From: Octopus bimaculoides
Lineage: Eukaryota
Length of the DNA stretch: 47,413 nucleotides
NCBI RefSeq assembly: GCF_001194135.2
Contig: NC_068994.1
Span: forward strand, 48,911,703 to 48,959,115
Reading direction: 5' to 3'
Below the pieces are notes generated by a model. It worked only from the letters and a program-made list of their open reading frames with translations. It was not told the origin of the DNA and searched no databases. Made by a program: the position numbers and the translations under genes. This document shows, in pieces, positions 1 to 47,413 of the stretch. The first letter of the stretch is position 1, and the number at the start of each line of letters is the position of its first letter.

Positions 1-1007
1 ATCATACATTGTGTATGTATTGCATATATATTTAGTATATATATTTATATCTATATAATGAAAGCAAAGGAAATGTATGCAAAGCAATTTCATTCATAAC
101 TATGAATTGAGTGAAGAAATTACTTATTCTATGAATGAATATTGTGTATTTCATATTTATGACAATGATACGAAACTTTTGTTCTTTACTTGCTAACGCA
201 TTCATTAGTTTGTGTGTGTTTTCATGTGCTTGTGTGTTTTATTATGACTTCACTTTGTCTAATTGATGTATGTATGTATGTATGTTGTGTTTACATGTTC
301 TTTTAATTTTTCTTTGTTGTGAGAAATGGCATCGAATTTTTGTAAACCTAGTGGTATGATAATGAACAAAATTCTTATTTTGAAGCTTCAAGGTTTCTCT
401 CAAAATGTTTTAGTCAAAAACATTTTATAACAGTGTAGTCTAAAATTGAGGAGCACACACCCACAAATACAATTTGAATTTTAGTCATCATCATCACCAT
501 CATTTTAATGTCCACTTAAAATGATGAGATATCCAAACCAGTGTTGTTACCTCTTTCGTAGATATAGATGTTGTCCATTCTTCTCCATTTTATGTCAAGC
601 TGTTCCCCCCCCCCCACCACTCTCACAGCCTTTTTTGTAGCTAAACATGCATATGTGAAAATAGTATGTTAGAGTGGATATGATATTGGACTACCAGCTT
701 GTGGATTTTGCGTTCAGTTTCTCTCGGGTGTCTCATTAAATAAAATGCAATTCATTTCTCCTAAACTGTTGGAGATGGAATGCAACTCTGGAAACGTTGC
801 ATGAGATGAGCCAGCATTTTATCCAGAAGATGTGTCAATTTGAAATTGATATTGTTTATATCATCTTGCTAGGAGTTTACCTTTTGCTGTGAATTTGCTC
901 TTCACCACATCCTGTTGAATAACTAAAGATTGTGTGTGTTGGTTGGCTGGCACAGTACCAAATTTGTAGAGGAGAAAGTGTAGCTGATTGAATCAAATTC
1001 CACATAT

Positions 1008-1095
1008 CTACTTATTTCTATTTATTTCATCAGCCAACACTGGAAGGATGAAAGGCAAAATTGATGTCTGTGGAATTTGAACTCTGAATTGTAGA
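1008..1095 (-). mobile_element. SINE family B fragment
   Basis: gaaggatgaaaggcaaaattgatgtctgtggaatttgaactc is shared with 16355-16527 and 44608-44697. Confidence 0.65.
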
Positions 1096-1183
1096 AAAAA
1101 AAAATAGCACAATAAGTACCTCAAGACTGTGTTCTCGAGGTCCATGTTTGGTCATTTCTGATACCCCTCTTTTTATTCAATGG

Positions 1184-1217
<34 letters not shown>

Positions 1218-1437
1218 TTTATTTACAGAAAGAAAAAATATAGATTTAACATTGGTGGTAGGCTTCAAATTTTGTGGGGATGGGTGCAGTCGATTTCATC
1301 ATTCTCAGTATTTGACTGCTGCTTATTTCATCAACCCTGGGAAGGGTAAATAGCAAATTAAACTTAGGGTTTGTCAGGTAAACCTGCAGTCTTGCTTATA
1401 AATACATGTATGCACTATGTATGTTCATTATAACCAC

Positions 1438-1585
1438 ATGGCTGTGTAGTTAACAAGTTTGCTTCATAACCACGAGGATCTGAGTTTGATCCAACTCCAC
1501 AGCAGTTTAGGCTTCTGTCATAGCCTTGGAATCACCAATGTATTGTGAATGAAATTTACTAAGCAGTGACTGCAAAAGCCTGTTT

Positions 1586-1590
<5 letters not shown>
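1438..1590 (+). mobile_element. SINE family A, diverged copy
   Basis: tggctgtgtagttaacaagtttgctt...aaccacgaggatctgagtttgatcc head with degenerate body. Confidence 0.6.
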
Positions 1591-1628
<38 letters not shown>

Positions 1629-1638
1629 NNNNNNNNNN

Positions 1639-1676
<38 letters not shown>
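1586..1676. repeat. (GT)n microsatellite
   Basis: Direct reading; contains a small N gap. Confidence 0.95.
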
Positions 1677-1679
<3 letters not shown>

Positions 1680-2196
1680 GTATACAATTAAAATTTCTAA
1701 CACTCCTGTGTCACTTCAAAGGCAAGACTCAACAATTGTATTGTTGTTAGGCATTGCCTGGTTCATAAAAGAAATATTGACTTTATATTTATAATGTTGT
1801 GAATATGTTCTTGAGTTATAGCCTACTTTGATACCAGGTCGAGGTCTATAGTAAGTATGTGTGCATGTGTGTGAATATCTGATGGTATGTAAGTCTATAA
1901 ACGTGACCTAATTCTCTTTAAAGGAAATATTACTGCTCAACTTAGCTATCTGATAAAATGAGATTAATAAAACAAGTATCATTCTAACTATCCATGAAAG
2001 TGGTGTTTTACGGTAGCTCCAATGTGATGACAGGGACCAATAAAAACAAAGTTATGTCCAGCTAGACATACATACACATAATTAAAAGTGTATGCTTTAC
2101 TATTTTTTTTTTTCAACTTCTTCAGCTATCAAATCTAAATTCCAACAAAGGAGCCTTGTTTCTCAACAGTGATTTTAGAAACTTAGAGCAATATAA

Positions 2197-2305
2197 AGGC
2201 GCAGGTGTGGTTTCAGGTTCAATCCCAGGGTGAAGTGTCTTCTACTACAGCCTTGGGCTGACCAAAGCCTTGTGAGTGGATTTGGTAGATGGAAACTGAA
2301 GCCCA
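2197..2305 (+). mobile_element. SINE family A, deleted 5' fragment
   Basis: aggcgcagg...gtgtcttctactacagccttgggctgaccaaagccttgtgagtggatttggtagatggaaactgaa matches the 2992-3390 copy. Confidence 0.85.
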
Positions 2306-2991
2306 TATATATATATATATATATATACNNNNNNNNNNNNNNNNNNNNNNNNNNNNNNNNNNNNNNNNNNNNNNNNNNNNNNNNNNNNNNNNNNNNNNNN
2401 NNNNNNNNNNNNNNNNNNNNNNNNNNNNNNNNNNNNNNNNNNNNNNNNNNNNNNNNNNNNNNNNNNNNNNNNNNNNNNNNNNNNNNNNNNNNNNNNNNNN
2501 NNNNNNNNNNNNNNNNNNNNNNNNNNNNNNNNNNNNNNNNNNNNNNNNNNNNNNNNNNNNNNNNNNNNNNNNNNNNNNNNNNNNNNNNNNNNNNNNNNNN
2601 NNNNNNNNNNNNNNNNNNNNNNNNNNNNNNNNNNNNNNNNNNNNNNNNNNNNNNNNNNNNNNNNNNNNNNNNNNNNNNNNNNNNNNNNNNNNNNNNNNNN
2701 NNNNNNNNNNNNNNNNNNNNNNNNNNNNNNNNNNNNNNNNNNNNNNNNNNNNNNNNNNNNNNNNNNNNNNNNNNNNNNNNNNNNNNNNNNNNNNNNNNNN
2801 NNNNNNNNNNNNNNNNNNNNNNNNNNNNNNNNNNNNNNNNNNNNNNNNNNNNNNNNNNNNNNNNNNNNNNNNNNNNNNNNNNNNNNNNNNNNNNNNNNNN
2901 NNNNNNNNNNNNNNNNNNNNNNNNNNNNNNNNNNNNNNNNNNNNNNNNNNNNNNNNNNNNNNNNTCCCATATTCACGTGTGTATATGTATA

Positions 2992-3390
2992 CTCTTTACT
3001 CTTTTACTTGTTTCAGTCATTTGACTGTGGCCATGCTGGAGCACCGCCTTTAGTCGAGGAAATCGACCCTAGGACTTATTCTTTGTAAGCCTAGTACTTA
3101 CTCTATCGGTTTCTTTTGCCGAACCGGTAAGTTACGGGAACGCAAACACATCAGCATTGGTTGTCAAGCGATGTTGGGGGGACAAACACAAACACACACA
3201 CACACACACACATATACATATATATACAACGGGCTTCTTTCAGTTTCCGTCTACCAAGTCCACTCACAAGGCTTTGGTCGGCCCGAGGCTATAGTAGAAG
3301 ACACTTGCCCAAGGTGCCACACAGTGGGACTGAACCCAGAACCATGTGGTTTGTAAGCAAGCTACTTACCACACAGCCACTCCTGCGCCT
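2992..3390 (-). mobile_element. tRNA-derived SINE, family A, near full length
   Basis: Reverse complement starts aggcgcaggagtggctgtgtggtaag (A box) ... gggttcagtccc (B box), then ttgggcaagtgtcttctactatagcctcgggccgaccaaagccttgtgagtgg, an internal microsatellite and a 3' body. Repeated elsewhere in the window. Confidence 0.9.
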
Positions 3391-3764
3391 ATTTGTATGT
3401 ATAATACAAATAATAGTGTTAGAGAAAATGCCTTGTGGTACTTTAGTTAGAGTATTTACTCATGTTTAAGTCACACTCTCTTGTACTTGATTCTAACTGC
3501 AAAACAACTGGAGTACATACAACCTATATATGGGGCAAAACTAAAACTATCAAAAAAAAAATTTATACTGAAATTTAACACTAAAGTAGAGGTGCGACAT
3601 ATATGCAAGTAAATAGGGGATATCTTCTATGTACTGAGCTCAAATCCAGTTGCAGGTGGTGGTCAGTGAAGTTAGTATTGTTCAAGTCCTAGGTTTAATC
3701 CAGTCGCTTACTTCTTCCAAACATATTTGTGGCTTTGTGCCAATATTAACTATTGCTATTAATA

Positions 3765-3915
3765 CTGAGGTTGACTTTGCCTTCCATCCTTTCAGGGTTC
3801 GTGAAATAAGTACCAGTTGAGCGCTGGGGTTAAGATAATCAACTTAACCCCTCTCCTGAAATTGACTAACCTCTCTCTCCCTTGTGCCTATGTCAGAAAT
3901 GATAATTATTATTAT
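3765..3915 (+). mobile_element. SINE family B fragment
   Basis: gaggttgactttgccttccatcctttcagggttcgtgaaataagtaccagttgagcgctgggg. Confidence 0.7.
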
Positions 3916-4024
3916 TGGTTGTTATTTCTAGCAGATTGAGTGACTCTGTGTGAGTGTGTGCAAAATGTCAGCAGATTTATTAGATAAAGCATGGGACAAA
4001 ATGGATTAGTTAGATAGCTAATCC

Positions 4025-4275
4025 ACATTACTCTGTAAAGAGCATAGGGCTGTGGCCATTTCGTGCCAGTGGATGTGATCCTGGGCCACCTCTTTGATTT
4101 CAGACCAAGAAAGGCCGACTGCTTTCACTTCATCCTCTGCACATCCTTTCCAGGTCTTCTTAGGTTGTCCTACTTTCCTCTTTCCTTCAGGTTGTCAGTC
4201 TAACATTTGTCTTGCAATGCTGCTCGGAGGTCTTCTTAGAGTGTGATCGATCCAGCCATATTTTCTTTGGGGCTG
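4025..4275 (-). mobile_element. RTE-clade LINE 3' end remnant
   Basis: Minus strand reads KYGWIDHTLRRPPSSIARQMLD*QPEGKRKVGQPKKTWKGCAEDEVKAVGLSWSEIKEVAQDHIHWHEMATALCS, the typical RTE ORF C-terminus. Confidence 0.85.
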
Positions 4276-4310
4276 GGAAAGAAAAACGGGAAAATGAAGA
4301 AAATGGGACA

Positions 4311-4403
4311 AAATGCTTTGCATTATTTCCCCTGGCTTCTTATGTACTGAGTTCAAATTCCATCAAGGATAACTTCACCTTTCATTCTTTTGGAGTTGAT
4401 AAA
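4311..4403 (+). mobile_element. SINE family B fragment ending at a gap
   Basis: aaatgctttgcattattt...tgagttcaaattcc...cacctttcattcttttggagttgataaa. Confidence 0.65.
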
Positions 4404-4950
4404 NNNNNNNNNNNNNNNNNNNNNNNNNNNNNNNNNNNNNNNNNNNNNNNNNNNNNNNNNNNNNNNNNNNNNNNNNNNNNNNNNNNNNNNNNNNNNNNNN
4501 NNNNNNNNNNNNNNNNNNNNNNNNNNNNNNNNNNNNNNNNNNNNNNNNNNNNNNNNNNNNNNNNNNNNNNNNNNNNNNNNNNNNNNNNNNNNNNNNNNNN
4601 NNNNNNNNNNNNNNNNNNNNNNNNNNNNNNNNNNNNNNNNNNNNNNNNNNNNNNNNNNNNNNNNNNNNNNNNNNNNNNNNNNNNNNNNNNNNNNNNNNNN
4701 NNNNNNNNNNNNNNNNNNNNNNNNNNNNNNNNNNNNNNNNNNNNNNNNNNNNNNNNNNNNNNNNNNNNNNNNNNNNNNNNNNNNNNNNNNNNNNNNNNNN
4801 NNNNNNNNNNNNNNNNNNNNNNNNNNNNNNNNNNNNNNNNNNNNNNNNNNNNNNNNNNNNNNNNNNNNNNNNNNNNNNNNNNNNNNNNNNNNNNNNNNNN
4901 NNNNNNNNNNNNNNNNNNNNNNNNNNNNNNNNNNNNNNNNNNNNNNNNNN

Positions 4951-5002
<52 letters not shown>

Positions 5003-5575
5003 GCAAACAAGCATGTATGTGTGTGTGTGCATGTGCATGCACACACAGTTACTTGATCTGCTGGAAACCGCTGCCTAATAACCTCTCCTTTTCATCCATT
5101 CCTAATGTATTGAAAAAAAAAACCAAGACCATATTGGAGAGTGTAGTCTCAGGCATATGAAAAGGCAACTGGCTGGTCATGTTTGGAATGCCATTGATCA
5201 TTGATCTGTTTAGTCAGCTCTGTCCTGGGTGCTAGGCAGCGACAACAGCGCCAGCACCACTGCTACATATTGCTATATTTCTTTAATGTGTCACTGGTGC
5301 TGCATAAATAAATGAATAACCAAACAAGACAAACCCATGTGCACACAGCAACTATTCTTCGGCAAAAGAGTTTGAAATTCGTGCAGTGCAAATGACATCA
5401 GTGTGTGTGTGTGTGTGTGTGCATGCACACTGCATGCCCTGGGTAGCTGATACAGTATTTTAGGCAATGGTGAATGCATTTGATTGGAATTTTGCTCTCT
5501 CTTTCTCTCTCTCCCCTTCTGTGTGTGTGTGTGTGTCTTTTTCAAGCCATCTCAGAGCCATTCCTTTTGGCTTGA

Positions 5576-5579
<4 letters not shown>

Positions 5580-5638
<59 letters not shown>

Positions 5639-5648
5639 NNNNNNNNNN

Positions 5649-5683
<35 letters not shown>

Positions 5684-5794
5684 TCTCTCTCTCTCTTCCT
5701 CTCTCTCTTTTCCTCTCTCTCTCTTCCTATCTCTCTCTCTTCCTCTCTCTCTTTTCTCTCTCTTCCTCTCTCTCTTTTCTCTCGCTTCCTCCCT

Positions 5795-5837
<43 letters not shown>
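5580..5837. repeat. (CT)n, CT-rich and (CA)n compound microsatellite
   Basis: Direct reading. Confidence 0.95.
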
Positions 5838-5841
<4 letters not shown>

Positions 5842-7380
5842 TATTTTCGTTCTGTACATCACAACTTCTATCAACCAACTTATTTTTTACCCTGTAGGAA
5901 AGTGCAGATTACATGTGAATCGAGTTGTTTGTGTGCTGCTGCTGCTGTTGTTGTTGTTATTCAGCATCAGGCAAACTCTGATTGACCAATATGATCAAAG
6001 CATTCCACCTATGACCATCCCATTTAATCTTCAGGCAATTTACCATCATAACCAGAACTCCGTTATCCATCGCATCCATTTTTTTTTCCCCCTAAATTTA
6101 ACAAAGTATGCTTTGAGTGGAATTGCGTTGTTATTTCTAGCTGATCAAGGAACTGCATGGATGTTATTGATAGTAACGTTTTCAGTTACAGTTACGAATG
6201 CATGCATATGCACCTACATGCATTCTTTTGTTCATGCATGCATGTGTGTGTGTGTGTGCACGCGTGTGTGCACGTGTGTGTGTACTTAGTGCATGCAGTC
6301 ATGTTCATTACGCTATCTACATGTATGCATGCAGTGTTTCTAAGCGTGTTATCTTGTATGTCGGGCATCTGTTCAATACATGTGTGTTTTGTGCAGCACA
6401 TGTGCATACATGCTTGGCTTATCAATGAAATGACTGAATAAATTGCGAAGACAATCCATGGTATTCGTTTTGTGGGGTGGGGGTGGGGCTGCGATGGCAG
6501 ATGCAGTAACGTGTGTGTGTGTGTGCGTGCGTGTGTCTGCGTGGTGGTAATGTGAAGAAAAACAGATTTCACATATGCTAGAGCCTCTTGTGTTGCTGCT
6601 GCTGCTGCTGCTACTACCTATGGTATTCCTCTGTTATTACTTCTATCTTAAACTCTTCCTCCAACACTGCCTCTTCCTCCTCCTCCTCCACCTCCCTCTC
6701 ACTCCTGCTACTACTATTACTACTCCATCTCTGTTACTATTATTACTATTTCACTGTATTCCCTATCGCTGCCACTATTACTACATTGCTGCTGCTACTA
6801 CCACTACTGCTGCCACCACCACCACCACTACTACTACTAACACCCATGCTCTTTGCTTTTTAGTGATGTTTTCACCATCTCCTCATGCTACTGGTTTCCA
6901 CTAATAAAGACAGAGCTTCTGTTATAGTCTCTCAACCTGTCAGTAAATAGCAGCTAAATGCCCTCAAATTACATCCTTAAAATAATAAAGAGTCCTAGTT
7001 AATAAGTCCTACGTAGTGTGGGTTAGTCTTAGGCTGGGATGTCTTTGATCAAAGATAGAAACCTGCTCAGGTAATCCTACAACTGCTGCTACTTATTAAT
7101 GATGCTGTTAATTAAAAATAAACAAAAAAAAAATAAATAAATAAATAAAGGCAGTCATTCAGTTGTAGCCATGCTGAGACACTGGTACCTCTGTCTCAGA
7201 GGTTCTGCTTTCTGTATTTAGTGAATGTGTGTGTCTTGTTGCCATGTAGGTTCATCGCAGTGTAAGTGGAGGATGTCCAAGTGCTGTATGCAAATGTTAT
7301 CAACCGCACACAATGATTCCTCTATGGCTTGAGGAAGGACATTGAATAGCTGTGGTACCTTGAAACTAAAAAGGAGTGTT

Positions 7381-7401
7381 CTGCTGCTGCTGCTGCTGCT
7401 G

Positions 7402-7473
<72 letters not shown>
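7381..7473. repeat. (CTG)n(CTA)n compound trinucleotide repeat
   Basis: Direct reading. Confidence 0.95.
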
Positions 7474-9588
7474 ATGTTGCTGCCACCACCCTTACCACCA
7501 TCACCACATTGTATTCATAATTAAGTTTTAGACAAGATAATCATGTAATGAAGGAAATGAAAATTGCTCTGTAGTAGGTGTGGTATGTAAGTTTAATATA
7601 TATATATANNNNNNNNNNNNNNNNNNNNNNNNNNNNNNNNNNNNNNNNNNNNNNNNNNNNNNNNNNNNNNNNNNNNNNNNNNNNNNNNNNNNNNNNNNNN
7701 NNNNNNNNNNNNNNNNNNNNNNNNNNNNNNNNNNNNNNNNNNNNNNNNNNNNNNNNNNNNNNNNNNNNNNNNNNNNNNNNNNNNNNNNNNNNNNNNNNNN
7801 NNNNNNNNNNNNNNNNNNNNNNNNNNNNNNNNNNNNNNNNNNNNNNNNNNNNNNNNNNNNNNNNNNNNNNNNNNNNNNNNNNNNNNNNNNNNNNNNNNNN
7901 NNNNNNNNNNNNNNNNNNNNNNNNNNNNNNNNNNNNNNNNNNNNNNNNNNNNNNNNNNNNNNNNNNNNNNNNNNNNNNNTATATATATATATATATATAT
8001 ATATATTTTTATTATATATATATATATTTTTTTTTTATTATATATATGTATAGTGAAGATGGAGCTTACAGGGACTTAGCAATATATTTGACTTGACTCC
8101 CAGTCAGCTTTGTCGACGTTGTGACTTTTCTCTGGGTAAAGTCACATCATCAGTAACATTCACTGTTATGTTTTGAAATAATAAGCTTATTTTAGAACAT
8201 GCACAAGTGCACATGCATGCACACAATGATGGGAAACTGATTTAGGTTAACCATCTGCGCGAAACACACCAATGAAGATACGTCCAACATATTTAATGCT
8301 GCAGGGGGGGAAAAAATTCAGTTAATAATTCTTATACTGTGCAAGGCAATATTAACTTTTAATCCGCTGTTGGCAAATATTGGCAACAAATCCTGACATG
8401 TTCCAGTTTTATTAGGCCTCGTCAGTGAAGTATAACCTTCTGTCTTTGATTAGTGAAGAGATGTTTTTTTTAAAGATAGTTAACTTTATGGTTATGTTTT
8501 CCTATGGATAGCATTCATGAGTAATTTCCTTCAATCGTAATGTTTGGCAAAAAAAAAAAAAAAAGCTAAGAATATCAAGTTGAACTGAGGAGGTGTAACA
8601 AGAGCGAAACATGCCTGCTATTGTCACCAATACTTAGCAAGGTCGTATCACATTAGATAAAATATTAATTATTGAGCTAATATTTTTATTTCTTATTGCA
8701 TAGGTATTATTGATTCATTAGACTGTTCTCCCTTGCACTAAATCTGTGTGTGTGTTCGCGCGTGCTCACTCGCTCCTAATTTGTATATTTGTTGTTCTCC
8801 CGACTTTTGATCATCTCTGGTTTAATGTTATCTGCTTTTCGCTGTTGTCTCGCAAAAACTGTATTTCTGATATCAGTCAACACTTTCAGTCTGGTCTGAT
8901 TTATGTCCCCTTCCCGTGATTATTTTTCCGAGATTATCTCTCAGTATCAGGATTTCTTTGAAAGCTTCTACAAGAGAGGATCTTATGGGCTTTAATATCA
9001 GCGGAGTAGATTTTCTTTGTAATTCAGTCATTTGTTCCAAACATTGGTTCCAGTACTGTCTTGTTGGTCACTCTACCGTTGTTTGCCGCACATTTTATAA
9101 GACATTTCCATTAAAACTTAACTGTACCACCATTTGTGTGTGTGTGTGGGGGGGGGGACAGGAGAGGTAGCAGAAATGTTAGTGTGAAATAGTTTGCGTT
9201 TTCACCCGTTTTACTATCAAGAAGGAAGATTTCTTAAGTTACAAATTTACCTCTGCGTGTGTGCGTGCGCGCAAGAAAAGGATGTTATTAAAGGGACGTA
9301 ATTCTGTAGCAATAAGCAATTCTGTAGAACTGCAAACTCTTACTGATCTTTATTTTATCATCACTAGAAGGATGAACGTCTACGCCGATAAGGATCAGTA
9401 ATGATAATTATAATTATAATAAATAATTTCAAGGAAAATGGATTGCAGAATTAGTAAGAGTGTTGGACAAAGTTACTTCTTGTATTAAAGTTATATCTCT
9501 TTATGTTCCTAGTTTAAATTCTCCTGCGGTCGATTTCACCATTCGACATTTGTGCTTCCGTTAGTATGTTACTAGTCATGTAGAAAAA

Positions 9589-9821
9589 CGTGTGGTTTAG
9601 TGGTTAGGGCATTCGGCGCACGATCGCAAGGTCGTGAGTTCAATTCCCGGCGACGCGTTGTGTATTTCAAAGGGCCGGCCTTGTCACGCTGAATCTCCCT
9701 GAGAACTACGTTATGGGTACACGTGTCTGTGGATTGCTCAGCCACTTGTTCGTTAACTTCACGAGCAAGGCGTTTCGTTGATCGTATCACTTGGGACCCT
9801 CGTCGTCGTAACCGACGGAGT
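9589..9821 (+). mobile_element. tRNA-derived SINE, family C, internally deleted
   Basis: A box tggtttagtgg, B box gagttcaattcc, and 3' body tgaatctccctgagaactacgtt...acacgtgtctgtgga shared with 34567 and 37633. Confidence 0.85.
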
Positions 9822-9876
9822 ACTCCTTTTAGTCCGTCAGTTAAAACTGCGCAGCAGCTTTTTTTCTGGCTTCACC

Positions 9877-9998
9877 TTCTGAGTTCAAATTCTCCAAAGA
9901 TCGACTTTTTGTNNNNNNNNNNGCTCACTGGGGTCAATGTAATCGACAAGACCCCCCCCCTCCCCACAAATTTCAGGCCTTGTGTCTGTAATAGAAAG
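9877..9998 (+). mobile_element. SINE family B fragment
   Basis: ttctgagttcaaattc...tcgacttt...cactggggtcaatgtaatcgac...aaatttcaggccttgtg. Confidence 0.7.
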
Positions 9999-11230
9999 AA
10001 TTGGAACATAGACAAACCGTAAAAGGATGCAACTGTAAAGCCATTGCGGCATTTATCCGCAGTAGTCAGTCTTGTCTTTGAAGTGACCGAAATTGATAAA
10101 ATAAATACCGGTCGGGGACTGAGATCGATCTATTCTTTCACCAAATGGAAATTATTGGAATCGGTAAAGCAGTGCTTATCTAGTTACGTCCCTTGATAGT
10201 CTTCGTTCAATTCCTGCCAAGGTCGACCTAAACCTTTGTATTTTATCGGAGTGAATAAAATTAGCACCAGGCAAGTACTTGGGTCGGTTAAATGGCCTAC
10301 ACCCCCGTCCCTCAGATTTATGAAATGATGGTTATGTTGGAAATCATTACTGTTTGTTTCGGTTCTTAATTACATTGCTTTACGTATAAATTGGTTGGTT
10401 CATTTATCACAAATAGTTGTCTCCCTTCTACAACCGTTAACCTCTTGGTTTTGTAGATGCAGTTAATGTAGGTAGGGAAATTGATGTAGGAAACAGTGTG
10501 TGTCGGATATGTGTAAATGATCTAGTAGTTTGGTTTAAAAATAAAATGGATATATTGTTCTGTTAAGGAGAAGAAACTGAGGTTAACCTTTGGAGGTGGA
10601 GTAAGAGAAAGCATAACATCTAAATCAAGGGTTTTTATTGACAATTTTGGGATTGATTTAAAAAAAAAAAATTGCAAAAATTTTCAGCATACTTAAGCTT
10701 TTAAAAAAAAATTATTTGTATATTGTAATAATATAATGTGATGAAAATGAGTTATTTTCAAATATTTCCTCAATTTTTGTGAAGCCTATAACTGTTTCAG
10801 CTGTAACAAAAAGTAAGCAACAAAAATGAGCTGTAGGAGGAGGAGTAAAATATCATTGAAATTAAGATTTAAAATAATATATATATATTTTTCAATTGTA
10901 TTTTAATTAAATAAACAGAATATTGTGGCCATTAATGTTAATTTTTGCCATCAAGCCCATCAAAGTTGTTCCCCTTCTAGTGTATTTAAAAAAAAAATTC
11001 TCCACGTGGTGGAAAATATGTACTTAATAGATGATTACAAAGCTGATATAAGCCTTTTCTTCTCTTGACATTTGTAAACGAAGCATGTATTACACCTCCG
11101 TTCAACATAACCTTTGTTGGGTGACTTATTGGGTAAAAATAGGTTTGGGGGAATAGGCATACCCACTTCACAGAATTAGTGACAGGAAAAGGTGAAAATG
11201 ATACATGCCCTAATAGTTTAGTCTTTGCTG

Positions 11231-11276
<46 letters not shown>
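11231..11276. repeat. (ATC)n microsatellite
   Basis: Direct reading. Confidence 0.95.
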
Positions 11277-12231
11277 TTATAGTAGTAGTTATAATTAACG
11301 ATTCTTCTATGGCTTTTGTCAATAATTCTGTAATGTTTAAGTGTTTAGTATATATCAAATTAGAATAGTTTGGGTTAGCTTACACACATCATTTTGTATT
11401 ACAGATATTACTCATTAAACCTCACCATGCACTTATGCTAGGGAGATCAGTGCACGTCAAACGTAGCTTATATTATAGTGTAAATTGTTACTCACTAATC
11501 CTAGGTAAAATAATTTACACGTCACATTCTTAACAGGTAACCTTTACTTCAAATGTTGTTACACATCAGCATTTAATTTTTGTTTTCCATGTTGGTATGA
11601 ATTGCATGGATTTTGGGGATTTAAAAACAAATTAGATAAAGCTTACTCTCAGATCCTATACTTTGAAAGATTTATTTCAGAATATGGATCAGAATTTGAA
11701 ATATTAATATTGTCTGATATTTATGACTGTATTATTAATGCTACTGTCTGGGAGTAGATTTAAGGTTGGAGTTAGTTTCCATTAGGTTTTATTTATATAT
11801 CTTTTAAAAAATTTTCTGTAAATCAGCTACATTTTCGTATTTAAGAATATTTTATCAACGCAGTAAAACTTAGGGTTTTGTGGGACTGGAATGTTTATTT
11901 TTCAATAATCCACATATGGAAGCCAGCAAAAGTAGATATTTAAAGAATTTGTATCGATACTATTAAAACTTGAGTGTAGAGGTCTTCTTGTGTAGTTGTG
12001 CTACAGAGGAAGGAATTTCATAGTTTCTTGAGTATTGAAAGGAATTTTAATGTGAGATGAGTGTGTGTGTATACTTCATTGTGGATAAGTTAACAATATC
12101 ATGTAGACTCTGGTATGTGTAAGCAAGCATATTTATACAGATGTTACACACTGACTAATGATGTATATGCCACTATATATTGTATTACATTATATTGTAA
12201 TGTTAATCTTTGCTGCTTTTGTAGCAAAAGA

Positions 12232-12260
12232 AATTATTATTATCATTATCATTATCTTTA

Positions 12261-12330
<70 letters not shown>
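12232..12330. repeat. (ATT)n/(ATC) microsatellite
   Basis: Direct reading. Confidence 0.95.
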
Positions 12331-12331
<1 letters not shown>

Positions 12332-12455
12332 CATTTCAGATATGGATGTATATTACTGATTGATTTAGGTTTTTTTTTTACAATGGCCGATTCCACATGG
12401 TGAGTATGAATAGTGGTTCTTTTGCTTCGTTTAGATTCTTTTGTATAACTTTGTG

Positions 12456-12675
12456 TAACCTGTTCGCATGTAAACCAGCTATATCCAACCCAAATATTCT
12501 ACCCTTTCTATGTTCGGACTAGACAGATGTAGCTTCTCGTATCTATCCTACAATGTCATTCTAAAAATATACAACCACTTCATCAAAATGTCGAAGCTAC
12601 AAGATAAGACATGATTACTTCGAAACAATGTGAATAAATAAGCATTACAGAATAATCTGAATGCTAAGGAGTTAA
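12456..12675. mobile_element. Diverged copy of the same piggyBac-type MITE, opposite orientation
   Basis: Shares caatgtcattctaaaa...aacaatgtgaataaataagcattaca...tctgaatgcta..agttaa with the reverse complement of 27724-27943; same ~220-bp span. Confidence 0.75.
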
Positions 12676-13664
12676 AGACCTTTGTCACTGATCGCATAAT
12701 TTGCTTAAAGAATAGGCATGTGCCCTCTGTCTTCTTTGAATTAGTTGACTGAGACAGGCAGAAATGATAAATGCCCCTACGATTCAGAATCACATACTTA
12801 ATTTTGCTCCACCAGCTTCCTCCTTTTCCTCTGTCTCTGTTCACTTGACTGATGTAGAGGCTGACGAAAAGCCTTATCTTTTCTTATAGCTTTCCTGGGT
12901 TCTGTTTCCTCTAGATTTGGCTTTGTGAGGCAGTGGAATGAAATAGATACCTGTCATAGGCATGGGTGGAAACAAAAGGGCGCCGAAAGATTTGTTATTT
13001 AGACTCATCTCTCTACAATTTATGCTGAAATGTCACAAGAATCAATCCTGGTTTCATTTCTCTTCAAAGTATGAATAATGGAAACAAAAAAATTAAAAAA
13101 AAGGCTACCTAGGCACATTTTGAAACTGATTCAAACCCCTTTCTTACAAATTGGTGTTGTAGTGTCAACACAGTTGCTAGTTCCTTATCCAGAGTCTGAC
13201 AGCCTCCAAAATCTGAAATTCTTTTGAGTGAGAGAAGCTTCACAAATGGAAACTTTCTGGAAGTGATTGAGAGGGGTTTTGTTTTTGTTTTTTGGTTTTA
13301 AATGAAGCGTTGTGAGCAAGCAAAAAGTGTGACTCTATTAGAAATCATTAGTTTGTGCGTGTTTGTGTTCACCTTGTAGCAAAGTTGGAATCAGTACTAC
13401 GGCTGTCATAGTTATTTTCTCTGTAAAGTAGGTGACTTCATGCCTTAAAAAAAAACAAACAAAAAAACCCCAAGACCTAAATATACTTTTCCTTAAGATT
13501 TGAAATCTTTTTAAAGGAATGTATACTATGCCCCCTACAATTTAGAGCTAAAGTACTTCGCTTCTTAGAACGACACATTTACAGTTATGTTTTGGATACA
13601 TTTTTGAAATTAAATGTGTTTTCATTTTATTACATTTTTTTTTTTCATATCAGGAATATTGTAC

Positions 13665-13667
<3 letters not shown>

Positions 13668-13729
<62 letters not shown>
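13668..13729. repeat. (GT)n microsatellite
   Basis: Direct reading. Confidence 0.95.
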
Positions 13730-13730
<1 letters not shown>

Positions 13731-14564
13731 GTTTTGAAAAACAAATGTAGATCATACATTAAAATAATAAAGATGATTTGTTGCTTTTGAGGTTAGGCTT
13801 TTTAGGTTAGGTATTCAGATTTAGTATCATGCAATCATAATTGATTATAACCAATCCTAACCAGTACAGACATTTGACTGTCAGACTCTTCAACAATGCA
13901 GTTAATTGATTGTAGGCATTGGCAACAAAGAAAGGTTGGTGGTGGTGGTGGTGGTTTGGGATGAGGAGCTGTTGCTTCTGGTGTGGAATTGTCAAGCTAG
14001 CAGCTAAACAAACAGATCCCTGTGCACTTGTGGAAGTGGATTTCTTCTGGGTACATATGTCACAGAAGAGAAATAGCAGTTTGGTGTCCTGTTTCCATTG
14101 TGTGTGAAGTTTTGTGTATGCTTTCTTGATTACACTTGCCTCTACAGGTCTGATGGCTTTTAGCATTCATACATATATGCATACATACATTACAAATGTG
14201 CATTCATACATTACACATATGCATGCAAATGTGCTTACATTACACATATATCGTGCAGATGCATATATATACACACACAACACTATCATCATCACCATTA
14301 TCATTTTCTATTTTATATTGACTTTTTCCTTACTGACTTTAGATGAATCTTCTTGAAGCAGTACTCTGAGTGTTTGCCCTTCCTGACTCAAATCTTACTG
14401 TTTTTTCAAGTAAAGTACTTTATGTCCACATTTGCACTTGTTGAATTAGTGAGCTGTTGGACATATTAATAACATAAATGCGCCCTTTTAAAGCCTAGCC
14501 AGGCTTACGGGTCCGGTTTCCCGGTTTCAATGGTTGAGCTGCAGAGAATATAAATAAACCAACT

Positions 14565-14768
14565 TTGGTTGCCAAGCGGTGATGGGGAACGAACACAAAG
14601 AAATGCATGCGCACGCGCATACACACACACTCACGTGCGCAATGGTCTTCTTTCAGTTTCCATCTACCAAATCCACCCACAAGGCTTTGGCTAGGCCCAG
14701 GGCTATAGTAGAAGACATTTGCCCATGGTGTCACACAGAGGGATTGAACCCAGAACCATGTGGTTGGG
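14565..14768 (-). mobile_element. SINE family A copy
   Basis: cttctttcagtttccatctaccaaatccacccacaaggctttgg...gctatagtagaagacatttgcccatgg...gaacccagaaccatgtgg. Confidence 0.85.
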
Positions 14769-15544
14769 ATGCCAGTTTTTTTTCTTTTTACCACACCTAT
14801 GAAAGATTATCTGTCAGATATTTTTAATAAATCAAGAACAAAAGAAAAGAGCATTTCTATTTTCTCTCCTGACTTTCTGATAATCCCTGTTTCCAGATAT
14901 TTATACTTGGATAATTTCTCAATTTCATTTAAAGGTACATTATTATTTTTCGGAACCAGTGCTTCAATGAAGTGCTGTTCCCCTTCATCATGGTCCTTCA
15001 TGACAATATTTGGTCGATTAAACCTTGATCTTATTGTTTCTGTACTGGAATATTCCAGACTATGGTCATTTCCTCAATCTATTTTTCTTACCTTAATGTA
15101 TCATATAGTTTTTGCTTGTGAGCTGATGAATATCTCACATGTTCTGCATATGACAATTCAGCAGATGAAAATCTGATGCATTTTCTATTGGTTGTTTTGA
15201 GACCAATCAAATCTTGATGACTTAGCATGTTTGCTTATGTCTTGTCATGTTAACCTCTTCAATTATTTGAACAATCAGCAGTGTGAAACTCAGAGTAATA
15301 ATTCAAGATCCTAATAAGATATACTAAGCTCTATGTATTGAGCACTTTTGCATTTGCAAACACAGACATTCACCATTCCACACATATACATTCACTTAAG
15401 CACAGACAAGCATAAAAAAGAAATGACGTGTATATGTATGTATGCATGCGTGCACGTGCAATAGTCAGGCTGTTCAGTAGATGCACAACAAGCAGCTGAA
15501 TAAATGGTTGCAGCAGAAAATTGATCTTTTCTGCTATTGATGTT

Positions 15545-15592
<48 letters not shown>

Positions 15593-16114
15593 TGTATATA
15601 TATGTATGTATGTATGTATGTATATATATGTATGTGTTTGTGTGTGAAATTTTTGTGCTATTATTTATTCACCCCATTTTAAGCCCCCCTTCCCCTTCCC
15701 ATTTCAGTAATTATCTACACATATCATCTGCGTTATAAATATTGTTTGCACTCACTTCAGAAATTAGTTAGACGAACGACTTAGTCATAGTCATAAAACT
15801 GAGCAGCGAAGGGAAGTAATTTCAGTTTTTTTCCCATTCACCCATCCATTAACCTCATTTTAAAAAAAAACCATATGAAAGGCTGCAGAGATATAACTGC
15901 TGCCAGTTTCAAACTTTCACAGGATGGCTTTCGATAAGGCCATAACCTCATGCTGAGTTATGGAATGAAAAGCCAAGAAGTGCAATTCTGACTCGACAAT
16001 GTCCTGACTTTACGACTGAAATTTCCACTGTCTAGTAATGGTTTGAAATTGACAGAAACATTTGTGCTTTGAGTTGGTAACATGGTCTTTTGAAATTATA
16101 TGATTTAGCTCTAC

Positions 16115-16149
<35 letters not shown>

Positions 16150-16354
16150 ATTGGATTGGATCGGATTAGATTTCCTATATTCAGCCCAGTGCAGGACTAA
16201 GACTTCAGTATGTTCTTTCCACCAACCATGGTCTGATAAGGAGGTCTTGAATTTGAGCTTGAGATCACACTGGTTTGGCGAGCCTAATCTCTCACACTGG
16301 CTCAACATAGCTTGGCAGAGGGGGAGCAGCTTTTTGACTCTTACCCAGGAGTAG

Positions 16355-16527
16355 TTTTAAGTTGATTACATTCAACCCCAGTGCTTAATTGGTACTTAAT
16401 TTTATTATCCCTGAAACAATGAAAGGCAAAGTTGACCTCAGTGGAATTTGAATTCAGAATGTAAAGATGGATGAAATACTGGTGAGCATTTTGCCCAGAA
16501 TTCTAATGATTCTGCTCACTCGCCTTA
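16355..16527 (-). mobile_element. SINE family B copy
   Basis: ggtacttaatttt...atgaaaggcaaagttgacctcagtggaatttgaattcagaatgtaaag...agcattttgccc...gattctgctcactcgcctta. Confidence 0.8.
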
Positions 16528-16540
16528 TGCATATATATAC

Positions 16541-16579
<39 letters not shown>

Positions 16580-16639
16580 TACGAGGATGGGCTGAAAAGT
16601 TCATATGCTAATTATGAAGGAGTAATGCTAGAGCTATGA
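16580..16639 (+). mobile_element. Possible mariner-type terminal sequence running into a gap
   Basis: TA-CGAGGATGGGCTGAAAAGTT resembles mariner TIR starts of the TACGAGGG..AAAAGT type; the other end is hidden by Ns. Confidence 0.4.
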
Positions 16640-16746
16640 NNNNNNNNNNNNNNNNNNNNNNNNNNNNNNNNNNNNNNNNNNNNNNNNNNNNNNNNNNNNN
16701 NNNNNNNNNNNNNNNNNNNNNNNNNNNNNNNNNNNNNNNNNNNNNN

Positions 16747-16785
<39 letters not shown>

Positions 16786-16791
<6 letters not shown>

Positions 16792-16840
16792 GAGTGAACA
16801 GAATCATTAGCATGCTTGGCAAAATGCTTAGCAGTATTTT
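16786..16840 (+). mobile_element. SINE family B 5' fragment
   Basis: taaggtgagtgaacagaatcattagcatgcttggcaaaatgcttagcagtattt. Confidence 0.7.
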
Positions 16841-18634
16841 GTATATCCTCTCTCTCTCTCTCTCTCTCTCTCACACTCACTCACACATTACTGGTAATGT
16901 TATGGAAGGAGTTAGTTGTATTGAACATGGTAGTAGGTATTTCTGTTTCATTTTGTGCACAACAAAAGGTGTGTGTGTTGGGGTGGGTGGGGAGAAAGTG
17001 ACTTGTATATTGCTGATGTATAATCAAATGCATCCCAATCACGACAATCCATCTTGTTATTAATGGCATATATCTAAAACTGGATTATCCAATGTACTGG
17101 GGTTTTTTGTTGTTGTTGATGATATTAGGGTATAATTTGAAGGGGATTTGGTTGGTATTTCTAGCAGCTGTATCACAGTTCCCTTGTTAGCTTGTGTACT
17201 CGGATGGTGGATCAAGGGATGGGAGAGGAAAAGACGAAGGGGGAAGTAAACCCCTTTTAGTTGTAAATAATTATAGGGTAAGCCTGCTTAGGGAACAGTT
17301 TTGAGTTGAAAGTGATAAAAAGAAAGAGTCAACAGTGAGAGAGGGGGAGGTTACATGAGATCATTTCATACCCCTCCTCCACCCCACCCCCCATCAAATT
17401 ATTTTTCTATTTCTCATTTCTGTGAGTCCCCACACCCACTTTTTAAGTCTATCCCCATCTCAATTCAGACTTCCCTCTTCTCTTTCTTCTCCAGTGATTA
17501 CTGCTAAAAGCTTAAAAAATAAACGGAAATCACTTCCACAACCATTGATATTTTCCTCCTCCTTGCTTTGTTAATCTCCTTTCAGTTGTTGTTTTCTTTA
17601 ACTAGGCAGATAGACAGACAGACAGACAGATAAAAGGGAAATAGGGAGACAGATGCAAAATGGGAGAAAGAGATAATGTGAGTCGGTCAGGAAGATGGGT
17701 GGGAGAAGATCTGTTGTCAAATAAAAGTATTGAGACTGAAAAGGTAAGAAGTGGGTGAATGGAAGCATAAAAAAGACGGTGAGAGGTTGGAGAGAGGGGG
17801 AGAGAAAACAAGAGATTGTGAAGAGCGATAGAGGCAGAAATGAAGACAGGAACGAGAAGAAAATGAGAGATTGGTTGTAAGAGAAACAGGAAAAAAAAAA
17901 AATGATGTGAAGAGGTAAGCTAGCTATAAAAGGGGGAGAGTAGAGGTTTTGATAGAGAAAAGGCTGACATGAAAATTAAGTGCTTTGTTATTTCAATTGA
18001 GTGGTAGTTTAATCATGTTGTCAGGAAACCAGTAAATTGCTTCTCCTTTAACTAAATCAGTGAGTTAGTTAACTTGGTTGCTCATTTGGGCTCGCTGATC
18101 TGTTTGTCACTCTGACAGTATTTTTTTAATCTTTTGTCATTTCACTATCCCTAACATGTGCTGTGTGTGTGTGTGTGTGTGTGTAAGAGGGAGGGAGGGA
18201 GAGAGAGAGAGAGAAAGAAAAAGAGTGTCAGCTATCAGGTATGTTTGTTTATATATAGTCCTTAACTATATGAAGTGAGTTAGCCAGGGTCGTCTCATTG
18301 ATTGTACAATGCAGTGTCACACAGAATTATAGCACTATCTTCTCTACAACTTTATTGAATTTACATTGGTACAATTTTTTCAGTGGCATCCATTTTAAAA
18401 CTTGCATGAGTTTGGCTGTAGAGCTGCCCAACTTCAAGCACATATCCTGTCTTAACTTGGTACTTTACAAGTTTATTTTGCAACAGATCCAAGAAACAAT
18501 GTAATCAACTGGTTCAAGTAAGAGACCACACACAGATATAAATGAATAGCCTCACTAAATTGAGACAGTTCTCACCTAAAGATTGCAACAGCATGAAACT
18601 TGTTTCCTAAGATAAGCATTCAGTTTAAATAAAT

Positions 18635-18845
18635 TATTGGGTTGGTCAAAAAGAAGTCTGCTTTTTTAAGTGAAAATGCAACACAAGTTTGAAACAGCAA
18701 TTTTTTCAATCAATGATATAATTACTATTTTGTTCCAGTATCTTGTCCTATCTTGTAGGCAAATTCATTATTCTCGGCTCAAAGAATTTCCAGTCTTTAC
18801 TGGCAGAAAACTCTTCCAGGTGGATTTTTACACCCTCACAGAGAT
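18635..18845 (-). mobile_element. Mariner 3' end remnant with terminal inverted repeat
   Basis: Minus strand reads EGVKIHLEEFSASKDWKFFEPRIMNLPTR*DKILEQNSNYIID*, the typical mariner C-terminus with Trp mutated to TAG. It ends in TA+TTGGGTTGGTCAAAAAG, a mariner-type TIR. Confidence 0.8.
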
Positions 18846-18920
18846 TATTATTATTATTGTTGTTGTTTATGATTTTTTACTATTATTTGTTTATTAATAT
18901 TATTTTTCTTCTCTTTGCAG

Positions 18921-19466
18921 GTTACTGCTGACATCTCAGCTTACCAGTGTTGAATGGACATACTCTGCACAGAATGTTGGTAATTTCTCCCAGCTTCTCT
19001 GTACTTCATTTCCCGTCAAATGCTGCAGTTTGGAAATGTCTCAGTAAACTAGAAACTACTTGGCTGGAGTCTTGGCAACCACTACATCAACGCTACTACT
19101 GCCACCACCACCACCACCACCACCACCACCATTGCAGCCACCCACAATAACAGCATCATTAACAACACTAACAGCATCATCATCAACAACAACAAAAATA
19201 TCACAACTGCTATTAAAGGCCACAACAGAAGTAACAGCAGTTCTCCTCTTACTACTACTACTACTACTACTACTCCCCCTGTCAGAATCACCAACACCGG
19301 GACTGCCGCCGCCACTGACACCAACAGCAAGAACAGTTGTTTCAGAGGTGATGACAACAATTACAGCAACAAAAACAACAGCATCACTACCAACATCAAC
19401 AGGAACAGCAGCAGCGGCGGCAGCAGCAACAGCAGCAGCAGCACCCAGAAGCACAAGTGTGAACAG
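18921..19466 (+). other. Probable 5' portion of the large exon (5' UTR or N-terminal extension) with upstream ATGs
   Basis: Strong acceptor tatttttcttctctttgcAG|G at 18920/18921. Upstream ATGs lie at 18954, 18974, 19020 and 19036. Confidence 0.55.
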
Positions 19467-22400
19467 ATGAGTCAAGCTGTTAGCGACAGAACCGGTGACA
19501 CCAAATGCAAAGTGTCTGTGACCACTGATGCAACTACTACTACTACCACCACCACTACTACCACCACCACTATTGCTACTGCCATCACTACCATTACTAC
19601 CACCTCACCAAATCTAGATACCAATAATAATAATAATAATAATAATAACAACAATAATAATAGTCTTGCTAACACTGCTATCAACAACAACAGCAACAAC
19701 AACATAAGAAGCACTTTTCTTACCTCCACTAGCGCCACCACTATTCCTAGTACTCCAACTACCATCTCTGCTTACATTATCAACGACAGCAGCAGCATCA
19801 TCAAAAACAGCAGTACTAGTAGTGCTTGTAGCAGTGGTAGTATCACCAGTGGCAATAATAATAGTGGCAGCAGCAGCAGTAGTAGTGCCAGTGACTGTGG
19901 TGGCGCTGGTTTCGGTGGTAGTGGTGGCAGTGGTAGATATCGGTTCATTGAGCCATCGGCAGTTACGGCCCTAACAAAAGCTGAACCGGTCAACCCGTTG
20001 CTGGCAACGCTTGGTGTGAAACCACTGCCACCGCCCCGACAGGCAAGGAACGGAGTGGTTCGGTCACCAAACTCTTGTGCCATAATCACTACCACCACCA
20101 CCACCAATAACAACAACAGCAACAACAATAATACTTGTAGCACTGCCAACACCAGCACAAACAGCAACTGTAATAAAAGTAAGTGCAGCAGCTTTGTTGA
20201 CATTTACAAAAAGCAGCTTGCATTCTTGGTGCAACAGTCTGGTGACAGCAAAAGCAGTGCCAGTGGAAGCAGCAAGAAACCGGCGGAACTTTTGGAAAAA
20301 AAGAAAAGGGTAGCAGACACCATTCTGCCGACTTCCACCCCAGGTTCACCTCCAACTCCAGCATCTCTACAGCCACTGCAGCCTTCGTCTTTACCATCTC
20401 CACTGCAGGCAGCACCGCTCCCAGCAGCTGTTGCAGAGTGTCACCAGGTCGTGACGAAGTCAAGCAGCAGCAGCAGCAACAGTAGGGAGTCTTTATTTGA
20501 AGGTCAGCAAAGACCTNNNNNNNNNNNNNNNNNNNNNNNNNNNNNNNNNNNNNNNNNNNNNNNNNNNNNNNNNNNNNNNNNNNNNNNNNNNNNNNNNNNN
20601 NNNNNNNNNNNNNNNNNNNNNNNNNNNNNNNNNNNNNNNNNNNNNNNNNNNNNNNNNNNNNNNNNNNNNNNNNNNNNNNNNNNNNNNNNNNNNNNNNNNN
20701 NNNNNNNNNNNNNNNNNNNNNNNNNNNNNNNNNNNNNNNNNNNNNNNNNNNNNNNNNNNNNNNNNNNNNNNNNNNNNNNNNNNNNNNNNNNNNNNNNNNN
20801 NNNNNNNNNNNNNNNNNNNNNNNNNNNNNNNNNNNNNNNNNNNNNNNNNNNNNNNNNNNNNNNNNNNNNNNNNNNNNNNNNNNNNNNNNNNNNNNNNNNN
20901 NNNNNNNNNNNNNNNNNNNNNNNNNNNNNNNNNNCAACAACACAGACTCTGCTGCATGCTTTGATCATGCCAGTACAACATTTGTAGATAATAAATTTAG
21001 TACAGAAAACAACAACAACAACAGCCACAGTACTAAGTTGGGTCCATCCCTTCTCAGCAAGAATACACAACACAACAACAACAACAACAACAGCAGCAGC
21101 AGCAGCAACAGTAGGGAGTCTTTATTTGAAGGTCAGCAAAGACCTGTCGTCACACCGTTACACGTCATCGACAGCAAGTGTGATGGCAGTAAGAGTAAGA
21201 CATCGCAGCAACAGCAGCAGAAACAACAACAGTCGTTACAACCACTACTACCACCACCACCACAACAACAACAACAAAAACTGCAACTTCACACAGAACA
21301 ACTGCAAGAAAAGCAAATGCCACCCACAGCCAAGCATCTTGTAGCGACAACAAGAACAACTGCCATAGCAGCTGCAGCAGTCAACAGAAGCAGTAGAGCA
21401 ACAAGTGAAGAAGAGCTTCATCCGTCACTGTGTATGATATCTTCAGCAGCAGCAGCAGAAGCAGCAATATTTTCTTGCCAGCAGCAAGATGATAGAAGAC
21501 AAAGAAATGTCTTGCATACGACGACGACAACAACAGCAACGTCTCTGTCACCACCATCACCACCACCACCACTATCAACAAGAGCAGTAGAAGCAACAAC
21601 AACAACAACAACACCAGCATCATCAGCTTTGTCGTCGCCGTCGTCATCGTCGTCGTCATCATCATCCTCCTCCTCGTCATCAACATTGTCATCAACAGCT
21701 GCAAAAATAACTGCAACAGAAACGTCAAAAGTGTCTGCAGTAACAACAGGTTCAGTTTCAGCAATAACAGTTTCGACACTAGCAGTAACTGCAACAGCAA
21801 CATCAGTAACAACAACAGTGTCATCACCATCACCATCATCTTCATCATCATCATTTTCATCAATTGCGCAACCACATCAGAAGATTATTTGTGCTATCAA
21901 CAACAATAGTACTACCAACAACAACAACACCACTTCCAACAGTATTGCGACTATCAACAGCAGCAAGACTAATACTAACGTTAGTACAACTGCCCTTAAG
22001 ACTCAGGCTGCAGGAGATGTGCATTCGGCTGTAGCGTCAGTCGAAGGTGGAATGAGCAGGAAGCGCAGTGCTGCTGGGACGACTGTTGTATCCAGTGGAA
22101 CCAGTGGTGTGAAGCGAATGATGTGCAAAGTAAGCAGCAGCACTGGAAGTAGTGCTGGTAGTGGTAGCACGAACAGAGACACCGGAATAGTAGTAGTGAC
22201 ACCTGACTTCTCTGCTTTGGGCGACACAGTGTCTGAAGAGAGTACAAGGAGCTACAGTGCCCCAACAGGTAATAACGGTCCAGGAAATTCCCTTGCCGCC
22301 GCTGCCCCCGAGGCCATCTCTAATGCTGCAACCACCCCTGATTTTTCTGTTGTTGTCCTACCCCATGCTACTTCACCTCGAAATGCTGTAGACTCTGTCA

Positions 22401-25400
22401 CAAGCCTTGCAGGTATAAGCAGCATCGGTGATGCCAATGGTGGTAACAGCAGCAGCAATATTGGAAACCACAACCACCACAGTAACGTTCATAGTAACCG
22501 GAACATTGATAAAACTCCAACAGCCATTGGTTTGAATCCTACCACTGGCCTTATAGTCAACATTGCAACCGAAATCATTAAATTCACCACTTGTACCACT
22601 ACTGCCATCGCCCCTACCACTAACATTGACTCTAACGTCCTTGCTACTAACACAACAACTCTGTGTTCACTTTCTAGTTGCATTGACACTGGTTCAAATA
22701 GCTGTTTAGGCAATGAGGTTGGCTCTGAAGCACAACAGTCACAACCACCACCACTACCACTACCACCAACACCACAACAACAGAAACAACTATCGCCACC
22801 ACTTCCTCTACAGCAAAATCAACTGTCATCACCACTACCGCTAAGACAAAATCAATTGTCACCACTACCACTACAACAGCAAAAACTATCACTACAGCCA
22901 CCACTACAACAAAAGCTGCCAACAGCAACAACACCACTGAAACAGCAAACACAGTCGTCACTACAACCACAGGACCCATTGGCATCCCTATCATTACAAC
23001 AACAACAACAACAACAACCACGGCTGCATCAAACACCTTCACCAGAACAACTTCAGCAACTACCACAACAAGAGGACAGACAAAATAATGTTGTGTTGGT
23101 GCCTGTTTCAAATGATGCAATTGTGACGCAGCAGCAGCAACAGCAGTCACAATTGCTGATGATGATGCACCAAAAATGTGACACGGACACTAACAACAGA
23201 GACAGCATCCCCAGCAGTAACACATACGGTGTAACGAGACTGGCTGCAGCCACCAACACCAACACCTCCACCACCAATGTCAGCAGCACTTGCACCTTCA
23301 CCACTGCCACCAATAACACCAATATCAACACTTCTCAAATCATATCACCACCATTACTACAGTGTTCACAGCCATTACCACCTCCACCACCACCACCACT
23401 ACCACTATCTGCACCATTGTTAAAAACTACCACACCAGCCACTTTCAGCAACCATGCATTGGACACTTTCCTCAGTCCACTTCACACAGACGGTACAATT
23501 GTTCCTGTCACAAATAGCACCTGTATTTTTCCAACGTCACTGTCAACGTCATCCTCCTCCTCTTCATCATCCTCCTCCTCTTCATCATCCTCATCCTCCT
23601 CTTCCTCAACCCCTTCTCTGTCATCTCCAGCCTTGTTTTCTCTACTTCCTCCATCATCTACAGCCTCTTCTTCACAAACTGTCAGCGTACCACTACAGAA
23701 TACCTCGACAAAACAAACCAACTCCATTTTGACGTCACAAGATGATTCTCTGTTCCTCAACAGAGGCAACGCAGAACCTTCAGTTCAATCGGCAATGGTA
23801 ATGCCACCATCTACTCCAATTCAGTGTCAAGTAATGCCAACAACAGAAGCAGCTTCTTCTGACTGCAGTAGCGATGAAAACTCTTATGGTGACTGTGCAA
23901 GCAGTGAGCCTTCTTCAAAACCGGATATAGATTCTCCAGAGTCGTTTGTTGCCTCAACTCAAACTGGGTTCGATAATAGTGAGCATGACGAAAGCACAGA
24001 AGACAGCATTGGCAACAGTGCCAGTTATACTGGAATATCGTCATCGGTATACACTAAAGACAATATTTCAAAAGTTCTAGACAGCCATTACAAAAGGATA
24101 AAAGACCCAGCCTTGAAGAGTACTTATGATATGGAGTGTGGCATGAAACTCTGTCAGGACTTCTGCATCAAAGATGGCAGCAATTTTGCTCGAGATGTGC
24201 TTTTGCACTCAAGTGTTGACCACATGTGCAAGTCCTACATTGACGATGATGATGATGCTGAAGATGATGACAATGTGTATAAATGTTCTTTCTCCTTGCC
24301 GAGGAAGAAAAACATAGATGCTCTTGACTGTAAGAAAACGTCACCAACTTCTGGTCTTGTCAGTGATTTGCTGAGGTGTACCACTGCCATTGCTGATGAT
24401 CACTCTTATTGTTGGTCAGTGTCAAAGACACAAGAACCAGAATCGCTCTTGCGAGACGCGCATCCGTGTGATGATGAAGTATCTGACTCGAGTTCGTTGG
24501 ATGACATTCCTGATAAGCAGGAACATTTAACTTTCTTAACTCAAAATGCATTTCTTAAAAACAACAACCCCAAAAGTGTTGAGACGAAGACTTCGTTTTT
24601 CTCACCTGCTTCCCAATCTATCCGGAAGCAGATTGCTGAGAAAGACAGGAAAATGCCGAGAAACTTATTCAAAGGGTGTGTTTCTTTAGATAACATTGGT
24701 TTTAATATTTGCAATAACAGCAGTAATTTTAAAATGGCAACAAATGCAACAAATATGTTATGTAAGACTATTCCAAATAACCTAATTAATAATAATGATA
24801 ATAATAATATTAATAATAGTAGTTGTAGTGGTAGTTTCAATAACAACAACAACAGTAATAATAATGTTGTTGACATCGTTACGCCAGATGGGGACGATTT
24901 TGTTACTGACTTTTCCTCCTTTGTACTTGAAGAGAAACCCCATTTAAATTTTAATAGCTATTACCCTTTTGAATCAAAGTTTGCTGATGAAAGGAAAGTC
25001 AATGGCTTATCTAGTCCAGTGCAGCTCTCTGAGTTGTCACCAAATTCTCGATCGCCCAAAATCACTCCTTTAAAGAATGTCAACAACAGAATGAACACAC
25101 AGAGCTCTCCCAAAATCGGAAGCTTTCGAATTGGCACCTATGGATCAATATCCAACAAAGAGTGGGAGGAAAACATCGATTCTGACACGCCGTTGACTGT
25201 TGGGAGCATCTCTATGTCGGATCAGAAGCGGGAGACATTCACGTTTTGCCACAAGAAAGATTTATCTGACAGATTATCTGCAAATGATGATCAGAAAAAT
25301 ACAGGTCTACTTTATGAGAATTCCATGGATGTTGATGACACTGTTAAAGCACTGAGCAGTGATGGCATGAATGGGTTCAAGTTTCAGGAAGAATCAGCAG

Positions 25401-27195
25401 GTACTGTTAACTACGCTCATATTCTTCATGACCATGACTACTGTATACGAACCGCAATTTCTCCAACCAAATCTGAACTTGCAAAAGAACTCTTTAGCTC
25501 TAAACTACTGCCATCATCAACTTCCTCAAAGGTATCTAATCTTTCTTCAACAAAGACAACAGTTGTCTCGAACGATTGTTCTAGTTCTCCTACAAACACC
25601 CCTGTTACCACAGAAGCAAAGACCTGGCGTAAACCTCGCAACAGTACCAGCAAGTCAGTCGACATATCTGAAGATGTGTCTGTTTCTAATTTACCTCTTA
25701 AAATTGAGGAGCCTGACCAAGAAAGTGCGGAAACCAGCGACGAGACCTCTCGTACCAACGAGAGTAAACTAAAAATAACTGGGAGCTTTCAAAATGATTA
25801 TGTATATTTTCTTAATAAAACTGCTCGCAGTAGAAGGCGATTCAGCCATGAGATCTTGCCAGATAAAAACCTTCAATCAAAGCACTACTCTGACATTGTT
25901 ATTCCTCACTTGACTGATGCAGACATTGAGGCTCTGAAGCGTCGGCAAAATAAATGCAGTCCAATGTTAGATGCATCAACTGCCTCCAAGAACCTTTGTG
26001 ATGGAAGTAACGACATGGAGATTGACAGTAAACTGATCCGCTCAGTTATGAACATGGATAATCCCAGTATGGACCCTGACATGGAATATACTCTTTCTGG
26101 ACTCGATAACGGATTCGTCTCCGAAAGCATGTCGACAAACTCGGAAGTCTGTTTTACGCCAGAAGACATGGATATTCTTTACAGTGCATTTAAAATAGTA
26201 GAGAATGCAAACGGCTTTCGAAGTTTGGATGAAATCCGAAAGACTGCCGACAGCTTTGATGGCATGCAGAAACAGATGAACTCTTCTGTGTCTATGCTTC
26301 AAGAGGACCAAATTAACCCCTGCTTGACGGCTGTCGATGAGAGTAAAGAGCCATTCGTAAGCTCTGATTGTATGAGCTCTGAGGAAGCCATCAATGAGTC
26401 AGCACAAGTCCATGCTCATGGTTTGCCTCCAGATAATAATTTACTAGATTTTGAAAATATGCCTATAAATGATATGCATAATATGATAAGTAATGAAAGG
26501 GACAAATTTAAGGCACCAACTCTTGCTTGTTCTCAAGAAAGTGATCTAAATCAATCTGATTTGAACAATTTATGCTCCAGCAACCCTAGTGCAAACCTGA
26601 CTGATTTGCAAATACCATCTTTGGAGAAATTTGACTTGTTAAGTGGTGATTTGCCATTAAAATTGGACAAACCAGACTTATTTCTTGAGCCTGCTGTCGA
26701 AGATATGTCTACAGTTCCTGACTGTAACCCGCCTTGGATTGTAACTGTTACCATGTTTTGGAATGATTTGCCTGCCATTATGATGGACCACCATCCATAC
26801 ATACGTCTTGTTGACATCCATAAACAAATTCTTCCTGCAAAAGATACAGGAATCCTTAAAAAACGTTGTCAGCTTCTTGGCCTTCCTGTACAGAACTGCA
26901 CAGAATTTCAACGTTACTTTTTAGTGCAGTATGGACGTGCATACAATTCTAAGAGTACATTGGTCATTTCAAAGGACGATGCCAAATCTTTAATTGGCTA
27001 CTATGTGAACCCACCACCCCGGGCACCGAAAGGTGAAGGTAGTGAAGACGAGCACGGAAGTCCAGAGAAACGTATTCTGAAAACAAATGGTTCTTTGGAT
27101 GGAAGAATGAAGAAACAAGCCAAAACCATTGGATCGAAGAGGCAATCTTTGCATAAGAAAAATCTGTCTTTGGAAAACCAGCTAAATCGAGAAAG
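19467..27195 (+). CDS. Large coding exon of a Ski/Sno/Dach-family-like low-complexity nuclear protein (interrupted by N gap 20517-20934)
   Basis: ATG at 19467; open to the gap, then open again from 20936 to the donor AG|GTATGA at 27195/27196 (>6.2 kb without a stop). Contains poly-T/N/S/Q/P tracts and a DHD-like domain near its 3' end. The start codon is not proven because the frame is open further upstream to 19053. Confidence 0.85.
26735..27004 (+). other. Divergent Ski/Sno/Dac homology (DHD) domain
   Basis: WIVTVTMFWNDLPAIMMDHHPYIRLVDIHKQILPAKDTGILKKRCQLLGLPVQNCTEFQRYFLVQYGRAYNSKSTLVISKDDAKSL aligns by eye with Ski [20 protein letters not shown]...LITKTDAERL and Dach KRLEITPVVCNVEQVRILR...LISRKDFETL. 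Confidence 0.7.
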
Positions 27196-27200
27196 GTATG

Positions 27201-27204
<4 letters not shown>

Positions 27205-27286
<82 letters not shown>
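27205..27286. repeat. (TA)n microsatellite immediately after the splice donor
   Basis: Direct reading. Confidence 0.95.
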
Positions 27287-27289
<3 letters not shown>

Positions 27290-27451
27290 TAATGTATTCT
27301 ACAGTTCTGTAAATGTGTTGTTTGTATCAGAAGAGGTAGGAGTGGTTAGCAATAAAGAAAATCAAAATATGTGTAACTTAATACTTTTAGAAATCTTTTC
27401 AGATAAAGGCATGGCTTTTGTGTGTGGTCTGTGTGTTGTGTGTGTGCATGT

Positions 27452-27585
27452 CTCTTTTACCCGTTACTTGTTTCAGTCATTAGACTGCAGCCATGTTGGA
27501 GCACTGCCCTGAAGAGCTCTTAGTTGAAAGAATCAACCCCAGTACTTTATTTTTAAGTTAAGCCTGATACTTGTACTATCAGTTG
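27452..27585 (-). mobile_element. SINE family A 3' fragment in the intron
   Basis: ttacttgtttcagtcattagactgcagccatgttggagcactgcc matches 3005-3050. Confidence 0.7.
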
Positions 27586-27613
27586 AAACCATGTCACTGC
27601 TGCTGCTGCAGTA

Positions 27614-27651
<38 letters not shown>

Positions 27652-27723
27652 ACTTGGAGGTGTCTGTATATGTATTCACATAGATATGTATTCTTATGTA
27701 CACAACATGTAAAGGTTAATTAA

Positions 27724-27943
27724 CCCTTTAGCATTCAGATTACTCTGCCAAATGTAATGCTTATTTATTCACACTGTTTTGAATTAATCGTGTGTTATCT
27801 TGTAGTTTCGAGATTTCAATGACATGATTGCTTATGATTAGAAGAATGTTGTAGGGTGAGTGTGAGAGGTTAGATCTGACCAGTTTGAAGATAAAACAGG
27901 TAGATTATTTTGGCTGGATATGGCTGGCTTAAATGCTAAAGGG
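27724..27943. mobile_element. piggyBac-type MITE (220 bp) in the intron
   Basis: TTAA target duplications at 27720-27723 and 27944-27947; perfect 12-bp TIRs CCCTTTAGCATT / AATGCTAAAGGG. Confidence 0.88.
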
Positions 27944-28200
27944 TTAATAGTCTACTCTCTCTCTCTCTCTCTCTCTGTCCACACACACACACACACACAC
28001 ACACACGTGTGTGTGTGTGATACATGTACATTATAGTGAAGCTATTTATAGGATTACTATCCTACTGATGTTCTTCTTTATATTTCAAATGTAGTTTCCC
28101 TTTCTATCTACTTATTTCTATTTACATATCTGTGTATGAATGTGTGTGTGTGTGTGTGTAAATATATATATGTATACATGTCTGTCTTTGTCTTTTGCAG

Positions 28201-29487
28201 GACATTAAGTGAGAAATCAGATGACCAGCCTGTTGAGAAGCAGTCGGCCAGCCCATCTAGATTTGATAGCACCACAGTGTCAGAGGCAGTAACTTCGACA
28301 ACGTCAGCGGCATCGAAAGCTCGTGTCACTTCCTCGTCGCCTCCCTTGACAAGCACCAGGTCACGCTTGCGTCACAAGAAGATAAATTTTCTAGACTTGA
28401 TCCGCGGTGAAGGTGGATCATCGTCTGCTTCATTGTTGCCGTCACACTCGTCATCATCTTCAGTTGCACCCACCTCTTCTGGCTCAGTAGACATTTCCCC
28501 ATTGGCTGGCACCATGCCGACCCATTCCTTGAGATCCTCTTCTGCATCCTCCCCTTCCTCCTCCTCCTCCTCCTCATCTTCATCGTCATCCACCCTGTCT
28601 GCTCTTTTCCCACCTCTCTCATCTTCACTGTCACCCCCGCCATCCCCGTCATCTAACAGTGTCCTCTCCTCCAACAAAATGCACAGTGCCGTGGCCCTTG
28701 CAGGAGAGGAGGCTTCATGCACCCGGAAGCAAGGGCTGGCTGTGGGCGCGAACCGATTGAAGAGTGAAAAATCATTTGCTGGCTCTCGTCAGCAGAAGAA
28801 CGGTAATAAGGGACAATTGAGCCCCTCACTGATGTTGCTACAGGAACAGCAACAAATGAGCAGCTTGCTAACGAGCGGGTGCAATAGCTCATTAAGGCCA
28901 TATCCTGATGCAATTAACAGCAGCAGCAATGGTGGTGGCAACATCAAAGTCAACAAGACCAAAAAGCCACCAAACGACTGCAAATTGGTCAGCGGAGGTG
29001 GCGGAGGAGGAGCAGGGCGACGTTGCTACAGCCAAAAGAATGGTCTGAATGGTAAGCGGCAGAAGAATGGCGATGAGAAAGAGGCAGCTGGTAGTCACTG
29101 TGTCGGCAAGTTGCCAGCGAAAATCTCCAAGTGGGCAAAGCCAAATCGAGGCATTGGTCGGCGAATTAAGAAGAACAATAGTAGCCGCCTGAAGGTGAAG
29201 CTAAAACTGCAAACCCCAAACCACAGTCTACCGGGCAGCACAAATGATTTCAGATTTATTAATTCCACCATCAACACCACCAACTATGACAGCAACTATA
29301 ACAACACTAACATTAATAATATTATTAATGGTAATATTAATAACAACAATAGTCACATTAACAAGAATATTAGCAGAAACAGAAACATCACTAATAATAA
29401 TAATAACAACAATAATAATTATAACAGTAGCAGCAGAAGCAACGCAGCTATTAACCCTTCCAAGTCCATCACAGCAACAAAAACACT

Positions 29488-29519
<32 letters not shown>

Positions 29520-30883
29520 CAGTATCATCAACCACAACAACCACAACACCAACAGTAACAACAAACAGTAGTAGTAAGCCTCCCAGTCATAAAAAACGTT
29601 TAAGAGTCAACAAAATGCAAAGCATTTTTGACGTTATTCATGTTCTCCGTGAGGATGTAGTAGCAGACAGGTGCATAGGTGTGCAGGCAGGAGAGCTTCT
29701 GACAAACTTGTACATAGATAGAGACTCCAAGTGCATCAAGTGCACAACTTGTACAGAACTGTTTTCTATCGTACACTTTATGCAGCATCATCAGCATTCA
29801 AACTCCGGTGTCAGTTGCCATAGTGACTTACCTTTGTCAGCTTCACCGTTATCGCAACAACAACAACAACAACACCAACACCAGCAACAACAACAACAGC
29901 AACAGCAGCAGCAGCAGTTGTCATCGCCATTCTTGTCATCATCGTCATCATTGTCAACACCACCAACATCTTTACCACCTTCACTTCCAACACCAGATAC
30001 AGTACGGGAGCTATCGTCAACCCCGTGCGTGTGGCGTTTGAAACTCAACAGCAATACTTCTGAGAGTCAACAGAAGTTGTGGAAACACTTCTTGAAGAAG
30101 CAACATCAACTGCAGAGCAGGCAGCAGTCTCCTTCGAAATCTGGCAATGGCATTAGATTTTGTACATCGGCTAACATGTTGCTCTTGGAAAGCCAGCCAT
30201 CCAACCTCAAGCAAGGTGGAACTAGTGCAAATTCTTCAACCTCTCGGGTGAGTTCCCGTAAACGCAAACAGAAACAGTTCTATCCAATTGAAAACTATGA
30301 ATTCAAAACTGCTCTTAGCTCTGCGGCACACAGCAGGAATTCAGCCGGCACCATCAGTAGTGAGCAAAGTAGCAGACACTATGGTGGCGCGGTTGTCAAA
30401 AGCCCTGTTGGTGCTGCTTCTGGCCGAGCGATGAGCTGTAGTATGGGGTTGAGTCCCTCCAAGAAAACCATGAAGCTTTCGCATCAGCCATGCGAAGGTG
30501 CAGCTATGTCTGTGTCGCCAGTGCCAGGCTCAGCCAAAGCTGTGATCCTCCCTGGCGTTAGTGGTTCATCTGCCTTCTCCACGCCACAACAAACTCTCAA
30601 TCCCACGGCAACCACAACCCATAAAAAGAACAGGAACAACAAAAGCAACCACACAACCATCAACAAAAGCCACAACACAACTACCAACAGAAACACCAAC
30701 ACCAACAACAACAACACTACAGCCACCAGCAAAAACAATTCAACCACCACTACCACCACTACTACCACCACCACTAACAACAATAGCAGTAGCAGTAGTT
30801 TATCAGAAAATGTTGTAACTTTAAAAAATGAACCAGAACTGCTGAACTTTACTGCATTGCAAACCGATGATTATGATATGTGA
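28201..30883 (+). CDS. Terminal coding exon of the same Ski/Dach-like gene
   Basis: Acceptor tctgtctttgtcttttgcAG|G at 28200/28201. Phase 2 matches the upstream donor (AG+G = Arg, then TLSEKSDDQ...). Open to TGA 30881-30883 and contains a SAND-like Zn module. Confidence 0.88.
29627..29797 (+). other. c-Ski SMAD4-binding (SAND-like) zinc module
   Basis: FDVIH...CIGVQAGELLTNLYIDRDSKCIKCTTCTELFSIVHFMQHHQH parallels Ski [45 protein letters not shown], with CxxC then F at +9 and H at +12 in the same register. Confidence 0.72.
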
Positions 30884-31163
30884 GGTTAAAAACAAAAAAA
30901 AAATAAAAAAAGGAAAGAGAAAAAAGGTTAAANNNNNNNNNNNNNNNNNNNNNNNNNNNNNNNNNNNNNNNNNNNNNNNNNNNNNNNNNNNNNNNNNNNN
31001 NNNNNNNNNNNNNNNNNNNNNNNNNNNNNNNNNNNNNNNNNNNNNNNNNNNNNNNNNNNNNNGGGTGGGAAGGACATTTCTAAAATGAAGGAAACATTTT
31101 CATTTTTTTCTTTTATTTTTTAAACTCAGTTTTAAAATATATTTAAAAAAAAAGAAATAGATC

Positions 31164-31197
<34 letters not shown>

Positions 31198-31198
31198 G

Positions 31199-31229
<31 letters not shown>

Positions 31230-31363
31230 TAAGAAGTAATGTATGTTTTCGTTAAATACATGCCTACACTTATTGACAAGTTTTGATGTTCAACTTTTGT
31301 GTTATGATTGCTGAGCTTATGTACGCAAATACATACATGCATAGATGTGTTTGTGTGTATGCT

Positions 31364-31430
31364 TATATATGTACATGTGTGTAGCTGAAGTATATATGTA
31401 CATGTGTGTAGCTGAAGTATATATGTACAT
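31364..31430. repeat. 27-bp minisatellite, ~2.5 copies
   Basis: tatatatgtacatgtgtgtagctgaag occurs twice, followed by a partial third copy. Confidence 0.95.
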
Positions 31431-32356
31431 TCAGACATAATTTTCTTTTTATTTTTGCTGTGGATCTCTAAAGCAGATGATGAAGTTATAAATGATATGT
31501 AAATACTGGGTTAAAAAAAAAAAATCATTTTGGATTCAGAAATTTGGAAACTACCTACGTTTTAGGTCCACTGTTGCTCAAAAAAAAAAAAAAAAAANNN
31601 NNNNNNNNNNNNNNNNNNNNNNNNNNNNNNNNNNNNNNNNNNNNNNNNNNNNNNNNNNNNNNNNNNNNNNNNNNNNNNNNNNNNNNNNNNNNNNNNNNNN
31701 NNNNNNNNNNNNNNNNNNNNNNNNNNNNNNNNNNNNNNNNNNNNNNNNNNNNNNNNNNNNNNNNNNNNNNNNNNNNNNNNNNNNNNNNNNNNNNNNNNNN
31801 NNNNNNNNNNNNNNNNNNNNNNNNNNNNNNNNNNNNNNNNNNNNNNNNNNNNNNNNNNNNNNNNNNNNNNNNNNNNNNNNNNNNNNNNNNNNNNNNNNNN
31901 NNNNNNNNNNNNNNNNNNNNNNNNNNNNNNNNNNNNNNNNNNNNNNNNNNNNNNNNNNNNNNNNNNNNNNNNNNNNNNNNNNNNNNNNNNNNNNNNNNNN
32001 NNNNNNNNNNNNNNNNNNNNNNNNNNNNNNNNNNNNNNNNNNNNNNNNNNNNNNNNNNNNNNNNNNNNNNNNNNNNNNNNNNNNNNNNNNNNNNNNNNNN
32101 NNNNNNNNNNNNNNNNNNNNNNNNNNNNNNNNNNNNNNNNNNNNNNNNNNNNNNNNNNNNNNNNNNNNNNNNNNNNNNNNNNNNNNNNNNNNNNNNNNNN
32201 NNNNNNNNNNNNNNNNNNNNNNNNNNNNNNNNNNNNNNNNNNNNNAATAAACATAAACATGAGAAATAAAAATATATATATAAAGAGACAAAATCTGTAA
32301 ACTAATCCCTACATTAACGGTATTAATATAATTATTAAGAATTACACTCTAAAAAT

Positions 32357-32426
32357 ATTGAAAAAGAGTATTATAGTAAACAAGGTTAACACATTATGGA
32401 ATAATACTATAATACTCTTTTTCAAT
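32357..32426. repeat. Perfect 22-bp inverted repeat with a 26-nt loop
   Basis: attgaaaaagagtattatagta (32357-32378) is the exact reverse complement of tactataatactctttttcaat (32405-32426). Confidence 0.95.
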
Positions 32427-32593
32427 GTGGTGAAAGAGTACAGCAGGGTTCACCACCATCCCCTGCCGGAGCCTCGTGGAGCTTTAGGTATTTTCACTCA
32501 ATAAACACTCACAACACCTGGTCTGGGAATCGAAACCGCGATCCTATGACCGCGAGTCCGCTGCCCTAACCACTGGGCCATTGCACCTCCACA
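32426..32593 (-). mobile_element. SINE 5' half (same variant as 37633-37955)
   Basis: Reverse complement begins tgtggaggtgcaatggcccagtggttagggcagcgg (A box) ... ggtttcgattccc (B box). Confidence 0.85.
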
Positions 32594-32698
32594 TACACAC
32601 ACACACACATACAAACACATCTATGGTGTACTTTGCACAGCAAAATCTAATATGACTATATCTATATATATGTATTATGGAATGTCTTTCTCTCTGTC

Positions 32699-32922
32699 TT
32701 AAACCTTTAGTATTTAAATTGGTCACATCCGGCCTAAATATAATACTTGTTTTGTGTTGAAACCAGCTAGATCAGCATCTGGCAGCTTCTATACAATGTC
32801 ATTCTAAAAATAATCACCTATTTAGAGTCTCGAACTTGAAGATTAATGCTGGATTAATTCAGAACAATGTGAATGAATAAGCATTACATTTGACTGAGTA
32901 ATATGAATTGCTAAAGGATTGA
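32699..32922. mobile_element. Diverged copy of the same piggyBac-type MITE
   Basis: ttaa-acctttagtatt ... gctaaagga-ttga ends and the same internal sequence as 12456-12675. Confidence 0.75.
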
Positions 32923-33158
32923 AAATTCTACTGCTCTTTCTCTCCTCTCTCTCGCTCTCTCTCTCTCTCTGAAAAAAAAAATGTTTTAATAATGTAACAG
33001 TAATATAACATGGTTTACATATATGCACACTCATACACACACACAAAGTGGAAATGTATGTATATATGTATACACAAATTTCATTGACGTACGTACATCA
33101 CAGTATCAACCAGACTTTGATACATTGATACATCGCAGTATCAATGCACTTCACACTG

Positions 33159-33334
33159 TTTTAGCTTTTGAATGACCACCACCTTGCAGGCCAACCGTCT
33201 TCTCTCTGACTAGACTGGAACAGTGTAGAATATGTGCTTTGCTCAAGAACACAACATACCGCTGGGTCTGGGAATCGAACCCGTGATCTCACAATCGTGA
33301 GTGCAGTACCTAACTATTAGACCACATGCCTTCA
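33159..33334 (-). mobile_element. SINE family C-type copy
   Basis: Reverse complement gaaggcatgtggtctaatagttag...gggttcgattccc...tgtgttcttgagcaaagcac. Confidence 0.8.
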
Positions 33335-33354
33335 CTAACACACACACATATACA

Positions 33355-33414
<60 letters not shown>

Positions 33415-34294
33415 CTGTGTGTGTGTATTTACACATATGTCCTCTTATATTATTAAATTAGCAGAGCTGTTAGTGTCAGGGAGAAGGCCATGCAATATAT
33501 TGTATATGCAGATGTATATAAGGACATGCTTTCTTTTATTTTTAAATGAAATAAAAAAAAATTGCTGTATGTCTTTACTGATGGGATATTGAGGGCCTAA
33601 TGAGACACGTGAGATTTGTTTTCTCTTTGAAAAAAAAAAGGTAAGGGTATGTCTTATGCAAGAGTATGTCTCATACACAGACAAATACAGTATGTTCTGG
33701 TTCTCTGCACTCTCAGTTCAAATTTTACCAAAGCCAGTTTTCTAGTTATCCTCCTGGGTCCTGCAAATAATGTGCCAGTCTAGTACTAGAGTTGATTCTC
33801 CTCTCTCCCTCCCCCTTCTTTCTCTCTTGGCCGTGTCATGCTGTTAGAGTATCATAAAAGACCTATCTCAGCATTCCCTCTTGTTGTGCTTATATATTTT
33901 TACTTTTGACCTGGTTTCTATGGCTGGATGCAACCCCTTAACAAAATGTAATAGATTCATGTTATCGTGGCACCAGCACTAAAGTTGTTGTCATATCCTC
34001 AGTAAGCCTCATTGGTTCTCTCAACTCTACATTTGCCTCTATTCCTTATAGTATACTGGTTGCATTTTATTACGGCACCGGCAATAGCAATGCCTTTGTA
34101 TCCTGCAAGACTCGAGAGTCCTTACTACTCTGTTGTCTCTGTTCCTTCAATGTTACTGATGGGGAATAAGAAGGGGAGAGGGTATGAACCAAGTTGAAAG
34201 GAACAGAGCAATCAGGATGAGAGGGTAATGGAAGAGAGACAGTAATGGGTAGGAGAATGGAAGAGGAAAGCAAATGATGGATAGCAATACGGGT

Positions 34295-34338
<44 letters not shown>

Positions 34339-34566
34339 GTGTGTGTGTGTGATAGCTTGCTGTAGTGAATAATGATGGGGAAGTGTATCAGTCATAAGTA
34401 GATCTAATGCAATCTCTTGTTATACAGGCAACATGATTGGAGAGAGAGGTGGGGGTAAGGGTAGTGGTTGGGAGTGATAGATTGAAGGTAGAGAGATCTA
34501 ACTCTCCGTGACTTACGCTACCTGATCCTTCAGTTTGATGCCTCAGCAGTGCATCTTTGCTCTTGG

Positions 34567-34876
34567 TGAAGGCGCGTGGTTTAATGATCAAGGTATTTGG
34601 CTCCCGTCGTGGGTTTGATTCCCACCGGCGTATTGTGTCCTTGAGCAAGACACTATTTCTCGTTGCCCCAGTCCACTCAGCTGGCAAAAATTAGTTGTAC
34701 CTGCAATTCAAAGGGAGCCAGCCTTATCACATTCTGTGTCACATTGAATCTCCCCGAGAACTATGTTAAGGTTACGCATGTCTGTGGAATACTCAGCCAC
34801 TCTGCGTGTAAATTTTATGAACAGGCTGTTCGGTTGATTGAATCAGCTGGAACCCTCATCATCATAACCGATGGAG
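34567..34876 (+). mobile_element. SINE family C copy
   Basis: gaaggcgcgtggtt head, ttgagcaagacact...cagtccactcagctggcaaaaa core, and shared 3' body. Confidence 0.85.
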
Positions 34877-34884
34877 ATCCAAGC

Positions 34885-35115
34885 ATTTGTTCTTGAAGCA
34901 GCTGACAATGATACTGCTATGGCAGTCATTGGGTAAGGCACTTGCCTTTACATCCTGGTTGACTATACACGTGATATACCTTGCCAGATATTTTCAACAT
35001 CTCAGCAGCTATACCTGGTGGTCCAGCTGTCTTCATATCCTTGAACACCCTTTTCATCACACTAGTCTTGACTTGAATAGCTGGTCCCTCCATGTCGTCT
35101 ACTTTGGATAAGCCC
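34885..35115 (-). mobile_element. RTE-clade LINE fragment (region just before and into the RT domain)
   Basis: MEGPAIQVKTSVMKRVFKDMKTAGPPGIAAEMLKISG followed, with frameshifts, by PNDCHSSIIVSCFKNK. Confidence 0.75.
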
Positions 35116-35240
35116 TCTTTTTTCCATACATTCTTTTCAATCAACAGCCTCTCATAACATAATAATACTTGTGTGTGTGTGTTTACACACTCATGCAAGT
35201 AAATGTTTTGAGTGTTTCAGTGATTGCTAGTCCATCAAAG

Positions 35241-35680
35241 ATAATCATAGAGATGCTGAAAATATCTGAGGAAGTAAGATATATGCTAGTCTCCAAATTA
35301 AACCAATCAGGTAATGCAGGATGTCATATCCAATGATTTCATAGCAATATCATTATAAACTGCTACAAGGGCAAAGGAGATGCATCAGAAGGAAATTGCA
35401 GGAAGTATCAAAGTGTTGGGTCAGATTATGAAAGTTACAGAAAGAGTTATTGTACAATTGATCAGGAACGGAATTAAACTAGAGGCTGGTGCTACGTAAA
35501 AAGTACCCAGCACACTCTGTAAAGTGGTTGGCATTAATGAGTAGTGAGATGTGGGCCTTGAATGCAGAAGACTTGTGAAGGCTAGAAAGAAATGAAGTAA
35601 ACGAGCATGCACCAAGGAATGTGTGATGCCCGTGTTGAAGAGTGCCGTGGTACAAATGAGTTGAGTTGGAATTTGGATCT
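35241..35680 (+). mobile_element. RTE-clade LINE fragments (RT N-terminal part and post-RT part)
   Basis: Frameshifted EMLKIS...HSNIIINCYKGKGDASEG...IKVLGQIMKVTERVIVQLIR, then SEMWALNAEDL*RLERNE after a short unrelated insert. Confidence 0.75.
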
Positions 35681-37155
35681 TATGTGCCGCAAACGAAGAT
35701 ACAATGGAGAAGTAACCCTGTCATGGAATCTGAGAAATCTTTTGTCAATAGTAGTGATATAAAATCGTATTACTGTGGAACGTGGATCATTTTATGCAGA
35801 TCGTTTTTTAAGAAGACATGAATGAACATGCATGGGCGGGAAACTTTTCAATGTTGAAACAAAATAAGTAGTAAAAATTTAAAAGTGGAATATGTCAGGA
35901 ATAATTTTCATTGAATACTTACTAATTGTATTTCTTTTTTTGTACAAATGTTCTTCAGAAACATTTACTTTTGAAATATTTGAAAAATCCATCAGAATTA
36001 TGAATTTGTTGTTGACAAATGAATAGGCACAGAACATGAATAAAGTAAATGTGAATGAAATATGCGGGGTATTTTTCAGTGTGGTGTAAGACTACACTGG
36101 CAATCCACGTATGAATACATACTAGAAATAAAGTGGAATTTATTCTTGTAAAACCACAAGTGAATAATATACTTTGAAGACTGTTATTAAGTCACCAATC
36201 ATTAATACTCATTAAGCATAACAGAGGTTGGTGAAATTAGTAGAAAAGTATTCTCATTCAAATGTCTGATCGGCGGCACTCAACTGTGTAAGTTGAAAGA
36301 CATAATGTCAACGAAGGTAATAGCTCTCCACTTCCTCCATCCTATTCTTATTCTAGCAAATATTCTTCAGAACATCCTTCTCTATGCTGAGTCTGAGGAG
36401 TCTGCTGGGCATTTGAAGAAATCTAATTCCAATAGTGACAGTGACAACAATATGGCTGACTGAAAGTATCGCGATGAAAAATCTATGTAATACACACACA
36501 TACACATGTAGTAGCATCTGACATGTAATATAGCGAGTATTGAAACTTCATCTATCTAATACCCATGCAATAGGTAGACAAAACTCCATTCAAGGATATT
36601 GATTTTTCCAGCATTCAAGTCAAATTTTTCGGACCAAAATTTACGACCAGAAAAGGTAGGTCGACTTAGACACAAAGACGACTCTGGAGGATCAAAAATT
36701 TCATATGCAATGCAGCAGAATTTAGAAAGATAGTGACATAGTTCCAGTGTCTACAGTATACACTACATCAGCTTGTATGCTGGAAAATACGATATTTGAA
36801 ACCAAAATTCAAGAGAGATAACTGCAGGGAAATCAGCAAAGTGAAATTTTGTTTGAAATTAAAGGCGAGGCAGATGGGAATCGATCTTAATTTTAAAAGC
36901 CAGTTTATTAAAGCAGTGGACATGTTTCAGTCATTCCTATTTTGTACTCATTTCATTTTCTAGACATTTTCTTTAGTTGGTCTTATTGGACTCAACTCTG
37001 CTAGTTGTTGTCTTTAGCAGTTTTGGAGGGAGTTTAAGTCTATTGATTGCTAGGATTTCAACTGCGATCCACTTGCTTTACATAATTCTTCTACTCTTTT
37101 GAATGATATGACTGCTTCTTGCCAGTTTTTAGGATCTCATAACTAAATTTATTCA

Positions 37156-37500
37156 CACAGGGTTGTGTGGTTAAGAAGTTGGTTTCCAAAACACATGGTT
37201 TCGGTTTCAATCTCACTGCATAGTACATTGGGCAAATGACTCCTACTGCAGACGTGGGTCGACTAAAGCCTTGTGAAATTGCTAGAAGGAAACTGAGAGA
37301 AGTGTGTGTGTAGCTGAGCCCATTTGTCTTGATGTCATGTGGTTGATGTAAATAAGCGTCAATGTCATCCAAGCGGTGATCTTCATTTTCAACCTTCCCC
37401 ATTGGGGAAATATTACCCTACTTGGAATCAGGTAAGGGTTGGCGACAGGAAGGTCTTCTGAATGTGGAAAATCTACTTTGACGAATTCCATCTGAGGAAA
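37156..37500 (+). mobile_element. SINE family A-related diverged copy with a different 3' body
   Basis: ggttgtgtggttaagaagttggtttcc...cacatggtttcggtttcaatc...ttgggcaaatg...gtcgactaaagccttgtga head. Confidence 0.6.
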
Positions 37501-37632
37501 TATAAGTATGTAAAAGTGGAATTTAAATGAGGACGAAGATAAATCTGATTTTTTGAATACCTAGGCACAGTGTGTGATGGTCACCAGCTGATTTCTGCAT
37601 GAAACGACCCGTACTTAATGATTGTTGTTGTT

Positions 37633-37955
37633 GGCACTCCGTCGAGGGTTCCAGTTGATTCGATCAACGGAACAGCCTGCTCGTGAATTTAACGTGCAAG
37701 TGGCTGAGCACTCCACAGACACGTGTACCCATAACGTACTTCTTGGGGATATTCAGCGTGATAAGGCTGACCCTTTGAATTACAGGTACAACAGAAACAG
37801 GAAGATAGAGTGAGAGAAAGTTGTGGTGAAAGAGTAGAGCAGGGTTCGCCACCATCCCCTGCCGGAGCCTCGTGGAGCTTTAGGTATTTTTGCTCAATAA
37901 ACACTTACAACGCCCGGTCTGGGAATCGAAACTGCGAGTCTGCTGCCCTAACCAC
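37633..37955 (-). mobile_element. SINE family C-related copy (variant 5' module)
   Basis: 3' body matches 9589/34567; the 5' module ccctgccggagcctcgtggagctttaggtattt matches 32426-32593. Confidence 0.85.
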
Positions 37956-39519
37956 GATGTTAAAAGTAACAAGAAATCTTATAAATTAGAACTTCGTGCA
38001 TAATGAAGCAAAACAAGGGAATTAATTCAGTATCGCACTGCCTAGTCACCAGGGGAGACAACACCGTCTTGTTTTAATTTTCCATAGGAAACAAGGTTCC
38101 CATTCGATGCGTATTTAGCAACATCGCAGTTACATATAGTGAAGTGCTATTCAGTATTTTGTAGAGTTTTGAATTCAGTGGGTTTATCGTGTTGTTTATA
38201 TATTAGTTTTACAGCTGTACATACGTCCATATTATGTATATAGACAGTTATATGGTCGTCGTAGCTTTAGATCTAATACATAACTGTATGGACCTGACTA
38301 TCGGATCTTATACGCGACGAATCAGAGTGCACTTCACTACATGTAGCCCCCGAATGATGCCAACCCGCTGGCTAAGCAGGTAGGCCAACATTCCTCTGAA
38401 CAAAACGTCTATTCGTTGCAGGATTGCCAATTTACCTCTCAGTGGATTGGAGCTTCGTGGCACGAAGTGTTTTGTTCGAGAACACGTCGCACCACAGGTC
38501 TGGCAATTATCACACACATTAATCGAAGTGTACAGAATTATAATCATTACAGCCGACCTTACCAATCGGTTTCGCACTGGGTGTTATATCGGATGTTAGA
38601 TACCAGCCCAACTTATGTAGCCCTACGCTCATGAAAGCTAGCACTTGTGGAAGAAAGAAGTTGACTGACTGCTTGATGTAATTGTGGGTAAAAAAAAAAA
38701 AAAAACCTCCGATCCGTGGTTGCTGTAAAAAAGGACGAAAGGAAGTGAGCAAGGGTTAAACCAAGAATTGTGCCTAGAGTAGAAAAGATCATTCTTTAAA
38801 ACATGTTAAACTTTTGAATTACTGGGGCTCAAATAATGTGTTTTGGGAGTTTTATGGATAAATTCAGGTTTAGACAGTCTAGGCTACAGGTCAGACATAC
38901 ACACTGCAACAAACTTGAAGCTATTATATATTAATCAAAGTCCTAACCCGCCTAACACTGTCTTACACAGGTCAAATGATGAAAGAGTCAAACTTGATAA
39001 AAAGAGAACAGACAGGAGAGTCATTACAGTCAACATTATGTAATGTTTTAACCTTTGAAAATTGACAACATTTTTATTCTTAAACTTTATTTGAAAATAA
39101 CAATTTGAAATCATACAAAATAGTCAAATAAGCAAATTGCTGTTTTTGTATTACCCTGTTTAAACATTTACAGTAGGCTGTTTAATGTCAGAACATCTTC
39201 CTTCGAGCTTTTCTGACTACAAGCTCATCAGTGATTTTATCAAAATCAATAAGTCGCAGTTTATCATTCTCTATACAGAGAATATTCAAACCAGACAGCC
39301 ACTCTTGTAACATTGTTGAACAAAGGTCACTTTTGATTTTTTTTTCAGCCTAGAAAATGGATCTCTCTCCAGAACAGTTAGTGACCATCAAACACAGGAA
39401 CAATCTGAAAATTATTTTCCACATTTGAGAAAGTAGCCTGAATTTTCTCCTGTTTTTTTTTTTTCATCTGGTACATGTCTTGGTGGCTGAAACGTTCTTT
39501 TTCTGCATGATTAATTCAA

Positions 39520-39577
39520 AACGATGTAAATAAACAGCATTACATTTGACAGTGTAATCTGAATGTTAAAGGGTCAA
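39520..39577. mobile_element. Terminal fragment of the same MITE family
   Basis: aaataaacagcattacatttgacagtgtaatctgaatgttaaagggtcaa matches one end of the family. Confidence 0.6.
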
Positions 39578-40120
39578 TATATAAAAATTGTTATATCCAA
39601 TTGTGTTACACTGCAAAATATAGCGGCTGTTTCAGCAATGTATTCGTGGACGGTTAATGGGTTGGATGCAGTGTTGAAGGTGTTATAACTCTTGAAATAG
39701 GCATATACACCCATTATCAATTCTTCTATCTTCAATCACATTGTTTTTTGCATAGATGTAGTCATATATGAAACACTGTAAATTTCAATCTATAGAAATA
39801 ACTTTAAGAAAAGCAACTGAATTGCACTGCTAACACATGTAGGACACATTTCTGACTTATAAAAGTCTTTGATATACTTGGTAGTATATCATGGCTGCCT
39901 AACGAAATAGTGTTCCTATCAGCAATATTATCAAGAGTAATCTGACTGCTAATGGGTCAAAAGAGGAAGTTTGTATCATAGAAGCAGTATCAGTCACAGG
40001 GAGGTTGGTATGAAAAGGGTGAGATGGTTTTTCATGGCACCAAATCATTAGTCAATCACAAGTTTATGAGTTAGAAAGAAAATATTTCTCCAAATATTTT
40101 AGTGAGCACATCTGTAGTGG

Positions 40121-40305
40121 ATGGAGGTGCATGGCTTAGTGGTTAGGATGTTGGGCTCATGACTATAAGATTGTGGTTCTAATTCTTGAACAGGGCAATA
40201 CATTGTGTTCTTGAGCAAAACACTTCATTTCACGTTGTGTCAATCCACTCAGCTGGTAAAAGTGAGTAATCCTGTGATGGACCAGCATCCCATCCAGGGA
40301 GGAAT
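40121..40305 (+). mobile_element. SINE family C-type copy just downstream of the zinc-finger gene
   Basis: ggaggtgcatggcttagtggttagg head and ttgagcaaaacacttcatttcacgttg...ccactcagctgg core. Confidence 0.8.
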
Positions 40306-40447
40306 ACATACACAAGAGAAACCAGCCCTAAACTCTTTATGGAGTGATGTGAACTAACCGTTTATAGATTAGAAGATGAGAATTCCAAGAGAATAATTTC
40401 TGACATAATGACAATCAATAAACTGAGATTTTCAAGAGAAGGATTCT

Positions 40448-42049
40448 TCATATTTCACAGTTAAAAGGCTTCTCACTTGTGTGTTTTCGTTGGTGTTTTT
40501 TCATGAGACTGCTTGAAATAAATGATTTCTCACACATCTCGCAACAAAATGGTTTTTCTCCAGTGTGTGTACGCAGGTGAATAACAAGATCCGAACTACT
40601 AATGAAAGATTTTTTACATATCTCGCAGTGGAAAGGTTTTTCTCCAGTGTGTCTTCGCATATGGATAATAAGATTTGAATTATTAACGAAAGCTTTCCCG
40701 CATATTTGACAGGGATAAGGCTTTTCTCCGGTGTGACTCCGCATATGAACTACAAGACTTGAATTAGTAACAAAAGATTTGCCGCACACTTCACACTCAG
40801 ACAATTTTTCTCCAGTGTGTATTCTTCTGTGAGTCGATAAATTATTGTTAGTGACAAAAGACTTTCCACAAATGTCACATTGATATGGTTTCTCCCCCGT
40901 GTGTTTACGTTTGTGAATGACAAAATTCCATTTCGTAATAAAAGATTGTCCGCATATTTCACAATGAAGCAGATTTTCTCCCGTGTGAATTCTTCTATGA
41001 GTTATCAAATTATTACTGGTAACAAAACATTTATCACATACTTCACAATGATATGGTTTCTCTCCTGTGTGTTGTCTACGAACATGGATTGCGAGTTTAG
41101 AATTATCGATGAACGATTTCCCACATATCTCACAGTGAAATGGGTTTTCTCCACTGTGGATTCTTTTGTGCCTTGTTAACTTACTATTATCGATAAAGCA
41201 CTTTTCACAGATTTCACACCGAAAGGGTTTCTCTCCAGAGTGTATCCTTTTATGTGCTTTTAAGTAACAGCTGGCAACAAAAGACTTCCCACACGTATCA
41301 CAGTGATAGGACTGTTCTCCTGTATGTCTACGTTTGTGGATTGCAAGCTTAGACTTTTCAATGAAAGATTTGTCACATATTTCACAGTGAAACGAATTTT
41401 CTCCAGTGTGTATTTTTTTGTGTTTGGTTAAATTATTGCTAGAGATAAAAGTCTTCCCACATATTTCACAGTGATAGGGCTTTTCTCCACTATGTATCCT
41501 TTTGTGTGTTGTTAGATTGTTGCTCGCGACAAAAGACTTTCCACACATTTCGCAGTGATACGGTTTTTCTCCAGTGTGTTTTCTCCTGTGTCTTGTCAAG
41601 AAACTCTTATAGAGAAAAGATTTCCCACATGTTTCACAGTGATATGACCTTTCTCCAATGTGGACTTTCTTATGTGTTGTTAAATTACTCATAGTCACAA
41701 AAGACTTTCCACAAATTTCACAGTGATAAGGACATTCTCCAGTGTGATGACGTATATGGACAACGAGGCTCCAATTTTTAAAAAAAGATTTCCCACAAAT
41801 TTGACACAGGTGTGATTTTTTCCCTTTATTGTGTTTATGTATTCTTTTGTGAACGGAGACTTCATGTTCCGAAGAGAAGGTTTTTCTGCAAATCTCGCAA
41901 CAGTATTCAGCAGTCATCTTCTCTACTGATTTTCGTTCAGACGATGCTTCATTAAATAGAGTTTCCTCAGCAGAATGAGTTTGAGTAACAGAATCAATAT
42001 TGTTAAAACCAGTTGCGTTAGAAGTTTCCAAGAGATTCATGTCCTCCAT
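40448..42049 (-). CDS. Tandem C2H2 zinc-finger protein, 533 aa, 17 complete fingers plus a truncated 18th
   Basis: Repeated CxxC-x12-H-x3-H units with TGEKP-type linkers at a 28-aa period; ~48-aa non-finger N-terminus with no KRAB/BTB/ZAD recognised. A possible acceptor (tttcgtAG) lies at 42076/42075 just upstream of the ATG. Confidence 0.95.
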   Translation of the reverse strand: MEDMNLLETSNATGFNNIDSVTQTHSAEETLFNEASSERKSVEKMTAEYCCEICRKTFSSEHEVSVHKRIHKHNKGKKSHLCQICGKSFFKNWSLVVHIRHHTGECPYHCEICGKSFVTMSNLTTHKKVHIGERSYHCETCGKSFLYKSFLTRHRRKHTGEKPYHCEMCGKSFVASNNLTTHKRIHSGEKPYHCEICGKTFISSNNLTKHKKIHTGENSFHCEICDKSFIEKSKLAIHKRRHTGEQSYHCDTCGKSFVASCYLKAHKRIHSGEKPFRCEICEKCFIDNSKLTRHKRIHSGENPFHCEICGKSFIDNSKLAIHVRRQHTGEKPYHCEVCDKCFVTSNNLITHRRIHTGENLLHCEICGQSFITKWNFVIHKRKHTGEKPYQCDICGKSFVTNNNLSTHRRIHTGEKLSECEVCGKSFVTNSSLVVHMRSHTGEKPYPCQICGKAFVNNSNLIIHMRRHTGEKPFHCEICKKSFISSSDLVIHLRTHTGEKPFCCEMCEKSFISSSLMKKHQRKHTSEKPFNCEI

Positions 42050-43469
42050 ATTAATTCCCGAGGAATTCTTAGAAGCTACGAAATGTTTGTGTAAATATTA
42101 CGGTTTAGTTTCTTGTCTCCGATAACATGTGACTCGGTTTACACACTTAGAAAAAAATACCATGTAGATATATTTTTCCTACTCACAATTACAATGTTGC
42201 TAACTCAAGACCAAGTGGCACGAATATTGATAAGGACTAAAAATTCTTCTACTTCTATTTTAAAAATACGACACTGGCCAAGGAATGCTATGTAAGCTAA
42301 ACGCAATAGAATGCCAATGAATTACCGGCATCGGAGGTTCTGGTGAAATCGGCATTGTTCAACAACAGGTTTCTTATGGGGGGCACCTATTCAGCACAGT
42401 GTGTAAAACAAGATATAATGCGTTAATTAAACCAGTATAAGGAAGAAAATATGTGTGTGTGTGTATCCAAAATAATACGTTACTTAGATCTGAAGGCAAG
42501 CTGAAAAATCAATAAGGATCTGGTTGGTGGTTAAAAACCCATCTCTCCTATCCTGTAAAAATGGGACGAAGATCAATAGACGATGCGATGTGGTTTGCTA
42601 TGAAATATGTAAAGATGCAGGTGTTAAAACACCGACCTTGAAAGATGTAGATCACCGTATGTTATCCAATAAGCATTAATGTTTACCTTATCATGAGATA
42701 ATCACTAGATACGATATAATGAAAATTAGTTGAAGGCAAAAGTTAGTTGACAAGTTGTAAAATAGGAACCAACAGGCGGTGTCACTGACGATTTGTTCTT
42801 GTATAAATAATGATACCGGTGAAAGAAGTAAAAAGTCCCTTACTTAATTTAATACATTTGAGAATACTTTCACAGTTTACGCTCTCATTTGTATTCGGCC
42901 AGCTCATGGTAAATTAAAAACCAAATCGCCGAGTAAAATAACAGTTGCGTGTTCATGAGAAAACATTTATGTGATTGTTCTCGTAGTGACTGATAGAATT
43001 AACTGATTAACTGTCATATTTCTTTTTCCTTGCTCTCATCGTACCATCTTACAAAAAAAAAAAAAAAAAAAAAAAAAANNNNNNNNNNNNNNNNNNNNNN
43101 NNNNNNNNNNNNNNNNNNNNNNNNNNNNNNNNNNNNNNNNNNNNNNNNNNNNNNNNNNNNNNNNNNNNNNNNNNNNNNNNNNNNNNNNNNNNNNNNNNNN
43201 NNNNNNNNNNNNNNNNNNNNNNNNNNNNNNNNNNNNNNNNNNNNNNNNNNNNNNNNNNNNNNNNNNNNNNNNNNNNNNNNNNNNNNNNNNNNNNNNNNNN
43301 NNNNNNNNNNNNNNNNNNNNNNNNNNNNNNNNNNNNNNNNNNNNNNNNNNNNNNNNNNNNNNNNNNNNNNNNNNNNNNNNNNNNNNNNNNNNNNNNNNNN
43401 NNNNNNNNNNNNNNNNNNNNNNNNNNNNNNNNNNNNNNNNNNNNNNNNNNNNNNNNNNNNNNNNNNNAT

Positions 43470-43745
43470 ATGTGTGTGTGTGTTTGTGTGTCTGTGTTTG
43501 TCCCACTAACATCGCTTGACGACCGATACTGGTGTGTTTACGTCCCCGTAACTTAGCAGTTCGGCAAATGAGACCGATAATATAAGTGCTAGTGATGTTG
43601 GGAGGGGGGGGGGACAAACGCGCGCGCGCACACACACAAACACACACACACGCACACACACATATACACATATATACGACGGGCTTCTTTCAGTTTCCGT
43701 CTACCAAATCCACTCACAAGGCTTTGGTCGGCCCGAGGCTGTAGT
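43470..43745. mobile_element. Two SINE family A fragments in opposite orientation (+ body ~43470-43590, - fragment ~43591-43745)
   Basis: The first part matches the reverse complement of 3090-3200; the second matches 3168-3292 directly. Confidence 0.85.
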
Positions 43746-43969
43746 TAATGCTCTCTACTGCCAAATGTCAGGCTTTGTGCCTGAAGTAGAAAGGTTTTTT
43801 TAATATATCAGTAGGGCTTGAACGAGATTAAAATGTTAAAAATTCTGTGGTGTTTCATTGCTTTTAAAACACAAATATAAGAATATTTAGGGCTTCTATA
43901 TTTGATGTTGTTGACTCCCTAACGGAAACCCTTAACTAGAGAACTTATAATTAGAACATAACCATAGAG

Positions 43970-44152
43970 CAGCGCTCCGCAACCCCTTTTCATTTATGGT
44001 ACACATATTCTTTTCAGAATTCGGCGGCACACCTCGGCTAAAAATATAACTAAAAGTACAAGGAAAAAATTATATTCAGATTACACTGCGGCACACCTAG
44101 CGTCGTCTTGTGGCACACCAATGTGCCGCGGCATACCGGTTGCGGAGCATTG
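43970..44152. mobile_element. hAT (Charlie/Buster-like) MITE, 183 bp
   Basis: TIRs CAGCGCTCCGCAACC / GGTTGCGGAGCATTG (13/15), degenerate 8-bp flanks ccatagag / tcatagaa, and internal GGCACAC subterminal repeats. Confidence 0.75.
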
Positions 44153-44349
44153 TCATAGAAAAAAGTAAAACAGGGAATTAATCCAACAGAGCATTTCTAA
44201 GATCAGGGGAGGCAACACCATCTTAGATTAAATTCAAAATTCAAAACGCAACACTTTCCATTAATGTTTATATTTCAGAATATCGCACTTTCTATTTACA
44301 AATAAGTAATTTGATTTTTCTGATACGTTTGAAATGTCATTTCTTGTTA

Positions 44350-44600
44350 TTACTTTCGCCTTAGCGAAGGCAGAGGTATTGTTTTTCAGTCACGTTTGTT
44401 TGTTTGTCCGTGGACAAGATATTTCAAGAACCGCTGGATGGATTCAGATGAAACTTTCAGGAATGTTTGTCCTTATGACTGGCACGAACTGATTAGATTT
44501 TGGGATCGATCCGGTATCGGACAAAGATTCTGGATTATTTTTCCTGTTTTTTTTTTTTTATACTTAATTTTTGAGAGCTGTCAGGTTCATTTTTAGTATT
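44350..44600 (+). mobile_element. Helentron/DINE-1-like non-autonomous element
   Basis: 5' ttactttcgccttagcgaaggcagaggtattg with a short stem-loop, a (GTTT)n tract, atgaaactttcagga and gattagattttgggatcgatccgg. This layout resembles the widespread HINE-type repeats. Confidence 0.45.
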
Positions 44601-44607
44601 CTCGTTT

Positions 44608-44697
44608 GTGGAATTTGAATTCAGAATGTAATGGCAGACGAAATACCTCTAAGCATTTTGCTCGACGTGCTAACGTTTCTGCCAGCTCGCCGCCTTA
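44608..44697 (-). mobile_element. SINE family B 5' half
   Basis: gtggaatttgaattcagaatgtaa...ctaagcattttgc...ctaacgtttctgccagctcgccgcctta. Confidence 0.8.
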
Positions 44698-45569
44698 ATG
44701 AAAATATTGTGTGTGTATGTGTGAGCGCGCGTGCGCGTGCGTGCCTATATGCATCGTTCGTTTTTTTACTTGCTGCAGCTGTTCAACTGCAGCCAAACAC
44801 GTGTGTTTGTGTAAACCGACATTTTTTCGTGGAATACGTATTTCATAAGTTTTTCCCCGGAATACTCGGGCAATAGGATGTTAATTTTTCTCGGTGGTCC
44901 TTATGGCATTAATACTAATTACTCTTTATAATATTTTCCAATCTAATCTTTTTTTTTTTTAAACCATCTGGAAAAAAATATTTGAGAAAGCATTTTTTCA
45001 AATATGCAAACACAAGGACAATTGGGATTTTAGAATGTGTAAAATTCTATTGCGCTTCGTTTGTTTTGAGATTAAAAATATTTGACAATCGCTGGGTTTT
45101 ATAAGGCTTCTTATTAACATAATGTAATATAAATATTAATAATTAGTGAACAAGGACAAGGGAATTAACTCAGTACTACAGTTGTCATTAATTATTGTCA
45201 AGGGAGGTAACTCTATATATTTTATTCAAAAGGGAAAATATTTCATGCTTATTGCCTATAATTGCAACCGGGATCTACGTTTTTGTATCCGTTTCTAAAA
45301 CAACAGGGTTTCATTGGAGGACAATTTAGGCGTTATTTCTAGCAGGTAGAGTGAGCACGTAGAGGGTTCTTTGCTGATACGGTGTGCAAGTTCCTATTGG
45401 TCGATGCTTGTGCTCACAAAGCAGACTCAGCACAAAGAAAACCGAACAACTTATGAACCCCTGCATCAACTTGCTATAAAAGCAGGCAGTAATTTTACCC
45501 TGTACTTATTCTTTGTGCAAGTTTTGAAGAGTATAGTTCGATTGTAACAGTTATTTTTTCAAAGCTATA

Positions 45570-45902
45570 ATGGAAGTGATAAAGGAGCATATTCGGGATA
45601 TTCTGCTTTATGAGTTCGATAAAGGCAACAATGCAACGGAAAGTGTGAAAATATTAATGCAGTATATGAGGATAAGACAATAAGCGTAAGCCAGTGTCAA
45701 CGGTGGTTCCAGAAGTTCCGAGCCAGAAACAACAGTCTAGAAGACGAGCCTCGTCCTGGAAGATCTGTAGAGCTCGACGAGAACATCATGCAAAACAAAA
45801 TCCCATCGTAGCTGTTGAGGAACAAGCAGAAAAGCTTGGATTCAAGTCAGAGCTAGAAGGAAAACGACCATCTTTGCTTTCAAGACGGAAGGTGTTCTTC
45901 CA

Positions 45903-45906
<4 letters not shown>
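45570..45906 (+). mobile_element. Internally deleted mariner transposase remnant
   Basis: MEVIKEHIRDILLYEFDKGNNATES.../INAVYEDKTISVSQCQRWFQKFRARNNSLEDEPRPGRSVELDEN (N-terminal HTH, Hsmar1/Mos1-like) with frameshifts, joined to KRPSLLSRRKVFFHH, the segment preceding HDNA in the catalytic domain. Confidence 0.85.

Positions 45907-45988
<82 letters not shown>
45903..45988. repeat. (CA)n microsatellite
   Basis: Direct reading; it begins at the CATCAC end of the mariner remnant. Confidence 0.95.
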
Positions 45989-45990
<2 letters not shown>

Positions 45991-46301
45991 AATGCTTTTG
46001 TAGTGTTTTTGTCTACTAACTTTCACACACCAGGTATTAGGCAACTTTTCGGAAAGGCCCCACTGCCATGCCTATATATACATATTTCCTCAATACATCC
46101 TCCTCTTACGTAATATATACAGTGTTCGATTGAAGTAAAATAATTGAATCTAATACAAATAGAAGGAAATACTCGCAAGACTATTAGGAAGTACTAATAT
46201 TAATATTTAAATAAGAAAAATTACACTCATATAGACATGTATACGTAAGGATATACTTCATTCAATAAGTTATACAGATAACTATAGAGTAAATATTATT
46301 T

Positions 46302-46715
46302 GTTATCGCCAAGCCAACATGGCAGTCGAAAAAGTAGGACGAATGCTGTCGTCGATTAGCTCCAAGAGGCCATCGCCTCTCTATTAATATCCAGTACCGC
46401 TGCCGTAGTCTCCTTCAGAGAAACTTCGAAATATTAATATTTCGATTTTTGAAAACCACTGAATTTAGGTAAATAATCCTTCGTACAGACGACCTGCTAG
46501 ATTCGGCTGCTCTACATTGATAAGAGGCAATACCTCGAAACTAGTCTGTAGATGCCAGACCAGCAAGGGGAAGCGGCTGACCTCCCCCTGTTCGAAGGTT
46601 ATAATGGACACAGGTTCGTGAGTCACATAGCTAGCTAGAGGCGATGGCTTCTTAGAGCTAATCAACGGCAGCATTCGTCCTATTTTTTCGACTGCCATGT
46701 TGGCTTGGCGATAAC
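46302..46715. repeat. 79-bp inverted repeat (arms 46302-46380 and 46637-46715, 74/79 identical) around a 256-bp spacer
   Basis: gttatcgccaagccaacatggcagtcgaaaaa...catcgcctct matches the reverse complement of agaggcgatgg...cttggcgataac with five transition mismatches. Confidence 0.95.
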
Positions 46716-47413
46716 TATTAATATGGAAATTGGAGTCGTGGAATATAAATCCTTTTCAAGGAAAAATAAAAGAATAGAGAGTGCAACGAAGGGGGAGGTG
46801 GAGGAGTGTTTGAAGGAATTCCAAGAAGATGTGTTGTTTTTTACAAGAGGCAAGACATACGCGTCTGTAGAGATCACATTTGTATCGGAGGAGGCAGCAA
46901 AGAAATACGCCAATAAGACGCTAGCCAAAGGAAATTGGATGCTCTTTCCCAATAAGTTGGGTAGACTTCCAACGTGGATTAGAGTGGGTAGGATCCCACC
47001 GAAAATAGAGTTGTAATGGGTAATAGCAGCAGTTTTTCCTGAAAGAGAAGAAGATGTAAGGATAATTATGATAAGCAGAACCCAACAAATAAATTGCTGG
47101 GGGTATGGATTGAATGTGCTTTTTATAGCAAGTCAGAAAGTTTATAGTGACATACCGGAGACACCAGAGCTGCCTAACGAGGACAAACTGGACATAATGT
47201 TGGAGGGGAGACCTCCAAAGTGCTACGAATGTGGTAAAAGAGGTCACATTAGAAGAAGGTGCCCAGAAATGATGGAAAACAAAGAAATGGAAACGCAAGA
47301 AGGCGTGATAGAGGAGAGGAAACAGTCACAGGAAGAGGAGCAGAGAGCTGATTTTGAGGAAGCTAAATCAAGGAAGAGAGAAAGGAGGAGCTCATCGCCG
47401 AAAATCGAACAAG
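46705..47413 (+). pseudogene. Decayed non-LTR retrotransposon ORF1/gag-like protein (RRM-like region plus CCHC zinc knuckle), truncated by the window end
   Basis: One frame is open 46705-47413 except TAA at 47014-47016. It shows RNP1-like GKTYASVEITFVSEEAAKKYA, CYECGKRGHIRRRC (C-x2-C-x4-H-x4-C) at 47221-47262, and a charged E/K/R tail. Confidence 0.75.

Follow-up and report, generated by a model that had tools for sequence, protein, structure and literature searches.

The window, by which we mean the whole 47,413-nucleotide stretch of Octopus bimaculoides DNA analysed here, contains three long open reading frames on the plus strand, at 19467-20516 (frame 0), 20936-27292 (frame 2) and 28136-30883 (frame 2). 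As listed below, these are the probable parts of one coding sequence, interrupted by an assembly gap and a single intron.

19467..20516, + strand: portion of the large coding exon to the left of the gap, comprising 350 codons in frame 0 that run from the first ATG up to the gap
20463..20516, + strand: copy 1 of a 54-bp duplicate, ending at the gap edge and encoding SSSSSNSRESLFEGQQRP (BLASTN, 54/54 identity with 21092-21145)
20517..20934, no strand: assembly gap of 418 N, with flanks in different frames as written
20936..27195, + strand: portion of the large coding exon to the right of the gap, in frame 2 and without a stop from the first post-gap base to the splice donor
21092..21145, + strand: second copy of the duplicated 54 bp, lying 157 bp into the contig right of the gap (BLASTN; the join of 20516 to 21146 is in frame)
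27196..28200, + strand: intron of 1,005 nt, GT...AG, phase 2, with (TA)41, (GT)n and (CA)n, giving an in-frame exon join
28201..30883, + strand: last coding exon, with the stop codon at 30881-30883 (open reading frame, splice join and stop counts)

The first-pass annotation, made from the sequence alone, described a two-exon coding sequence. The long open reading frames and the in-frame GT-AG intron bear this out, but the coding sequence is not continuous as written, as the frame shifts across the gap. Splicing from the GT at 27196 to the AG at 28200 forms an Arg codon (AG|G) and leaves both exons in frame. Taken literally, the 418-N gap places the left flank (frame 0) one base out of frame with the right (frame 2), a mismatch that carries no information, the gap length being only an estimate. 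Joining 20516 to 21146, and thereby collapsing the 54-bp copy, yields an in-frame sequence of 9,783 nt encoding 3,260 amino acids, to which all residue numbers below refer; a real duplication with coding sequence hidden in the gap is a possible alternative to the collapsed copy.

We evaluated the coding status of this sequence using stop-codon counts and repeat periods. Between 21146 and 26150 the coding frame contains no stop in 1,668 codons, whereas the other two frames have 59 and 156 and shuffled sequences a mean of 88, and the left flank (19467-20516) likewise has none in its own frame against 9 and 41. The tandem repeats of the exons all have periods that are multiples of 3, including those of the left piece, and period-2 repeats are present in the intron. 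These counts and periods rule out a pseudogene or non-coding microsatellite DNA. The reading frames and the two domains described below are real, and the locus is a real, very long gene, in which the 350 codons to the left of the gap are the sole truly unlinked part of the coding sequence.

Two globular modules lie late in the protein.

26720..27025, + strand: Dachshund-homology domain (DHD) of the PF25867 type, aa 2209-2310 (family matches, AlphaFold2 model, Foldseek)
29615..30115, + strand: SAND-like zinc module, aa 2839-3005 (PF08782, PDB sequence matches, family profile, Foldseek)
29732..29797, + strand: C-x2-C-x2-C...HHQH knuckle of the SAND-like module, which accompanies its beta strands
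about 29822..30022, + strand: poly-Q/S/P insertion of ~60 aa in the SAND-like module
30023..30115, + strand: strand and helix of the SAND-like module, with the invariant Trp

A homology search with the DHD gave 38 matches (best E 2.5e-51), all of them already annotated as PF25867, and the gene belongs to this conserved, uncharacterised Pfam family ('DHD'). The octopus copy retains all 13 invariant columns of the family signature R-L-V-D-x-H-x-Q-x2-P-A-K-D-T-G...C, which recurs across four phyla in the family-specific form RLVDIHKQxLPAKDTGILKKRC, and it shares 73-80% identity with mollusc members and ~57% with annelid, brachiopod and nemertean members. An AlphaFold2 model of the domain (core pLDDT >90) was matched by Foldseek to SnoN (3eq5; E 1.6e-6, TM 0.76-0.85), SKI (1sbx; E 1.9e-6, TM 0.72-0.85 across 1sbx and 3eq5) and Dach (1l8r; E 5.7e-4, TM 0.72-0.78), with the following match at E 0.17. 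At the level of the predicted structure, a Dachshund-homology fold at 26720-27025 is confirmed. It begins nearer the N-terminus than the ~2,400 residues first estimated, since collapsing the 54-bp copy places it at aa 2209-2310.

Sequence comparison alone would make the likeness of this domain to canonical DHDs marginal. The first-pass annotation had looked to PF02437 (Ski_Sno_DHD) for this region; with a Pfam set lacking PF25867, neither the whole open reading frames nor the isolated DHD matched that profile at E<=10. The domain is covered by a separate Pfam entry, PF25867. Across the family, PF02437 was the only recurrent Pfam family, matched weakly and below the cut-off by 8 of 39 DHDs (best E 0.0054). 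Alignment of the family DHD with three PDB DHD sequences using hhalign gave P 0.0016 and a probability of 16%, and searches of the PDB sequences with the DHD, by sequence or profile, returned nothing.

The SAND-like module was easier to place, as the first-pass annotation had expected, with a match to PF08782 (c-SKI_SMAD_bind) at E 3.6e-8 that scores 33.9 bits and passes the cut-off of 25, although the alignment is good only over model positions ~4-57. PF08782 is matched at E <= 0.01 by 26/26 family modules. PDB sequence matches were SnoN 5c4v (4.5e-4) and Ski 1mr1 (0.03), both SAND domains crystallised with Smad4, and the same two structures were the best Foldseek matches to the model (E 5.6e-3, moderate TM of 0.46). 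A family SAND profile matches Ski at 4.2e-5, in an alignment that covers the ~40-residue zinc-knuckle core only. The octopus copy retains every invariant residue of the family module (C, C, C, F, H, H and W) and reads HHQH where the family has H-x-H. A word-indexed homology search with the octopus SAND region found nothing, nor did one with the family SAND alignment, in which poly-Q probably swamped the candidate list. The module follows the DHD at a distance of about 528 aa (517 by the family HMM measure), close to the ~540 aa first noted.

To define the family we searched 1.84 billion representatives exhaustively with a family HMM (E<=1e-3), which returned 124 clusters, 23 of which were looked up for names. 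The named members come from 11 species (Dreissena, Mactra, Mercenaria, Pecten, Littorina, Lingula, Lineus, Tubulanus, Helobdella, Owenia and Dimorphilus), all 11 of which are Lophotrochozoa (molluscs, annelids, brachiopods and nemerteans). This agrees with the earlier suggestion of an unnamed lophotrochozoan subfamily; the restriction to Lophotrochozoa is provisional, because names were looked up for just 23/124 clusters. No contig placement was found for the Dreissena protein P0006. The relatives are currently annotated as 'uncharacterized' or 'mucin-17-like', and literature searches for PF25867 or a lophotrochozoan DHD-plus-SAND family found no description.

Members of the family range from 1,300 to 2,500 aa in length. 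Their DHD is preceded by 900-1,700 poorly conserved residues, and a further 176-525 aa separate it from the SAND-like module. The module was found wherever a family protein extends far enough beyond the DHD, and also at locus L001, the exception being Helobdella P0094, where none was detected. Given that the relatives share this late DHD and distant SAND-like module, the odd layout is the family norm rather than the re-architecture peculiar to this gene that had been proposed, and the canonical spacing was not seen in other species (176-525 aa in relatives, 517 here). Many relatives' open reading frames stop just past the DHD, which is consistent with a conserved intron at that position. One alternative, an unremarkable Ski, SnoN or SKOR orthologue with species-specific insertions, would fit the presence of both domains of those proteins in the right order. 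We regard this as scarcely credible and already contradicted: the separated architecture and the family DHD signature recur in four phyla, the DHD falls short of PF02437, and the family profile retrieved no protein named Ski, Sno, SKOR or Dach among the 23 clusters looked up. The earlier view of a highly divergent Ski-superfamily member, distinct from ordinary Ski/SKOR orthologues, is supported by the family matches, the fold matches and the family HMM search.

Conservation extends beyond the two islands recognised at first, to a third island and several short motifs.

24395..24412, + strand: DDHSYC, a D/EHxY motif of the HCF-1-binding type (aa 1434), positional equivalent of family motif B
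25097..26209, + strand: third conserved island, aa 1668-2038 (BLASTP coverage map and tblastn; up to 35 family proteins)
25427..25444, + strand: HDHDYC, family motif C ([DE]HDY; DHDYC in most members), matching the HCF-1-binding motif
25781..25840, + strand: GSFQNDYVYFLNKTARSRRR, conserved motif with a basic cluster after it
28364..28402, + strand: RLRHKKINFLDLI, conserved post-DHD motif (11 relatives, for example Littorina RLRHKKINFLEML; loci L001 and L002)
30251..30304, + strand: SSRKRKQKQFYPIENYEF, C-terminal motif, conserved and containing an NLS-like run of basic residues

The motifs DHDYC, FQ(N/D)xFVYF...RRR, RHKKINFL and SSRKRK...Y.F are all present in the octopus protein and in the expected family order, and both the set and the order of short motifs are shown to be conserved across molluscs, annelids, brachiopods and nemerteans. 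Motif C occurs in every listed family protein, 330-650 aa ahead of the DHD. D/EHxY motifs are enriched in the family (114 observed against 4.4 expected), with two or three position-conserved copies family-wide, of which DHDYC is near-invariant, and two in the octopus copy. D/E-H-x-Y is the HCF-1-binding motif and binds the Kelch domain of HCF-1 (PMC2814863, PMC7139572). Position-conserved motifs that match it are a new observation for this family, made at the level of the motif sequence. Motif C sits in a His/Cys-rich context (H-x3-[HD]-DHDYC), and in these surroundings DHDYC could have a structural or metal-binding function instead of serving as a linear HCF-1 motif.

Upstream of the third island the picture is different. 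For aa 1-1667 no homologue was found, either in a BLASTP coverage map against family proteins or by further homology search, and the product of 19467-20516 showed no homology to family members. Two family N-terminal motifs, FNPLD(L/V)LAxAA and EKMLDEHNYG, were not found in any of the six reading frames of the window, the former also when loose patterns were used. As the family N-terminal motif is not in the window, the 5' end is probably incomplete; the FNPLDLLA motif may sit on a missing 5' exon, in a gap or outside the window. The frame also continues open upstream of the first ATG (19467) to ~19050, with similarly repeat-rich composition, which leaves the true start uncertain. Together, the missing homology of aa 1-1667 and the absence of FNPLDLLA indicate that the 5' end of the gene model is either incomplete or partly incorrect. 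Low-complexity sequence makes up 54% of the 3,260-aa protein, against 14-26% in relatives, and the protein is the longest family copy seen (longest relative, 2,523 aa), its extra length shown to consist of in-frame trinucleotide-repeat expansions.

A more radical reading is that the giant coding sequence is a gene-model artefact: the real gene would run from about 25100 on, and the upstream repeat-rich frame, the pre-gap piece or both would be another gene, UTR or a misassembled haplotype. The lack of homology and of the family N-terminal motif would fit this, as would the gap with its duplicated flank and the 66% low complexity of the non-conserved N-terminal region. Against it, a single uninterrupted frame runs from 20936 through the conserved island to the DHD with none of the 59 and 156 stops of the other frames, and its repeats are all of period 3n. 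The relatives, too, carry 900-1,700 poorly conserved residues ahead of the DHD, and the equivalent of family motif B at aa 1434 lies within the disputed region. We consider such an artefact quite improbable, and retain the very long gene with an uncertain 5' end.

The first-pass annotation also proposed a TGF-beta/BMP co-regulator, and the data bear directly on a Ski/SnoN-like co-repressor whose SAND-like module docks on the MH2 domain of Smad4. The match above the c-SKI_SMAD_bind threshold, the best sequence and fold matches to the Ski and SnoN SAND domains, and the DHD-then-SAND order of Ski would all suit this role. The alignment, however, is limited to the zinc-knuckle core. In SnoN, the beta5 and loop residues Arg314-Trp318 contact Smad4 (PMC5387736), and in the family alignment Arg314 and Trp318 have no conserved counterpart, the segment after H-x-H reading DVSGGLVTVNSPQ... 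instead. At the equivalent of the Smad4 loop (R-T-C-H-W in Ski) the octopus protein has G-V-S-C-H-S and then the ~60-aa low-complexity insertion, in an alignment that is ambiguous over the loop. The R-Smad-binding N-terminus and coiled-coil tail of Ski are not evident, and the octopus tail (aa 3010-3260; 43% S/T/N, 50% low-entropy) is by composition unlike a coiled coil. With the Smad4-contacting residues of SnoN not conserved, a TGF-beta role is unsupported, and the lack of a conserved contact loop leads us not to predict Smad4 binding of the kind seen in Ski/SnoN. We therefore judge a Smad4-dependent co-repressor unlikely.

These data allow us to propose, as the probable explanation, that the Ski/Sno/Dachshund superfamily has a branch (PF25867) apparently confined to Lophotrochozoa, that this locus holds the local orthologue of that branch, and that the product of the locus is a very long, mostly disordered nuclear co-regulator scaffold with HCF-1-recruiting motifs. 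From its motifs and predicted folds, the protein would act as a chromatin or transcription co-regulator scaffold. The conserved D/EHxY motifs (DHDYC and DHSYC in octopus) are predicted to recruit the HCF-1 Kelch domain, the DHD and zinc module are putative surfaces for binding protein or DNA, and nuclear localisation is predicted to be conferred by the basic clusters. A bolder proposal, which we hold only tentatively and think rather doubtful, is that this lineage-restricted lophotrochozoan branch was rewired from Smad co-repression to HCF-1 recruitment, with two or three D/EHxY motifs on a giant disordered scaffold bringing HCF-1 chromatin complexes to the partners of the DHD and zinc-SAND module.

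Accounts of this superfamily, whose members Ski, SnoN, SKOR and Dachshund are key co-regulators of development, usually draw on vertebrates and flies. If our explanation is correct, a conserved, spiralian-restricted extra branch would give spiralian developmental biology a regulator specific to that lineage. In that branch the two hallmark domains stand far apart, the Smad4 contact loop is replaced and HCF-1-type motifs are added, offering a natural experiment on how DHD and SAND function when uncoupled. The architecture described here can also correct the 'uncharacterized' and 'mucin-17-like' annotations of the family.

The closest systems are the other PF25867 proteins, from Mercenaria (XP_053407292.1), Pecten (XP_033756628.1, 'mucin-17-like'), Littorina (XP_070212445.1), Lingula (XP_013389843.1), Lineus (XP_064631056.1) and Helobdella (XP_009012123.1). 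They share with the octopus copy an intron directly after the DHD and the order DHxY motifs, FQNDxVYF...RRR, DHD, RHKKINFL, SAND-like zinc module and SSRKRK...Y.F. The octopus copy differs in its greater length and low complexity, in the poly-Q/S/P within its SAND-like module and in HHQH.

SKI, SnoN (SKIL) and SKOR1-2 (Fussel, CORL) resemble the octopus protein in the DHD fold, the C-x2-C-x2-C...H-x-H zinc module, their N-to-C order and a nuclear co-regulator role, which is presumed for octopus. In contrast, the octopus DHD is about 16-17% identical to theirs and misses PF02437. It lies ~2,200 aa in rather than near the N-terminus, and is separated from the SAND-like module by about 520 aa rather than a few tens. 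Conserved Smad4-contact residues and an evident coiled-coil tail are lacking, and HCF-1-type motifs are found instead. Dachshund (DACH1-2) shares the DHD fold (1l8r), whereas its DHD is N-terminal and it has no SAND module, unlike the octopus protein with its late DHD and SAND-like module; in a general Pfam scan of the octopus reading frames nothing resembled Dach box 2. SKIDA1 is similar in its length, low complexity and divergent DHD, and differs in that this DHD is N-terminal and no SAND-like module follows. HCF-1 partners with an HCF-1-binding motif (HBM), such as E2F1/4, THAP proteins and the PGC-1 family, have in common with the octopus protein the linear D/E-H-x-Y motif only, with no homology. 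The putative HCF-1 site of the PGC-1 family is DHDYC, identical to family motif C in most members (PMC7139572).

The coding sequence of the gene is carried on the + strand by three long open frames, within which we located the following features:

19467-20516, + strand, open frame 1, running into an N gap
21038-27292, + strand, open frame 2, already open from 20936, the first base past the gap
26720-27025, + strand, Dachshund-homology domain (DHD; aa 2209-2310)
27196-28200, + strand, intron of 1,005 nt, phase 2, with donor AAAG/GTATGA (GT at 27196) and acceptor TTTTGCAG/G (AG at 28199-28200)
28136-30883, + strand, open frame 3
29615-30115, + strand, SAND-like zinc module (aa 2839-3005)

Both splice sites are consensus, and excision of the intron restores an AGG codon without a frame change. 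The 1,668 codons of the coding frame across 21146-26150 are free of stops; the other two frames contain 59 and 156, and composition-matched shuffles have a mean of 88 and a minimum of 68. Tandem repeats in the proposed exons all have periods divisible by three, and the intron carries (TA)41, (GT)n and (CA)n. Given the stop counts, splice sites and repeat periods, the two-exon structure proposed in the first-pass annotation, and the coding status of this repeat-rich sequence, are well supported.

That annotation also took the coding sequence across the 418-N gap at 20517-20934, which holds in that both edges are open but not as a single ORF as written. Coding is in frame 0 to the left of the gap and in frame 2 to its right, and a literal 418 N puts the flanks one base out of register; with a gap length that is only estimated, this is uninformative. 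The 54 bp ending at the gap edge (20463-20516) recur without a mismatch at 21092-21145, which lies 157 bp inside the right-hand contig, and the two copies are preceded by different sequence. A contig ending at a shared 54-mer would fit the behaviour of a k-mer assembler whose path branches at a heterozygous indel or short repeat. A direct join of 20516 to 21146 preserves the frame and yields a CDS of 9,783 nt and a product of 3,260 aa, whereas a real duplication would lengthen the protein by at least 70 residues plus the gap content. Since both edges are open under either scenario, continuity of the ORF is plausible rather than proven. The window holds 11 N gaps in 47 kb (1629-1638, 2329-2964, 4404-4950, 5639-5648, 7609-7979, 9913-9922, 16640-16746, 20517-20934, 30933-31062, 31598-32245 and 43079-43467). 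Several long ORF-finder calls on both strands were rejected as read-through of N runs or low-complexity repeats. A neighbouring gene of the KRAB-less poly-ZNF type lies on the - strand at 40448-42049, where a single exon encodes 533 aa with ~15 tandem C2H2 zinc fingers (zf-H2C2_2, E 1e-124); some mollusc genomes typically show expansions of this gene type. By DHD similarity the source is a mollusc, and this 15-finger neighbour would fit a cephalopod.

Position 19467 marks simply the first ATG; upstream of it the frame is open to about 19050 (~140 codons), and because the repeats of 19050-19466, (CCA)10, (TAC)8 and (CAG)12, are of period three and encode T/N/S-rich sequence like the downstream part, coding sequence may extend up to a splice acceptor. 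In several lineages, full-length relatives have a strongly conserved FNPLD(L/V)LAxAA at their start, replaced in gastropod-type members by MDFS/NxLDLLAS, and bivalve members carry an additional EKMLDEHNYG ~90 aa from the N-terminus. Neither the N-terminal motif nor EKMLDEHNYG is encoded in any frame of the window. A 5' exon is thus probably missing, and may lie within any of the numerous gaps or beyond the window, or may have been lost in the lineage. The form FNPLD(L/V)LA(S/A)AA.LQ occupies the extreme N-termini of seven family proteins (P0047, P0050, P0051, P0057, P0063, P0103 and P0104); this motif, which the window lacks, resembles in its P-L-D-L-L a PxDLS-type CtBP-binding motif.

The DHD island matched neither Pfam Ski_Sno_DHD (PF02437) nor any entry in PDB sequence and profile searches. 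A homology search returned 38 short proteins (E down to 2.5e-51), all 38 pre-annotated as PF25867 ('DHD'), whose members carry the UniRef name 'Putative Dachshund-homology domain-containing protein'. We built an AlphaFold2 model on the family alignment (core residues 31-125, pLDDT mostly >90) and compared it with the PDB.

Foldseek PDB matches to the DHD model (TM target-normalised)
SnoN DHD (3eq5): E 1.6e-6, TM 0.76-0.85
SKI DHD (1sbx): E 1.9e-6, TM 0.72
Dachshund DHD (1l8r): E 5.7e-4, TM 0.72-0.78
Next match: E 0.17

At the sequence level the link to canonical DHDs is weak but consistent: PF02437, the sole recurrent Pfam family, was touched by 8 of 39 family DHDs (best E 0.0054), and hhalign of the family DHD against three PDB DHD sequences gave P = 0.0016 over 48 columns. 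Given strong structural matches and weak sequence signals, the DHD fold claimed initially is confirmed by the predicted model, whereas PF02437 membership is not.

The claim of a SAND-like zinc module was borne out. The third ORF matches PF08782 (c-SKI_SMAD_bind) at E 3.6e-8 (33.9 bits; cut-off 25), and PF08782 is also matched by 26/26 family modules; phmmer retrieved SnoN (5c4v_B, 4.5e-4) and Ski (1mr1_C, 0.03) from the PDB, and a profile of the 26 modules retrieved Ski at 4.2e-5 and SnoN at 8.2e-5. The AlphaFold2 model has a mean pLDDT of 70 (80-93 in structured parts), and its top five Foldseek matches are SnoN and Ski SAND domains (E 5.6e-3, probability 1.0, TM 0.46, 70 columns), followed by that of GMEB1. 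The conserved core is G-x-(V/L)-x3-Y-x4-S-x-C-(I/V)-x-C-x2-C-x8-F-x2-H-x-H, with an invariant Trp in a later helix. The window copy has HHQH at the H-x-H position and a ~60-aa poly-Q/S/P insertion that separates the knuckle from the last strand and helix. A (CAA/CAG)n repeat at 29855-29917 encodes a ~25-residue run, mostly Gln, an in-frame microsatellite within a loop of a folded domain.

These are not the only two islands, as had been thought: BLASTP against the family revealed a third at aa 1668-2038, and motif scans a fixed order of seven motifs and domains.

Conserved motifs and domains in order
1, DHSYC, aa 1434
2, HDHDYC, aa 1778
3, GSFQNDYVYF...RSRRR, aa 1896
4, DHD
5, RLRHKKINFLDLI, aa 2422
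6, SAND-like module
7, SSRKRKQKQFYPIENYEF, aa 3051

The DHD profile, run exhaustively as an HMM against 1.84 billion representative proteins, gave 124 clusters. Among the 23 whose names were looked up are bivalves (Dreissena, Mactra, Mercenaria, Pecten), a gastropod (Littorina), a brachiopod (Lingula), nemerteans (Lineus, Tubulanus) and annelids (Helobdella, Owenia, Dimorphilus), annotated 'uncharacterized', 'hypothetical', 'mucin-17-like' or similar, in agreement with the suggestion of an unnamed subfamily distinct from ordinary Ski/SKOR. Identity of the window DHD is about 75% with mollusc members and about 57% with those of other phyla. Full-length members span 1,300-2,523 aa with the DHD starting 830-1,720 aa from the N-terminus, and all with enough post-DHD sequence, except the Helobdella model P0094, carry the SAND-like module 176-525 aa past it; measured likewise, the spacing in the window gene is 517 aa. 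In L001, a locus in another mollusc-like assembly, DHD exon, intron and SAND exon are arranged as in the window. Because relatives across phyla share this architecture, the separated layout, first read as a re-architecture, is the ancestral state of a conserved family rather than something peculiar to this gene, and the gene is not a canonical Ski/SKOR orthologue with insertions. What distinguishes the window gene is size: low-entropy sequence, produced by in-frame trinucleotide repeats, makes up 54% of the protein versus 14-26% in relatives. The annelid-type L002 (8979-12113) and mollusc-type L001 (14834-16927) loci have more exons, with the DHD on a separate one, so exon structure upstream of the DHD is variable; the intron directly after the DHD is common to all three. 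P0149 (922 aa, Logan assembly) is far more divergent (DHD 32% identical, E 1.8e-5), with the SAND-like module 377 aa after the DHD and no D/EHxY motif, and may belong to a second subfamily or to another phylum. We found no paper describing the family; the domain is already catalogued in Pfam, and the architecture, motifs and provisional restriction to lophotrochozoans appear undescribed.

The Smad4 contact of SnoN involves strand beta5 and the neighbouring loop Arg314-Trp318, whose Trp318 is buried in a cleft of Smad4 (PMC5387736). In the family a longer segment, unrelated in sequence, stands at this place and is interrupted in the window copy by the insertion, which leaves the TGF-beta role proposed at first unsupported. 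The loop alignment is ambiguous, and a later PCVWRL strand in the window might imitate TCHWGF, but Leu or Ile occupies that position in relatives. Smad4 binding by the module in the manner of Ski is therefore unlikely, judged from these alignments.

A striking new feature of the family is the D/E-H-x-Y motif, which occurs 114 times across 51 proteins (shuffling expects 4.4, maximum 11; control patterns occur 0-4 times) and at two or three conserved positions. The copy that precedes the DHD by 330-650 aa reads DHDY in almost every member and EHDY in two, usually followed by Cys. E/DHxY is the HCF-1-binding motif, to which the Kelch domain of that protein binds (PMC2814863). Given this match, enrichment and positional conservation, we propose a model where the protein would act as a nuclear scaffold recruiting HCF-1 through these motifs, with the DHD and zinc module as further candidate interaction surfaces and basic clusters as putative nuclear localisation signals. 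In the PGC-1 family DHDYC is a putative HCF-1 site (PMC7139572), and the same DHDYC is present at a conserved position here.
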